Source of the DNA: an uncultured Gemmatimonadales bacterium
GTDB lineage: Bacteria > Gemmatimonadota > Gemmatimonadetes > Longimicrobiales > RSA9
Direction: 5' to 3'
Length of the DNA stretch: 64,000 bases
Assembly (NCBI GenBank): GCA_963783305.1
Contig: CAWAMW010000015.1
Coordinates: 411,885-475,884, forward strand
Shown here: in pieces, positions 1-64,000 of the stretch
Layout of the letters: each line of letters begins with the position of its first letter
How positions within the stretch are numbered: position 1 is the first letter of the stretch
Notes under the pieces: model-generated
Database searches by the model: none
Seen by the model: the letters and a program-made list of their open reading frames with translations, nothing else
What the model was told of the DNA's origin: nothing
Position numbers and translations under genes: made by a program

Positions 1-915
1 AGGAGTGTCCGCCACTCGCTCCACCACCACCGACAGGAGACCGTAAGCCGTGTTGTTGTAGTTCCACTCCGCACCCGGCTCGTTCTGCAGCTCCGGCTGC
101 CGCTGTACGATCTCGATGAGCTCGTCCCGATCGACGTAGTCGCCCTCGTCGATCCGCCGCCCGGCCAGCGCCAGCGTGTTCAGGAACTCCCGGTAGCCGC
201 TGGTGTGCGTCAACAGGTGGCGCAGCGTGACCGGGTGCTCGAACTCCGGCAGCTCGGGGATGTACTCGCGCACGTCGTCGTCCAGCGACAGCTCGCCGCG
301 GGCACGGAGGAGCGTGATGGCGAACGCCGTGAACTGCTTCGACATGGATCCAATGTTCGTGCGCGTAGCGGTGCTGAACGGGACGTGGTGCGTCAGGTTC
401 GCCATACCGTACCCGCGCGCGAACACCAGCTCGCCCTCCCGGACCACACCCACCACTCCGCCGGGAACATCACCCGTGTACGGGGCCATGAGCTGATCCA
501 CGCGCTCGTCAGCATCCACCGCCACCGGCTCCACACGGTCGAGCCGTACGGCGTAGCGTCCCGTCCCATCCTCCTCCGGCGCCACCTCGATACGATACGC
601 TCCCGCCGCCCGGGTCTCGAAGTGGATTCGCTCCACACCCCTCCGCCGGTCGTCGAACCGCCGTACGACCTCCCCGTCCGGGTCCCGCACGGTAATCGCC
701 ACATCCACCGACTGCTGATCCACCTCCCCGAATACGAACTCATCCGCCCCCAGCTCGATCGTGTACGCGTGCGTCGCGGACGGCGCGATGGAGTCCGCCG
801 CCACCTCACCCTGGGCGATGGGCCGCGGCGTCGCGTCGCCCGTCTGGGCGCGGACAGGGAGGGGCGCCAGCACGAACGGCAACAGCGCAGCGATCAGATG
901 GGCGGAAAGTCTCAT
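1..915 (-). CDS. Serine hydrolase (beta-lactamase/AmpC-like family), secreted, with N-terminal beta-rich (PPC-like) domain; runs off the window edge
   Basis: Manual minus-strand translation from ATG at 915 (not in ORF track): MRLSAHLIAALLPFVLAPLPVRAQ signal peptide; ...TNIGSMSKQF (SxxK), LRHLLTHTSG, PGAEWNYNN (YxN). Confidence 0.9.
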   Translation of the reverse strand, partial: MRLSAHLIAALLPFVLAPLPVRAQTGDATPRPIAQGEVAADSIAPSATHAYTIELGADEFVFGEVDQQSVDVAITVRDPDGEVVRRFDDRRRGVERIHFETRAAGAYRIEVAPEEDGTGRYAVRLDRVEPVAVDADERVDQLMAPYTGDVPGGVVGVVREGELVFARGYGMANLTHHVPFSTATRTNIGSMSKQFTAFAITLLRARGELSLDDDVREYIPELPEFEHPVTLRHLLTHTSGYREFLNTLALAGRRIDEGDYVDRDELIEIVQRQPELQNEPGAEWNYNNTAYGLLSVVVERVADTP

Positions 916-1172
916 GCAAATCCTCTTCGGTTCTCTCGGGTTGCTTTAGACGACCGTGTACGCCGCGCACCGATGGAGTCTTCACCGGCTCCGCTGGGAA
1001 CTCTTGCGGGATCGGGTGAGCGGGAACGGTAGACGTATCGTTGGAACGGGCGGCTCACGGTGCAATAGCCGGGATCATCATCCACCGCAGGAACTCCTCG
1101 CCAGACGCCACGCCCCGGGCGGGCGTCGGGTCCACGTCGGACCGCAGAGGAGGGGATCGGTCCGGGCGGGAC

Positions 1173-1538
1173 TCAGCTGCGGGCGTCGGTCGCGGGCTCG
1201 TCATGGCCGATGATGATCCGCTCGATCTTCCCCAGCAGGGATGGGCTGCCGGCGCGACTGGCACCGAAGAGGCCGTCCTCCAGTGCATTGGCCTTGTCGG
1301 CGGCGGCGAAGAGGGAAAGCCACCGGTCGTACTTCTCACCGAATCGCATGACGGCGTAGAAGCGGTGTCCCGGCCGGTTGCCCGGGAAGACGATGTCGAG
1401 GGCCGCGGCCGCAAGACAGAGGGGGGAGAGTACAATGTCCTTGGCCCCATCGAGGACGAGCTTCACCTGGAAGATCAGGAGGTCTCGAAGAATGATCCAC
1501 CGCGTCCGTGTCGTCCTGGTCATTGCGTCCCGTCCCAT
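1173..1538 (-). CDS. Conserved-looking hypothetical protein
   Basis: ORF with natural composition (LRDLLIFQVKLVLDGAKDIVLSPL...FYAVMRFGEKYDRWLSLF); GC3-biased codons. Confidence 0.7.
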   Translation of the reverse strand: MGRDAMTRTTRTRWIILRDLLIFQVKLVLDGAKDIVLSPLCLAAAALDIVFPGNRPGHRFYAVMRFGEKYDRWLSLFAAADKANALEDGLFGASRAGSPSLLGKIERIIIGHDEPATDARS

Positions 1539-1664
1539 GTCGCGTGCGATCCAGCGTCCGTCTCACAAGCCCGTACGGAAGCAGACCGGCCGATGTTTCG
1601 CACGGGGTTGCAAGCAGAGGACCTGGTCGGGGGCGCTTCTGGCCTCGAGCTGGACCCGCGCTGG

Positions 1665-2207
1665 TCACACGCCGGGGTCCGGCGCGACCTCTGTGCCGGC
1701 GATGGTGCTCTCCTCCTGCCGGCTCTCCGGAGCGCCATCGGCGCCGACCGCCTCGATCGCGTAGGCGAAGCGCCAGTCGCCCAGCTGCTCGGGATCGGCC
1801 TGCTCCGGGGTTCCTTCGTCCCAGGGCCCGTGCTCGCCGAATACGTTGTCGATCGGAGCCTCGAATACGCGCCGGTAGGGTGTGAGGGCATCGTTGGCGC
1901 TGAGACGGTCGATCTCTTCCCCCTCGGCTTCGACCACCAGGGAATCGCCCGCGGTGACCTCGCCCTCATAGAGCACATTGGTGAAGCTGAGGCGATTCAT
2001 CGCCGGATGCTCGGAAATCGAGAGGTGGCTCTTGGGATCCTCCGGGATCCGCGTTTCCGTGATCTCGTCACGCTCCGGCACGCCCGCACGGAATCGGAAA
2101 CGGAACTCTCCAGTAATGTCAAAATCCTTGCTGTCGAGGATCTCGATGTAGCGCAGGGTTACGCGAATCCGGCGCGGGAGGCGCTGCTGCTCTGTGCTCT
2201 TGTCCAT
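1665..2207 (-). CDS. Hypothetical protein (acidic, beta-rich)
   Basis: Start moved to MDKSTEQQ (ATG 2207, GAAGGAAGG upstream); RIRVTLRYIEILDSKDFDITGEFRFRF. Confidence 0.65.
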   Translation of the reverse strand: MDKSTEQQRLPRRIRVTLRYIEILDSKDFDITGEFRFRFRAGVPERDEITETRIPEDPKSHLSISEHPAMNRLSFTNVLYEGEVTAGDSLVVEAEGEEIDRLSANDALTPYRRVFEAPIDNVFGEHGPWDEGTPEQADPEQLGDWRFAYAIEAVGADGAPESRQEESTIAGTEVAPDPGV

Positions 2208-2292
2208 GGTATTCGACCTTCCTTCAGGATGAATGGCTCGGGGGGGGGTGCACCGCCCTCGGTCGACGCTGGTGCGGGGCCGTTCCTGCCCC

Positions 2293-4161
2293 TCAATGAG
2301 ATGCAGACGACTGCAGAGCGAGCAGTCGGCGGAACTCGGGTACCGGCTCCAGGGTGCGCCACCACCACGACAGTCCATCGCCCTGGTCGAAGCGGTGTCC
2401 GGGGTTCGTAGCCAGGTAGCGACGCACCAGGCCTACGGCCTCATCGGTCTCACCGAGGCGACTGCGGACGAACGCCTCCCGGAGCCAGAGCGAGCGCCCG
2501 GGGTCCAGATGGGGCGCATCGCCATCCCGTGACGCGGCGGCGAGAACGGCACGAGCGCTATCCGGCGCGCCGGCCCGCTCCAGGACGGCCGCGACAAAGA
2601 TCCGATTCTCGACATCATACCAGGCGCGATCGTACTCCGGGGCCAGCGAATCGGCCTCGGCCAGCAGGCGCCATGCTTCCGCCGGATCGGCGGCGAGCGC
2701 GGGTGTAGCCATGAGCCGGATGCGACAGATCCGGAACCGGTAGTTGGCGGGAAATCGGCGCCGGCCCTCCTCGCACGCTTCCACGGCCGGGCGGAACTGG
2801 CCCATGTCCAGCGCGGCGGTGTGGATCCGCCAGAGCACGTTGTCGGCCGACTCGAGGTAGGCATCCTCCTCGTACGCCCGCTTGGCGGCCAGCAGGACGG
2901 CGGCGATACCCGGAGCGTCGGGATCGTTGTAGTAGAGGTGGCTCAGGGTGCTGAAGGCGGACGCGAGCCCCGGGTTCCGCTGCACCGCAGCCTCCAGATC
3001 GGTGCGCGCGGCCCGGATCAGGTCTCCCCGGGCCGCTCCTTCCAGCTCCGGGTCGGTGAGCCAGCGCCAGTACCGCGCGGTGCCCCGGGCCTCCAGCGCC
3101 TCGGCATCGGCCGGATCGCGCTCGACCGCTTCCATGCCGTAACGAATCGCGGCGATGGCGTGCGGCAGCCCGGCCTCCAGGTCCGACGGTAGCCGCGCCC
3201 GGCGATACGCCACCTCCGAACGGAGCGTCATGGGCCGCGCCCATTCCTTCTCGATCTCCGCGGCCAGGGCCAGAAGGGAGTCCGCCCGCGCGTACTGGAG
3301 ATCGGCCTCCACGGCGTCATGCTCCTGCGCCGCCGCCTCCGCGTCCTTCATGGCACGACGGCCCTGCTGGAGCACCCCCCACGCCACCGTATTGTCCGTC
3401 TCGGCTCGGGTCTCCCGCAGCCGCACCTCCTCGCCCAGCCGCTCACGAAGCAGCACGGCCGCCTCCCTCGCCATCCGGGTGCCGCCCTCCACCAGCACGA
3501 TCTCCGGCACCTCGAAGCTCGTTCGCCGGAACACGGCGCCGCTCGCGCCATCCAGCAGCGCCAGGTCCACCGCGAACCCATCCGCAGTCTCGCCGATCGA
3601 GCCGGTCACCACGGTGCCCGCCTGAAGCTCGCCGGCCGCCGCGACCACGTCCACGTCACTTCCCCGGTACGGCAGCACGCCGTTGGCGCTGATCACGTCC
3701 AGCTCCGGCACCCGCGACAGCTCCAGGATCAACCCTTCCGTCAGCGCGTCCGCCACGGACACCAGGCGCCCGTCCCGGGTTCGGTCCTCGAGGTACAGGA
3801 CCGCGATACGCTGCGCCGCGAGACCTCCCTCCTCCAGCCCCGCCATCGCCCGCTTCGCCTCGACGTGCGCCCCGACGGAGCGCACCGTAAAGCCTCCCAT
3901 GACCAGAATGAGGACGAGGAAGAACGCGATCTCCGAGCGCGGCGCCTTCTGACGACCCTGCTCCCCGTGGAACCACGCGAACACCCCCGCCGCCGGCAGC
4001 CCGCCCAGGAACCACAGGAGCGCCACCCGGTACGCCAGGCCCGGAAGTATGTCCTGCTCCACCAGCTGCGACACCGCCTCGATGACCACCCAGCCCCCGG
4101 CCAGGTAGCCAATGAGGATCTGGACGAACCGCCGCTCGCGAAGGTCTCGAATCGTACTCAT
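2293..4161 (-). CDS. Membrane-anchored TolB-like N-domain / TPR protein
   Basis: Three N-terminal TM helices (LRERRFVQILIGYLAGGWVVIE...AWFHGEQG), RIAVLYLED...ADALTEGLILELS...LDVIS TolB-like segment, then helical TPR-like repeats. Confidence 0.8.
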   Translation of the reverse strand: MSTIRDLRERRFVQILIGYLAGGWVVIEAVSQLVEQDILPGLAYRVALLWFLGGLPAAGVFAWFHGEQGRQKAPRSEIAFFLVLILVMGGFTVRSVGAHVEAKRAMAGLEEGGLAAQRIAVLYLEDRTRDGRLVSVADALTEGLILELSRVPELDVISANGVLPYRGSDVDVVAAAGELQAGTVVTGSIGETADGFAVDLALLDGASGAVFRRTSFEVPEIVLVEGGTRMAREAAVLLRERLGEEVRLRETRAETDNTVAWGVLQQGRRAMKDAEAAAQEHDAVEADLQYARADSLLALAAEIEKEWARPMTLRSEVAYRRARLPSDLEAGLPHAIAAIRYGMEAVERDPADAEALEARGTARYWRWLTDPELEGAARGDLIRAARTDLEAAVQRNPGLASAFSTLSHLYYNDPDAPGIAAVLLAAKRAYEEDAYLESADNVLWRIHTAALDMGQFRPAVEACEEGRRRFPANYRFRICRIRLMATPALAADPAEAWRLLAEADSLAPEYDRAWYDVENRIFVAAVLERAGAPDSARAVLAAASRDGDAPHLDPGRSLWLREAFVRSRLGETDEAVGLVRRYLATNPGHRFDQGDGLSWWWRTLEPVPEFRRLLALQSSASH

Positions 4162-4228
4162 GGGGGGTCTTCCTCATATGGGGGGAACCAACCAAGCATC
4201 ACATTCGCATTGCTCCCCCGTCAAGGGT

Positions 4229-4260
4229 GAGGTCCGACCCCGAGTGCGGGGCCGGACCTC
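4229..4260. terminator. GC-rich hairpin downstream of the 4315-6183 gene
   Basis: GAGGTCCG-ACCCCG-AGTG-CGGGGC-CGGACCTC inverted repeat; no clear U-tract. Confidence 0.45.
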
Positions 4261-4314
4261 CCTGTTCATGCCACGGGAACCGCTACTTCTCCTGCGCTGC
4301 TACGGCGTGACCTC

Positions 4315-6183
4315 CTACAGCTTCGGCTCGAAGCCGCAGGCGTCGACCACACTCACGAACAGCTGCGCGTTGTCCGCGGAATCGAAGCGCCCGCCGGAGA
4401 AATCAATGCTGTTGCTCCAGAACATGTTGACGTCACTGAAGGCGAATGCCGGCCCCGAATATGGCCCCACCCCCAGGCTACCCTCGGGGACGGTGACGGC
4501 GGCCGCCTTATAGTCCGCCTGCCTGGCGAACACCGTAGCGGGTCCAGCGGGCTCGATGAACCAGCCCGGGTAGAACTGGAGCAGCTCGCTTATATCATTC
4601 CCCAGGGCGCCCGAGCCGGCTACCGCGCCTGTTTTGCTGCCGGTAACACTCAACCCGAATGGATCAAGCAGACTCGCGTTCGCTGCCGCGAACGCGCCGT
4701 TGTCCGCCAGCAGAATGGCACATCCGCCGTGCTCCACGTACTCCAGCAGCGCATTCTGTTCATCGGCGTCCAGCTGACTGATCCCGACATTGGCTCCGTT
4801 TTTGACCGAGCCGAGAAGCACGACATCGACCTCATCGTGAAGCAGGCCGTTGTCGAGTCTGGATGCCGTCGTCGGCCAGACGTTCAGGAAGTGACCCTCG
4901 AGCGCCGCCATGGCGCCTGCGAGCTTAGCGGACTCGATGGACGACCATCCGCCCCTCTCCAGATCGAACCCGGCAATGCGGAGCCCCGGGTCCACCCACG
5001 CGATCGTGGACAGATCGCGAGCCGAACCGCCGAACCCGGTGTGCCCGGCGTACGCGGGCGTCCCGAAGATGAAGTCCCGCACTCCGAGACCCGCTTTCTG
5101 GAGGAAGGCGAACGCGCCGGAGGGCCCGGCTCCAGGTATGTAATCGGCGCATGTTAGCGGCGGCCCCGGCACATTCGGCAGAAGCTCGAATGTCGGGCTA
5201 CCCGCGGGCGGGTCGTCATGATGTGCGCCCAGCACCAGCTCGTCCTGGGCGTCCTCCCAGTCCGTCCCGTAGAAGGCCTGTACGGCCGCGGTGTCGATGC
5301 ACTGCGCGACGATCACGTCCTTCGCAAACTCCACCTCGGGATCAGGCAGCAGGTTGTATTCGTAACAGCTGTTGAACCACTTCAGCTCCACGCCCAGGTC
5401 ACAACTCGCGTCGTCTGGGTCCAGCTCCGCGATCGTGAGGACGTAGGGCCCGCCGCCCGGCAGCGGGGGCAGCGCACCTTCCGGAATGTAGATGGCCGCA
5501 TCTCCGTCGCGGGTGAAGATCGTCGTCTCGACCGACGGGTCAATCGTGGCCACCTTGCAGTCCAGACCGGTGACACAGCCGAGCGCGTCCCCGATGAAGA
5601 ATTTCACGGGGACGGTCCGGCCCTTCTTGAGGCCGATCACTCCGGATTCCGGGTCCGCGGCGTTCTTTGCGCCCTTGCCCCGGAACTGCAGGTCGGCGAA
5701 GCCGAGGGGCTCGCTTCCGAGGTAGACGGTCAGACGGTATATGTAGGGCCCAGTCTCGACCGCTAACGACGTGTCCCTGGTGTCCCACTTCAACTTGTAG
5801 TGATCGCCATCATACTGGATGTCCGATCCGGAGAACGTGACAGAGTTGTCGCTGCAGACGTCGTTCCCACCGCCATCCTCCTCCAACTCGCATATCACGA
5901 CGTGTGGCGCCAGGCCCGCCAGCGGCGACTGTCCCCGCTTGTCGGGCTGGCTGACCAGCGGAGCGAGGAAGAGGAAGCCAGGGTTGCCGTCGTTGGAGCC
6001 GTCCTGGATCTCGGCAGCCGGCGCTTCATCCGGGGCAAGAGGCGCCACCGGTCCGCTCACGTCGCCCTGCTCACAGCCAGTGAACAGAAGCAGGCTCGTA
6101 CTCGCGAGCAACGCGAGCATGCGGGTCGCATGGATGGTACGCCGGCCGGGGCCGGTCGGGGAATGTCTGGTCATCGGTATCAA
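4315..6183 (-). CDS. Large hypothetical lipoprotein (Cys-containing, ZU5-like middle region, C-terminal alpha/beta domain)
   Basis: AAGGAGG RBS 6 nt before TTG start; lipobox LLFTG-C; AAIYIPEGALP (ZU5-like, inference). Confidence 0.75.
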   Translation of the reverse strand: MIPMTRHSPTGPGRRTIHATRMLALLASTSLLLFTGCEQGDVSGPVAPLAPDEAPAAEIQDGSNDGNPGFLFLAPLVSQPDKRGQSPLAGLAPHVVICELEEDGGGNDVCSDNSVTFSGSDIQYDGDHYKLKWDTRDTSLAVETGPYIYRLTVYLGSEPLGFADLQFRGKGAKNAADPESGVIGLKKGRTVPVKFFIGDALGCVTGLDCKVATIDPSVETTIFTRDGDAAIYIPEGALPPLPGGGPYVLTIAELDPDDASCDLGVELKWFNSCYEYNLLPDPEVEFAKDVIVAQCIDTAAVQAFYGTDWEDAQDELVLGAHHDDPPAGSPTFELLPNVPGPPLTCADYIPGAGPSGAFAFLQKAGLGVRDFIFGTPAYAGHTGFGGSARDLSTIAWVDPGLRIAGFDLERGGWSSIESAKLAGAMAALEGHFLNVWPTTASRLDNGLLHDEVDVVLLGSVKNGANVGISQLDADEQNALLEYVEHGGCAILLADNGAFAAANASLLDPFGLSVTGSKTGAVAGSGALGNDISELLQFYPGWFIEPAGPATVFARQADYKAAAVTVPEGSLGVGPYSGPAFAFSDVNMFWSNSIDFSGGRFDSADNAQLFVSVVDACGFEPKL

Positions 6184-6231
6184 GCAACACCTCCTTGGGG
6201 GGTCGATCCTTCGTTTTTCTCGTATTTCACG

Positions 6232-6627
6232 CTACTGCACGAATGCTTCATGGCTCGCCTCGCCGACGTCCGGAACGGAGCCGGGTACCGTCCGTTCGAG
6301 TGCCGCTCTCAACTGCCGCCCGTTGAACGGCTTCATCAGGAGCTCGTCTCCCCGGCCCCGGGCGGCCCCATCCTCCCCGCTGATCAGCAGCACGGGGATG
6401 TGCCGCAGGTCGGGGTCCTTGCGGAGGGCGTCACAGAAGCCGTGTCCGTCCAGGCGTGACAGGTTTACATCGCAGATCACTGCGTCCACGGCCCCGGCGC
6501 GAACGAGCGTCAGCGCCTCCACGCCATCGGAAGCCTCGACCACCCGTGCGATGGCGGGCTCGCCGCACTCCAGACACCGTCGCAGGTACAGCCGCATATC
6601 CGCGTCGTCATCGACGACCAGGAGCAT
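6232..6627 (-). CDS. Single-domain response regulator (receiver); start uncertain
   Basis: LLVVDDD...EASDGVEAL...VICDVNLSRLDG...LLISG...LMKPF. Confidence 0.85.
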   Translation of the reverse strand: MLLVVDDDADMRLYLRRCLECGEPAIARVVEASDGVEALTLVRAGAVDAVICDVNLSRLDGHGFCDALRKDPDLRHIPVLLISGEDGAARGRGDELLMKPFNGRQLRAALERTVPGSVPDVGEASHEAFVQ

Positions 6628-6953
6628 CAACGGCCGCACCTGAGGCGGCTCCACCACCCGGCCCTCCAGGATGCCGCCACGGACGACGCGCAGCTTGCGG
6701 GGAGTTCGTCTCGACGGGTCACATGCACCATGGCACCTGCGCTGCTGGGAGGACTGGATCTCTTGCGGCGTCCAACATGGGAGCGGAAGGAGCGGGGGGG
6801 TTGCGGCCGTGTTGCGATGACTTGCCGTCACGTTGCGCTGCACGCACACGCAACTCTTCGCAACACCGGGAACACCGAATTCGGCCGGAGCGGGAACGGA
6901 GGAGGGCCGCGGCCCAGGCGGTGCGAAGGAAGGCGGTTCGGCGGGGCGTCCGG

Positions 6954-9900
6954 CTAGGTCACGACGCGGGAGCGGTACGCCGAGGGTCGTACCAGGAAGG
7001 CATCCTGGAAGCTGTTGGAGAAATGGGAAACGCTCTTGAATCCCACGGAGTACGCAATGGAGCTGACGGATCCCGCCCCCTGCTCGAGCAGTTGGGCGGC
7101 ACGTTCAAGCCGCATGCGGCGGATCAGGTCGGAGGGGCTCTCGTCCAGGAGGTCCTGGAGCTTCCGGTACAGTTGACTCCGGCTGTGGGCCACGTCATGG
7201 GCGAGACGCTCGACGGTGTACGTCTCGTCGTCCATGTTGGCCTCGATGGCGTTCCCGACCTGCTCCAGGAAGCGTTGATCGGCGGATTCCACGTCCACGG
7301 CCCGGGCGTGCAGGGTCAGCGGGTCACCTGAGAACCGCTCGCGCAGCCGCCTCCGCGAGGCGATCAGGTTCGCGGTGCGGGCGAGCAGCTCATCGGCGCG
7401 GAACGGCTTCGTGAGGTAGTCGTCCGCTTCCTGCCGCAGCCCCGCCACCCGGTCCTCGGGTGCCGCCCGGGCGGTGAGCAGGACCACGGGTATGAAGTCG
7501 GTCTCGGGGTCCTGCTTGATGGCGCGGCAGAGGTCGAATCCATCCATGTCCGGCATCGTGACATCCGAGAGGACGAGGTCGGGGAGGGCGCTCCGGACCA
7601 TCTCGAGGCCCTGCGTGCCATTGGTCGCCTCCAGGACGCGGTAGTCCCGGGCGAGGTGCGTCCGCAGGTAGGCACGGATCTCCTGGTCGTCCTCGACCAC
7701 GAGCACCGTGGTCACGTCTTCCGCGTCCTCCGCGTCTTCGGAGGGCGCCTCTGCGTCCGGAACCGCTGCCTCCACGACAGGCGGTATGCCCGGGGGGGCG
7801 ACGGCGCGGTCGCGAATGTCGCCGTAGGACGCCGCCGCATGCGCCCCCGATGCCGGATCCGCCCCCGACGCCGCTCCGGTCCCGCCGGCGATTCCCAGCG
7901 GCAGCGTAGCGGTGAAGGTGCTGCCGAAGCCCTCCTCACTCTCCACCGCGAGGGTCCCGCCGTGCAGCTCCACCACCTCTCTGGCGAGGGCCAGCCCGAT
8001 CCCGGTCCCGCCCGGGAGTCCCTGTTCCCCTTCGGCGCGGCTGAAGCGGTCGAAGACCCGTTCCAGATCCCGCGGGGCGATCCCCGGGCCATTGTCCCGG
8101 ACGCTGAGCCAGGCGTGCTTGTCATCGGCGTGGAGCCGGACCCGCACCGTCCCGCCATCGGGGGTGAACTTGAGTGCGTTCGAGAGCAGGTTCGAGAGCA
8201 CTTTCCGCAGTTGCTCCTGGTCACCGTCCATGGAGACGGGTCCGTCCGGGGCCTCGATATCCAGATGGAGCGTCTTCCTGGCAGCCAGGGGCGCGAAATC
8301 GGCCGCCGTCTCCCGCACGAATCTGGTGAGGTCGAGAGGCTGGGCGTGGAGCGGCATCCGGCCTGCCTCGAGTCGTGCCAGATCCAGGATCTGGTTGATG
8401 AGGTCGAGAACCCTTCCGGCATTGCGGCGCGCCATGGTGACCTGGCTCCTCTGCGCGCCTTCGATCGCACCATGGAGGCCCTCCAGGAGGTCATCGAGCG
8501 GCCCCAGGGTAAGCATGAGGGGCGTCCTGAACTCGTGGCTGATATCGGCGAAGAGCCGGCTGCGCGCCTGGACCGCGGCCCGCGCCTCGTGGTAGAGCCG
8601 GGCGTTCTCCAGCGCCTGGGCCGCCCGACCGCCCAGATTCTCGGCAATGCCGAGGTCGACCGGGGTGTACGGCCGGCGTGCCTCGGTGCCCCCGAGCGTG
8701 AGGGTCCCCAGAACCTGTCCGCGAGCGACAAGGGGGACCACGATGAGGGAGTGCAGCTCCCCCTCCGGTCCCGCCGGTCCCAGGGGACGGTCCGCACGTG
8801 CTGAGAACCGGGTGTCGTGCCGGAGGTCCGCAACCAGGAGCGGCTCACCGCTGTGCACCGCGGCCACGATCGGGGATGTTTCGGCGCTGCCACGCACGGG
8901 CAGCGACTCCATATCCGCGAGCTGGGTTTCGCACTCGGCGTCGGCATGAACCGCCGCGACCGGTCGAAGCCGTTCGTCCGGCCCGGCGTCCAGGATGTGA
9001 ACGATGCAGCAGTCGGCCAGAAAGGGAACGGAGAGGCGGGCGAGACTGGTGAGCGTCGCCTCCGGATCGAGGGAGTTGTCCAGGAGCGCGCTGGCTCGAG
9101 CGAGGAACGCCTGCGCTTCCTCACTCCTTCTCCGTTGGGTCACGTCGTGCATGGAGCTCATCACACGGGTCGGTGCCCCGGCCACGGAGCGTACCACGTG
9201 GGCCCGGTCGAGTATGACCGCGTAGTCCCCATCTCCCCGGCGAAAGCTGTACTCGCCGCTCCACGAGTCTCCCACACCGTCCAGCACCGCGTACAGCCCC
9301 CTGACTACCCGGGCACGGTCGTCGGGATGGATACGGCTGGTCCACCACTCGATGCTCTCGCTCACCTCGGAGGGCGAATAATGGAGCGCAAGTGCCGCGG
9401 ACGGACCCCAGGACACGGTGCCGGTCGTGAGGTCCCAGTCACGGAACACGTCGGTGCTCGCCTGCACGATCAGGCGGTACCGCTCCTCACTGGCCCGGAG
9501 CAACACCCCGGCCTTGTGCTGTTCGGTGACGTCCTGCACCATCCCGATCACCGCGTACTCCCCGTCAAGCTCGATCCGAGTGCCCCGGACCTCGACGTGG
9601 ATGATCTCCCCGCTCTTCTTTACACCGCGGAACGAATACTTCTCCTTGGTCTCCTCCCCAACCAGGCGCTTTCGCAGGTTCCTCTGCACCAGCTCCCGGT
9701 CCTCCTCGGCGATCAGGTCCATAATCGTGATGTCGCTCAGGAGCTCCTCGCTCGTGTAGCCCACGATCTCCGAGAACCTGGGATTTACGTACACCAGACG
9801 ATCGCCCTGCACGATGTGGATGCCCACCAGGGAGTGCTCGACGAGGCTACGGAACCGTGTCTCGGCCGACCGCAGCTCCTCCGCCGCCGCAATGCGGGCC

Positions 9901-10334
9901 GAGATGTCACGGTTGATCCCGAGAGCGCCCACCTGCTGACCGCGATCATCGAACAGCGGAGCAACGGAGGATTCGATCCAGCCCCGGCTGCCATCCTTGC
10001 GCAGCAGGCCGATCTCCCCGCGCCAGCTCCCGCTCTCCTCGACCGCTTTCAACACCTCCTTCAGCAGGGGCTCGCGCGACTCGGGGACGTGGAGGATCGA
10101 TACCGGCTGCCCGAGCATCTCTTCCCGCGTATACCCGTAAAGCAACTCCGACCCACGGTTCCAGTCCACCACCCGCCCCTCCATGTCCGTGACCAGGACC
10201 GCATCGAACACGTTCTCGAGGGCCTGTGCTCGCGCCCGGCGGATCAGATCGACGAAGACCGGCTCCTCCATGAGGGGAATGGCAGGAGCGTTCTGTTCTC
10301 GGGCCGCAGGGGGAACAGGGCGAGTGGTGTCCAT
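6954..10334 (-). CDS. Hybrid sensor kinase PAS-PAS-PAS-GAF-HisKA-HATPase-REC-AraC HTH; start approximate
   Basis: Three PAS/PAC repeats, GAF, ISHEFRTPL, NLLSNALKFT, DNGPGI, GGTGIGL, VLVVEDD...SDVTMPDMDG, C-terminal AraC (SRSQLYRKL...IAYSVGFKSVSHFS). The ORF-track extension to 11285 is antisense to the next gene. Confidence 0.92.
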   Translation of the reverse strand: MDTTRPVPPAAREQNAPAIPLMEEPVFVDLIRRARAQALENVFDAVLVTDMEGRVVDWNRGSELLYGYTREEMLGQPVSILHVPESREPLLKEVLKAVEESGSWRGEIGLLRKDGSRGWIESSVAPLFDDRGQQVGALGINRDISARIAAAEELRSAETRFRSLVEHSLVGIHIVQGDRLVYVNPRFSEIVGYTSEELLSDITIMDLIAEEDRELVQRNLRKRLVGEETKEKYSFRGVKKSGEIIHVEVRGTRIELDGEYAVIGMVQDVTEQHKAGVLLRASEERYRLIVQASTDVFRDWDLTTGTVSWGPSAALALHYSPSEVSESIEWWTSRIHPDDRARVVRGLYAVLDGVGDSWSGEYSFRRGDGDYAVILDRAHVVRSVAGAPTRVMSSMHDVTQRRRSEEAQAFLARASALLDNSLDPEATLTSLARLSVPFLADCCIVHILDAGPDERLRPVAAVHADAECETQLADMESLPVRGSAETSPIVAAVHSGEPLLVADLRHDTRFSARADRPLGPAGPEGELHSLIVVPLVARGQVLGTLTLGGTEARRPYTPVDLGIAENLGGRAAQALENARLYHEARAAVQARSRLFADISHEFRTPLMLTLGPLDDLLEGLHGAIEGAQRSQVTMARRNAGRVLDLINQILDLARLEAGRMPLHAQPLDLTRFVRETAADFAPLAARKTLHLDIEAPDGPVSMDGDQEQLRKVLSNLLSNALKFTPDGGTVRVRLHADDKHAWLSVRDNGPGIAPRDLERVFDRFSRAEGEQGLPGGTGIGLALAREVVELHGGTLAVESEEGFGSTFTATLPLGIAGGTGAASGADPASGAHAAASYGDIRDRAVAPPGIPPVVEAAVPDAEAPSEDAEDAEDVTTVLVVEDDQEIRAYLRTHLARDYRVLEATNGTQGLEMVRSALPDLVLSDVTMPDMDGFDLCRAIKQDPETDFIPVVLLTARAAPEDRVAGLRQEADDYLTKPFRADELLARTANLIASRRRLRERFSGDPLTLHARAVDVESADQRFLEQVGNAIEANMDDETYTVERLAHDVAHSRSQLYRKLQDLLDESPSDLIRRMRLERAAQLLEQGAGSVSSIAYSVGFKSVSHFSNSFQDAFLVRPSAYRSRVVT

Positions 10335-10549
10335 GTCAGCGGGCCTTGCGGGGGGCGGTCCTTCACCTATCAGATTCATAATACCGCATCTCCACGGGGC
10401 TTGAAAGAAGACCGTAAACGGGAGCGAAGTGATCCGCCGGGTGACTGTGGCGCCAGGAGCGCGATCGGAGTCGTCCACCGTGCCCCCAGGTTCCTGGCCG
10501 CCGTGATGTCCACGAGTCCGCAATGCCACCCCCCCCGGCAAGGCCGACG

Positions 10550-10576
10550 TGAAACCGGTATATGGGGTGATCCGTA
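10550..10576 (+). promoter_or_regulatory. ECF sigma (SigW-type) promoter candidate
   Basis: TGAAAC-N17-CGTA ending 10 nt before the permease ATG. Confidence 0.55.
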
Positions 10577-10586
10577 CCGCTCCATC

Positions 10587-13064
10587 ATGGAACAGCTGCG
10601 GCGGGACCTCGTCTACGCCCTTCGCGGGCTTCGAGGCGCTCCCGGCTTCGCCCTGATCGCCATTGCCACGCTGGCGCTGGGGATCGGGGTCAACAGCACC
10701 ATCTTCAGCGTAGTCAGCGCCGTGCTCTTCCGGCCACTGCCGGTCGAGCGGCCGGTCGAGCTCGTGGACGTGTACGGCCACGCCGCGACGGCGGGGACCC
10801 ACGACTCCAGCTCCTACCCGAACTACCTGGACTACAGGGAGCAGGCGAGCACCCTCACCGGCCTGGTTGCGTACACGAACTTCTTCGCCACGCTCACGCT
10901 GGAGGGGCGCTCGGAGCTGGTCGTGGGCGAGGCCGTATCCGACAACTACTTCGCTGTCCTGGGCGTTCGGCCCGCTCTCGGCCGGCCGTTCGTAGCCGAG
11001 GACTTCTCCGCACGAGGCACCTACCCGGTAACCATCGTGAGCCATCCGTTCTGGCGGAGCCGCCTGGGAGCGGACCCGGAGGCGGTCGGTCGGCCGGTCC
11101 GTATCAACGGCACGACGTATACGGTGGTGGGGGTGGCGCCGCGGGGTTTCGGCGGGATGATGCCCGCCGTGACCGCGCAGCTGTGGATCCCGCTCGCCAT
11201 GGTGGACGAGGTGGAGCCGCTGGGGAACCGGCGGTACACGGGCGGCGCCGGAGGGGTGTCGCTGCTGGACCGTCGCGGTCAGCACTTCCTGTGGCTGCGC
11301 GGGCGGATGGCGAAGGGAGCGCAGCTCGGCCAGGTGCAGGCGGAGCTCCAGTCGATCGCGGCTCGGCTCGCGGATGCGTACCCTGAGACCAACGAGCTCG
11401 AACGCGTGACCGTGCTCCGGACCCGCAATGTTTCGCTCAACCCGGACATCGACCGGACCGTGGCGCCGGCGGGGCTGGTGCTGATCGTGTCCGTCGGGCT
11501 CGTCCTCCTGGTGGCGTGCGCCAACCTGGCCAACATGATGCTCGCGCGAGCCACGTCCCGTCGCCGCGAGATGGCGCTCCGGCTCGCCCTCGGCGCGACC
11601 CGCGGCCGGCTGGTCCGCCAGATCCTGGCGGAGAGCATGGTGGTCGCGCTGGCGGGCGGCGCGATCGCCGTCCTCCTGGCGCGGTGGCTGACCACCCTCC
11701 TCGCCCGCTTTCAGCCGCCCCTCCCCATCGATCTCGGGCTCCGGGTGGACCCCGACTGGCGCGTGCTCCTCTTCACCTTCGGCCTGGCCGTGGCGACGGG
11801 CGTGGCGTTCGGCCTCTACCCCGCCCTCCGCGCGTCACGCCCGGAGCTGGTACCGGCGCTCAGGGACGCGGGCGAGGGCGAGGCGCGCGGCCGTCACGGG
11901 ATCGAGCTGCGGGATGGGCTGGTGGTGGCCCAGGTCGCGTTTTCCCTGGTCCTGCTGGTCACAGGCGCCCTCCTGATGCGAAGCATGGGGCAGGCCGCAC
12001 GCATCGACCTGGGATACGACAGCGACCGGATCGCCCACCTCGGCATGGCGCTGGAGATGAACGGCTACACCGGCGCCGACGCCCGCGCACTCCTGGACGC
12101 CGGCACGCTTCGGCTCCGGGCACTGCCGGAGGTCAAGGCCGTCGGGCTCGCTTCGCGGGTCCCGCAGTCACTCAACAACAACGGGTTCGGCATCTTCATC
12201 GACGGCCACCAGGGCTCCAGCGCCGATACCCCGTACCGCCTCGACGGCGCCTACATCGACGACGGGTATTTCGAGGTGCTGCAGCTCCGCATCGTGGCCG
12301 GGCGCGGCATCGAGCCCGCCGACCGCGACGAGCGCCGGCGCGTGGCCGTGATCACCGAGACCATGGCCGCCAGGTTCTGGCCCGACGGCGACGCCCTGGG
12401 ACGCGCCTTCCGGACAACGTGGGAGGGGGAGCCATACGAGGTGGTGGGGATCGTGGAAGACTACAGGGTCGATACCCCCGGCGAGGCACCCAAATCGTAC
12501 GTCCACCTTCCCCTCGATCCCGCGGGAACCTACGCCAACTTCCTGGTGCGGACCGCCGCCCCCGCCGCGCCGCTGGTGCCGGCACTCGAGGCGGAGCTGC
12601 GCACGCTCGACCCGGACCTCGTTTTCCTCGGCACCGGTACGCTCCGCCAGCTGGCCACCGTTCGCATATTTCCCATCCGCGCCGGCGCCTGGCTGATCGG
12701 CGCTGCCGGTATCCTCGCCCTGCTCCTCGCCGCTGTGGGGCTCTACGGCGTCATCGCGTTCTCCGTAAGCCGTCGCGTCCGCGAGATCGGCATCCGGAAA
12801 GCACTCGGCGCTCGCACGGGCAGCGTGCTCGGCATGGTGCTGCGGAAGGGGATGACGCTCGTGCTGGTGGGCGGCGCCCTCGGCGCGGTTATGGCCGCCC
12901 TGGCGGCACGGGCGCTCTCCGCCGTCCTCTTCGTTGACGCCTTCGACCTGCTCAGCTTCGGTGCGGCCTTCGCCGTGCTCCTCCTCGTGGCCGCGCTCGC
13001 CAACTGGATACCGGCCCGACGCGCATCGCGCGTCGAGCCGATGACCGCGCTCCGGGGGCGCTGA
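10587..13064 (+). CDS. ABC transporter permease, duplicated MacB/FtsX type (ADOP family)
   Basis: MEQLRRDLVYALRGLRGAPGF..LALGIGVNSTIFS, LVACANLANMMLARATSRRREMALRLALGA, RREIGIRKALGA-like second repeat, PARRASRVEPMTALR. Confidence 0.93.
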   Translation: MEQLRRDLVYALRGLRGAPGFALIAIATLALGIGVNSTIFSVVSAVLFRPLPVERPVELVDVYGHAATAGTHDSSSYPNYLDYREQASTLTGLVAYTNFFATLTLEGRSELVVGEAVSDNYFAVLGVRPALGRPFVAEDFSARGTYPVTIVSHPFWRSRLGADPEAVGRPVRINGTTYTVVGVAPRGFGGMMPAVTAQLWIPLAMVDEVEPLGNRRYTGGAGGVSLLDRRGQHFLWLRGRMAKGAQLGQVQAELQSIAARLADAYPETNELERVTVLRTRNVSLNPDIDRTVAPAGLVLIVSVGLVLLVACANLANMMLARATSRRREMALRLALGATRGRLVRQILAESMVVALAGGAIAVLLARWLTTLLARFQPPLPIDLGLRVDPDWRVLLFTFGLAVATGVAFGLYPALRASRPELVPALRDAGEGEARGRHGIELRDGLVVAQVAFSLVLLVTGALLMRSMGQAARIDLGYDSDRIAHLGMALEMNGYTGADARALLDAGTLRLRALPEVKAVGLASRVPQSLNNNGFGIFIDGHQGSSADTPYRLDGAYIDDGYFEVLQLRIVAGRGIEPADRDERRRVAVITETMAARFWPDGDALGRAFRTTWEGEPYEVVGIVEDYRVDTPGEAPKSYVHLPLDPAGTYANFLVRTAAPAAPLVPALEAELRTLDPDLVFLGTGTLRQLATVRIFPIRAGAWLIGAAGILALLLAAVGLYGVIAFSVSRRVREIGIRKALGARTGSVLGMVLRKGMTLVLVGGALGAVMAALAARALSAVLFVDAFDLLSFGAAFAVLLLVAALANWIPARRASRVEPMTALRGR

Positions 13065-13104
13065 CCCCCGAGCGCCGGGGACATCCCCCGAGCCCTGCTC
13101 TCGT

Positions 13105-13121
13105 GCCGCCAGACCGGCGGC
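13105..13121 (-). promoter_or_regulatory. Candidate bacterial SECIS element
   Basis: Minus strand TGA-AGAGTGGGCTGA-GCCGCC-GGTCT-GGCGGC; the apical GG begins 18 nt after the TGA at 13136-13134, as in E. coli fdhF. Confidence 0.7.
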
Positions 13122-13340
13122 TCAGCCCACTCTTCAGCCGCCGCCCGTCCAGGTGCTGGTCGAGCATGCCCCCGCTCCCCCACCACCGGACCCACCAGTG
13201 ACGGACGCGGTGGACATCCCCAGCTCCGTCTCATCGCTCCCGCAGTCGGGGCAGCTCGGCGCTTCCGCGCGTTCGCTCATCCGGCGCATGGCCTCGAAGC
13301 GTCGATTGCACGCGGCGCAGCGGTATTCGTAGATTGGCAT
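13122..13340 (-). CDS. FmdB-family zinc-ribbon protein; candidate selenoprotein (68 aa if TGA 13134-13136 is a stop, 72 aa with Sec69)
   Basis: [11 protein letters not shown]...FE...CPDCGS signature; tail [21 protein letters not shown] with SECIS-like hairpin. Confidence 0.9.
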
Positions 13341-13490
13341 GGCGTCCTTTACTATTCTAGTAGACAGTACAGTAATATTACCCCGCCGCCCTGCCAAGGG
13401 GCGGGGGCGGGTGGAGCAGGAGGCTTGCCCGCGGCGGCCGGAGCAGAGTCGAGGCCGACTGACCCCTCTCTCAATGAACCAGAGGCCCGC

Positions 13491-13946
13491 ATGTTCAAGG
13501 AATTCAGGGAATTCGCTGTTCGCGGCAACGTGATCGACATGGCCGTGGGGATCATCATCGGGGCGGCGTTCGGCGGAATCGTGCAGTCGCTGGTGAAGGA
13601 CATCCTGATGCCCCCGATCGGACTGCTGTTGGGCGATGTGGATTTCGCGGACCTGTTCATCCTGCTGAAGGAGGGTGCGGAGTCGGCGCCGTACGCGACG
13701 CTGGAAGCCGCAAGCGCGGCCGGCGCGGTGACGATCAACTATGGGGTGTTCCTGAACGCGCTGATCAGTTTCATGATCGTGGCGTTCGCGGTCTTCCTGC
13801 TGGTGCGCTACATGAACAGGCTTCAGCGCCCGGTGGAAGCGTCGGGCCCGGTGGTCCCCACGATAAAGCGGTGCGAGCACTGCGCCACGGAGATCCCCAT
13901 CGCCGCGAAGCGCTGTCCCAACTGCACGTCGCAGCTGACGGAGTGA
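13491..13946 (+). CDS. mscL: Large-conductance mechanosensitive channel with C-terminal zinc-ribbon extension
   Basis: [44 protein letters not shown]...[12 protein letters not shown]; tail CEHC...CPNC. Confidence 0.96.
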
Positions 13947-14192
13947 TTGCAGGGGGCCGAGCGAACGGTCGCGTGCGCTCCCCAGTGGCTTCGCTCCGTC
14001 TTTCCTTCCACGTCTCGCCGCCACAGCCGGAAGGAAGAGCGCACGTCCAGTCGACGCCGCGCGCAGCGCGGTCGCCTCGCGCGCAGCGCGGGCGATCGAC
14101 CCCCCGCGCCAGCGGGGTCCTCGGGAAGCGAAGCGCCCCCGAGGATCGACCCTCGCCCGGCCCCCCTCGGCTCTTTCAGCGGCGCTGCTACC

Positions 14193-14795
14193 CTAGTTGG
14201 CCCCCGGGCCCACCGGCGCCGGGCCACGGGGCTGACTGGCGACGATCTCGTCCAGCCGCTCGATCAGCGCTTCGGCCTCCGGGTCGATCTCGGTCATGCG
14301 AGCGCGGTGCGCGGCCTCGAACTCCTGGATCGACTCACGGATCTCCGGGCGCTCGAGAACGGCGGCCTGAAGCTGCTGGACTTCCTGCTGGAGTCCGTTG
14401 GCGCCCAACCGGAGGTTCTGGAGCGCGGCCTGGTCACTGGCCTGCTGAGCGGCGGTCATCTTCTCCTGGAACTCCTCCATCCGGTCCACGAGCTCCGGGT
14501 TTTCTTCCCGCATGGCGGCCTGGACGCGCGCCTGCAGCTCCGCGAGCTGAGAGGCGAGCTCTTCGTCCTGCAGGGCCTGACGGCTGATGGGCTCCAGGCG
14601 CTGCTGGATCTGCTGGACCTCCATGACCTGCTGCATGGTCTCGGCGCCCATGGGCATCTGCCCCTGCCCGGCGGGCTGCTCGGCCGCCGCGTCCGCTGCT
14701 TCGGAGTCGTTTTCCCCGTCGCTATCGCAGGCGGCGGCGGTGAGGAGCGTCAGAACCAGCATGCCGTAGATCTTCGCTTTGTGCATCGAACCCAT
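14193..14795 (-). CDS. Hypothetical coiled-coil lipoprotein
   Basis: Lipobox LTAAA-C; Q/E-rich heptad helices. Confidence 0.75.
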   Translation of the reverse strand: MGSMHKAKIYGMLVLTLLTAAACDSDGENDSEAADAAAEQPAGQGQMPMGAETMQQVMEVQQIQQRLEPISRQALQDEELASQLAELQARVQAAMREENPELVDRMEEFQEKMTAAQQASDQAALQNLRLGANGLQQEVQQLQAAVLERPEIRESIQEFEAAHRARMTEIDPEAEALIERLDEIVASQPRGPAPVGPGAN

Positions 14796-14923
14796 CTTTC
14801 TTCGAGTCTAGGTGCCCCCGGTCTTCCAGGGCGTGCTCATACGCCCGGGCGAGCGTTTAGGTCCCGCGGGCGATCGGGCCCGGTGGGGCTGCGGGTGGCG
14901 GGGGCCCGCCCTATACTTCGCGG

Positions 14924-15493
14924 ATGGAACCTGAACAGTGGATGTCGCTGTGGCCGGAGCTGGTGGCCAACACGATCGGAGTGCTGCTGGGCGGCATCGG
15001 CGCCCTCGCGCTTGCGCGCTGGCAGCTGCACCGGCGGTCGGCGGAGGAGCGGGAGCGCACACGCGAGCACGTGAAAGCGGTCCTGGACTGGGCGCGGCTG
15101 GAGCTGGATGAGAACCTCGAGCTCATCGAGGAGCTGCAGCGGGTCTTCAGCCGCGACCGTGCCGGTCGGGCCGACCTGCTCCGATGGGCGGCGACGATCG
15201 GCGATGCCCTCTCTCTCGAGGCGCACGCGGAGCTGGTCCGTGGGGGTCACCATCGTCGGCTGCCGGGAGCGGTGGAGACGCAGTTCCTCCGTGCGTACCA
15301 GGCGGTGCGTGCGCTCCGCAACTCGCTGCGTCAGGCGGAGCCCGCGGTGAGCTTCTACGTCGGGTGCTGCGGCGAGGAGGAGTCGGCGCAGCGGCTGGTA
15401 GTGGAGCTGGAGGAGCGGATCGACAGGGGCCGGGAGCAGGTCGCGCGGTCGCGCGAGATCCTGGAGTCGCTCGAGCTGCCGACCCCCGCGTGA
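14924..15493 (+). CDS. Hypothetical protein with N-terminal TM helix
   Basis: ELVANTIGVLLGGIGALAL followed by a helical domain; 10 nt upstream of the next gene. Confidence 0.65.
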   Translation: MEPEQWMSLWPELVANTIGVLLGGIGALALARWQLHRRSAEERERTREHVKAVLDWARLELDENLELIEELQRVFSRDRAGRADLLRWAATIGDALSLEAHAELVRGGHHRRLPGAVETQFLRAYQAVRALRNSLRQAEPAVSFYVGCCGEEESAQRLVVELEERIDRGREQVARSREILESLELPTPA

Positions 15494-15503
15494 ACCGCGG
15501 CGC

Positions 15504-16751
15504 ATGACGCCACGGCGGATGACGATCATCGGGGCCGGAGCCGCCGGCCTGATGGCGGCGATCCATGCGGCCGGGCCGGGCCGGCAGGTAACGCTGGTCG
15601 AGCGCACGAAGGATGGCGGTCGGAAGATCCTCATCAGCGGCGGGGGACGCTGCAACATTCTGCCCTCGAGCTGGCGCCCCGAGCAGTACGTGACGGCGTC
15701 GTCCCCCAACACGCTGCGCAACATGTTGCGCTCCTGGCCGCTCGCGGAGCAGCGCCGGTTCTTCGAAAATACGCTGGGGCTCCGCCTCGCCCTGGAGGAG
15801 GAGAATGGAAAGCTCTTCCCGGTCTCCAACAGCGCGCGGGACGTACGGGATCGCCTGATCGCGCACGCGCGCGAGCGGGGGGTCCACATCCGATTCGAGA
15901 CGCGGGTTACCGGGCTACGCCCCGCGGGCGCCGATGGGTGGGAGGTCCGCGTCGCCGAAGGAGATTCGATCCGGTCGGACGCGGTGGTCGTGGCGACGGG
16001 CGGCCTCTCGGTGCCGGCCACGGGCAGCGACGGGACGGGGCTCCGTCTCCTCGAGACGCTGGGCCACACGATTCACCCGCTCTATCCGGCGCTGACGCCG
16101 CTCACCGCGGAGCCGCCGCGCCACGCTCCGCTCGCCGGTGTCTCGCTCGACGTTGCAATCGAGGCGCCGCTGGAGCGGGGGGCGTTCGAGAGCGCTGGCG
16201 GCTTTCTCTTCACCCACCGCGGCTACAGCGGCCCGGCCGTGCTGAACGTATCCCACCTGGCGGTCCGGCATCGGCTGGCGGGGGGCCTGCCCGGGGAACG
16301 CCCCATCCACGTCCGGTGGACGGGCGAGGACTCGGCTACGTGGGATCGCGCGCTGGTGGAGGAGCCCTCCGGCACCGTCGCGTCCCTGCTCCGCCGCCGA
16401 CTTCCGACGCGGCTCGCGGATGCGCTGATCCGGGAATCCAGGGTCCAGCCGGACCGATCGCTGGCCCAGCTCCAGCGCGAGGAGCGCGGTCGACTCGTGG
16501 ACGTCCTCGCCCGGTATCCGCTCCCCTGGACCGGCGATGAGGGCTACAAGAAGGCCGAAGTGACAGGGGGCGGGGTCGCCCTCGACGAGGTGGACCCGCG
16601 CACGCTGGAGAGCCGTGTGGCTCCCGGCCTGTTCCTGTGCGGTGAGCTCCTGGACGCTTTTGGGCCGATCGGCGGCTACAACTTCCTCTGGGGGTGGGCC
16701 ACGGGTCGCGCGGCCGGCCTCGGCGCCGCCGGGGACCGCCCCGAGCGCTGA
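15504..16751 (+). CDS. HI0933/YhiN/BaiN-family flavoprotein
   Basis: IIGAGAAGLMAA, GRKILISGGGRCN, ATGGLSVPATGSDGTG, FTHRGYSGP, AEVTGGGV, GPIGGYNF. Confidence 0.95.
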   Translation: MTPRRMTIIGAGAAGLMAAIHAAGPGRQVTLVERTKDGGRKILISGGGRCNILPSSWRPEQYVTASSPNTLRNMLRSWPLAEQRRFFENTLGLRLALEEENGKLFPVSNSARDVRDRLIAHARERGVHIRFETRVTGLRPAGADGWEVRVAEGDSIRSDAVVVATGGLSVPATGSDGTGLRLLETLGHTIHPLYPALTPLTAEPPRHAPLAGVSLDVAIEAPLERGAFESAGGFLFTHRGYSGPAVLNVSHLAVRHRLAGGLPGERPIHVRWTGEDSATWDRALVEEPSGTVASLLRRRLPTRLADALIRESRVQPDRSLAQLQREERGRLVDVLARYPLPWTGDEGYKKAEVTGGGVALDEVDPRTLESRVAPGLFLCGELLDAFGPIGGYNFLWGWATGRAAGLGAAGDRPER

Positions 16752-17866
16752 GCCAGGCGTGAACGGCGCCGCGGCTGGCCCCGGCGCGACCGCGGTCCCT
16801 GGCGCGACAGCTGGAGCAGGTAGGCACCGGCACCGGTGGCGGAGATCAGGGCCAGCGCCACGCCGCCGATGAAGGTCAGCACCGTGTACGCGGTGCTCCC
16901 CACCATGCCGGCGTGCAGCGGATAGATCGCGTGAGTCGCCCGATCCCCCGGGGCGGCCGCACATGCATCGACGCTCCGCAGCACTCCGCCTGCCGGATCC
17001 ACATGGACGTACGATCGCCCGTTCGGATGCAGCTCACAGGGTCGCCGCAGTCTGAACCCGTGGGCCGCTGAGGGATCGGCCGGCGGGTAGTAGAAGACCA
17101 GCCGCGCGTCCGGGAACACCTCCAGGGCGCGCGCGAAGATCGTCGGAACGGTGGGGGCGGAAGGGGCGGCCGCGGGCACGGGCGACGGGGTCAGCGGCGC
17201 GGGCTCCGCGGCCACGGCGTCGCCAAACACCCCGTTCAGCAGCGCGCGGGCCTCGGCATGGAAGACCATCCCGCTGCCGGTCAGAAGGAGAAGGATCAGG
17301 ATGGGCGCGGTGAGGGTCCCGAGATCCCGGTGCGAGATCAGGAGGAGTCGCCTCGTGAGGTCGCGTGGCCAGAGGGTCCGGAGTGAGAATCGCCGGCGGG
17401 ACGGCCACCAGAGGATGACGCCGGTGATCGCGAGCAGCGCGCCGAGGATCCCTGCGACGCCGCCGATCGTATGCCCCGCGTCCCCCGCCATCAGGTGCGC
17501 GTGGAGGTCGAAGAGGAAGGCCATGGGCCGATCCCTCGCTCCCCACTCGTCAATGACCGCGTGGTCCGTGGCCGACAGGAAGGCCTCGCCGTCCTCCAGG
17601 TACAGGTGGTAGGCGGGGACGCCCGGCTCCGGCAGCTTTACCGAACGGAGCGCGTCCCCGAAGTAGGCCGACGCCCGGGCGGCCGCCGCCGCGTGGTCGG
17701 CGGGCCCGAGATCGGGCGCGGGCGCACGCAGCTCGGGGTACACGGCCCTCCAGTACGGCTTCTTCAGGACGAGCGCCGAGCCGGTGACAGCCAGAACCAG
17801 CAGGAGCAGGGACAGGCCCACCCCGATGTAGAGGTGGACCTGTCGCAGCAGCGGCCGCATCGCCAC
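16676..17866 (-). CDS. PepSY-associated TM-helix protein (putative ferrisiderophore reductase)
   Basis: RQVHLYIG, FDLHAHL, GVILWWP, SHRDLG, YPLHAG His pattern; abuts the TonB receptor stop. Confidence 0.9.
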   Translation of the reverse strand: MAMRPLLRQVHLYIGVGLSLLLLVLAVTGSALVLKKPYWRAVYPELRAPAPDLGPADHAAAAARASAYFGDALRSVKLPEPGVPAYHLYLEDGEAFLSATDHAVIDEWGARDRPMAFLFDLHAHLMAGDAGHTIGGVAGILGALLAITGVILWWPSRRRFSLRTLWPRDLTRRLLLISHRDLGTLTAPILILLLLTGSGMVFHAEARALLNGVFGDAVAAEPAPLTPSPVPAAAPSAPTVPTIFARALEVFPDARLVFYYPPADPSAAHGFRLRRPCELHPNGRSYVHVDPAGGVLRSVDACAAAPGDRATHAIYPLHAGMVGSTAYTVLTFIGGVALALISATGAGAYLLQLSRQGPRSRRGQPRRRSRLAQRSGRSPAAPRPAARPVAHPQRKL

Positions 17867-20257
17867 CTAGAAGCCGCTTTCCACCCGCAGCGTCAGCGCC
17901 CGGCCGCGGCCCGCGAAGTAGCGGTCGTTGCGGTCGGTGGCGGCCTGCCCGAAGTAGGTGATGTAGTGTCGGTCGAAGAGATTGGAAGCCGAAAGGCTCA
18001 CCATGGCCCGCCGCAGGCTGGCGGCTATGGACAGGTCCGTCGTCGTGTAGCCGTCGAACGAGGCGGTCACCGCTCCCGCTCCGTCACGGAACGTCCTGTC
18101 GAAGTAGCGGAAGGTCTGGATCCGACCGCTGAAGCGGCCGCCGCGATTCACGTCCATGCTCAGGTTCAGGCGGTCCGGCCCGATGTCGGCGGCGCCCAGA
18201 TCCGACTCCACCGTGCCATCTCGGTCCCCGTCGAAGTGACCCTCGAGGAGCGAGTATCCCGCCGAGAGGGAGAGCCGGTCCGCGGGATCGAAGCGACCCG
18301 TCAGCTCCCAGCCGCTCGTCCGGGTGGGCTCGCGCATCACCTGGAAGATCCCATCGGCGTTCGGCACGAGCCGCGACCCCATCTCCGACTCGGAGCGGAA
18401 CCACGTGATCCCGAGATGCGAGCGTGCGGTGCCCCACGCCGTTCCCACCTCCACGTTGTCCGTCTCGATCGGCTGCAGGCTCAGGAACGATTCCACGGTC
18501 GTGCCTTCCTCCGAGACTCCACGCAGGACCCTCCCCACGTCCGGCATGGTGAAAGCCTGCGAAAAGGTGCCGTAGAAGCGGAGGCCCGGTACCGGGTTCA
18601 CCACCGCGCCGATGTTCATCAGCGGCTGATCGAAGCTCGGGCTGCCACCCTCGACGCGCACCCGCTGAAAGTCCGACCGGTTCCCCGCCAGCGCGGTGAA
18701 GTCCGGCACATCCAGCCGCGCGAGCTCCCAACGCAGGCCGCCCGTGAGTGTGAGCGCGTCCAGGACGTCCACGTCGAGCTGCACGAACGGCGCGTAATTG
18801 AAAAACGTGGTCTCCGGGACCCAGTTGCGGTCGGTGTGTACGAGCCGCTGGTACGTCCGGTCCCGCAGGACGTCGAACCCGGCCACTACGCCCAGAGGAC
18901 TGCCCGCCACGCCATCGCGGGCGAACGTGAACCGCGTGCCCACCTTCTCCGAGTTATTCTCCGACTGGTCGAACACCTCACCCACCGGCGCGATCGTCGG
19001 GTCCTGGAAGGTGCCGAACCGGCCGCCGCCGAAAAGCGCCGCAAAATCCTGGTAGTACGCCTTCGCCGAGAGCGAGCCGCCGAACACCGCCGAATGGGTG
19101 TAGTCCAGCGACATGCTGGTCACGTCGTTGATCGGCTCCACGCCCTCCGGATCACCCTCCACCGCCACCGCCGGCACTCCTGCGGAGCGGTCGCCCTCGA
19201 GGCTCTCGAACCCTCCGTTCTGCGCCAGCCGGAAATCGCTCACGCTGAACTGCAGCCGCTGCGACGCGTCCGGCTCCCAGCCCACCTTGCCAAAGAAGTT
19301 TCGGCTCTCCGAGTCCGCGATGTCGCCCTGCACGTTGTCCAGCGCGATCGCACGACCCTCCCCGTCGTAGTGCAGCCCGCGCCGCTCGAGACTGAACGAG
19401 CCCAGCAGGTCGAACGCGCCGATCCGCTTCGCCGCCAGATAGCTCCCGGACCAGCCGAAGCCGTTGTCGGCGAGCTCACCGCTGCCCGACGTGCTCAACG
19501 TGACCCGCTGCTCCAGCTTCCCCGATTGCGACGGACTCACCGTGATGTAGTTGATGATCCCACCCGTCGCGCCCAGCCCCTGGATCGCATTCGCACCGAA
19601 CACCACCTCCACTCGCTCGACGGCGTCCATCCCGATCGTGAAACCGTCACGCCGACCATCCCGCAGCGGGTTCGACTGCGGTACTCCGTCGATCAGGAAC
19701 AGCGGCCGCCGCCCCCGGAAGCTCTCGCCCGCGCTCGTCAGCTTCTGACGACCCGGCGAGAAGCTCGGCACCAGGTTCGCCACCATCTCCGTCGGGTTCG
19801 ACGACAGCGCCCGCTGCTGAACCAGGTCCTCCGACTCCAGCACGTTGATCTTCACCGGCAGCGTCGCGGGCGTCCTCCCACCTCGCGTGGTCGAGATCAC
19901 TCGCAGTCCCTCGAGACCCAGCGGCGCCGTTTCCAGAACCAGGCGCAGCGGCGACGCTCCGGCATCGACCTCCACCCGCTGATCGTACGTTCGGTATCCG
20001 AGCGCGTTCACCTCCACCGTGTAGGAGCCCCGCGCCAGCCCCTGGATCCGGAACGCGCCACCCTCCCCCGTCAGCGTAGACCGCCGGACCGCGCCCCTCA
20101 CGACCACTTCCGCGCCCGCCACCGGTGCGCCGTCCCGATCCACGACGGTGCCGAACAACGGAACCTCCGCCTCCTGGGCCGAGAGGGGCGCGGTCCAGGC
20201 GGTGAGTGCGAGCGCGAGCGCCCGTGTGGCGCGAATTGAAGATCGAAGAAAGTGCAT
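17867..20257 (-). CDS. TonB-dependent siderophore receptor (IutA-like) with N-terminal carboxypeptidase-regulatory-like domain
   Basis: Signal peptide; plug RGRRPLFLIDGVPQS...ERVEVVFGANAIQGLGATGGIINYIT; NLFDRHY; C-terminal Phe. Confidence 0.93.
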   Translation of the reverse strand: MHFLRSSIRATRALALALTAWTAPLSAQEAEVPLFGTVVDRDGAPVAGAEVVVRGAVRRSTLTGEGGAFRIQGLARGSYTVEVNALGYRTYDQRVEVDAGASPLRLVLETAPLGLEGLRVISTTRGGRTPATLPVKINVLESEDLVQQRALSSNPTEMVANLVPSFSPGRQKLTSAGESFRGRRPLFLIDGVPQSNPLRDGRRDGFTIGMDAVERVEVVFGANAIQGLGATGGIINYITVSPSQSGKLEQRVTLSTSGSGELADNGFGWSGSYLAAKRIGAFDLLGSFSLERRGLHYDGEGRAIALDNVQGDIADSESRNFFGKVGWEPDASQRLQFSVSDFRLAQNGGFESLEGDRSAGVPAVAVEGDPEGVEPINDVTSMSLDYTHSAVFGGSLSAKAYYQDFAALFGGGRFGTFQDPTIAPVGEVFDQSENNSEKVGTRFTFARDGVAGSPLGVVAGFDVLRDRTYQRLVHTDRNWVPETTFFNYAPFVQLDVDVLDALTLTGGLRWELARLDVPDFTALAGNRSDFQRVRVEGGSPSFDQPLMNIGAVVNPVPGLRFYGTFSQAFTMPDVGRVLRGVSEEGTTVESFLSLQPIETDNVEVGTAWGTARSHLGITWFRSESEMGSRLVPNADGIFQVMREPTRTSGWELTGRFDPADRLSLSAGYSLLEGHFDGDRDGTVESDLGAADIGPDRLNLSMDVNRGGRFSGRIQTFRYFDRTFRDGAGAVTASFDGYTTTDLSIAASLRRAMVSLSASNLFDRHYITYFGQAATDRNDRYFAGRGRALTLRVESGF

Positions 20258-20272
20258 GGTCTCTACTTGCGA

Positions 20273-20289
20273 TTGAGATTCATTCTCAA
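20273..20289. promoter_or_regulatory. Fur-box-like operator
   Basis: TTGAGATT-C-ATTCTCAA, a 7-1-7 inverted repeat with one mismatch, 16 nt upstream of the TonB receptor ATG. Confidence 0.75.
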
Positions 20290-20393
20290 AGGAGCGCCCA
20301 TGATACCCGCTCCGCACCCTCGGATCAAGTCGGGAAGCGCTCGCCGCCCCCTGTGGGGGAGTCCCCGACGGGGTGGGGCTCGCCAGCCGACCC

Positions 20394-20424
20394 TTGACTC
20401 TCACGCAGCGTCAGGCCCTACCCT
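20394..20424 (+). promoter_or_regulatory. MerR-type promoter/operator
   Basis: TTGACT-N19-TACCCT with dyad CTCACG-cag-CGTCAG in the spacer. Confidence 0.75.
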
Positions 20425-20484
20425 TCCATGGCGACGGAAGGGCCGGGGGTCCGGACGGTACGCAGGTACAGGAGCACGGGAGCA

Positions 20485-21294
20485 ATGGGACGAGGGAGAT
20501 GGAAGGTCGGCGAGATCGCGGAGCGGGCGCGGGTATCCGTGCGGACGCTCCATCACTACGACGAGATCGGTCTGGTGGTGCCGTCGGACCGGACGGTGTC
20601 GGGATACCGGCTGTACTCGGAGTCGGACGTGGAGCGGCTGTACCAGGTGCTGTTGTACCGGGAGCTGGGGTTTGCGCTGGAGCGGATCGCGCGGCTGCTG
20701 GATGCGCCGTCTCCGGATCGTCTGGCGGCGCTTCGAGAGCAGCGTGAGCGCCTGCTGGCGCAGAAGCGGAGGACCGACGGAGTGATCCAGGCGGTGAACC
20801 GCATGGTGGAAAGCATGGAAAAGGGGGAAAAGATGGGTGACGGTGAGATCGAGGAAGGGTTCGACGCGTTCGCCGCGGCACCACGGGAAGTGCGGGCGCA
20901 CCAGGCGAAGCACGGTGAGGAGGTGCGGGAGCGGTGGGGTGGAACCGAGCCGTACCGGGAGTCGATGCGTCGCACGCGGGACTATACGGAGGCGAACTGG
21001 CGCACGCTGCGGGCGGAATCGGAGTCGAACGAGTCACGTATGGCGGAGCTCATGGCGCGGGGCTCGGACCCGGAGGGTGCGGACGCCATGGCGTGCGCCG
21101 AGGCGATGCGAGAGCATATCGGTCGCTGGTTCTACCCGTGCAGCCATCGAATGCACGCCGGGCTGGCGGACATGTACGAGGCCGATCCGCGGTTCGCGGC
21201 GCACTACGACAGTCGGGCCGCGGGACTCAGCGTCTTCGTGGCGGCGGCGGTGCGGGCCAACGCGATCCGGGCATGGGACGGGGGCGAGAGCTGA
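20485..21294 (+). CDS. MerR-family regulator with TipAS antibiotic-recognition domain
   Basis: KVGEIAERARVSVRTLHHYDEIGL...GYRLYS; C-terminal WFYPCSHRMHAGLADMYEADPRF. Confidence 0.93.
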   Translation: MGRGRWKVGEIAERARVSVRTLHHYDEIGLVVPSDRTVSGYRLYSESDVERLYQVLLYRELGFALERIARLLDAPSPDRLAALREQRERLLAQKRRTDGVIQAVNRMVESMEKGEKMGDGEIEEGFDAFAAAPREVRAHQAKHGEEVRERWGGTEPYRESMRRTRDYTEANWRTLRAESESNESRMAELMARGSDPEGADAMACAEAMREHIGRWFYPCSHRMHAGLADMYEADPRFAAHYDSRAAGLSVFVAAAVRANAIRAWDGGES

Positions 21295-21311
21295 CGCGGG
21301 GGGGATGCGCC

Positions 21312-21345
21312 GAAGGGCCCGCGCCGGATCCGGCGTGGGCCCTTC
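21312..21345. terminator. Hairpin between convergent genes
   Basis: GAAGGGCCCGCGCCG-GATC-CGGCGTGGGCCCTTC. Confidence 0.6.
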
Positions 21346-21367
21346 CCGTCCGAGGGGGCGCCGTCGC

Positions 21368-21949
21368 TCAGAAGCGGCGAACGATGCCGATCTCGAAGAC
21401 GACGGCCTGGAGCTCGACGGGCGTGGTGACGCTGTCGATGTCGAGGTCGCGTGAGAGCGAGCGGTAGCGGAGTCCTGGGGCCACGCTCCAGCGGCCGCGG
21501 TCGAAGGCGAGTCCGCCGGCGGCCTCCCAGCCAAGTCCGTGGCCGGAATCGACGGTCATGTCGTTGTCGTTGTTCTCCAGCTCGAGGTGGTTGTACATGG
21601 CGCCGGTGCGCACCCACCCGTGTGTGGTGGTCCTGCCGAAGATGGGGTGCTCGAAGCGGAGCCCGGCCACGTAGCCCGTCTCCTCGATCTCCATATCGGG
21701 TCCCGCGATGACGTCGAGGGCCTGGAAGAGGTTCCAGTCCCAGCCGGCGTAGGCGGAGAGGTGGGGCATGAAGCCGTAGCGGACACTCGCGCCCAGCCCG
21801 AAGCCGTTCTCGTGCGTGTCGCGCTCGGTGTCCTGGGTGGCGATCCCGCCGTTCCCATGGAGCTCGACCGCCCAGCGGTCCTGTGCGCTGGCGGGTGCGG
21901 CGTGGAGCAGCAGTGTCAGCGCCGTGATGGTGAAGAGGATTCTCGTCAT
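21368..21949 (-). CDS. Small outer-membrane beta-barrel protein (OmpA/OmpW-like)
   Basis: Signal peptide ASA-Q; amphipathic strands; C-terminal Phe. Confidence 0.85.
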   Translation of the reverse strand: MTRILFTITALTLLLHAAPASAQDRWAVELHGNGGIATQDTERDTHENGFGLGASVRYGFMPHLSAYAGWDWNLFQALDVIAGPDMEIEETGYVAGLRFEHPIFGRTTTHGWVRTGAMYNHLELENNDNDMTVDSGHGLGWEAAGGLAFDRGRWSVAPGLRYRSLSRDLDIDSVTTPVELQAVVFEIGIVRRF

Positions 21950-22105
21950 GGTCCGTCTCCCTTGTATCCGTTCAGGTCGGTGGGGGCCGGCGGATCGGCC
22001 GGTGCGCCCCTGACTCGTGACTCTAGGATACGGCCGCTACCCGGGGCGGTGCGTCACCCGTTCGGGTGATTCGACGGGGGAAATGCGCGGGGGATCGAGC
22101 ATCGA

Positions 22106-23179
22106 TCATCGGTGCTCGTGCTCGATCAGCCGCGCCTTTCGCTCGGCGCCCCAGCGATAGCCGCCGGGGGTACCGTCCGCGCGGACCACGCGGTGGCACG
22201 GGACCACCAGCGCCGTGGGGTTCGTGGCGCACGCACGTCCGACGGCGCGCGCCGCGCCAGGATCGCCGATGGCCGCAGCGATCTCGCCGTACGTCCGCAC
22301 CTCGCCGAAGGGGATGTCCCGGAGCGCTTTCCACACGCGGAGCTGAAAGGTGGAGCCCCGCACGTCCAGCGGCACGGCCGGTCCGGTGTGGTCACCCTCC
22401 AGCGAAGCCAGGATCGCAGCGATCCAGGCGGATCCCTCGGGCGCGTACGGCGCCAGCTCGGCCGCCGGGAACTCCGCCGCGAGCTCCGCCGCGAGGGCCG
22501 AGGGGTCGTCCCCGAGCATGACGGCACACACGCCGCGCGCGGTCCACGCCACGAGCACGATCCCGAACCCGGTCCGGTGCGTCGAGTACTCAACGGCGAG
22601 CCCGGCGGCGCCGCCCCGGTACTCCCCGGGTGTCATGCCCATCCCCGCGGCCGACGCGTACGCGCCGCGGTAGGAGCCGTACCCGGCGCCCCATACCGCC
22701 CGCGCCACGTCGTCGCCGTCCCGCAGCCGCGCCCTCAGCGACTCGAGCCGGCGCGCGTCCTGATACTCCCGCGGTGACAGGCCCACCGCATCGCGGAACG
22801 CGCGCTGGAGATGGAAGGGCGACACCCCCACGGCCGCGCCGAGCTCCGCCAGGGTGACCCGCACGTCCCGTCGCGCATCGAGGTACTCCATGGCGCGCCC
22901 GATCCGGTGCTCCGTCGGGGTGCCGGTGGCGGATGCCGGGTGACACCGGTGGCACGCGCGGTACCCCGCCGCCTCCGCCGCTGCCGGCGTCTCGAAGAAC
23001 TCCACGTTCTCCCGCCTGGGCCGACGCGCCGGGCAGGTCGGCCGGCAGTAGATGCCGGTGGTCCGGACGGCGTAGAAGAACGCGCCGTCGTATGCGCGAT
23101 CGCGCTCGAGCACCGCGCGCCAGCGCAGGTCCTTCCCCTCCCCGACCCCCATCGCGGCTCCTTCCTTCCCCCGGTTCAT
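22106..23179 (-). CDS. ada: Bifunctional transcriptional activator / O6-methylguanine-DNA methyltransferase
   Basis: AVRTTGIYCRPTCPAR...GYRACHRC zinc site, AraC HTH, VPCHRV active site. Confidence 0.95.
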   Translation of the reverse strand: MNRGKEGAAMGVGEGKDLRWRAVLERDRAYDGAFFYAVRTTGIYCRPTCPARRPRRENVEFFETPAAAEAAGYRACHRCHPASATGTPTEHRIGRAMEYLDARRDVRVTLAELGAAVGVSPFHLQRAFRDAVGLSPREYQDARRLESLRARLRDGDDVARAVWGAGYGSYRGAYASAAGMGMTPGEYRGGAAGLAVEYSTHRTGFGIVLVAWTARGVCAVMLGDDPSALAAELAAEFPAAELAPYAPEGSAWIAAILASLEGDHTGPAVPLDVRGSTFQLRVWKALRDIPFGEVRTYGEIAAAIGDPGAARAVGRACATNPTALVVPCHRVVRADGTPGGYRWGAERKARLIEHEHR

Positions 23180-23376
23180 GACGGACCCCTCCTCACAATG
23201 GCTCGAGCGATGCCGTGGCCGCCACCGCGGCTTCCGGAGGTTCCATGATACACGAGTACCGGGGCGGACTCTATCCGGATGTTGCGGGGGAACGCCCACC
23301 CCCTATCGAACCATTCGGCGACTCACTCGATCCAACACCCAGACGCTCGACGACTCGACTCCGGACAGATCGGCTC

Positions 23377-26094
23377 ATGCGACCCATACCCTGCTTCGCT
23401 GGACTCCTCCTCGCCTTCGGCCTGCCCGCGCTCGCCCACGCCCAGGATGCGTCCGTGCACACCACGACCCCGCCCGTCGCGACCGCCGCGCCGCGTCAGG
23501 GCCCCATCGTGGTGGACGGCGTGCTCGGCGAGGAGGGCTGGCAGACCGCTCCGCCCGCCGGCGACCTGCGGCAGTACCAGCCGGAGGAGGGCGCCGCCGC
23601 GTCCCACCCCACGGAGCTCCGGGTCCTCTACGACGACAACGCCATCTACATCGGCGCGCGCATGACGCAGCCCGGTGGTGTGGTGGCGCCGCTGGCGCGC
23701 AGGGACCAGCTGCTGGACGCGAGCGGTGACAATGGCTCGTTCAACTCGCTGACGACGGACAAGCTGATCGTGCGGCTGGACCCGTACCACAACCACCTGG
23801 ACGACGCATGGTTCGAGGTGAACCCAGCGGGTGCCTGGGGCGACCAGTTCAACGGCGATCCCTCGTGGGACCCCGTCTGGGAAGCGGCCGCCCGCATCGA
23901 CTCGCTTGGGTGGACGGCTGAAATGCGCATCCCGTTCAGCCAGCTCCGTTTCTCCGCCTCCGACTCGCTCCAGAGCTGGGGCCTCCAGGTCTGGCGCTAC
24001 GTGGATCGACTGAACGAGCAGGACGTATGGTCGTTCCGCCCGCGCAACGTGGCCAGCGGCCCGGCGTTCTACGGCCACCTGGAGGCGCTCGCGATCCAGG
24101 AGCAGCCCCGGCAGCTGGAGGTCATGCCGTACGTGGTGACCGGGAGCCGGTTCGAGCGCGCCGCGCCCGGCGACCCGTACGGCGAGGACCTCGAGATGCG
24201 GCTGGGTGTGGGGGGCGACCTGAAGTACCTGGTGACCACCAACCTCACCCTGGACGCCACCTTCAACCCGGACTTCGGGCAGGTGGAGGTGGACCCCGCG
24301 TCGCTGAACCTGAGCGCGTTCGAGACCTATTACGACGAGAAGCGGCCGTTCTTCATCGCGGGATCCAGCGCGTTCCAGTTCGGCGGCATGCGCTGCATGT
24401 TCTGCAGCAACTCCTCCGGCCTCGGCGCCTTCTACTCACGCCGGATCGGGCGGCCGCCGCAGCTCGGCGGGTACGTGGACGATCTGGCCGACTACGCCGA
24501 CGCCCCCGAGAACACCTCCATCCTCGCCGCCGCCAAGCTCACCGGCCGCACGGATGGCGGCTATACCATCGGCGTGCTCAACGCGGTCACGGGCCGGGAG
24601 TCCGCGCACTACCTGACCGAGCCGGGGGCGATCCAGGAGACGCAGGTAGTGGAGCCGCTCACGAACTACTTCGTCGGACGCGCGAAGAAGGAGTTCCGCG
24701 GCGGCGCCACCACGTTCGGCGGGATCCTCACGTCCACCGCCCGGCGCACCGCCGACGCGGTGGTGGACGACCGGCTGCACGGCCATGCCGAGGCGCTGGG
24801 CGTGGACTGGCAGCACAGCTGGAACGGCCGCGCCTACAACTGGATGGGGAGCGCGCTGCTCTCGAACGTCGCCGGGTCGGCCGCAGCCATCGCCCGGACC
24901 CAGCGCTCCAGCGCCCGCTACTTCCAGCGCCCCGACCGCACCCTCGATGGCGGCGGTCTGTTCGATGCCGCTTACGACACCAGCGCCACGTCGCTCCGTG
25001 GCTACGGCATGTTCAGCCGAGTCGCCAAGGACGCCGGCACGCTCCGCTGGGAGGCCATGGCCAACGTCCGGAGCCCCGGCTTCGAGGTGAACGACATGGC
25101 GTTCCTGAATCGCTCCGACTACGTCTGGCTCAACGGCAACATCGCCGGCAGCTTCACCACCCCCACCCGCTGGTATCGGAACGTCTTCGCCAGCTTCGGC
25201 GGCGCCACGGAGTACAACTACGATGGGGATCGGACCCGGGCGAACCTCCAGACCTTCGTCGGCGTGGAGCTGCCCAACTACTGGAACATCCGGCTCATGG
25301 GCATCCACAACGAGCCCGCGCTCGACGATCGCCTGACCCGCGGCGGACCCGTGGTCCGGAGGGCCGGCTACCAGGTAGGCAGCATCCAGGTCTCCACCGA
25401 TGCCCGCGCCACCGCGGTTTTCGACGTACAGGTACAGGCCGCCCGCGGCGTGGGGGACGACACCCGCTCCCTCACCATTCAGCCCGGCCTCGCGCTCAAG
25501 CCGGCGTCCAACGTCTTCATCCAGCTGTCGCCCAGCTACAACTACGACGAGGGGTCGGCCCAGTACGTGACCAGCGTGGACGATCCCGCCGCGACGGAGT
25601 TCTACGGGAGCCGGTACGTCTTCGGCTACATCAAGACGCGAACCCTCTCCATGGGCACCCGCGTGAACTGGACATTCACGCCCAAGCTGACGCTTCAGCT
25701 GTTCGCGCAGCCTTTCATCGCCAGCGGAGACTACTCCTCGTTCCGCGAGTTCGCCCGGCCCCGTACGCTCGACAAGGTCATCTACGGTGAGGACACGGGG
25801 ACCATCGCCTACGACGAGGCGAACGGCGAATATCACGTGGACCCGGACGCCGACGGCCCCGCCGCGTCGTTCTCCTTCGAAAACCCGGACTTCACCACCA
25901 GCGCGCTACGCGGCACCGCTGTAGTCCGCTGGGAGTACCGCCCCGGCTCCACCCTCTTTTTCGTCTGGACCCAGCAGCGCGCCGGTGACGATCCAGCCGG
26001 GACCTTCGACCTCGGCGACGCCCGCACCGCCATCTTCGACGAGCGGCCGGTGAACATCTTCCAGGTGAAGGCGACCTACTGGTTCGGACGCTAG
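23377..26094 (+). CDS. DUF5916-type outer-membrane protein with N-terminal CBM9-like domain
   Basis: IVVDGVLGEEGW, LYDDNAIYIG, GWTAEMRIPFSQLRF, NLTLDATFNPDFGQVEVD, YDEKRPFF, FYSRRIG, RWEYRPGSTLFFVW. Confidence 0.9.
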   Translation: MRPIPCFAGLLLAFGLPALAHAQDASVHTTTPPVATAAPRQGPIVVDGVLGEEGWQTAPPAGDLRQYQPEEGAAASHPTELRVLYDDNAIYIGARMTQPGGVVAPLARRDQLLDASGDNGSFNSLTTDKLIVRLDPYHNHLDDAWFEVNPAGAWGDQFNGDPSWDPVWEAAARIDSLGWTAEMRIPFSQLRFSASDSLQSWGLQVWRYVDRLNEQDVWSFRPRNVASGPAFYGHLEALAIQEQPRQLEVMPYVVTGSRFERAAPGDPYGEDLEMRLGVGGDLKYLVTTNLTLDATFNPDFGQVEVDPASLNLSAFETYYDEKRPFFIAGSSAFQFGGMRCMFCSNSSGLGAFYSRRIGRPPQLGGYVDDLADYADAPENTSILAAAKLTGRTDGGYTIGVLNAVTGRESAHYLTEPGAIQETQVVEPLTNYFVGRAKKEFRGGATTFGGILTSTARRTADAVVDDRLHGHAEALGVDWQHSWNGRAYNWMGSALLSNVAGSAAAIARTQRSSARYFQRPDRTLDGGGLFDAAYDTSATSLRGYGMFSRVAKDAGTLRWEAMANVRSPGFEVNDMAFLNRSDYVWLNGNIAGSFTTPTRWYRNVFASFGGATEYNYDGDRTRANLQTFVGVELPNYWNIRLMGIHNEPALDDRLTRGGPVVRRAGYQVGSIQVSTDARATAVFDVQVQAARGVGDDTRSLTIQPGLALKPASNVFIQLSPSYNYDEGSAQYVTSVDDPAATEFYGSRYVFGYIKTRTLSMGTRVNWTFTPKLTLQLFAQPFIASGDYSSFREFARPRTLDKVIYGEDTGTIAYDEANGEYHVDPDADGPAASFSFENPDFTTSALRGTAVVRWEYRPGSTLFFVWTQQRAGDDPAGTFDLGDARTAIFDERPVNIFQVKATYWFGR

Positions 26095-26221
26095 CGGACA
26101 GCGCACGGCTTCGGCCGTTTCCTGCGCCGTGGGTCGGGGGGACTCCACGGGATCGGGGGGCGGCCGAAGCCGCGGCGTGGCAGAGGGCCCGACCCCGAAC
26201 GGGCCCCGGATACCCTCCCCC

Positions 26222-26914
26222 TCAGTCCATCGCGTGCCCTCCAGTGTAGTGCCGGCAGGACACGTTCGAGTTCATCGGGTGGAATACGCCCAGCGGATTC
26301 TCGCGATACAGCCAGACGTGGCGGTCATAGTGCGGCTCGAATCCGTGCGCTTCATCGAACTCGGTGGCGGGATCATCGACCATCCGGTCCCACGGGATCC
26401 CGTGGAACGTCGGTACTGACGTGTTACCCGCACGGGTCCAGGCGTCAATGAAAACGAGGTTCTCGACCCCTACCAGCTCCATGGCCCCGCCCTCCTGTGG
26501 CTCGTACAACAGGATGGCCGGTGTGTGGAAATCGACGTGTGTGCTCGTGCCGTTGACGCGAGGGTTTGGCGGACCGGTGAGGGCCAACAGGTCCGGGCGC
26601 AGGTAGTGGATCCCCATGGCGCCCTCATCGGCTGGCCGGCCCTCCATCTCAGCCGTCACGCACATGCCTGACGGATCCTGGATATACCCCTCCGCGAGTG
26701 CAACATTGATATCGCGGAACCGATCGGTCGCCGCGCGCACTTCATCGAGTGAGGGCTCGCCCGGGCCAGGTACCGATTGCGCTGCGACAGCGACTCGCGA
26801 CGCCGCGGTACCTTCCTGCGCAGATGCAGGGATGGCGGCGAAGCTGGGTACACCCACGACGAGCGTGAGCGACAAGAACCTGGACATGAACGTACAGGGC
26901 ACCAAGGTGCGCAT
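26222..26914 (-). CDS. Secreted hypothetical protein with conserved-looking GAMGIHY / LLYEP / HVWLY..NP.G motifs
   Basis: Signal peptide (..IPASA-Q); His-containing motifs; two Cys in the mature region. Confidence 0.8.
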   Translation of the reverse strand: MRTLVPCTFMSRFLSLTLVVGVPSFAAIPASAQEGTAASRVAVAAQSVPGPGEPSLDEVRAATDRFRDINVALAEGYIQDPSGMCVTAEMEGRPADEGAMGIHYLRPDLLALTGPPNPRVNGTSTHVDFHTPAILLYEPQEGGAMELVGVENLVFIDAWTRAGNTSVPTFHGIPWDRMVDDPATEFDEAHGFEPHYDRHVWLYRENPLGVFHPMNSNVSCRHYTGGHAMD

Positions 26915-27089
26915 TGGGCGTGCTCCTGAGAGTGGGGGGGGCAGCGGGATGGAGGCTGCAGCGAAAAGGTACTCAGGTCGCTTTCCGACATGCAATGATC
27001 ATCATCTGCGCTGCTGTCGCCGGCGCTCCTCGGATACTCCGGGCACTGTTGGCGCCATCGAACCGCGACACACTCCGCCGAAGGCCGTC

Positions 27090-27632
27090 TCAGTTCGTCC
27101 TTGGGTCGAACGGGATGCGGGCCATGGTGGAGTACGGCGGCCCCAGCCGGGTTAGGACCCGGCGCCACAGGTCCTCCGGTGAGCCCGTGAAGACGTCGTC
27201 CTCGGCGGGCTCAGCTACGACCCAGGCGTCGGCCTCCAGCTCGGCCTCCAGCTGACCCGGCGCCCAGCCGGCGTGACCGGCGAAGACGCGTGCGCGCAGG
27301 ACCGCCGGTCGCACCTCTGCGGGGATGTCGCCGGTAAGGAAACCGACGGAACCGAACACGGGCACGTCCACGAGCCCCGGCCGATCGAGCTCGGCGAGCA
27401 CCACCGGCTGGGTAGGCTCCACGGGGCCGCCCTCGAACAGGCGGTCCCGGGGAGGGACGAGCGCGGCCAGCGGAGCGACGGCGTCCTCCACTGTCACGTC
27501 CATCGGCCGGTTCAGGATCACCCCCACCGCACCGTCCAGGTCGTGCTCACCCATCAGCACGACCGTATGGCGGAAGCTGGGATCGAACAGCCCGCCAGCC
27601 GAGACCAGCAGCCGACCCTTCAGGCTCTCCAC
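27090..27632 (-). CDS. yqgE: YqgE/AlgH (UPF0301) family protein
   Basis: DPSFRHTVVLM.EH..GAVGVILNRP, GGPV, GHAGWAPGQLEAEL, W. Confidence 0.93.
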   Translation of the reverse strand: MESLKGRLLVSAGGLFDPSFRHTVVLMGEHDLDGAVGVILNRPMDVTVEDAVAPLAALVPPRDRLFEGGPVEPTQPVVLAELDRPGLVDVPVFGSVGFLTGDIPAEVRPAVLRARVFAGHAGWAPGQLEAELEADAWVVAEPAEDDVFTGSPEDLWRRVLTRLGPPYSTMARIPFDPRTN

Positions 27633-27636
27633 GCCA

Positions 27637-30600
27637 TCAACGCTCCAGCAGCGTCCGGACCGCGGCCTCCAGCTGCGGATCGCGGCCGCGGCTCACGAGC
27701 TCGTATGCATTCCATACCGGCACGTCCACCTCCGTCTGCCAGTTCTCGAGGTAGCGGCCCGTATTCGTGTCCTTCACACCCATCCCGGGCACCCCCCAGC
27801 GGACGTCGTTCTGCAGCCCCTCCCAGCCGGCAAACGTGCACGTGCCGGGCACCGGCTGCCCCACCAGCGGCCCGATGCCAAGGCGCTGGTACGCCCATGC
27901 GTAGCAGTGACCGTCGCTGTACGCCGCCTCGTTGATGATCGTCACGCTCGGCTTCGTCCAGCGGAAGTTCGGCTCGAACCCGGTGCTGCGCGTGTCCGTC
28001 GTGTAGTCGAAGAAGCGCTCCCCCGTCAGGAACATGGCGAGATCCGCCACCAGGTCCCCGCCGCCGTTCCAGCGGGCGTCCACGACCAGCCCTTCGCGAT
28101 CCGGGTACTTGCCCATGACCTCCTCGAAGGCGGAGCGGTACGCGCCGTCGTTCATTCCGGGCACGTGAATGTAACCGAGGCGGCCGTCGCTGAGGCGGTC
28201 CACCTCCGCCGCGTTCCGTTCGACCCAGCGCGTGTACAGCAGCCGGCTCTCCTCCCGCTGGGTGATGGGCCGGGCCACGAGCTCCCGCTCCGCCCCGCGC
28301 GGTCCCCGGAGGGACAGGAGGACGTTCCGCTCCGCCTTCCGGTTCAGCAGGGAGGCCAGGTCGACATCGGCGCCGATGGTGCTGCCGTCGATGGCGGTGA
28401 TGACCGTCCCCGGCGTCACGTCCATCCCCGGCCGGTCCAGCGGTCCGCCCTTCATCACCTCCACCACCTCCACGCCGGGCTCGGTGCGCGCGTAGTCGTA
28501 GAAGATGCCGAGCGACGCCGTCTCATCGCCGTTCTCCATGCGGCTGGAGAAGCGGGCGCCGCTGTGGCTCACGTTCAGCTCGCCCAGCATCTCGCTGAGC
28601 AGGTCGGCGAAGTCGTAGCCGTCGCCCACGCCCGGCAGGTAGCGCTGGTACTGTGCGCCGAGCGCCTCCCAGTCGGCGCCGTGGTAGCCCTCCGTGTAGA
28701 AAGTGTCCCGCGTACGGCGCCACACGCGATCGAACAGCGCCGCCCGCTCCGCCGTTTCGTCCACCACCATCTCGCCGCCAACCGTGATCTTCTCTCGCTT
28801 CCCGTTCGACGGGTCCACCAGCGCCATACCGCCCCCATCGACGACGAAGATCTTCTTCTGCGCGCTGTCCCATGCCATGCTCGCGCCATTCGCATCCAGC
28901 GCGAGCGTCATCTTGGTCTCCTTCGTCCGCAGGTTGGTGGTCCAGAGGTTCAGGCCGCCTTCGAACCGGGCGAGGTAGTGGAGCGTCTCGCCGTCGGGGC
29001 TCAACAGCGCGTCGCCCATCCGGGACGAGTGGATCGTCAGTCGCGACTTCCGATCCCACACGCCGTCCAGCTCCAGCACCACCGGCTCCGGCGCGGCCGC
29101 ACCCTCCTTCGGGTCATCCGACTTTTTCTCCGCGGTCGCCTCGGACTCCTTCAGCAGCGCGAACTCCTCGTCGCTCAGACGGAACCGGTCCCACGCCTCC
29201 CGGGTGAAGAACATGGCGTACGCGTCCGACTGGTCCCCACCCGACATGGCCATGGAGCGGAGCCCATCCCGATTGCTCTGCCACAGCATGGCCTTACCGC
29301 CCATGACCCATGACGGCGACCGGTCGCTGAACCCGCTCTTCGTCAGGTTGATGGCCGGCTCGCCCCCCGCCGCCCTCACCAGACCGGCCTCGCCCGGCGC
29401 CAGCCCCGGCACCGAGTAGTCGAACAGGATCCACTGCCCGTCCGGGCTCCACTCGAAGTGGTGGTAGGGCCCCGTGCCGAACAGCTCCTGGTCCGTCAGG
29501 AGCGTGCGCGTGCGGCCGTTCGCCTGAGTGCGCACCCGCAGGTTCGTGAAGTCCTCGATATAGGCGATCTCGCTCCCGTCCGGTGAGTAGCGCGGCTGGA
29601 AGTTCTGGTGCTCGTTCACGATCATCGGCGTCTCCGCCAGCACCGTGGACGCGAAGAAGTACGGCTCCGACTCCCGCGTGCGCCGTGCCTGGTAGATCCC
29701 CCAGCGGCCGTCGCGCTCCGAGGCGTAGAGGAGCACGCGGCTGTCCGGCGAGAAGACCACGCCCGTCTCGGCCTCCGGCGTCCGCGTCACCTGCTTCGTG
29801 CTGCCGCCCTCCACGGCCGTCACGAACACGTCTCCGCGGTAGATGAACGCGACCTCCTTGCCGTTCGGAGCCAACACCGCTTCGCGCATGCCGCTGCTGA
29901 ACGTCTCCACCGTCTCGCCGTTCGTGGCGGCGTCCATGGCCACCGTGACCGGCACCCGCCGCGGTTCGCCGCCCGGCGCCATGGTGTACATGCGGCCGTC
30001 GTGCGCGAAGGCGAGGGTGCCGTTGTCGGCGCGGGTGAGGAAGCGCACGGGTCCGTCCGTCGTGAACGCGGTCACCTGTGTGGACTCGCCACCGGCCGTG
30101 GCCATCCGGTGGACGTTCAGCGTCCCGCTCGCCTCGCTAAGGTAGTAGACCGTCGAGTCGCCGTCGGCGAAGACCGGGTCCCGATCCTCACCCGCGAAGG
30201 TGGTGAGCTTCCGGTGCGATCCCGACCCCGCGTCGTAGACCCAGAGGTCCCGGGCCACGGACGAGGTGTGGTGCTTCCGCCACGTGTTCTCGCCGCCCTT
30301 CCTGTCCTCGTAGATCATGAGGCGACCATCGCCGCTCACCACTACCTCCTCTGCGGGCGTGGTCAGGAGCTGGGCCGGGCGACCCCCCTCCAGCGAGACC
30401 CGGTAGAGCTCCGGCTGCGCCCCCGTGGGGAAGAGCCGGCTGCTCGCCGCGTCCAGCCGCGCGGCGCCGAACACCACTCCGGCGCCATCCGCCGTGAACG
30501 CGTACGGGTACTCGTCCGCGCTGTGCACGGTGAGCCGGCGGGCTTGTCCGCCCTCAGCCGGCATGAGGTACACATCGAAGTTGCCGAACCGGTCGCTGGC

Positions 30601-30840
30601 GAACGCCAGGCTCCTGCCGTCCCGGCTCCAGACCGGCATCTGGTCGTGCGCCGCATGCGTGGTGAGCGGCGTGGCCACGCCCCCCGCGGTCGGGACCCGG
30701 TAGAGGTCCCCCCGGTAGGCGAACACCAGCGTGGTGCCGTCCGGCGAGATGGCGGGGTAGCGCAGCCACACGGCCTCCTGCTGTGCGGTGGCGGGGGCGG
30801 CGCAGAGGAGCGCGGCGAGGAGCAGCGTGATCCGGATCAT
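27637..30840 (-). CDS. Tricorn-like S41 peptidase (PD40 propellers, PDZ, S41 domain), secreted
   Basis: LRYPAISPDG, LGELNVSHSG, GYIHVPGM, VDARWNGGG, YSDG, DPQLEAAV. Confidence 0.93.
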   Translation of the reverse strand: MIRITLLLAALLCAAPATAQQEAVWLRYPAISPDGTTLVFAYRGDLYRVPTAGGVATPLTTHAAHDQMPVWSRDGRSLAFASDRFGNFDVYLMPAEGGQARRLTVHSADEYPYAFTADGAGVVFGAARLDAASSRLFPTGAQPELYRVSLEGGRPAQLLTTPAEEVVVSGDGRLMIYEDRKGGENTWRKHHTSSVARDLWVYDAGSGSHRKLTTFAGEDRDPVFADGDSTVYYLSEASGTLNVHRMATAGGESTQVTAFTTDGPVRFLTRADNGTLAFAHDGRMYTMAPGGEPRRVPVTVAMDAATNGETVETFSSGMREAVLAPNGKEVAFIYRGDVFVTAVEGGSTKQVTRTPEAETGVVFSPDSRVLLYASERDGRWGIYQARRTRESEPYFFASTVLAETPMIVNEHQNFQPRYSPDGSEIAYIEDFTNLRVRTQANGRTRTLLTDQELFGTGPYHHFEWSPDGQWILFDYSVPGLAPGEAGLVRAAGGEPAINLTKSGFSDRSPSWVMGGKAMLWQSNRDGLRSMAMSGGDQSDAYAMFFTREAWDRFRLSDEEFALLKESEATAEKKSDDPKEGAAAPEPVVLELDGVWDRKSRLTIHSSRMGDALLSPDGETLHYLARFEGGLNLWTTNLRTKETKMTLALDANGASMAWDSAQKKIFVVDGGGMALVDPSNGKREKITVGGEMVVDETAERAALFDRVWRRTRDTFYTEGYHGADWEALGAQYQRYLPGVGDGYDFADLLSEMLGELNVSHSGARFSSRMENGDETASLGIFYDYARTEPGVEVVEVMKGGPLDRPGMDVTPGTVITAIDGSTIGADVDLASLLNRKAERNVLLSLRGPRGAERELVARPITQREESRLLYTRWVERNAAEVDRLSDGRLGYIHVPGMNDGAYRSAFEEVMGKYPDREGLVVDARWNGGGDLVADLAMFLTGERFFDYTTDTRSTGFEPNFRWTKPSVTIINEAAYSDGHCYAWAYQRLGIGPLVGQPVPGTCTFAGWEGLQNDVRWGVPGMGVKDTNTGRYLENWQTEVDVPVWNAYELVSRGRDPQLEAAVRTLLER

Positions 30841-30909
30841 GAATCGAGTCCGCGGTTGTGGTCGGGTTGACGTCGGGGGTGGAATATGCCGAAGCGGCGG
30901 CACTCCGTC

Positions 30910-31210
30910 CACAGGTCACAGGTCACAGGTCACAGGTCACAGGTCACAGGTTACAGGTTACAGGTTACAGGTTACAGGTCACAGGTCACAGGTCACAGGT
31001 CACAGGCCACAGGTCACAGGTCACAGTTCACAGGCCACAGGTTACAGGTTACAGGTCACAGGTCACAGGTCACAGGTCACAGGTTACAGGTCACAGTTCA
31101 CAGGTCACAGGTTACAGGTCACAGGCCACAGGTCACAGGCCACAGGTCACAGGCCACAGTTCACAGGCCACGGTTCACTGGCCACGGTTCACTGGCCACA
31201 GTCCACGGTC
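30910..31210. repeat. Heptanucleotide tandem array, ~43 units, consensus CACAGGT (variants TACAGGT, CACAGGC, CACAGTT)
   Basis: Read directly; degenerates at the right end (CACGGTT, CACTGGC). Confidence 0.97.
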
Positions 31211-31263
31211 AGATCCCGGGACCATCCGGGCGGCGGCGCGCGGTGGGGCGATTGGGGATTGGG

Positions 31264-31339
31264 CGTCGATAATCGCGGACTGTTGTGCAGCGGCGGACCC
31301 GGCCGTGGGCGCGAGGGGAATTGACGTCGATAATCGCGG
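31264..31339. repeat. Two copies of CGTCGATAATCGCGG, 61 bp apart
   Basis: 31264-31278 and 31325-31339, both preceded by GGGGA(T/A)T(G/T)G. Confidence 0.8.
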
Positions 31340-31387
31340 GAAAAACGACCGGCGCCATGGCTCAGTCCTCCGGTGCGCGATTCTCCT

Positions 31388-31495
31388 CGGGGAACGGTCT
31401 GACCCGGTCGGGGGAACGGGCTCTCCCGGTCGGGGGAACGGGCTGCCCCGGTCGGGGAACGGTCTGACCCGGTCGGGGGAAGGGACTGCTCCGGC
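31388..31495. repeat. Five tandem 21-22 bp units CGGGG(G)AACGGKCTSHCCCGGT
   Basis: Read directly; fifth unit degenerate. Confidence 0.88.
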
Positions 31496-31575
31496 CTCCC
31501 GGCGAGCGCACCTCGAGGGTATCGGACTCGGGGAGCCAGGCAGTCCGCCACGGCAGAGCGCGGTCGAAGGGGGGC

Positions 31576-32535
31576 TTAGCCGGTGAAGTCCGTGGCGGCA
31601 CGCTGGGGGCGTCGGTCCACGGAAAAGCGGAATATGTCAGGGCGGCCGTAGTGGCCCGCGACGTCCAGCTGCCAGCGAGGACCGCGGAGCGCCGCGGGCT
31701 GGATCTCGGCATAGAGGATCTCTTCGCGCTCGAACACCGGCCCGGCGATGAGCTTCCCGTCGGGGTCCACGATGGCGCTCCCGCCGGGATTGATCCATTG
31801 CAGGTCCTGGGGGACGAACTCGTTCATGAACGCGTATCGCCCGGGGATGCTGTCGCGGCGGACCGCGCTGCAGCAGCCGATCACGTACGTGCGGCCCTCT
31901 TTCGCGATGTGTCGGAGCGTCGACAGCCACGGCTCGCGGCGGTCCCAGGTGGGGGCGACGTAGATCTCTACTCCGCCGGCGTAGAGGGTGTGTCGCGCCA
32001 GCGGCATGTAGTTCTCCCAGCAGATCAGGCCGCTCAGGCGGCCGATGGGGAGGTCGTACACGTCGAGTGTGCTGCCATCGCCCCGCCCGTGCACGAGGCG
32101 CTCTCCCGCGGTGGGGATCAGTTTACGGTGGGTCCCCAGGACCTCGCCGTCGCTGCCGATGTAGAGGATCGAGTTGAAGAGGGTGGTTCCGCTCGCCTCC
32201 GCGTTGATCTCGTTCGCTCCCATCGCCACGTACACGCCCGCCTCACGCGCGGCCTCACCCAGTCGCGCGGTGACATCGCCCGGCACCGTGACGGCGTTGT
32301 CCAGCAGCTCGCCATGGAGCTCCCGGAGCACCGCCGTCCGACCCGCGGGTACGAACCACGCCCAGAACGGATAGCTGGGCAGGAAGGCCTCCGGAAACAC
32401 CACCAGACGGGCGCCGTTCGCGCCGGCCTCCGCGATGAGCGCGCAGGACTTCTCGACGGTTGCAGCCAGGTCGAGGAATACGGGCGACGCCTGTACGGCC
32501 GCGACGCGGAAGGGAGCGGACTCGGAGCGGAGCAT
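31576..32535 (-). CDS. Nitrilase (carbon-nitrogen hydrolase, branch 1)
   Basis: Catalytic triad VFPEAF / HRKLIPT..ER / LICWENYMPLAR; LDVAGHYGRPD. Confidence 0.95.
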   Translation of the reverse strand: MLRSESAPFRVAAVQASPVFLDLAATVEKSCALIAEAGANGARLVVFPEAFLPSYPFWAWFVPAGRTAVLRELHGELLDNAVTVPGDVTARLGEAAREAGVYVAMGANEINAEASGTTLFNSILYIGSDGEVLGTHRKLIPTAGERLVHGRGDGSTLDVYDLPIGRLSGLICWENYMPLARHTLYAGGVEIYVAPTWDRREPWLSTLRHIAKEGRTYVIGCCSAVRRDSIPGRYAFMNEFVPQDLQWINPGGSAIVDPDGKLIAGPVFEREEILYAEIQPAALRGPRWQLDVAGHYGRPDIFRFSVDRRPQRAATDFTG

Positions 32536-32742
32536 GGGGCCTCGGGGGTGGGAGGTGGGAAGGCCGGCGGCCTGACGAAAGAACGGCCCGCGCGTCGCGA
32601 TAGGCAAGAGAGCATCGAGTATCGCCCCCTCGATCATCGCGGACGTCCTGCTCGTCCTACGGGCCAGGGGGCGGTTCGATGAGCAGACGCCGGACGGCGC
32701 TCGAGGAGCGACGGCGAAGCCGAGGGTCGATGAGCGGGAGCT

Positions 32743-34206
32743 CTACGCGACGTCGGCCGTCCGGACGATCTCCCGGAGCATGCCACGAAAGATCAGGGTG
32801 TGGAGAGGGTACAGCCCGTACCAGTACACGAGCCCCGCGAGGCCGGCGGGGTCGAAGATGGCGGTCTGCCGGACCACGGAGCCGTCTCCGTCCTCTTCCA
32901 CCTCGAACTGGAGCCAGGCGCGGCCGGGCACCTTCATCTCCGCCCGCAGCCTCAGGAGCCGGTCGGGCTCGTAGCTCTCGACGCGCCAGAAGTCCAGCGC
33001 GTCCCCGGGAAACGGGGTTTCCGGATCGCGCCGGCCGCGGCGAACCCCGACCCCGCCGACCAGAAGGTCGAGGAAGCCCCGGATACGCCAGAGCCCGTTC
33101 GCGTAGTACCAGCCCCGTTCGCCTCCGATCCGCCGGATGGGCCGGAACGCCTCGACCGGTGGCCGGGGAGTCGTCGCCGAGCGGGAATCGATGCGGCGCA
33201 GACCCGATGCGGGAGCGGTGCGCGTGGCACCGGATCCGGCGGAGGAGAAGGCATCGGACCAGCGGGTGCGGGCAAACTCGTCGTCCTCGTTCACGAGGGC
33301 CCGATGGATCGCGTCGTCGATACCCATGGGCTCCACCGGGAAGTCGCGGAGCGCCCGATCGTCGCGGACGATGGTGGGCGTTCGGAGTCCATCGACCAGC
33401 TTCCGGCCGACCCGTGCGTAGATGGGGGTAATCAGACCCAGCCACAAGCTCGAGACTTTCGGTGAGAGCACGGGCACGGGGATCATGAAGCGGCGGAGCC
33501 CCCGCAGCCGGGCATAGCTCCGCATGATCTCGCCATACGTTACCCGATCGGCGCCCCCGATCTCGTACACGTCGCTCTCGCCACCCGGATGGTCGAGAGC
33601 GGCCACGAGGTAGGCGATCACGTCGTCCACGGCGATCGGCTGCGTGGGGGTGCGGAGCCAGCTCGGGGTCAGCATGATGGGGAGTCGCTCCACCAGGGCC
33701 CGGATCATCTCGAACGACAGGCTGCCAGAGCCGATGATGATGGACGCCCGCAGCTCCAGCGTGGGGGGGCCTGCTTCCCTGAGGACCGCGCCCACCTCGT
33801 GACGGCTCTCGAGGTGCTCCGACACCGCGTCGCCCGCGCCGAGCCCCCCCAGGTAGACGACCCGGGACACACCCGCCTCCCGGGCGGCGACGGCGAAGTT
33901 CCGCGCCGCTGCGCGGTCCTGCTCCCGGAAGTCCCCCGTCGAGCCCATGGAGTGGACCAGGTAGTAGGCGACATCGACCGCCCGTAACGCCGCGGGCAAT
34001 GTGGCGGGGTCCAGGACATCGCCGGCCACCACCTCCACGCCCTCCGTCACCCGGGCCCGCAGCTGCTCGGGGCGGCGGGCGAGGCAGCGGACCTGGATGC
34101 CGCGCCGCACCAGGGGCTCCAGAAGTCGACCGCCGATGTACCCCGTGGCGCCTGTGAGCAGGACGCGGCGCGGTGCGCCGGGGGCCAGCGGGTGGGGGGT
34201 TCGCAT
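32743..34206 (-). CDS. Atypical SDR oxidoreductase with C-terminal DUF2867 (YbjT-like)
   Basis: LLTGATGYIGG, AYYLVHSM, HLESRHEV, IIGSGSLSFEM, LRAEMKVPGRAWL, YWY..YPLH..IF. Confidence 0.92.
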   Translation of the reverse strand: MRTPHPLAPGAPRRVLLTGATGYIGGRLLEPLVRRGIQVRCLARRPEQLRARVTEGVEVVAGDVLDPATLPAALRAVDVAYYLVHSMGSTGDFREQDRAAARNFAVAAREAGVSRVVYLGGLGAGDAVSEHLESRHEVGAVLREAGPPTLELRASIIIGSGSLSFEMIRALVERLPIMLTPSWLRTPTQPIAVDDVIAYLVAALDHPGGESDVYEIGGADRVTYGEIMRSYARLRGLRRFMIPVPVLSPKVSSLWLGLITPIYARVGRKLVDGLRTPTIVRDDRALRDFPVEPMGIDDAIHRALVNEDDEFARTRWSDAFSSAGSGATRTAPASGLRRIDSRSATTPRPPVEAFRPIRRIGGERGWYYANGLWRIRGFLDLLVGGVGVRRGRRDPETPFPGDALDFWRVESYEPDRLLRLRAEMKVPGRAWLQFEVEEDGDGSVVRQTAIFDPAGLAGLVYWYGLYPLHTLIFRGMLREIVRTADVA

Positions 34207-34447
34207 GAGGATGAATACCCGCCTCGGCCGCGGACCGCCATGGTTCGAGCATCGGCACCGGTGCTGCGACGATCGGATGAGCGACCCTCCGGCGTCCGGA
34301 AGCGGCACCGGGCCCCATACCTTGCACCACTATACATTGTTGTGTTATGTATGTACAGAGGCCGCGGTTTTAGGGCGCGGTCGGGCGGTGCGAGCAGCGC
34401 CTGAGGCTGCGGCGCAGCGGGTCAGACCCGCGGCTTACCGGCGCGGG

Positions 34448-34462
34448 CTTTGCAGTACAAAG
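34448..34462. promoter_or_regulatory. Palindromic operator candidate CTTTG-N5-CAAAG
   Basis: Perfect 5-5-5 inverted repeat 53 nt upstream of ATG 34516. Confidence 0.5.
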
Positions 34463-34515
34463 TTCACTGTGTGGACAAGCAATGGCCCTGTTTACTCCAG
34501 TTTCAGAGGTGTTCC

Positions 34516-34908
34516 ATGAAGAACGATCGCACGACCACCCAGTCCATTGTCCGCGTTCTGCTCATCACCGCGGCCGTCCTGGCGATCCCGCTGGTGGTGA
34601 CGCAGCTGACCGCAGGCGAGGGCTGGAACCTGTTGGATTTCGCCGTGGCCGGGGGGCTGATCATGGGTACCGGCCTGGCCTACGAGCTTGCGGTGAAGAG
34701 GCCGGGCACGCGGACGTCCGCCGTGATCACCCCCCTGATCGCGGCCGTTGGAGGTGCGGCGGTCCCTCTCGGTGAGATCGACGACGCCCCTGGACTCATC
34801 CTCCTGGGGTTCGTGCTCGTGCTGACGGCGGTGGTGATCGGCGTGCGGACGTCGGCGCAGGGGAGTGGGCGCGTGGAAGGTCACGCGGGTGCAGCGGAGC
34901 CGGCCTAG
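34516..34908 (+). CDS. Small 4-TM membrane protein
   Basis: GAGG RBS; LAIPLV...WNLLDFAVAGGL...DDAPGLIL. Confidence 0.8.
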   Translation: MKNDRTTTQSIVRVLLITAAVLAIPLVVTQLTAGEGWNLLDFAVAGGLIMGTGLAYELAVKRPGTRTSAVITPLIAAVGGAAVPLGEIDDAPGLILLGFVLVLTAVVIGVRTSAQGSGRVEGHAGAAEPA

Positions 34909-34926
34909 CGGCGGGGATCCGCGTCG

Positions 34927-35550
34927 TCACTCCCCGGGGAAGTGGGTGGTCATGCAGTCGGGGCAGATGCCGTGGCTGAAGTCGGCGTCGGAGTGGTGGC
35001 GGATGTAGACGTCGATCTGCTGCCACGCCCCGTCGTCGCTGCGGATCTTCTTGCAGTAGCTGCAGATCGGGATGATCCCCTCGAGGCGGCGGATCCGGGA
35101 CAGCGCCCGCTGCAGCTCCTCGACGAGCCGCGACTTCTCCTCTTCGGCCCGTTTCCGCTCGGTGATGTCGAGGATCACACCGCTCCACAGGGTCTGGCCC
35201 TCGTAAAGCTGCGGGCTCTCCACCGAGGAGAGCTGGATCCACTTCGTCTGGCCCGCCGGCGTGGTGATCCTCACCTCGGACTCGAACGGAGCGCCCGCCC
35301 GGTTCGCCCGCTCATCCTCCCGCGCCAGCCGCTCGAGGTCGTCCGGGTGCACCATCTCCCAGAGCAGCGTCGGATCCCCGACAATGCGCTCGGGGGTGTA
35401 CCCGAAAATGCGTTCCGCCTGCGCGCTGATGTAGACGAAGCGGTTCCGGCCGTCCGGCCACCGCACGTACCCGTACAGCGCGCACGGGAAGGAGTCGATG
35501 AAGGACTCGATATCCGGCTCCCGGCGCTCGTCTCCTCGTGGATCCATCAT
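34927..35550 (-). CDS. PAS-domain protein with C-terminal Cys/His (putative zinc-binding) domain
   Basis: PAS_3-like (YISAQAERIFGY..VHPDD..DITERK), coiled coil, IPICSYCKKIR...FSHGICPDC. Confidence 0.9.
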   Translation of the reverse strand: MMDPRGDERREPDIESFIDSFPCALYGYVRWPDGRNRFVYISAQAERIFGYTPERIVGDPTLLWEMVHPDDLERLAREDERANRAGAPFESEVRITTPAGQTKWIQLSSVESPQLYEGQTLWSGVILDITERKRAEEEKSRLVEELQRALSRIRRLEGIIPICSYCKKIRSDDGAWQQIDVYIRHHSDADFSHGICPDCMTTHFPGE

Positions 35551-35810
35551 CGAGTACCGCGTGGTCTGAGTGGTTGTCCCGGTCCGTCGGCGGGGACCCC
35601 GTAGGAGAGCGTCCCCCGGTCATACTACCTCATCCGTTTCCGGGCGGCGATCCTTGTGACGGGATCCCAGAAGGCGGGACCACCGTGAGGCCCGGGACAT
35701 GCGGCATCTCCCCACAGCGGACGGCGAGCTGCGGCACTATGTTGGGAACACGGGGAGGATCACCGAGGTCCTCCCATGACTCCCTTGTTCGACCAGACGC
35801 AGGATCGCGT

Positions 35811-36539
35811 ATGCGCGTTCTCATCGTCGAGGATGACGTGCGACTCGCGGATTCCGTGGCACGCGGGCTTCGCGAGCAGGCGTACGCCGTGGACGTCGTG
35901 ACCGACGGCGAGACGGCCGTGTTCGAGGCGATGGTCACGCCGTATGACGCCCTGGTGCTCGACATCATGCTGCCGGGCCGGAGCGGGATCGAGGTGTGCC
36001 GGGAGCTGCGCGAGCGCGGCAACGATGTGCGCGTGCTCATGCTCACCGCCCACGACGACATCGAGGCTCGGGTCCGGGGACTCGATGTCGGCGCGGACGA
36101 CTACCTGACGAAGCCGTTCGCGTTCGAGGAGCTCGTCGCCCGGCTGCGCGCCCTCCTCCGCCGGACCGGCAATGTGGTGCCCGACACGTTGCGTGTCGCG
36201 GATCTCGTCGTGGAGACCCACGCGCAGACGGTGACCCGGGCGGGCGAGCGCGTCGCTCTGACCACGAAGGAGTTCACGCTGCTGGAGTACCTCGCCCGCA
36301 ATGCGGGCCGCGTGATCGGGCGCGCGGAGATCGCCGACCACGCCTGGGACGACAACTACGACCCGTGCTCGAACCTGATCGAGGTCTACATCAGCCGTCT
36401 GCGCAAAAAGATCGACGAGCCGTACGAGACCCCGCTGATCCACACCCGCCGCGGAGCGGGGTACCGGCTCGGCCCCGCCGCCGTTGAGGAGGGCGGTTCG
36501 GAGTCGGAGGACCAGGGCAATGCGGCCGCCGCTGTTTAG
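35811..36539 (+). CDS. OmpR-family response regulator (CusR/CzcR-like)
   Basis: MRVLIVEDD, LDIMLPG, GADDYLTKPF, SNLIEVYISRLRKKID, IHTRRGAGY. Confidence 0.96.
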   Translation: MRVLIVEDDVRLADSVARGLREQAYAVDVVTDGETAVFEAMVTPYDALVLDIMLPGRSGIEVCRELRERGNDVRVLMLTAHDDIEARVRGLDVGADDYLTKPFAFEELVARLRALLRRTGNVVPDTLRVADLVVETHAQTVTRAGERVALTTKEFTLLEYLARNAGRVIGRAEIADHAWDDNYDPCSNLIEVYISRLRKKIDEPYETPLIHTRRGAGYRLGPAAVEEGGSESEDQGNAAAAV

Positions 36540-37992
36540 GTCCATCCGCAGCCGACTGGCGGGCGGGCACATCGTGGCGCTCGCGCTGGTGCTCGGTGTG
36601 TTCGCGATCGTCACGTACGCTTTCATGGCCCAGCTCACACGCGCGCACCGCGACCAGGTGCTCGCCGACGCCGTGCGGGGCTTCAGCCACACCTATCGTG
36701 CGGAGCTCGACCACGGCGTGTCACCGGCGGAAGCCGCACGAGAGGCCGCGGAGGAGTTCCGTTTCAGCGGGCTCCGAATTCTCGCCTACACCCGGGGCCA
36801 CGAGCTCCTCGCCGTGTCCGACTCGACGGCGGTCCGGCCGGGGCTGGGGATCTCGGAGTTCGAAGTGCCCGACGATTCGCCGCTGCACGCCCTGCTCGAG
36901 GCGGCGGACGACGCGGGGCCCTCGTTCGGCTGGATCCCCTCCGCCACGGACCGACTCCGCGCCTACGCCGACGAGGTCCACTTCGACGGCGAGCCCCTCA
37001 CCCTCCTGGCCCTCCAGCTGGATCGCCGGGAGGAGGATGTGCTCAGCGACTTCCGGAGGGCGCTGGCGCTGGCGGTACCGCTGGCGCTCCTCCTGGCGGG
37101 TGTTGGAGGGTACCTCCTGGCCCGACGAAGCCTCGCCCCGGTGATGGCGATGAGCGACCGCGCGGAGCGGGTCGGCGCCGAAAGTCTGGGGGAGCGTCTG
37201 CCGGTCGCCAATCCGAACGACGAGCTGGGGCGCCTCGCCGGCGTCTTCAACGGCCTGCTCGATCGCCTCGAGACCGCGTTCACACGACAGCGCGCCTTCA
37301 TTGCGGACGCGTCCCACGAGCTGCGCACCCCCGTTTCGATTCTGCGCACCGAGGCGGACGTAGCCCTCTCGAAACCGCGTACCGGCGAGGAGTACCGGGA
37401 GGCGCTGGAGGTCATGCGCGAAGAAACGGTGCGCCTCTCGCGCATCGTGAACGACCTCTTCACCCTGGCACGGGTCGACTCGGGCCAGGTCAGGCCCCAG
37501 CGAGAACGGTTCTACCTGGAGGAGACGATCTCGGATTCGGTGCGATCGGTGCGCGCGCTCGCCGAAGACCGCGGCGTCACGCTGGCGTTCACGCCCACCG
37601 CCGAGGCCCCCATGGTGGGCGACGAAGGGCTGGTCCGGCACGCGATCCTGAACCTGCTCGACAACGCCCTGAAGCATACCCCGTCCGGGGGAGCGGTATC
37701 CGTGGAGCTCACGTGCGTGGACGCGCAGCACCGGATCTCCGTTCGGGACACCGGCGAGGGCATTCCGCCGGACGCGGCTCCCCATGTATTCGACCGCTTC
37801 TATCGGGCCGAGAGGGCCCGGCCCCGACCCGCGTCGACACTGACCGGTGCGGGTCTGGGGCTGGCGATCGCCCGCTGGTGCGTGGAGGTCCACGGTGGCG
37901 CGCTGGAGCTCACTTCGCCCGGCCCCGGGGGCACGGTCTTCACCATTCTCCTGCCGGCGCCCGCCGAGCGCCCCGAGGTTCAGCCCGCCTGA
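36520..37992 (+). CDS. Sensor histidine kinase (2 TM, HAMP, HisKA, HATPase)
   Basis: DASHELRTP, NLLDNALKHT, DTGEGI, GAGLGLAI; overlaps the regulator by 20 nt. Confidence 0.96.
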   Translation: MRPPLFRSIRSRLAGGHIVALALVLGVFAIVTYAFMAQLTRAHRDQVLADAVRGFSHTYRAELDHGVSPAEAAREAAEEFRFSGLRILAYTRGHELLAVSDSTAVRPGLGISEFEVPDDSPLHALLEAADDAGPSFGWIPSATDRLRAYADEVHFDGEPLTLLALQLDRREEDVLSDFRRALALAVPLALLLAGVGGYLLARRSLAPVMAMSDRAERVGAESLGERLPVANPNDELGRLAGVFNGLLDRLETAFTRQRAFIADASHELRTPVSILRTEADVALSKPRTGEEYREALEVMREETVRLSRIVNDLFTLARVDSGQVRPQRERFYLEETISDSVRSVRALAEDRGVTLAFTPTAEAPMVGDEGLVRHAILNLLDNALKHTPSGGAVSVELTCVDAQHRISVRDTGEGIPPDAAPHVFDRFYRAERARPRPASTLTGAGLGLAIARWCVEVHGGALELTSPGPGGTVFTILLPAPAERPEVQPA

Positions 37993-38012
37993 AGGGCCCG
38001 CCTCCCCGACGC

Positions 38013-38047
38013 CGTTTATCCTGCGTTTAGGTTGCCCTCCCTATCCT
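38013..38047 (+). promoter_or_regulatory. OmpR/PhoP-type direct repeat plus -10 element
   Basis: CGTTTA-N5-CGTTTA (11-bp period) then TATCCT at 38042-38047. Confidence 0.6.
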
Positions 38048-38091
38048 TCTCGAGGGAAGTGGACGGTAAACCTCAGGTCAGGAGATACGGC

Positions 38092-38349
38092 ATGCTACGG
38101 CCGGCGAAAGCGCTCCCGACGGACGGATCCCGGCTCGACCTGCTGAGCCACGGCTTCGTCGCGCCCGTGGGCGGCCGCTGCGTGCAGTGCGGGGTCTGCA
38201 ACTACAGCTGCCCCGCCGGCATCGACGTGCGCGGGCACGCGCGGCGCGGCATCCCGATCCTGGCGGCGGAGTGCATGAGCTGCGGCGCGTGCGTCGCGCG
38301 CTGCCCCCGCGGGGCGCTGGAAGTGGCGCGCGCGCTGGAGGCCGCGTGA
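38092..38349 (+). CDS. 2x[4Fe-4S] dicluster ferredoxin
   Basis: AGGAG RBS; CVQCGVCNYSCP and CMSCGACVARCP. Confidence 0.9.
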   Translation: MLRPAKALPTDGSRLDLLSHGFVAPVGGRCVQCGVCNYSCPAGIDVRGHARRGIPILAAECMSCGACVARCPRGALEVARALEAA

Positions 38350-39680
38350 GTCGCCGATATCTGCTGGTCGGCTCGGGAATCGCCTCGCTGGCGGCGGCCG
38401 AGGCGATTCGCGAGGGGGATCCCGGTGGAGAGATCACCCTGGTGAGCGAGGAGCCCTACCCGTTCTACTCTCGGCCCGGGCTGGCGTACATGCTCGCCCG
38501 CGACGTCCCGCAGGTGCAGCTCTACCTCCGCCGCCCGGAGGAGATCGAGGCCCTGGAGATGAAGCGGGTGGAGGGGCGCGCGATGCACCTGCATGCGGAT
38601 GCCCACGACCTGCGACTCGCCGACGGGCGGTACCTGGGCTACGACCGCCTGCTCCTCGCCACGGGGGCCGCCTCGATTCCCGCCCCCTTCCCCGGGAGCA
38701 GCCTGGCCGGCGTCGTCCAGCTGGACGGCCTCGGCGACGCGCAGCGTCTCCTGCAGTACGTCCACCCGCGCCGGACGGCGGTGGTGATCGGGGGTGGAAG
38801 CACCGCCCTGGAGCTGGTCGAGGGGCTGCACCGGCGCGGCATGCGCGTTCACTATTTCCTGCGCGGGGAGCGCTACTGGTCGAAAGTGCTCGATCCGGAA
38901 GAATCACGGATCGTCGCCGAACGGCTGCGGGCCTCCGGGGTGCGTGTCCATACGGGCACGGAGATCCGCCGCGCCCTCGGGCGCCATGGCCGCCTGGAGA
39001 CGGTAGAGACCGCCGCCGGCGAGCGGCTCTCGTGCGACCTGCTGGCTGTCGCCATCGGGGTGCGGCCGCGGACCGGACTCGCCGGCTCCGCCGATCTCGA
39101 GGTGGACCGCGGGATCCACACGAGCCGTCAGATGATGGCCAGCCACCCCGACGTCTTCGCCGCCGGGGACGCCGCCGAGGTCGCGGGCCCCGACGGCGGG
39201 GCCGGCGACCTCGACACGCTCTGGTCGAGCGCGCTGGCGCAGGGGCGGATCGCCGGAGGGAACATGACCGGAGCCACGGCGGAGTACCGCCCCTCGGAAC
39301 CGCTGAACGTGACCTGCCTCGCGGGAGTGGTGACCACGATCATCGGCGCCGTCGGCGGGGGAGAGGACCCGGACCTCCTCACTCTGACGCGAGGGCAGAG
39401 CGAGCGCTGGCGGACGCCGGCGGGATCGTGGACGGCGGCCGCCGGCCACGGCGCTGACCGGATCCGCCTCGTGATCGACGACAGCAGCGTCGTCGGCGCG
39501 GTCGTCATGGGAGACCAGACCCACTCGGAGGCGATCAACGACCTCGTCCGTCAGCGGACGGACATCTCTGCCCTGCGCGACGCCCTCGTGACCGACCCGG
39601 AGGACGCCATCCCGACCCTGCTCGCCATGGGCCATTCGCACCTCCGCGCCCCCGACCCTGCGAACGGAGGTCGCAGGTGA
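38346..39680 (+). CDS. FAD/NAD(P)-dependent oxidoreductase (Pyr_redox_2; rubredoxin/ferredoxin-reductase-like)
   Basis: GTGA overlap; LLVGSGIAS, YSRPGL, DRLLLATGA, VVIGGGSTALE, AIGVRP, VFAAGD. Confidence 0.92.
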   Translation: MSRRYLLVGSGIASLAAAEAIREGDPGGEITLVSEEPYPFYSRPGLAYMLARDVPQVQLYLRRPEEIEALEMKRVEGRAMHLHADAHDLRLADGRYLGYDRLLLATGAASIPAPFPGSSLAGVVQLDGLGDAQRLLQYVHPRRTAVVIGGGSTALELVEGLHRRGMRVHYFLRGERYWSKVLDPEESRIVAERLRASGVRVHTGTEIRRALGRHGRLETVETAAGERLSCDLLAVAIGVRPRTGLAGSADLEVDRGIHTSRQMMASHPDVFAAGDAAEVAGPDGGAGDLDTLWSSALAQGRIAGGNMTGATAEYRPSEPLNVTCLAGVVTTIIGAVGGGEDPDLLTLTRGQSERWRTPAGSWTAAAGHGADRIRLVIDDSSVVGAVVMGDQTHSEAINDLVRQRTDISALRDALVTDPEDAIPTLLAMGHSHLRAPDPANGGRR

Positions 39681-40285
39681 ACCCCGTTACGGCCGCGCGC
39701 GAACGCGTTTTGCCTCCGGCCGCTCCGGCCGCGCCGCCGCCCGCGCCTCCGCGGGCACGGCGTGCCCCCGAGGCTGCGTGGGCGCTGGGAACGATCGCGG
39801 TGGCGGGGGCGGGCTACGGATTCGTGGCTCGGGCCGGGGCACCCGCCGCGGGCGGCCTCCTGGGCCACGGCCTCGGGATCGCCGGATTCCTCCTCATGCT
39901 CTTCGCGCAGGTCGGCTACTCGTGGAGAAAGCGCACCAGTCGAAGCGGCCCGGGACCCGTGCACCGGTGGATGCAGGCCCATGTCTACGCGGGCCTGGTG
40001 GGACCCTTCCTCGTCCTGCTGCACTCGGCCTTCGAGTTCCGTGGCGTCGCGGGCATCGCGGCGCTGCTGATGGGGATCGTCGTGCTGAGCGGGATCATGG
40101 GGCGCTTCGTCTACGGCTCCACCGAGCGCGTACTGGAGCCCGAGGGCCAGTGGGCTCACTGGAACCCTCGACGGCGCTGGCTCTCCCTCTGGTACGCCCT
40201 CCACGTGCCCCTCGCCCTCTCCCTGATCGCGCTGGCCACGGTGCACGTACTGGGCGCGCTCTACTACGCGACGCTGCTCAAGTGA
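39677..40285 (+). CDS. Membrane protein with four His in two helices (putative di-heme b, ferric-reductase-like TM domain)
   Basis: AHVYAGLVGPFLVLLHS and LHVPLALSLIALATVHV: two H-x13-H pairs; GTGA overlap with the upstream gene. Confidence 0.8.
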   Translation: MNPVTAARERVLPPAAPAAPPPAPPRARRAPEAAWALGTIAVAGAGYGFVARAGAPAAGGLLGHGLGIAGFLLMLFAQVGYSWRKRTSRSGPGPVHRWMQAHVYAGLVGPFLVLLHSAFEFRGVAGIAALLMGIVVLSGIMGRFVYGSTERVLEPEGQWAHWNPRRRWLSLWYALHVPLALSLIALATVHVLGALYYATLLK

Positions 40286-40298
40286 GTGAGGTGCCACG

Positions 40299-41429
40299 AT
40301 GCGATCGACTGCGGTAACCCGGTGGGGCCTTGCCGCCCTCGCACTGGTGCTCCTCGGGGTCCTCTTCGCGTGGCGCTCCTCGGGCGGGATGATGTTCAGC
40401 CCGGGGGAGCTGAGCGCAGCCTCCACGGCGGAGTCCACACTCGGCGGCATCGCTTCCCACGCGGAGCTCGCTCGCGACTGCGGCGCCTGCCACGTGCCGG
40501 CGTGGAGCGGCGGGACCATGAACGACCGCTGCCTCGCCTGCCATGCGGACGTGCGGCCCCAGCTCGCCGATACCACCACACTCCACGGAGCGCTGGCTGA
40601 CGCCGAGGACTGCCGATCCTGCCACACGGAGCACCACGGCGCCGACGCGGTCCTGACCCGGCTCGACGGGCTGGGCGCGTGGCACGACCAGTTCTCCTTC
40701 TCGCTGGCGGCCCACGAGACGACCGCGGGCGGTGACCCGTTCACGTGCGAGGACTGCCACACCGGGGGCGACTTCAGCGCCGCGGAGGGCGAGTGCCGAT
40801 CCTGCCACGCGGACGACCCGGGGGACTTCATGGTCGAGCACGTGCGCGCCTGGGGCGAAGAGTGCCTGGCGTGCCACGATGGCCTCCGCTTCGCCACCCC
40901 CTTCGACCACTCCAGCACGGGCTATCCGCTGGTGGGAGAGCACGCGGAGGTCGCCTGCACGGCGTGCCACGAGCGGGCCCATAGCCTGGAGGGCTTCAGG
41001 ACCGACGCCCGCACCTGCGAGAGCTGCCATGGCGACGACGACCCACACAACGGCGAGTTCGGCAATGCCTGTGGCGAGTGTCACACCGCCAGCGCGTGGG
41101 AGCCGGCGCAGTTCGACCACGACGTCTTCCCGATCGGACACGGCGCCCGCGGTGTGAACGACTGCGACGTGTGCCACCAGGACGGGCCGGCGACGTACGA
41201 GACCTACACCTGCTACGGCTGCCACGAGCACTCGCCCGCGCGGGTGAGGGCCGAGCATCGCGAGGAGGGCGTCCGGGACCGCGACATCGCGGACTGCGTA
41301 CGATGCCACAACACCCGCGAAGACGGGGAGCTCGACGAACGGGCGGACCGTCGCGAGCGCCGCGACGGCCGTGATCGCGAGGATCACGAGGATCGCGAGG
41401 ATCGCGAAGAGCACCACCACGATCGCTGA
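40299..41429 (+). CDS. Multiheme cytochrome c, 12 CxxCH motifs, N-terminal TM/signal
   Basis: CGACH, CLACH, CRSCH, CEDCH, CRSCH, CLACH, CTACH, CESCH, CGECH, CDVCH, CYGCH, CVRCH; charged His-rich tail. Confidence 0.95.
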   Translation: MRSTAVTRWGLAALALVLLGVLFAWRSSGGMMFSPGELSAASTAESTLGGIASHAELARDCGACHVPAWSGGTMNDRCLACHADVRPQLADTTTLHGALADAEDCRSCHTEHHGADAVLTRLDGLGAWHDQFSFSLAAHETTAGGDPFTCEDCHTGGDFSAAEGECRSCHADDPGDFMVEHVRAWGEECLACHDGLRFATPFDHSSTGYPLVGEHAEVACTACHERAHSLEGFRTDARTCESCHGDDDPHNGEFGNACGECHTASAWEPAQFDHDVFPIGHGARGVNDCDVCHQDGPATYETYTCYGCHEHSPARVRAEHREEGVRDRDIADCVRCHNTREDGELDERADRRERRDGRDREDHEDREDREEHHHDR

Positions 41430-41486
41430 ACCGGCGGACCCGGGCGTCTCGCTCTGGCCGCGTAACCTTCAATCGGTGGAGTCACC

Positions 41487-42545
41487 ATGCAGACCAAGAC
41501 ACTGTTGCTCGGCACCCTGATCACCCTGGTCGCCTGCGGCGGCGACCGTCCGGCCGGAACCGAGGCGGCGCCCGACCTGGGCGTGAGCGCGGAGGCGCTC
41601 GTGGGCTTCCAGCCGCTGCCGACCGACTTCGCCTCCGACCTGAACCCGTCCACCCCCGAGAAGGTGGCGCTGGGACGCATGCTCTACTACGACACCCGCG
41701 TCTCCGCGAGCGGCGACGTCTCCTGCTACGTCTGCCACCCCCTCCACGACTACGGCACGAGCCACCGTCGGACCGGCGTGGGGCACGACGGGCTCCAGGG
41801 CGGCCGCAACGAGCCCACCGTCTTCAACGCCGCGGGCCATCTTTCGCAGTTCTGGGATGGCCGGGCCCCCGATGTCGAGGCCCAGGCCCTCGGTCCCGTG
41901 CTCAACCCCGTGGAGATGGGCATGGCCGACGGGGACGAAGTGATCGCCGTCCTGAAGGGAGTCCCCGGGTACGCGACCGCCTTCGGCGCCGCATTCCCCG
42001 ACGAGAGCGACCCGATCACCTTCGAGAACTTCGGCCGCGCCATCGGCGCCTTCGAGCGGGGCCTGGTGACCCCGTCGCGGTGGGACGCCTTCCTCGGCGG
42101 CGACGCCGAGGCCCTCACGCCCGAGGAGAAGGCGGGCTTCACTACCTTCGTCGAAGCGGGCTGCGGCCAGTGCCATACCGGCGCGCTCGTCGGCGGCTCC
42201 CTGTATCAGAAGGCCGGCCTCGTCCAGCCGTGGTTCAGCACGGCCGACGCCGGCCGCTTCAGCGAGACGAACAACCCCGCCGACAGCCTCGTCTTCAAGG
42301 TGCCCTCGCTGCGCAACGTGGAGGAGACGTGGCCGTACTTCCACGACGGCTCCGTGCAGCGCCTTGAGGAAGCCGTGCGGCTGATGGGATGGCACCAGCT
42401 GGGAACCGAGCTCGACGACGACCAGATCGCCGCCATCACGCTGTGGCTCCGCACCCTCACCGGCCCGGTCGACTGGGAGTACATCAACGAGCCGTCGCTG
42501 CCCGCGTCCCCCGCGCCCGCCCGCACTGGCGTGGCGCTGCAGTAG
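41487..42545 (+). CDS. Di-heme cytochrome c peroxidase (CCP/MauG family), lipoprotein
   Basis: Lipobox LVA-C; CYVCH, RNEPTVFNA, QFWDGRA, NPVEMG, CGQCH, FKVPSLRNV, PYFHDGS. Confidence 0.95.
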   Translation: MQTKTLLLGTLITLVACGGDRPAGTEAAPDLGVSAEALVGFQPLPTDFASDLNPSTPEKVALGRMLYYDTRVSASGDVSCYVCHPLHDYGTSHRRTGVGHDGLQGGRNEPTVFNAAGHLSQFWDGRAPDVEAQALGPVLNPVEMGMADGDEVIAVLKGVPGYATAFGAAFPDESDPITFENFGRAIGAFERGLVTPSRWDAFLGGDAEALTPEEKAGFTTFVEAGCGQCHTGALVGGSLYQKAGLVQPWFSTADAGRFSETNNPADSLVFKVPSLRNVEETWPYFHDGSVQRLEEAVRLMGWHQLGTELDDDQIAAITLWLRTLTGPVDWEYINEPSLPASPAPARTGVALQ

Positions 42546-42578
42546 TCACGGCCGACTCACTCAAGGGAGAGACCGCGC

Positions 42579-43064
42579 ATGTGGAAGAAGATCGCGCTGT
42601 ACACGGGGGTGGCCCTGCTCGTACTCCTCGTCGCCGCTCAGTTCGTGCCCATCGGGGGGGCCGCCGATAACCCGCCTGTCGAGGAGGAGGTCGCGGTCAC
42701 TCCCGAGCTCGCCCACGTTCTCCGGACCGCGTGCTACGACTGCCACTCGTACGCGACCGAGTGGCCCTGGTACAGCCGCGTGGCCCCCGCACGCTGGTTG
42801 GTGCGGCACGACGTCAACGAAGGCCGCGAGAAGCTGAACTTCACGACCTGGAACCGCTACGACGCCAGGGAGCGCGCGCACGCCTGGGAGGAAGTGGCGG
42901 AAGTCCTCGACGAGGGCGGCATGCCACCATGGTTCTACGTGCCGCTGCATCCCCACGCCAACCTCTCCGCGGAGCAGATCGCCATCCTGCGCGACTGGGC
43001 CGTGCGGCACGCGGGCAGCAGCCCTGAGGGAGCGGCAGAGTCCGCGGCGCTGACGCTCCGGTAG
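42579..43064 (+). CDS. Heme-binding (Haem_bd) monoheme protein
   Basis: ACYDCHS..T.WPWYS.VAP..W, EGR.KLNF, MPPWFY..LH. Confidence 0.9.
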   Translation: MWKKIALYTGVALLVLLVAAQFVPIGGAADNPPVEEEVAVTPELAHVLRTACYDCHSYATEWPWYSRVAPARWLVRHDVNEGREKLNFTTWNRYDARERAHAWEEVAEVLDEGGMPPWFYVPLHPHANLSAEQIAILRDWAVRHAGSSPEGAAESAALTLR

Positions 43065-43219
43065 AGGAGCGTCAGCCCGCGGCTTCCAAGTCCGCCGGGG
43101 GCCTGCGCCCAGGGGCTGCGCGGGCCACCGGACCGTACCGCCCCCCACCAGGGCCGGCCTTGACTCCGGTGTCCGGATCCCCTAATAATGATTAGTCCAT
43201 TCACCTATGAGGAGCCGCC

Positions 43220-43825
43220 ATGCCCCAGGTTCTCAAGGACGAAGTCGAGCAGCGCATCCGCGACGCCGCCCTGGCGGAGTTCGCCGAGGGCGGATTCGGC
43301 ACGGCGCGGATGAGTGACATCGCCCGGCGGGCGGGCGTCTCGGCGGGGAACATCTACCACTATTTCCCTGGCAAGCAGGCGCTGTTCGAGGCCGTGGTCC
43401 CCGGCACCCTCGCCCGTCGGCTGCGGGCGCTGCTGGAGGAGCGTGTACGCGCGTCGGCGACACAGGAGGGCGCGCGCCCGGAGACGGGAACCCCGTGGGG
43501 CGAGGCCGCGGAGGCTACGGTGTCGTTTGCGCTGGAGAACCCCCGGGCCACCGTGATCCTGCTGGGGCGCGCGGAGGGAACGGCGTACGCCGGCCTGGCC
43601 GAGGAGGTCGTGGGGATGCTGGTGCGAGCCGCCGTCAGCCGGGTGGAACGGGCGGGACGGGTCGTGCCGGAAACCCTCCGCTTCGATGTGGAGCAGGCGT
43701 ACCGCGCCTACGTCGCCGCGTGGGTGCGGATTCTGGAGCGCTTCGCCGATCCCGCGGCCTTCCGCGAGGCCCTCGCCGGCTACGAGCGCTACCACCTGGA
43801 GGGGCTGCGCGCCCTCCTCGGCTGA
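43220..43825 (+). CDS. TetR/AcrR-family regulator
   Basis: MPQVLKDEVEQRIRDAA...FAEGGF...MSDIARRAGVSAGNIYHYFPGK; sigma70-like TTGACT-N17-TAATAA at 43160-43188. Confidence 0.93.
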   Translation: MPQVLKDEVEQRIRDAALAEFAEGGFGTARMSDIARRAGVSAGNIYHYFPGKQALFEAVVPGTLARRLRALLEERVRASATQEGARPETGTPWGEAAEATVSFALENPRATVILLGRAEGTAYAGLAEEVVGMLVRAAVSRVERAGRVVPETLRFDVEQAYRAYVAAWVRILERFADPAAFREALAGYERYHLEGLRALLG

Positions 43826-43878
43826 ATTTCTGGTGTCACAAAAATGAAGGGTTTGTTCAGTTAACCCCGGGAGTGGTG

Positions 43879-44799
43879 ATGCGAGCACGAATTCTGGTCA
43901 TGGGCGCAACGGGAGAGGTGGGAGGACGGGTGCTGCGGGGGCTGCGGGAGCGGGGCGAGGCGGTGGTGGGGGCATCGCGGGACCCGGCGGCGGCCGCGTC
44001 GCGAGCTGGTGGGGAGTGGGTCGAGCTCGACCTGGAGCGTCCGCGGACGTTCGGTCCGGCGCTCGAGGGCGTGGACCGCCTATTCCTGGTGGCGCGGCCT
44101 GGCGATGACGACCCCGACGTGCCCGCGGCGCCGCTTCTGGGCGCGGCGTGTGAGGCGGGGGTGTCGCGGGTGGTGAGCCTGACGGCCATCGGCGTGGAAG
44201 CGGAGCCGGAGTTCGGCCTGCGTCGCCTGGAGCTGCTGGTGGAGGCGTCGGGGCTGGAGTTCACGCACCTCCGTCCGAACTTCTTCATGCAGATTTTCGC
44301 CGCGCCCCCGCTGCTCCCGGCGATCCGGGCAACGGGGGCGCTCCGGATCCCGGCCGGGGACGCGCGGCTGTCCTACGTGGATACGCGGGACATCGCGGAC
44401 GTGGCCGTGGCCGTGCTCACGGGCGAGGAGCGCGGCGGGCGCGCCTGGACGTTGACCGGCCCCGAGTCGCTGCATCATCGCGACGTGGCCCGGCACCTCT
44501 CCGAGGCCTCCGGCGCCGCGATCCGGTACGAGGCGCTGACGGAGGAGCAGGCCGCCGGGCAGATGGCGGCCGCGGGGCTTGGCGCCGCCCGTGTGGAGCG
44601 GCTTCTGGGCTTCTACCGTCGGGTGCGCGCCGGGTTCGGCGCGGCTGTCCATGCCGACGTCGAGCGGGTCCTCGGCCGCCCCGCCCGCCCGTTCACGGGC
44701 TTCGCCGCGGACTGGGCGGCCGGCCAGGGCCGTCAGACCCTGACCCGCCGCGCCCCAGCGGTACGAAGAAGTCCAGCGGCCGCCGGAGCAGGTGGGTGA
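43879..44799 (+). CDS. NmrA-like atypical SDR (NAD(P)H-binding)
   Basis: ILVMGATGEVG, LRPNFFMQ, YVDTRDIADVA, LTGPESL. Confidence 0.9.
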   Translation: MRARILVMGATGEVGGRVLRGLRERGEAVVGASRDPAAAASRAGGEWVELDLERPRTFGPALEGVDRLFLVARPGDDDPDVPAAPLLGAACEAGVSRVVSLTAIGVEAEPEFGLRRLELLVEASGLEFTHLRPNFFMQIFAAPPLLPAIRATGALRIPAGDARLSYVDTRDIADVAVAVLTGEERGGRAWTLTGPESLHHRDVARHLSEASGAAIRYEALTEEQAAGQMAAAGLGAARVERLLGFYRRVRAGFGAAVHADVERVLGRPARPFTGFAADWAAGQGRQTLTRRAPAVRRSPAAAGAGG

Positions 44800-46735
44800 G
44801 GAGCCCGCGGAGCAGCGCCCGGGTCTCTCCGAACGTGACGCGCCTGGACTCCATGGCCAACGCCAGGCTGAGCCCGAAGCTCACCAGGAAGTTCACCAGG
44901 CCAATGAGCATGATACCGAGTGTGAGCGTGAGCACCGTCCAGACGGGTACGCTCCACTCCAGGCCTTCCATGGCGAGGCCGAAGTGTGCCGACGAGAAGG
45001 CGATGTGCCGGATATCGAACGGCAGGCCCAGGATCTCTCCGACGGTCCCCGCGGAGCCCAGGGCAAACCCCAGGAATACGTTCCCCGCGAGCACGCCGAG
45101 GTTCCGGTCCACCCGGTCCGCCACTCGCGCCGTCCGCTCCGGCCCCAGGACTCGCCGGAGCCGCAGGTTGCGGGAGAGCCGGAAAGGGATCTGACCGTAC
45201 CGGTTCCGATTGTCCACGTACCCGGCCACGAGGCCCGCCCCGAAGAGGAAGACCCCCGCAACGGCCGCATAGGCGAGAGCGCCGCTCTCCCATGGGTGCA
45301 GCTCCTGGAGGAGCGCGAGGGCCTTCCCGGGGGTCGCCGGATCCGTACCCGTCAGCCAGCGGAACCCGTACGCCAGCGCCATCGCGGCCGGGAACGCCAT
45401 GACCAGGTTGCCGACGAAGGAGACGAACTGGCTCCGCCACGTCCTGACTACGAGCTCCTCCAGAGCGTCAATGTTGTGGCGGGTGGTCTCGCCGATGGTG
45501 CGCGCGATGGTATTGGCGGTCATGGCGGGCTGCTTCGTGGCGAGCGTCGCCCCCGTGAGGTAGATCAGGACGAAGCAGATGGAGTAGTTGACGCCGAACA
45601 GGATCGCCTCGGCGGCCAGGGAGACATCGAGCCGATCGAGGAGGACCTTGAAGAGCGCGAACACCGCCACGAGGAGTCCGCCCCCGAGGCTCGACAGGAA
45701 GAAGCGCCCGTACTCCGCCGGGGAGCGGGTGATGTAGCGGCTCCCCTTCCGCGCTGCGAACTCCACCACCTGGTACGCCAGGAGGTCGGCGCTCTCCCGG
45801 ACGTGGGGGATGACCTGGTTCCGGGTGTTGACCGCCCGGACGAGGGTCTGGAACAGCCGCACCGCGCCCCCCTGGAAGTCGCGCTCCACGGGCTCGGTCA
45901 GGTGCAGGAGCATGTCCAGGCGCTCGATCTGCAGCATGAGGCGATATGACAGGATCGTCAGCCCCAGGCTCGTACCGAACTTGTCCTTTTCAGCGCGCAG
46001 CACACCTACGGCTTCGCGGCACTCCGCCAGGCGCGCCAGCGCCTCATCGAGAAGCGGCTCCTCGTCACCGACGACCTCGTTCTCGAAGCTCTCGAGGTAG
46101 CGGAACACGGTCGTGCTGATGGCGAGGAACGGGGAGTCGGGCCCTTCCAGGTGCGGCAGCCGCTCCGTGATCTCGGGCTGCAGCCCCAGGCTGGCAACGT
46201 GGTGGGCCAGCACGCGGATGGCGCTGGCCAGTCCGGGGTCCGCACCCACCACGGACTCCGCGGTGATCCCGAGCGCGTCGAGCAGGCGCGCCCAGAGCCC
46301 GGTCGGCACGGCGCGGACCCAGACGTGGTCGTCCTCGCGTGGAAAGACCGCGTCAATGATGCCGGTGAGGCTCCCGGGGTCCTGCGCGTCCGGCAGGAGC
46401 CGCTGCCCCAGCCGGCCGAACAACTCGCTCCAGAACCCCCGGTTGCCACTGGGGATGCCTGCATCGGTCAGGGTGTGACCGGTCCGCGCCTCCCGGAGCA
46501 CGTGCCGGAGCAGCGTGCCGAGAGCGGCCCCGTCCTCCGCGCCCTCCGTCTCCAGGTACCTGACGAGAGATTCCGCGCCCCCGGCCGGCCTCCCGCGGGC
46601 GGGACGGAGCGTCGACACCAGGTACGCCAGGGCCCGGACCCCGCCCTCCGAGGCCGCCAGGTCCTGCACGCGCGTGAGGACGTCACGCCACGAGTCGTCG
46701 GGGAGCGCGGCTTCAGCTCCGGGTGGAAGAGGCAA
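44693..46735 (-). CDS. Gcr / 'SpecificRecomb'-family polytopic membrane protein
   Basis: G..YITR, GATLATKQPAMTA, RSQFVSFVGN, GLPFDIRHIAFSS, NFLVSFGLSL. Confidence 0.88.
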   Translation of the reverse strand: MPLPPGAEAALPDDSWRDVLTRVQDLAASEGGVRALAYLVSTLRPARGRPAGGAESLVRYLETEGAEDGAALGTLLRHVLREARTGHTLTDAGIPSGNRGFWSELFGRLGQRLLPDAQDPGSLTGIIDAVFPREDDHVWVRAVPTGLWARLLDALGITAESVVGADPGLASAIRVLAHHVASLGLQPEITERLPHLEGPDSPFLAISTTVFRYLESFENEVVGDEEPLLDEALARLAECREAVGVLRAEKDKFGTSLGLTILSYRLMLQIERLDMLLHLTEPVERDFQGGAVRLFQTLVRAVNTRNQVIPHVRESADLLAYQVVEFAARKGSRYITRSPAEYGRFFLSSLGGGLLVAVFALFKVLLDRLDVSLAAEAILFGVNYSICFVLIYLTGATLATKQPAMTANTIARTIGETTRHNIDALEELVVRTWRSQFVSFVGNLVMAFPAAMALAYGFRWLTGTDPATPGKALALLQELHPWESGALAYAAVAGVFLFGAGLVAGYVDNRNRYGQIPFRLSRNLRLRRVLGPERTARVADRVDRNLGVLAGNVFLGFALGSAGTVGEILGLPFDIRHIAFSSAHFGLAMEGLEWSVPVWTVLTLTLGIMLIGLVNFLVSFGLSLALAMESRRVTFGETRALLRGLLTHLLRRPLDFFVPLGRGGSGSDGPGRPPSPRRSP

Positions 46736-46826
46736 GATCGGCTGGCGGTATCGTGAGCAGTCGCCCCGCGGGGTCGGGGGCGAAAGATGGCGGTCCGCTC
46801 ATGACCCCGCCAGCCGGCGTCTGCTC

Positions 46827-47429
46827 CTACGCCCAGTTGACCATGGCGATGTCCTCCAGGTCGTCCACGATCAGCTCCATGGAATCGGGGGCGACGCGCT
46901 CGAAGCTGTCGAAATCGTCGCTGGTGGACTCCACGCCCCGCCCCACGCTGTAGCCCTCCGGGAAGGTGGTGACCCAGGAGAGGCTGGAGAGCATGGGATC
47001 CTTCACATAGACGACGCCGTACCATCCGGCCACGCCCAGGATCGCGTCCTCCCATATGAAATCATCGCCGGTGCCCGCGTCCTGGTCTGTGGTCAGGATG
47101 ACGAGGCCCACGCCCAGTCGGCCGTAGTTCAGCGCGACGTCCGGGGGCGGCGCCTCGAGCGAAACGCGGAACCGGGTGCCCCCATCCGTCAGCTCCCCCT
47201 CCCCCAGCACGTACGAGTAGTCGGGGTCCGTGGCCGACACCACCCACACCACCAGAACCCGGGCGTCGGCGGGGATCGCTGCGCCGGAGCGATTTACGAC
47301 CCTGCCGGCGACCACGATGTCGTCGCCGTCCGGTTCCAGCTCCTTCTCCAGGGCGGTGGTGGATTCGCAGGCGGTGGTGGCCAGGAGGAGGAGAAGCAGG
47401 GCCAGCGGCGAGGCGATTCGGTTTTGCAT
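46827..47429 (-). CDS. Hypothetical lipoprotein
   Basis: GGAGG RBS; LLLLLATTA-C lipobox; beta-rich. Confidence 0.75.
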   Translation of the reverse strand: MQNRIASPLALLLLLLATTACESTTALEKELEPDGDDIVVAGRVVNRSGAAIPADARVLVVWVVSATDPDYSYVLGEGELTDGGTRFRVSLEAPPPDVALNYGRLGVGLVILTTDQDAGTGDDFIWEDAILGVAGWYGVVYVKDPMLSSLSWVTTFPEGYSVGRGVESTSDDFDSFERVAPDSMELIVDDLEDIAMVNWA

Positions 47430-47810
47430 GAGAGAGACCTCCGGGGGGTACGGTCCGCGACAGGCCGGCGCGGGTGCGGTGTCCTGGGGTCGCAGGGGGT
47501 ACGCCCCGATCCACATTCGGTCGCGACTCATGACGGCGCAAGGGTCACGTTCCCCGCAATGCCGGCTCGAACGCCTCGGTCATCCACCCGTTCGTCGGCC
47601 TCACGGTCGGAGCGAAGGTCCACTTCTTCGCGCGCGACCGGCTCGAGTTGAAGTAGCCCGGATTCAGGCGCCGCGGCGGGTCGGAGAAGGCCACGTTGAT
47701 CCCGCTCCCCTCCCGACCGCCTCGCAGACCCAGCGCCCCGGGGATTCCCCCACACGGATCCCAGCGCATCCCTTACGGCACGCGGCGGGTGACCACCGCA
47801 CTATAGCGGT

Positions 47811-47978
47811 ATGGAGTTCCTCAACTTCCTGATCATCCTGGCGGCGGGCTGGCTGGTGTGGCGACGGCCGGAGCGGGAGCGGCTGGCGTTCGTGCTCCTC
47901 GTCGTGAGCTTCCTGCTCATGGCGCTGGTCTTCCTGATCGGCACCCACACGTCGTTCGTGCCGGGGGTGAACCTGTGA
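47811..47978 (+). CDS. dba: 55-aa two-TM DsbI accessory protein (Dba-like); not in ORF track
   Basis: MEFLNFLIILAAGWLVWRRPERERLAFVLLVVSFLLMALVFLIGTHTSFVPGVNL; GTGA overlap with the dsbI-like gene. Confidence 0.8.
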   Translation: MEFLNFLIILAAGWLVWRRPERERLAFVLLVVSFLLMALVFLIGTHTSFVPGVNL

Positions 47979-49465
47979 CCCGGGCGGGGTCGTTCCGGCT
48001 GTCGGACGCGGCGCTGCGGCAGGTGCTGGCGTGGCTGGTGATCGTGCTGCTGGCCGTGCCGGTGGGAGGCGCGCTCTGGCTGGGGGTGGCCCACGGGGAG
48101 TCGCCGTGCATCCTCTGCTGGGCGCAGCGCACGTCGATGGTCCTCATCGCCCTCGTGGCCCTCTTCATCGTCCGCTGGGGGCCGCGGCCCCGTTACCTCG
48201 GCATGCTGGTGCTGCTGGGCAGCTGGGGTGTGTTCATGTCGCTCCGGCACTCGGCGCTTCACCTCGCCCGGGACATCGGCCAGGGGTTCGCCGGCGCGAT
48301 CCTCGGCGTCCACACCTACGTCTGGGCCGGGTTCATCCACTGGGTCGTCCTGCTGGCGGCGGGGGCGCTGCTGGTGGTTGTGAGGGGGCCACTGGAGGCG
48401 AGGCCGGGGGTGGCGCCGGGGCGCGCCGGCCGGTTCGCCATGGCGCTCCTGGTAGTCCTGGCCGGAGCCAACGCGGTCCAGGCGTTCATCTCCACCGGGC
48501 CGCCGCCGTTCATGGGCCAGGGCGACCCGATCCGGCTTTCCCTCGACCCCCACCGCTGGGTGTGGTCGATGGCGGAGCTCGGCGGCGGGCTCTCGCTGCG
48601 GGGGTCGTGGACCGTGCCGGAGCCGGAGCCCGGCGACCTGGTCGTCGACGGCGACCCGGAGACCGGTCCGATCGTGGCCCTCGACACGCTGCCGGTGCGA
48701 CGCTGGGCGCGGGTGCCGCCCGGGGTGGAGGGGACCCTCACCGGGTTCGCCGCCGCGGCCGGTGGGGCGGTGGTCGTGACCGACGGCTTTGAGGTGGCGG
48801 TGCTGGAGCGCGACCTGTCGCGCGTGCGGCACCGGGTCGTGATCGATCGGGGCTTCAGCATCGACCTGACCACGCTGGCCGGCGCCGCGTTCCTCGGCCC
48901 CGACACCGTGGCCGTGGTATCCACGAACAAGAGCTACGTGCTGCTCAGGGCCGATCCCGATGCCGACGCCGCCCGGGAGTGGCGGCACTTCCTGGAGACG
49001 GATGGCACGATCACGGAGGTGCGCCGCTCCCGCTTCGCCACCGTTCGGGCCCGGCAGCAGTACGTCCTGTCGCTGGCGTACGACCCCGACGCTGGCGAGC
49101 TCGTGACCGTGAGCGTGCCATCGGAACGCCATCCACGGCTCGTGGTCTCCCGCTTCGACCGTGAAGACTGGACGCTCTCCTCGGAGTTCACGCCGAGTCG
49201 GGTCGACGGTCTGATGCTGCGGAGCCCGGAGCGGGGCCTGCACGAGTACCTCGTCACGGGCACAGCCGTGGCGGACGGGCGGCTGTACGCCCTGAGCGCA
49301 CGCCACTCGACGCTCCTGGTGATCGACCTGGAGAAGGAGTCGATCACGGCCGCATACGCGGTGCCGACGCTGGAGCGACCGGTCGGCCTGGGGCTCGACG
49401 GGAATACGCTGCTCATTGCCCAGGCGGACGGGCGCATCGCGGTGGTGGAACGGCCCGTACAGTAG
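47975..49465 (+). CDS. dsbI: DsbB-family disulfide bond formation protein with C-terminal beta-propeller (DsbI-like)
   Basis: GESPCILCWAQR, RDIGQGF, GVHTYVW, QAFISTGPPPFMGQGDPIR; single CxxC. Confidence 0.85.
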   Translation: MTRAGSFRLSDAALRQVLAWLVIVLLAVPVGGALWLGVAHGESPCILCWAQRTSMVLIALVALFIVRWGPRPRYLGMLVLLGSWGVFMSLRHSALHLARDIGQGFAGAILGVHTYVWAGFIHWVVLLAAGALLVVVRGPLEARPGVAPGRAGRFAMALLVVLAGANAVQAFISTGPPPFMGQGDPIRLSLDPHRWVWSMAELGGGLSLRGSWTVPEPEPGDLVVDGDPETGPIVALDTLPVRRWARVPPGVEGTLTGFAAAAGGAVVVTDGFEVAVLERDLSRVRHRVVIDRGFSIDLTTLAGAAFLGPDTVAVVSTNKSYVLLRADPDADAAREWRHFLETDGTITEVRRSRFATVRARQQYVLSLAYDPDAGELVTVSVPSERHPRLVVSRFDREDWTLSSEFTPSRVDGLMLRSPERGLHEYLVTGTAVADGRLYALSARHSTLLVIDLEKESITAAYAVPTLERPVGLGLDGNTLLIAQADGRIAVVERPVQ

Positions 49466-49564
49466 AGCGCACGATCACTCTCCGGTACGATCATCCCGGC
49501 TCGGGCGGCCGGGCTCGAACCGCCAGTTTGACCTTGACGACCCGCCCGGGTGGCGATCAGGCGG

Positions 49565-50149
49565 CTATGCGACGCCGTCGCCCCACTCCAGCACTTCCAC
49601 GCGCACCCGCGTGCGCCCCGCCCCGATGTAGCCGAGCGACTCCGCAGCGCGCCTCGAGAGGTCGAGGATCCGCGACTTCCTGCCGTACGGCCCACGGTCG
49701 ACGACGCGCACGTTGACCGACCTGTCGTTCCGGATGTTGGTGACCCGCAGGACCGTGCCGAAGGGGTAGGAGAGGTGAGCCGCGACCATCTGGTTCTGCC
49801 GGAACGGGATCCCGCTGGCGGTGCGTCGGCCCTCGAACTTGTCGGCGTAGAAGGAAGCCTCCCCTGTGGCCGTCTCCAGGACCTTGTCCGGGGCCGTCGA
49901 AGCGACCCCATCCGGCACGTCGGCCGGCGAGGCGTCGTGCGACGGCTTCGGCTCCGCCAGCGGCTTCTTGCCCAGTCGGGGATAGCGTTCCTCGAGCTGC
50001 TCGATCATGTCCGCGCTGAGCGGCTGGACCGACGCCTGGGCGGCCGGGCCGCCCTGCGGCTCGGCTTCCTGATGGGCATCGCCACAGGCGGCCGCAAGGA
50101 AAGAAAGGGCGAGCATGGGGAGGATGATTCGTGCGGACTGGGACTGCAT
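49565..50149 (-). CDS. rlpA: RlpA-family lytic transglycosylase lipoprotein (DPBB, no SPOR)
   Basis: FLAAA-C; GEASFYA..FEGRRTASG, AAHLSYPFGTVLRVTN, DRGPY, ILDLSRRAA. Confidence 0.93.
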   Translation of the reverse strand: MQSQSARIILPMLALSFLAAACGDAHQEAEPQGGPAAQASVQPLSADMIEQLEERYPRLGKKPLAEPKPSHDASPADVPDGVASTAPDKVLETATGEASFYADKFEGRRTASGIPFRQNQMVAAHLSYPFGTVLRVTNIRNDRSVNVRVVDRGPYGRKSRILDLSRRAAESLGYIGAGRTRVRVEVLEWGDGVA

Positions 50150-50407
50150 GACTGACTTCCTTGAACACCGGGAACAGATCTCGATCACCACGGTCGTGCG
50201 CCCCATGGACCTTCAAGTCGCGTTCCGAAGGCTAAAGCGCTGCGCTGCCATGAGGCGGGCGTAGGCAGGGGACCTACAGCCGACGTGGGCGCGCCTGTCG
50301 GGAAATGCCCCACGAGAGATTCGTTTATCTGCACGACTGACCGCGCGCCGGTGCGGTTGCATATTGCGGGTGCTTCCGGAGTACGACCCCCCCGAACCCG
50401 GTCGACC

Positions 50408-52354
50408 ATGCCACACGTTCCCCAGCAGGACTCCGCCGTCTCATCCCATCGCGCCGCCATCGATACGCTCATGGCCGACGAAACCGCCATCGAGCCGCCG
50501 GACTGGCTGGCGGCGGAAGCGGCCATCGATTACGAAGCCGAGCGAGCCGCGGCCGAGGCCGACCCGGCGTCGTTCTGGGCCGAAAAGGCGGAGGCGCTGG
50601 ACTGGATCCAACGCTGGGACGAGGTGCTGCGCTTCGACGCGCCCGAGCACCGGTGGTTCGTGGGCGGGAAGCTCAACGCGACGATCAACACGATCGACCG
50701 GCACGTCCACAGCTCGCGCCGGAACAAGGCGGCGGTGATCTGGGTGGGCGAGGACGGCGACGAGCGGACGTATACGTACAACCGGCTGTACCGCGAGGTG
50801 AACCGGTTCGGCAATGCGCTGCGCCGGCTGGGCGTCAAGCAGGGCGACCGGGTGATCCTGTACATGCCGCTGGTACCGGAGGGGATCATCGCGATGCTGG
50901 CGAGCGCCCGGATCGGAGCCATCCACTCCGTCGTCTACGCCGGGATGGGGACGGAGGCGCTCCGGAGCCGGATCCAGGACGCCGGCGCGAAGGTGGTGGT
51001 CTGCTCGGACTACACGTATCGGAGGGGCAAGGCCGTCCACCTGAAGCCGACGGTGGACCAGGCGGTGCGGGACCTCACGGAGGTGGAGCACGTGATCGTG
51101 CACCGGCGCGGCTCGTATCCGGGCGACCCCGACCGCCCGGAGCTGGAGGGCGAGCGGGAGCACGACTTCTACGACGTCCAGAACCCCCGGGACATCCACT
51201 GCGAGCCGGCCGTGGTGGACGCCGAGGATCCTCTTTTCATCCTGTACACCTCGGGGACCACGGGAAAGCCCAAGGGGGTGGTCCACGCGACGGGCGGCTA
51301 TCTCACGGGGGTCACCTACCTCAGTCGGGCGTTCTACCAGATCGGTGAGCGCGACATCTACTGGAGCACCAGCGACATCGGCTGGATCGTGGGCCATTCG
51401 TTCATCGTCTATGGTCCGCTCTCGGTGGGCGCGACGGTGCTGTGCCGTGAGGGCGCGCCGGACTACCCGTCGCCGGAGGTGACCTGGGAGCTGTGCGAGC
51501 GCTTCGGCGTGAACCTCATGTTCACGGCGCCCACCGCGCTGCGGATGTGGATGAGCCACGGCGGCGAGGTGCCGGCGAAGTACGACCTGAGCCGGCTGCG
51601 GCTGCTGGCCTGCGCCGGCGAGCCCCTGAACCCCGAGGCCCACTACTGGGCGCAGAAGCACCTGGTGGGGCAGGCGAACGGGTACGTGGTGGACAACTGG
51701 TGGCAGACCGAGATCGCCGGCCCCGTGCTGGGGACGCTCCCCACCTTCCCCGCCCGGCCCGGCAAGGTGGGCATGCCGATGCCCGGCGTGGAGGCGAAGG
51801 TGGTCGATACGGACGGCAACGAGATCGAAGCCGGAAAGGGCGGTCGTCTCGTCATCGAAAAGCCCCTGCCCTACATGCTCCGCACCATCTGGAACGACCC
51901 GGACCGGTACGCCGAGTACTGGCGGGAGTTCGAGGGCCGGTACTCCGCCGGCAATGTGGCGGTCCGCGACGCCAATGGCTACTTCGCCGTCCTGGGCCGG
52001 GCTGACGACGTCATGAACGTGGCCGGTCACCGTATCGGCACCGCAGACGTGGAGGGGTCGCTGCTCCGCCACCCGGCGGTGGCCGAGAGCGCGGTGGTGG
52101 GTCTCCCGGACCCGTTGAAGGGCGAGTACATCAAGGCGTTCGTGGTGCTCCAGCCGGGGACGCCCCGGGGTGGTGGGCTGATCGGCAGCCTCAAGGACCA
52201 CGTGCGGCAGGACCTCGGCCCCATCGCGCAGCCGGCGGAGATCGAGCTTCGCGACACCCTGCCGAAGACCCGGAGCGGCAAGATCGTGCGAAGGCTGCTG
52301 AAAGCGGAGTCGCTGGGCGAGGACCCGGGCGACCTCAGCACGCTGGCCGACTGA
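50408..52354 (+). CDS. acs: Acetate--CoA ligase
   Basis: FILYTSGTTGKPKG, DIGWIVGHSF, AGEPLN, DNWWQTE, GRADDVMNVAGHRIG, LPKTRSGKIVRR. Confidence 0.95.
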   Translation: MPHVPQQDSAVSSHRAAIDTLMADETAIEPPDWLAAEAAIDYEAERAAAEADPASFWAEKAEALDWIQRWDEVLRFDAPEHRWFVGGKLNATINTIDRHVHSSRRNKAAVIWVGEDGDERTYTYNRLYREVNRFGNALRRLGVKQGDRVILYMPLVPEGIIAMLASARIGAIHSVVYAGMGTEALRSRIQDAGAKVVVCSDYTYRRGKAVHLKPTVDQAVRDLTEVEHVIVHRRGSYPGDPDRPELEGEREHDFYDVQNPRDIHCEPAVVDAEDPLFILYTSGTTGKPKGVVHATGGYLTGVTYLSRAFYQIGERDIYWSTSDIGWIVGHSFIVYGPLSVGATVLCREGAPDYPSPEVTWELCERFGVNLMFTAPTALRMWMSHGGEVPAKYDLSRLRLLACAGEPLNPEAHYWAQKHLVGQANGYVVDNWWQTEIAGPVLGTLPTFPARPGKVGMPMPGVEAKVVDTDGNEIEAGKGGRLVIEKPLPYMLRTIWNDPDRYAEYWREFEGRYSAGNVAVRDANGYFAVLGRADDVMNVAGHRIGTADVEGSLLRHPAVAESAVVGLPDPLKGEYIKAFVVLQPGTPRGGGLIGSLKDHVRQDLGPIAQPAEIELRDTLPKTRSGKIVRRLLKAESLGEDPGDLSTLAD

Positions 52355-52577
52355 GCGATCGCCGGCCACTATTCCCCGGCGTCAGCCGCTGAGTCGCTTG
52401 AGCCGGTCCAGGAAGCTGGACGAAACCGCCGCGTCCGGTCCCTCGGAAGGAGTGTCGGGTGACTCGTGGGGAGGTGGTCGGTCGAACCACGCTCGGCCGG
52501 CACGGCGAAACCCGCGACCTCCACGGCCGTATGTCTCCAGGACACCGATGGACCGGACCTCCTGAACCCTGTTCCCC

Positions 52578-53669
52578 ATGCATAGAATCGCCGGCTTCCT
52601 GCTCCTGTTCGCCCTGGCCTCGACGCCCGCCATGGCCCCTGCCCAGTCCTCATCGCCTCTCGGCAGCGGCACGACTGCGGGCACGGGAGTGACCCACAAA
52701 GAAATCCGAATCGCCACGCCCGACCCGGCCGTGACGCTGGCGGGCACTCTGTCGGAGCCCGAGGCTGGGAGAGGCAGAGCTCTCGTGGTCTTCTTCACGG
52801 GCTCCGGCGGCCATGGCCGCGACCAGGTGATCTCGGGTACGCCCATGTTCGCGCACATGGCCGACGCCCTGCTGCACGCCGGCTTCTCCACCCTCCGGCT
52901 CGACGACCGCGGCACGGGCGAATCCACCGGACCCACCCCCGCGGCGTCCACCACCGGCGACCGGGTCACCGACATGCGGGCCGCGGTACGCTGGGCCACC
53001 ACGCAGGGCGACGGGGCGCCTATCGTCCTCCTCGGACACAGCGAGGGGGCCATGGTCGCGGCGGCGGTCGCGGCGCGGGAGCCTGACGTGGCCGGCCTCA
53101 TCCTGCTGAGCGCGCCCGCCCGGAGCGGTGAAGCCGTCTGGATCGATCAGCAGATGGCGGGTATAGCCGAACACCTGGGACGGCCCGCCGGCGAGCTCAC
53201 GGCGATCCGCCGGATCCTGGACGACGTCGTCGCCCGGTCCGTCAGCGGCGCGGGGGGCGAGTCCATCGAGCCGCTGGCGGTCGCGCTGTTCGAGGCGCTC
53301 GAGATGGACATGGACGAGGTCCGGGAGGAGGGGCTGGTGGAGAACTTCGTCGAGCGCCTCACCTCGCCCTGGTTCCGATACTTCCTGGCCCACGACCCGA
53401 CCGACGACTACCGGCGGCTCCGCGTCCCCACCCTCGCCGTCTACGGCTCCATCGACCGGCTCACGTCCGTGGCATTGAACGCCCCACCGCTCGAGGCAGC
53501 GTTCGAGGCGGCGGACAATGAGGACGACACCCTCGAGGTGCTCCCCGACCAGGACCACTTCTTCCTCCGGGCCGACCACCTGCCGCCGGGCGAGCACCGG
53601 TTCGAGGAGATGCACGTCGCCCCCGAGCTCCTCTCCCTCCTGGTCGACTGGCTGGAGGCTCGCTTCTAG
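52578..53669 (+). CDS. Secreted alpha/beta hydrolase
   Basis: Signal peptide; LAGTLSEP, TGSG, DDRGTGES, GHSEG nucleophile, GSID, DHFF. Confidence 0.9.
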   Translation: MHRIAGFLLLFALASTPAMAPAQSSSPLGSGTTAGTGVTHKEIRIATPDPAVTLAGTLSEPEAGRGRALVVFFTGSGGHGRDQVISGTPMFAHMADALLHAGFSTLRLDDRGTGESTGPTPAASTTGDRVTDMRAAVRWATTQGDGAPIVLLGHSEGAMVAAAVAAREPDVAGLILLSAPARSGEAVWIDQQMAGIAEHLGRPAGELTAIRRILDDVVARSVSGAGGESIEPLAVALFEALEMDMDEVREEGLVENFVERLTSPWFRYFLAHDPTDDYRRLRVPTLAVYGSIDRLTSVALNAPPLEAAFEAADNEDDTLEVLPDQDHFFLRADHLPPGEHRFEEMHVAPELLSLLVDWLEARF

Positions 53670-53850
53670 CTGCCGACAGGGTCCGACGGAACACGTCCGC
53701 CGGTATGCGGTAAGACCGGCAGGTCACCGAGCGGGCCCGTGCGCCCGGCACCCGGGTTGCGGGACCCCGCTTCGGTGGTGGCTCGCTTGGTACCGAATGG
53801 AGGGAGCTGTTCGCGCTCAGCACGGCTTCCGCGAAAGGAGAGGGGGCAAG

Positions 53851-54219
53851 GTGAGTCACAAGGTTGTGCTGGTAGACAGGGACGAGAATACCCGGGCCAT
53901 TCTACGGGCCGCGTTCGAGTCTCGTGGCTACACGGTTCTGGAAGCGGCAGACGGCGCCCGGGGGCTCTCCCTGGTCGAAGTGGAACGACCCGCGGCGATC
54001 GTCGGCGACTTTCCCCTGGACGTTCCTGGTCATTCACCATTCACCCGCGCCGCGCGGGGCCTGGGGATCCACAACGCCGTGATCGTATCCTTCTCTGCTC
54101 GTGCCCGGCCCGAGGAGGTGGCCGAAGCCGAGGCGATCAGCGACGCGGTGTTCACCAAGCCCGAGACTCCCCTGGCCGTGGTGGATCGAGTCGACGAACT
54201 GCTGAGTCGTACGGGCTAG
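53851..54219 (+). CDS. Single-domain response regulator (divergent receiver)
   Basis: VVLVDRD...EAADG...AIVGDF...SFSA...FTKP. Confidence 0.75.
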   Translation: MSHKVVLVDRDENTRAILRAAFESRGYTVLEAADGARGLSLVEVERPAAIVGDFPLDVPGHSPFTRAARGLGIHNAVIVSFSARARPEEVAEAEAISDAVFTKPETPLAVVDRVDELLSRTG

Positions 54220-54314
54220 GTCGGCGTCGGGTCAGCGACCTCGTGGACCATTCGGAATACGGACCCCCTGCAGTGTGCCGCGCGGCGGCCCCGGCCTTGC
54301 TCTCCTGTTGCGCC

Positions 54315-55208
54315 ATGACAATCAAATGGATGATCGTCGCGTTTCTGCTCATCGGGAGTCTGCCGGCTTGCCAGCCAACGGAAGACCGTGCGACAGACGT
54401 AGCGGCCGGCAATGCGGCAGAAATAGCGGTCGGCGCTGAAGCGATCGGTGAAAGTACTGAAGCGGCTCCGATGGATGCGGCGACCGAGGCGCGGGTCCGC
54501 GCGCTGATGGACGAACGTCTGACGGAGATCGAGGCGGCGGTGCAGCGGCTGCCTGGATTGATCGCGTCGGTGCGGAAGGACATGCGGCGGCACCTGAACG
54601 CCGACCACGTGGCGGCCGCCCGCCGCAACGGGGTCGGTCCGGTGCGGGACAGCGCACACGTGGCCGCCCTCGTCCGCTCGGGTGACCTCGTTCAGCTGCC
54701 GGACTCCACCCGCTGGTGGGTGCTGCGGGAGCTGAACCAGTCGCTGCCCTACGTGACGCCCGGCACTCGCGCGTCGCTGGAGGAGATCGGGCGCCGATTC
54801 CACGCCCGCCTCGACGAACGCGATCTGCCGCCGTTCCGGCTCGACGTCACTTCCGTGTTGCGCACCGGCCGGCAGCAGAGCGCGCTGCGACGTCGCAACG
54901 CCAATGCGGCGGAGACGGTCAGCTCGCACCAGTTCGGCACCACCGTCGACATCGCCTACCTCAGCTTCGCGGCGCCCCGATCCCTCGACCACGCGTCGCT
55001 GGATCCCGATTCCAGCCAGCCGCTCCCCCGCGCGCTGCGGGCGGATCTGATGACGCGCCTCGACAGCCTCGCCACCCGCTACGCGCCGCACATCGAGGGC
55101 GAGCTCGGCTTCGTCCTCCAGGAGCTGCAGCGCGATGGCGCGGTGCTGCCGCTCCGCGAGCGCAGCCAGCCGGTGTTCCACATCACCGTCGCGCGCGACA
55201 CCCGCTGA
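54315..55208 (+). CDS. DUF5715-like lipoprotein (peptidase M15-like fold)
   Basis: LPA-C lipobox; VTSVLRT, SSHQFGTTVDI (H-x6-D), FHITV. Confidence 0.8.
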   Translation: MTIKWMIVAFLLIGSLPACQPTEDRATDVAAGNAAEIAVGAEAIGESTEAAPMDAATEARVRALMDERLTEIEAAVQRLPGLIASVRKDMRRHLNADHVAAARRNGVGPVRDSAHVAALVRSGDLVQLPDSTRWWVLRELNQSLPYVTPGTRASLEEIGRRFHARLDERDLPPFRLDVTSVLRTGRQQSALRRRNANAAETVSSHQFGTTVDIAYLSFAAPRSLDHASLDPDSSQPLPRALRADLMTRLDSLATRYAPHIEGELGFVLQELQRDGAVLPLRERSQPVFHITVARDTR

Positions 55209-55250
55209 CACCTTCCACCTCTGATCCTCTCTCCAGCCCGGGCGGGCCGG

Positions 55251-56231
55251 TCAGCGGACGGGGTCGGAGGCCTGGGGGTCCCGACGCTGCTCCACGCTTG
55301 CCACCGGAGTGACGACCACGTCGAACATCCGCCAGTGGCTCTTGTGGACGGCACGAACGGCCTGCTCCAGCTGCTCGAGTGTGACGCTCGACCCGTCCGG
55401 GACCACGAACGCCTCGCCCGCCACCACGGCTCCTTCCTCGTGCAGCCGCACCTCGGCCTCCCGGACCCACGCCAGCTGCCGCAGCGCGCGGCTCGCGCCG
55501 TCGATCAGCTCACGGTCCACATCGCCATCCATGGTCGTCGGGCGCTGATCCATCAGGTCGGTGAAGACCGCCTTCAAGTTCGACACGCCGTCCTTCAGGA
55601 CATCCAGCGAGATGATGAGGGCCGCCACGCTGTCGGCCCACCACAGGCCGACGCCGATCCCCAGAATGCCGAGGACGGCGGCCCCCGCGGTCATCCAGTC
55701 GGCCCTGTTCATATCGGCATCGGCCTTGAGCGACTTCTCGTGGAGGTCCCGGGCGAGAGGCAGCTTCATCCGGCCCAGGATCACCGGCGGGATGGCGCTG
55801 TACACGAGCGCTGCGATCATGAACCACCCGGACCAGAGGCGGACGCCGAAGATCGTGCGGTGCCCCAACGTCGGGTGGTGCATCTTCAGCAGGCCCGTCG
55901 CCGAGTCGTACAGCATGTAGAGCCCCAGGATGGTCAGCGCGAAGGCCGCCCCCGTGAAGGCAATGCTCATAACCCGTTGGCGACCATAGGGGAACTGCTG
56001 GTCGGGACCCTTCCGGCGCTTGTGCGAGGCCACCAGGAAGACGGTCGGCGGAATCAGACTCAGGACGTCCTCGATCCACGCCGTTTTCATCGCCTGCGAC
56101 GAGCCCATCACGAAGTACATCACCGCCGTGATGGTGAGCAGGGAGAAGATCGTCGCGTACTCCAGCCTTCGCGCCTTCGCTTCCTTCTCCTGCAGCTCCT
56201 CGGGGAACCGGAACCCGTCCCGGACTCTCAC
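55251..56231 (-). CDS. Cation diffusion facilitator family transporter
   Basis: GSSQAMKTAWIED, PD..FPYG, LKADADMNRADW, WWADSVAALII. Confidence 0.88.
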   Translation of the reverse strand: MRVRDGFRFPEELQEKEAKARRLEYATIFSLLTITAVMYFVMGSSQAMKTAWIEDVLSLIPPTVFLVASHKRRKGPDQQFPYGRQRVMSIAFTGAAFALTILGLYMLYDSATGLLKMHHPTLGHRTIFGVRLWSGWFMIAALVYSAIPPVILGRMKLPLARDLHEKSLKADADMNRADWMTAGAAVLGILGIGVGLWWADSVAALIISLDVLKDGVSNLKAVFTDLMDQRPTTMDGDVDRELIDGASRALRQLAWVREAEVRLHEEGAVVAGEAFVVPDGSSVTLEQLEQAVRAVHKSHWRMFDVVVTPVASVEQRRDPQASDPVR

Positions 56232-56938
56232 CGGTCACCTCCCGGCCGCGACGGGAGCAGGGCGCCCACGTCCGCTCCATGAAGCGCGTTCTCGAGGGCC
56301 ATGAGCATCCCGTTCTCGCCGGGCGGCACGGCCATGACTCGCCGGTTCCTCGCGAGTGTGAAGCCCACCGTGTCACGGCCGAGGGTCAGGAGCTCCCAGT
56401 CGGGCGCGGCGACCAGGCCCGTCGCCCGACGGAGGTCCTCCATGGGAAATGGCTCCCCGCCCTCCTTCCGGACGTAGCCCGCGATGGGCCCGCCGGCCTG
56501 GACCGCCACGGTCCGACCTTCCATCCCCTCCTCCCCGACCGGCTCGGAGCCGGGAGGACCGACCACCACCACGGAGGAGACGTGGTAGGGGTGGGTGATC
56601 CCCACGTGCTTGCTCCACGGCGAGGCGCGCGTGAACCCTCCGATGGCCACGTCCAGCTCGTACAGGCCGAGGGCTTCCATGTGCTCTTCCGCCGGGCCCC
56701 AGCTCCAGCGGATCTCGGCCCCGATCGAGCGCGCGAAGCGACGGATCAGCTCCGGCTCCACTCCCGACGGCTCGTCACCGCTGCGGACCACCCACGGGGG
56801 CGCCTCAGTGACACCCACGCGCAGCGTGTCGCCCGTGGCACGGTCGAGGGTGCCGCGCGGATCCTGAGGGATGTCGCAGCCCCCGATCACCAGCAACGCC
56901 AAGGCCATCACCGGCAGCACCCGTCGATCCGGTCGCAT
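56228..56938 (-). CDS. Substrate-binding lipoprotein (SBP_bac_3-like)
   Basis: VIGG-C; LRVGVTEAPPW, GVEPEL, LDVAIGG, PPGENG; GTGA overlap with the CDF gene. Confidence 0.85.
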   Translation of the reverse strand: MRPDRRVLPVMALALLVIGGCDIPQDPRGTLDRATGDTLRVGVTEAPPWVVRSGDEPSGVEPELIRRFARSIGAEIRWSWGPAEEHMEALGLYELDVAIGGFTRASPWSKHVGITHPYHVSSVVVVGPPGSEPVGEEGMEGRTVAVQAGGPIAGYVRKEGGEPFPMEDLRRATGLVAAPDWELLTLGRDTVGFTLARNRRVMAVPPGENGMLMALENALHGADVGALLPSRPGGDR

Positions 56939-56988
56939 CTCTCCTCCTGGGGTTGAACGGGAAATCACGGAGGTCGGTCGGACCCCCC

Positions 56989-59463
56989 TCATCTGCATCG
57001 GTACACCGCGCGGAACAAGCTTCTATGGTTGTGGTTCCGGGTGTTGCGGGTTTTCGGCCGCAGCCGTCGGAACGCCAGCACCCGAACTCCGCTCAGGATG
57101 ACCATCCAGACGATGGCATAGCCCCAGAGGGCGAGTGCCAGCCAGAGGGGGATGGGCGTGACGAGCCACCCGAGGACGGCCACCGCCGTGCCCAGGACCT
57201 GGGTCGCCTCGAGCGCCACGACCAGCCTCCAGTCGGGCCACGGCCGCTCCCAGAACCAGCCGCGTACGCGGGTGACGTAGATGGTCATGTGTCCGGCCAC
57301 GAGCAGCTTCAGGAACAGGAGCGTCTGGAGGTGCGGCGTATCGAGGGTCAGGACGGACGTGGCGATCCAGAGGGCGAGCAGGGAAGCTACCAGGCCGGTG
57401 ACCCCGAGGATGGACGCGTCCACCAGGACCCAGCGCATGTTCCAGCGCACGGGGCGGGGCGCGGTGCGGGTCTTGTCCAGGGAGATGGCCATGATCGGGA
57501 TGTCGTTCAGGATGGCCAGCAGGGCCACCATGATCGCCGTCACCGGGTAGATGCCCAGGAAGACGATGGTGCCGGCGATGAACACGACCATCCGGGTGGT
57601 CTCGGCGATGCGGAACGTGGCGTAGGTCTGCATCCGCTCGAAGATCCGCCGGGCTTCCTCGACGGCGCCGATGATCACGCCGAGGCCGGGCTCGGTCAGC
57701 ACGATGTCCGACGCGGCGCGCGCGGCCTCCGTCGCAGACGCCACGGCGAAGCCCACGTCCGCCTTCTTCAGCGCGGGCGCGTCGTTCACGCCGTCGCCGG
57801 TCATACCGACGATCAGCCCCTCGCGCTGGAACCGCTCCACGATGTGGTACTTGTTCTCCGGCGTGACCTCCGCGAAGCCGTCGGCGTCCAACGCTCGCCG
57901 TTGAGAGGCGGCATCGTCCGCGTCCAGCCAGTCGCCGGCGGGCTCGATCCGGGTTCCGAGCCCCACCTGCCCCGCCACCTGGCGCGCGATGGCGGCGTGA
58001 TCCCCCGTGACCATGCGCACGTCCAGCCCGTGCCGCTGTGCGTTGCGGATCACCTCCGCGGAGTCTTCTCTGGGCGGGTCCAGCAGTGACAGCAGCCCCA
58101 GGTAGCGCCAACCGCCGTCCCCGTCGCGCGCCACTCCGAGGGCTCGGAAGCCGGCGCGACCCAGCTCCTCGACCTCGTCCGTCACCCGCTGGCGCAGCGC
58201 GTCGTCGGCCTGGCACAGCCGCAGCATCACCTGGGGCGCGCCCTTCGCCACCCGGAAGCTCCCGCCGGGACCGCTCACGCTGGCCTCCGCGCGCTTGCGG
58301 GTGGAGTCGAACGGCTGGAGCTCGTCCACATGGTACCGGTCGAGGGCGGCGGCATCGACGGCGGAGAGAATGGCGGCGTCTATGGGGTCCGGTTCGTCGC
58401 CTCGCTCGGCCGTCAGCGCCGCGGCGAGTACCAGCTCGTCGCGATCCGCGGCCTCGATCAGCACCGGTTCCTGGAGCTCGAGGCGGTTCGCGGTCAGGGT
58501 GCCGGTCTTGTCGGAGAACAGCACGCTCACACCGGCCAGCTCCTCGATCGCCGCCAACCGCGCCACGATCGCCCGCTGCCCGGCCAGCCTTCGTGCGCCC
58601 ACGGCCATGGTCACGCTCATGACCGCCGGCAGCGCGACCGGGATCCCCGCCACGGTGAGTATCAGCGCGAACAGCAGCACCTCCATGAAGCTCTGCCCTC
58701 GCACCGCCTCGACGATGACCACGGCGAGCACCATGGCGGCGGTGGCGGCCATGAGGAAGTAGCCGATCCGCATTACCGCCTGCTGAAAGTGCGAGGGCCC
58801 CCCGACGCCCGAGACGAGCTCGACGGTGCGGCCGAAGCGCGTGGCCCCGCCGGTACCGGTCACCAGCGCGTGCGCCTGCCCGCGCTTCACCGCCGTGCTC
58901 GTGTACACGGGCTCCCCGGCCCCCTTGTCCACCGGCAGCGACTCGCCCGTCAGCGCCGACTCGTCCAGCGACAGCTCCTCCCGGAGCAGCCGGGCGTCCG
59001 CGGGCACCACGTCGCCGCGCCGCAGCACGATCACGTCGCCCTGCACCAGCTCACGGGCGTCGATCGTGGTCTGCCGCCCGTCCCGAACCACGCGCGCGCT
59101 CGGGGCCAGGCTCTCCTTGAGCGCCTCGATCGCCTGCGAGGCGCTGCGCTCGTGCCACCAGCTCACCCCGCCGTTGATCACCAGCATCGCCAGGATGACG
59201 AAGAAGTCCTCCCAGCGCGTGGCCACGGCCGACAGCACGACCGCGGCCTCCAGCATCCACGGGATCGGGCCCCAGAAGTAGGAGAGGAATTTCAGGAGGG
59301 GGTTCTCCGTCTCCTCCTCGATTGTATTACGGCCGTACCGCGCGAGCCGGGCCTCCGCCTCGTCCTGACTGAGACCCCATAACCCGTCGGCTCCCACCTG
59401 CGACCGCGCGTCATCGAGCCTCACTTCGTCGAGCACCCTGCCCGCCGGCTGCGGGTCGTTCAT
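56989..59463 (-). CDS. Plasma-membrane-type proton-efflux P-type ATPase (P3A)
   Basis: FLSYFWGPIPWMLE, ESALTGES, GIPVALP, SDKTGTLT, KGAPQ, TGDGVNDAPALK, ILNDIPIM. Confidence 0.93.
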   Translation of the reverse strand: MNDPQPAGRVLDEVRLDDARSQVGADGLWGLSQDEAEARLARYGRNTIEEETENPLLKFLSYFWGPIPWMLEAAVVLSAVATRWEDFFVILAMLVINGGVSWWHERSASQAIEALKESLAPSARVVRDGRQTTIDARELVQGDVIVLRRGDVVPADARLLREELSLDESALTGESLPVDKGAGEPVYTSTAVKRGQAHALVTGTGGATRFGRTVELVSGVGGPSHFQQAVMRIGYFLMAATAAMVLAVVIVEAVRGQSFMEVLLFALILTVAGIPVALPAVMSVTMAVGARRLAGQRAIVARLAAIEELAGVSVLFSDKTGTLTANRLELQEPVLIEAADRDELVLAAALTAERGDEPDPIDAAILSAVDAAALDRYHVDELQPFDSTRKRAEASVSGPGGSFRVAKGAPQVMLRLCQADDALRQRVTDEVEELGRAGFRALGVARDGDGGWRYLGLLSLLDPPREDSAEVIRNAQRHGLDVRMVTGDHAAIARQVAGQVGLGTRIEPAGDWLDADDAASQRRALDADGFAEVTPENKYHIVERFQREGLIVGMTGDGVNDAPALKKADVGFAVASATEAARAASDIVLTEPGLGVIIGAVEEARRIFERMQTYATFRIAETTRMVVFIAGTIVFLGIYPVTAIMVALLAILNDIPIMAISLDKTRTAPRPVRWNMRWVLVDASILGVTGLVASLLALWIATSVLTLDTPHLQTLLFLKLLVAGHMTIYVTRVRGWFWERPWPDWRLVVALEATQVLGTAVAVLGWLVTPIPLWLALALWGYAIVWMVILSGVRVLAFRRLRPKTRNTRNHNHRSLFRAVYRCR

Positions 59464-59612
59464 GACTCGTCTCCCTTCCGGCCCCCCCGGACGTCCGGCC
59501 CCGATCCGCCGGGCGTCCGAGGACGCCGGGTCTGGAACGAGGTGTGCAGCACAACAGCCACGTGCTGCATTAGGCGTTCCCGATTCATCCGTCTGCGGGT
59601 GGAGGAGCGGCC

Positions 59613-60545
59613 ATGCCGGAGATCGTTACACTCACGATCAATCCCGCGGTGGATTACTCCGCCACCGTCGACCACGTCACCCCTGGCGAGAAGCTGCGCT
59701 GCCACGAGTCCCGTCGCGACCCGGGCGGGGGCGGCATCAACGTCGCCCGGGTGGTGAAGCGACTGGGAGGCGAGGCGCGAGCGGTGTTCCCGGTGGGTGG
59801 CCGGACGGGTGAGCTGCTGCTGGGCCTGCTGGAGGACGAGGGCGTGCCGGTCTCGCCGGTGCGGGTCGCGGGGGTCACGCGGGAAGATTTCACGGCGCAC
59901 GAGCTGGCCTCGGGCCGCAACTTCCGATTCGTCATGCCCGGTTTCCTGGTGCCGGAGCAGGACCGTCAACGGCTGCTGGACGAGGCACTGGGCAGCCACC
60001 CCGCCTACCTGGTGGCCAGCGGCAGCCTGCCCCCCGGCGCTCCCGTGGACTTCTACGCCGGGGTTGCGGCCCGGTGCCGTGAGGCGGGGGTGCGCCTGGT
60101 GCTGGATACCTCGGGCGAGGCACTGCGCCAGGCGGTGGAGCCGGGGGTCTTCCTGCTGAAGCCGAACCTCCGGGAGCTCGGGCACCTGGCGGGCCGGGAG
60201 GTGACCGAGGACCCGGAGCAGGAGCGGGCCGCACGTGCGCTCATGGAGCGGGACCACGCCGCCGTGGTGGTGGTCAGCCTGGGCGCCGCGGGCGTGCTCC
60301 TGGTCACGGGGGAGGGGTCCGAGCGGATCCACGCCCCCACGGTACCCATCCGCAGCGGAGTGGGCGCGGGCGACAGCATGGTGGCCGCCATCACGCTCGC
60401 GCTCTCCCGGGGCCAAGACGTGTCAACGGCCGTCCGCTTCGGCGTGGCCGCCGGCGCCGCCGCGGTGATGACGCCGGGCACGGAGCTCTGCCGCCGCGAG
60501 GACGTCGAGCGGCTGTCCGCCCGGATTACGAGCGACCGGGTGTAG
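59613..60545 (+). CDS. pfkB: 1-phosphofructokinase-family hexose kinase
   Basis: TLTINPAVD, PGGGGINVA, SGSLPPG, LKPNLREL, VGAGDSMV, TPGTELC. Confidence 0.92.
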   Translation: MPEIVTLTINPAVDYSATVDHVTPGEKLRCHESRRDPGGGGINVARVVKRLGGEARAVFPVGGRTGELLLGLLEDEGVPVSPVRVAGVTREDFTAHELASGRNFRFVMPGFLVPEQDRQRLLDEALGSHPAYLVASGSLPPGAPVDFYAGVAARCREAGVRLVLDTSGEALRQAVEPGVFLLKPNLRELGHLAGREVTEDPEQERAARALMERDHAAVVVVSLGAAGVLLVTGEGSERIHAPTVPIRSGVGAGDSMVAAITLALSRGQDVSTAVRFGVAAGAAAVMTPGTELCRREDVERLSARITSDRV

Positions 60546-60677
60546 GGGCGGCTGCCCCGAAATCCGCCTATCGGGACTCTTGACTCTGGACGGCTACGAG
60601 CGAATGACGGAACGGGCAGTAGGCGGCGCGTGGGCGTGATTCGGCGGGCCGGAAAACGGCCCGGCTCAGTACCGGGA

Positions 60678-63113
60678 TCAGCCGCTGAGCCGCGGGGCCA
60701 GCGCTTGGGCCCGGTCGCGGGCGTGCTGGACCAGCGGAGACAGGGCCGGGACGGGACGGTCCACGTCGTGGAGGAAACGGCGGTAGTGGCCGTATGCGGA
60801 GGCGTAGCGGCCCATGGCGTCCTCGACACGGGCGAGCTTAAAACGTCCCCAGCAGCCCCACCGTCCGATTCACCACCTCCAGGAGGGGGGGCTCTGGGGG
60901 TGGACCGCGGCGTACCAGACGAGGACCCGGGCGGCGTCGGCGGGACGACCGCCGTCCTGAGCCACCGGCCGAGCAGCACCCGGTCCACGGTGTGGACGTA
61001 CGGATGGACGTGCCGCAACTGCGCGGGGACGTAGTTTTTAGCGCGCGCTGTCCTCGGCGGCCAGGAGCACCCTCATGGCGTCCTCCCTCCGGCCCTCGTG
61101 GCGCAGCGTGAGCGCCTTCAGCGTACGGTCCAGGAGCGCGACGAACTCTCCGTCCGTGTCCCGGAGGCGGGACGCGGCGCGGGCGAGGCCGGCGTCGTCT
61201 CCCGCGGCGTAGGCAACGAGCCCGTCCAGCCACGCCAGCTCGGCCCGCTCCTCCGCGCTCGCCTACTCCGGCACCCGCTCCGGGCGGCGCGCCGCGGCCG
61301 GGGCGGCCTCGAGGGCCCCGAGTACGACGCCGGTGGCCAGCAGGCCATAGCCGTTGAGCGGTCCGTCCAGCCGCCGCTGAACGCCATCCACCGGTCCACG
61401 GCCACGCGGCTCGCGTCCGTCGCCCCGGGCCGCGGCGGCGTAGGCCTTCCCGCGCCACATTGAGGCGGCGAGCACGGGGGCGGGCGGCGCCAGGACCGAG
61501 TCGGCGAGCTGAACCGTCGCGTGGGGCAGCCCCATGATCAGCAGTCCGTGCCGAAGCCGTATGACGGGATCGGGCCGGTGCAGCCGAGGATGTAGTCGAC
61601 GACTTCCGTCAGCGCCGCCGGCGCCAGGGAGTCGCCGCCGAGAACAGCGCGTGCGGTCGTGCCGTAGTAAAACTCGTCGTCCGGGTCGAGCGTCGATCCC
61701 GGCTCCACAAAGGTCCGGAGCCGATCCAGGACCTACGCGTGGCCGTGCTGTCCCGCTGGTGCACCGCGACCCAGAAGAGGTGTTTCCAGGCGCCGCTGAG
61801 CCCCGCGGTTCAGCGTCGTGACCGGCTCAGTGCGGCCCGCGCGTCGCCGTCGGTGGCGCCAGGTAGGAACCATGGTCGATGTAGGCGTTGGCGAGCGTGA
61901 ACCAGGCCGGCCAGTAGGTGGGCGCGACCCGGGACGCCTCCAACAGGAGCGGGAGCCGGGCCTCCAGCGTGGGCGCTTCCTGCGCGTCCACCAGCAGCCG
62001 GTCCGCCACCGGCAGCCCATCCCTATGGGCGTACACCTTCTGCATGATCGCCGGGTCGACTCGGCTCCCCTCGTAGACCCGGGGGTATACCGACCTCCAG
62101 TAGGCGAACCATGACGTGCTGTCGTGGGCGAACGCCCGCTCGAAAGCACTCACCGCCCCCGCAATACGACCCTGCGCCATGGCCTCCTCACCTTCCACGT
62201 ACGCCCGCAGCGCTTCGCTCGACCGGGTCTGGAGCGCAGCCGCGCTCGGCAGCCCGGCCGTGGGACGCTCCCAGATCCGGCGCACCAGCCCCAGGACCAG
62301 AGAATCACTCAGCGCGCCGAGCCCGGCATCGCCCGGGACCGTGAACGACTCGCCCGGGCAACCGCCTCGCCCGGCATCGTGGAGCGTCGCCTCCACCCCG
62401 ACACCGGCGGCCTCCCGGCTCAGGACCCCCCGGAGCAGCCGACCCGCGCCGACCCGCTTCGCGATGGCGAGCGCCTCCGCCAGCGGCAGCCTAGCGCTAT
62501 CCGGCGGCACGTGGGCGAGGACGGTGAGGCCATCGCACCGTGGCCAGGTCGTCGAGGCCGTCGAGCGCGGCGGAGACGGTGACCGCCAGGTCTCGACCCA
62601 GCCGGTCCAGGGCGCTGTCCGGCCCGGTCGGCGCGAACGGCAGCACCGCCACCCGTGGGCTCCACCGGACGCTGTCCGCACCCGGGGGGCCCGGCTCCGC
62701 GCTCGGGGGCCCCGCCGCCGAGGGTCCCCACGACGCACCGGCACCAAAGGACCACCATCCCGAGAAGGATCGCCTCGGTCCGGGTGACCCGCTGCTCCCC
62801 TCTCGCCGTGATACCACGCCAGCACGGCGGCGGGCGGGAACCCGGCGCCCAGCGACGACCGTGAGTGCGCGCCGTCCAGGACGGCGGCCACCGAACTGCT
62901 CGCCCACCACGTGGACACGAGGCCTATTCGAAGGATCAGCCACGCGACACTGAGATAGGCCACGATCCACTGCACCACGCGGCGATTCCTGGAACCACTC
63001 CAGGAAGCTCGGTGACGACGACGGATCGGGCTCCTCCGTGGAGCCGTAGGTGGCACGGGAGGAGGAATGGGTGGTCGGACGGCACGGGGCGTCTCCGGGA
63101 TGCGAGGCGGCAT
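60678..63113 (-). pseudogene. Frameshifted membrane-anchored TolB-like/TPR gene (same architecture as 2293-4161)
   Basis: Fragments in different frames: RRVVQWIVAYLSVAW..AWYHGERG; RVAVLPF..LGRDLAVTVS; TRSSEALRAYVEGE; C-terminal LARVEDAMG...YRRFLHDVDRPVPALSPLVQHARDR...stop at 60678. Confidence 0.7.
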
Positions 63114-63285
63114 GGACCCGAGGTTCAGGGAGAGGGCTAGCACGCCAGGCGCTTATAAGGTCCGAACCCAAAATAGGTCGGGCGCCTGCAGCATCAACGA
63201 GGTCGTCGCCGTGCCGGCCCTGCGGACCGGCGTTCACGGTCGAACGGTTCACCGGCAACGGCGACAGGCACGGTCCAAGGAAGCC

Positions 63286-63894
63286 TCAGGCGACGCCGTC
63301 GCCCCCGGGCCCTTCGAGCACTTCCACCCGCACCCGGGCGCGCCCCGACCCCAAATGCCGTCGAGCTCTCCCTCGCGGCCCGCCTCGACAGCAGGTCGAG
63401 GATCCGCGACTTCTTCCCGTACGGGCCGCGGTCGACCACACGCGCACGTTCACCGAACGGTTGTTGCGCGTGTTGGTCACCCGCAGCACCGTCCCGAACG
63501 GGTACGACAGGTGCGCCGCAACCATCTGGTTCTGCCGGAAGGGGATCCCGCTGGCGGTGCGCCGCCCCTCGAACCTATCAGCGTAGAACGACGCCTCCGC
63601 CCGTGGCCGTCTTCCAGGACCTTCCCGCTCGCCGCCGCCGACGCCACCGCACCCGGCACTTCGCCCGGCAATGCGTCCGGCGAGGGCTTCGGCTCCGGCG
63701 GCAGCGGCTTCCTGCCCAGCCGCGGGTACAGCTCCCTGCGGCTCGCGATCGCTCGGCGCTGAGCGGCTGGACCGACGCCCGGGTCGCGGCGGGCGTATTC
63801 TCCGGAGCCGCCTGTGGATCGGCATCGCCACAGCAGGCGGCCAGGAAAGCGAGGGCGAGGACGGGAGAACAAGTAGTGTGGCCTGCAACTGCAT
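63286..63894 (-). pseudogene. rlpA: Second rlpA-like copy with multiple frameshifts
   Basis: ASFYADRFEGRRTASGIPFRQNQMVAAHLSYPFGTVLRVTN nearly identical to copy 1; VDRGPYGKKSRILDL and ELYPRLGRKP lie in other frames. Confidence 0.8.
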
Positions 63895-64000
63895 TGCGGC
63901 TTCCTTCGACATCGGTCACGGGGTTCGGATCGCTACGTATCGTGCACCCGTCAAGAACCTTCAAGTCGCGTTCCGCCGGCGCCACCGCGTGCCCGGCCTC

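Follow-up and report, generated by a model that had tools for sequence, protein, structure and literature searches.

A predicted C-terminal selenocysteine in an FmdB-family zinc-ribbon protein of a Gemmatimonadales bacterium and its homologs in several phyla

The locus examined here lies in a 64,000-nucleotide stretch of DNA (the window) from an uncultured Gemmatimonadales bacterium, where a small FmdB-like open reading frame on the minus strand ends at a TGA codon followed by three further codons, a second TGA and a GC-rich hairpin. Is the first TGA a stop, or is it a selenocysteine (Sec) codon, and what would the extended protein do? The first-pass annotation had proposed a selenoprotein with a hairpin like that of E. 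coli fdhF, and its minus-strand reading of the frame, the TGA, AGA GTG GGC, the second TGA and the hairpin was confirmed on the sequence. From sequence comparison, we put the probability that the first TGA is read as Sec at roughly 93%. The features of the locus are as follows.

10590..13064, plus strand: convergent ADOP-family ABC permease, a neighbour with an approximate start (TIGR03434, 814 bits)
13105..13121, minus strand: SECIS-like hairpin in the 3' UTR with six G-C pairs and a GGTCT loop, 18 nt past the TGA (pairs interchange in homologs)
13122..13124, minus strand: second TGA, the predicted real stop, abutting the hairpin stem (the second stop varies in homologs, the first does not)
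13125..13133, minus strand: AGA GTG GGC (Arg-Val-Gly), the predicted true C-terminus (GI, GVG and GIG in the closest relatives)
13134..13136, minus strand: in-frame TGA, the predicted selenocysteine codon, Sec69 (TGA in 72/72 one-Cys-tail homologs vs 55/112 Cys-rich paralogs)
13137..13340, minus strand: FmdB-family zinc-ribbon frame, 68 aa by gene callers (profile matches, CxxC pairs)
13164..13166, minus strand: codon of the tail cysteine Cys59, the putative partner of Sec69 (nearly invariant in two homolog alignments)
13350..13369, no strand assigned: degenerate palindrome TACTRT-N8-AYAGTA, a candidate repressor operator just upstream of the ribosome-binding site
13488..13946 (or from 13425), plus strand: divergent mscL, a neighbour with an approximate start (profile matches)

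The gene and the hairpin behind its first TGA

The frame opens with an ATG at 13340-13338 and runs for 68 codons up to the TGA at 13136-13134. Its assignment to the FmdB zinc ribbons, already made in the first-pass annotation, is upheld by profile searches, in which TIGR02605 scored 65.4 bits (cut-off 31.3) and PF09723 59.2 bits (cut-off 34.4). The ribbon cysteines form two CxxC pairs at residues 8/11 and 30/33, all four ligand residues being encoded by Cys codons, and beyond the ribbon lie a Gly/Ser-rich arm and a single tail cysteine, Cys59. The public protein collection gives the product as 68 aa. With recoding, the product would have 72 residues and end in Cys59 ... Sec69-RVG, and the 68-aa entry would be a truncation at the TGA of the kind expected of standard gene callers. 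Among the neighbours, a convergent FtsX/MacB-type permease is also present behind the FmdB gene of another genome (G014), and the adjacent MscL carries an additional zinc-ribbon-like CxxC...CxxC segment at its C-terminus, which DZR matches weakly (E 0.0035). The source genome also encodes a second FmdB paralog (C7:226258, plus strand), which lacks Sec and continues into a long Ser/Gly/Lys tail, an architecture like that of the chaperone Ruc.

The hairpin reads GCCGCC-GGTCT-GGCGGC, and its 5-nt loop begins 18 nt past the first TGA. Where GGTCTG had been taken for the apex of a 6-bp stem, the 6-bp stem and the 18-nt offset stand and the loop is GGTCT, the last G closing the stem. The proposed likeness to fdhF covers the offset and the G-U of the loop and goes no further: the window stem is perfect and lacks the bulged U of the fdhF stem, whereas G22-G23-U24 of the window hairpin, in fdhF numbering, are the positions that match the E. 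coli element. A bacterial SECIS model, as described in a 2026 review, allows a loop of 3-9 nt, a stem of 4-16 bp and a spacing of 16-37 nt, with a G within the first two loop positions and a minimum free energy of at most -7.5 (PMC13188914). The window hairpin agrees with all four constraints (5-nt loop, 6 bp, GG start, 18 nt), and the folding energy of the 42 nt around it is -14.9 kcal/mol, within the limit of the model. SelB bound to this hairpin just past the stop would direct Sec insertion at the first TGA; the second TGA, we infer, sits too near the stem for recoding.

Taken singly, the hairpin is no more stable than shuffled sequence (z -0.84, with 36/200 shuffles of the 42 nt as good), and the case therefore rests on comparison. 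In the source genome a comparable hairpin stands behind 78 of 3140 coding-like gene ends, and a TGA with a hairpin and a next stop within 6 codons was found at 4 of 2009 TGA ends. TGA, hairpin and short tail combine in 67 of 72 one-Cys-tail homologs (see below), and the combination of TGA, hairpin and near second stop exceeds chance.

The first-pass annotation had also raised the possibility that the hairpin is not conserved or is only the terminator of the convergent permease gene. It is present in those 67 of 72 homologs, it is retained in relatives although their downstream neighbour genes differ, and neither strand has a terminator-like site or a U-tract at this position; a role as terminator was rejected on these grounds. 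A second hairpin with a CGGGG-ATGT-CCCCG core lies at 13066-13093, between the SECIS-like hairpin and the permease stop, and it too has no U-tract.

Stop codons, hairpins and Sec machinery across homologs

Homologs were sought at several depths. From 60 relatives searched, with 30 loci fetched, three genomes gave the same ending, (S/N)(T/A)WTGGG-TGA-G(I/V)(G)-stop, and in these the GCCGCC/GGCGG stem is retained and the loop altered (GGTTC, CGTGG, GGTCC). Five further relatives from the same 60 end in GFT-TGA-A(A/R)-stop, with another stem and a GT loop. The best 120 of 151 protein matches comprise 30 that end in W[TS]GGG and 74 that end in xF[TSGR]. The pattern scans of GTDB and of metagenomes permitted any stop and also Cys, and that of the host's own phylum permitted any stop. 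The loose GTDB scan returned 120 loci, six of which are in-frame FmdB genes, all with TGA (from Desulfobacterales, Syntrophales, Bacillota, Gemmatimonadaceae and one unclassified genome); the metagenome scan returned 120 loci, 116 of them usable; and the own-phylum scan found matches in 24 of 301 genomes, one being a chance match. The Chloroflexota scan had matches in 15 of 251 genomes and yielded just two Sec-type genes, the remainder belonging to other classes or to chance; a TIGR02605 search of the same genomes gave at least 150 matches, which do not enter the counts. An alignment search of 251 Chloroflexota genomes in which stops of any kind were read through had 47 matches. Of these, 25 are short-tail genes, all with TGA and 1-6 further residues (two had been part of the query alignment), and the other 22 are Cys-rich, with 11 TGA, 6 TAG and 5 TAA.

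For a pooled test, 226 distinct FmdB-like genes were classed solely by the number of tail cysteines, the stop being ignored. In the one-Cys class the first stop is TGA in 72/72, with no TAA or TAG, the next stop follows within 6 codons in 72/72 and the hairpin is present in 67/72. The class with three or more tail cysteines has TGA in 55/112, a short extension in 17/112 and the hairpin in 3/112, and none of its members has all three features. Intermediate classes were small: the two-Cys genes have TGA in 14/16 and all three features in 8, the genes with no tail Cys have TGA in 6/8 and all three features in 1, and 14 long and 4 unclassed genes include none with all three. The one-Cys and Cys-rich classes differ with a Fisher p of 2e-16, a value uncorrected for kinship among relatives that are not independent. 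Removal of four control sequences from unpublished genomes left 72/72 against 54/108.

A direct Cys-for-Sec homolog, the customary proof of a selenoprotein family, was sought as a Cys codon following GF[TSG] or W[TS]GGG and was found neither in the best 120 of 151 protein matches nor among the 226 genes. The interchange of TGA and Cys anticipated in the first-pass annotation was thus borne out on the TGA side, with no TAA or TAG in the one-Cys class, and lacked a Cys-aligned homolog on the other. The part of a Cys counterpart seems to fall to the paralogs with Cys-rich tails, a loose equivalent.

Across 77 homologs the stem positions interchange C-G, G-C and A-U and the loop keeps a G followed by U or G, with the key loop G 20-27 nt from the U of the TGA. 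Since MAFFT gave no useful alignment of tail and hairpin for the first nine genes, these pairs were counted per sequence. Each sequence had its stem register chosen individually, and family members were already known when the hairpin test was drawn up, so the genome-wide controls matter to its interpretation.

A conventional reading of the locus would make the TGA a plain stop, the hairpin a structure that stabilises or terminates the 3' end of the mRNA, and the use of TGA a result of GC bias. It can draw on the fact that TGA is the commonest stop of the source genome (2009/3140 ends), on the unremarkable stability of the hairpin by itself, on the lack of a Cys homolog and on one carrier genome, G425, that has the gene without selA or selB matches. 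GC bias is argued against by the second stop of the same genes, which is mixed (48 TGA, 17 TAG and 12 TAA in 77 candidates) while the first is invariant, and by the genes under 58% GC, where TGA is found in 15/15 one-Cys genes vs 2/9 Cys-rich genes. Also at odds with a plain stop are the fixed spacing, the G-(U/G) of the loop, the missing U-tract and the Cys-rich paralogs of the same genomes, which are without any of these features. We therefore consider a plain stop very improbable.

The source genome (G000, 4.35 Mb, 96% complete) encodes selA, selB, selD and a tRNA-Sec with a TCA anticodon, so that the check for selA, selB, selC and selD named in the first-pass annotation came out in favor of Sec use. 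Its selD carries an in-frame TGA of its own; behind this codon, and behind the in-frame TGAs of two OsmC-like genes, lie GC stems topped by 5-nt xG(T/G)xx loops. The OsmC-like genes (C15:305923 and C16:684432, both plus strand) have a GCGCGC-loop-GCGCGC hairpin and are probably further selenoproteins; against the model NF041052, OsmC-related (seleno)protein, they score 22 and 18 bits, far under the cut-off of 95. At C16:526426 (minus strand) an in-frame TGA connects two coding-like frames and is followed 36 nt later by a hairpin; this could be a gene junction instead of a Sec codon. An apparent TGA in selA of another genome (G342) was rejected as a model overrun ahead of the start codon. The source genome also has 19 tRNA genes clustered on one strand at C2:112817-115285.

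Carriers of the gene mostly have selA: 22/23 vs 242/301 genomes in the host's own phylum (p 0.058), 24/25 vs 191/251 genomes in Chloroflexota (p 0.012) and 6/6 among the GTDB carriers, in tallies that include genomes flagged unpublished and that by themselves carry none of the conclusions. This association is weak, Sec use being widespread in both phyla (base rates 76-80%), and the Cys-rich Chloroflexota genes, 22/22, are also within selA genomes. The own-phylum exception (G174) has a selB match and no selA or tRNA-Sec above cut-off. In G425 (3.1 Mb) no selA or selB match was found above cut-off despite a gene with TGA and hairpin (G425:C21), which may reflect an incomplete bin, a mis-binned contig or a relic. 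Overall, selA was very common in the Gemmatimonadota sample (242/301) and the Chloroflexota sample (191/251), and it was not found in 12/12 genomes of one family of the order to which the window belongs.

The upstream palindrome and proposed function

The palindrome upstream of the gene is the sole perfect TACTRY-N8-RYAGTA in the 4.35-Mb source genome. Scored on a matrix of the sites of relatives, it reaches 12.1 bits, a value that 83 genome positions attain, with the outer arms kept. The related form WCTRYAT-N4-ATRYAGTW lies upstream of many such FmdB genes within one portion of the host's family. An exact search of 12 relatives gave 12 sites in 8 genomes (control 0), of which seven precede FmdB genes (5 Sec-type, 2 Cys-type), a share that is circular since the pattern was derived from them. 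The other five sites are at two thioredoxin genes, one OsmC gene and one efflux operon, with one between metal-resistance-like and chalcone-isomerase-like genes. A slightly different pattern gave 2 sites in 31 further genomes vs 3 in a reversed-pattern control, and these two precede a rhodanese-YgaP gene (with a divergent glutaredoxin) and a thioredoxin gene. Within the source genome the top site is C17:372481, before an OsmC gene (24.3 bits), followed by weaker sites at C7:155576 (18.1 bits), at an outer-membrane efflux/MFP/RND operon ending in a YgaP-like gene, and at C16:138207 (16.3 bits), before a thioredoxin gene. The palindrome is clade-limited and weak in the window. The thioredoxin, OsmC and rhodanese genes that share it point to a likely part for the FmdB protein in thiol and sulfur stress, and a repressor bound to the palindrome would keep transcription off. 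This gene set resembles those controlled by the ArsR-type persulfide repressors YgaV and BigR, a likeness that favors a redox arm directed at peroxide or sulfane sulfur. In another family of the same phylum (f4), an AT-rich CAAYAT-N4-ATATTG-like palindrome precedes most Sec-type FmdB genes and is present only at the FmdB genes themselves, in 6/12 genomes.

The last cysteine lies 4-10 residues ahead of the TGA in 74 of 77 candidates, the remaining three lacking a Cys within 10 residues of it, and this marks Cys59 and Sec69 as a conserved pair on a flexible arm. A structure model built with 103 sequences (mean pLDDT 61.1) has three strands of moderate confidence within residues 3-40, a pLDDT under 50 for residues 43-59 and no helix or strand past residue 40, and the arm is accordingly predicted to be disordered. 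The single-sequence prediction reached a pLDDT of 44.9. Confidence in the 103-sequence model is too weak for a fold search. The PDB contained no close solved relative, just generic zinc fingers and ribbons, and an Atlas search returned FmdB clusters only.

On the reading that we favor, peroxide or persulfide would be taken up by a selenenylsulfide that Cys59 and Sec69 form reversibly and that thioredoxin reduces again, and the ribbon would hold Zn and may release it upon oxidation, as in Ruc. We infer such a small, thioredoxin-recycled redox arm in thiol or sulfane-sulfur stress at about even odds.

Two other functions would follow from the same recoding. The Cys/Sec arm might bind or deliver a soft metal or cluster (Cu, Hg, Ni, Fe-S), Cys and Sec standing in for a tail of 3-5 Cys. 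Such a role would suit the Cys/His-rich tails of the paralog class, e.g. CCGGGCGCH, the further Cys that some Sec-type tails bear after Sec (GISSC, RTSFC, AGASC, AGGC), single neighbours encoding a ZIP transporter, a DUF302 protein, an FTR1 iron permease and a hemerythrin, and the palindrome site beside a metal-resistance-like gene. It fits poorly with the fact that 7/8 non-FmdB palindrome sites lie before thioredoxin, OsmC or rhodanese-YgaP genes or an efflux operon and not before metal pumps, and with the gene context: no conserved neighbourhood of the gene, metal genes included, was found among 79 flanking frames (one longest frame per side, some real neighbours being missed). We regard metal handling as rather unlikely. 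Alternatively, the protein might be mainly an oxidation-activated holdase like Ruc, with Sec as a low-threshold trigger of Zn release. Ruc (Rv0991c) shares the plan of a four-Cys zinc ribbon and a disordered, Gly/Ser-rich tail, it has been demonstrated to bind Zn, and it is activated by oxidation in a manner that requires the tail, as far as these points are covered in the available part of its description (PMC7448276). The arm here is about 30 residues long, with a conserved C..(W/F)..U motif at its end, the separate long-tailed paralog without Sec (C7:226258) is read as the Ruc-like protein of this genome, and the 79 flanking frames held no chaperone genes, all of which speak against a holdase, and we judge this function unlikely. 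The redox arm on peroxide or sulfane sulfur is thus favored over a metal arm, a Ruc-like chaperone and the absence of recoding.

Relation to described selenoproteins and FmdB proteins

The first-pass annotation was right that Sec-containing FmdB proteins have been reported, and in the published accounts, so far as available, their Sec is in the ribbon and not in the tail. Two FmdB selenoproteins from GOS reads have predicted Sec at ribbon positions 8 and/or 11 (PMC2398784), a 2022 review gives FmdB as U/CxxU (PMC9312934), and in the accessible text of the 2026 review of 119 prokaryotic selenoprotein families FmdB figures solely as UxxU, a differing Sec position being treated there as a distinct subfamily (PMC13188914). 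The GOS proteins resemble the window gene in their TIGR02605 domain and in their predicted TGA and SECIS-like hairpin; they differ in that the window ribbon is all Cys, its predicted Sec is separated by 3 residues from the end of the chain and its SECIS-like stem falls outside the coding region. By term search, FmdB did not appear in deep-Sep (PMC12013277) or SelCysML (PMC13745706), in the text or part of the supplement of BSepDB (PMC13326102), or in the main text of the Haft and Gwadz preprint, as far as that text was available, and NCBIfam 20.0 had no Sec-specific FmdB model among the families listed. The 'FmdB' of PMC11227280 and PMC4807772 is formylmethanofuran dehydrogenase, an unrelated meaning, and was set aside. 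No description of an FmdB form with C-terminal Sec was found in the literature searched, and this form is apparently an uncatalogued subfamily distinct from the published FmdB selenoproteins.

The recoding mechanism and the domain are known, and the Sec site, the breadth of the family and the candidate regulon were not found in print; the TWTGGG-U subtype and the shared upstream palindrome are new here. A broader proposal, which we offer only tentatively, is that of a subfamily (Gemmatimonadota, Chloroflexota, Desulfobacterota and Bacillota) that would rank among the most widespread uncatalogued selenoproteins of bacteria, with truncated database entries, and whose swinging Cys...Sec arm would be a dedicated persulfide scavenger or sulfur carrier within a thioredoxin/OsmC/rhodanese regulon, one Cys and one Sec replacing a multi-Cys tail instead of a single Cys. 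If the C-terminal Sec form across several phyla is real, it adds a common family that searches for Cys/Sec pairs miss, because no direct Cys homolog was found and the stretch behind the TGA is just 1-6 residues long. Many FmdB proteins in databases would then be without their likely active residue, 104 of the best 120 of 151 matches ending in W[TS]GGG or xF[TSGR]. The locus would also be a natural test case for a bacterial SECIS wholly inside the 3' UTR, and the shared candidate operator would give a first handle on the role of a poorly understood family of small proteins.

Sec at or near the C-terminus, as predicted here, is also a feature of SaoC (Cys-Cys-COOH family, NF040734), of the KCU-star proteins (NF033934) and of the GCUG arm of mammalian thioredoxin reductase, which are unrelated in sequence and have an adjacent CU motif vs the C-x(4-10)-U of this family; nine aligned members gave no match to NF040734 or NF033934 among the families listed. 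According to the SaoC preprint, in the part available, PGAP is unable to predict C-terminal Sec correctly (10.1101/2022.07.06.499078). The dual CXXC selenoprotein NF041197 (OS_HP3 / hypothetical protein DW) is likewise small with two CxxC motifs and Sec, and no match to it was found in the source genome (the control genomes were blank as well) or among the families listed for the window protein. Ruc would be the closest characterised relative in plan, the likeness being one of architecture; in the available part of its description neither Sec nor a tail Cys/Sec pair is mentioned (PMC7448276). The FmdB paralogs with Cys-rich tails have the same ribbon and arm as the window gene, as well as the same upstream palindrome in two genomes (G022, G030), and differ in their three or more tail Cys, their mixed stops and the scarcity of the hairpin (3/112). 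One relative (G003) has two Sec-type copies, each with the palindrome and a nearly identical hairpin.
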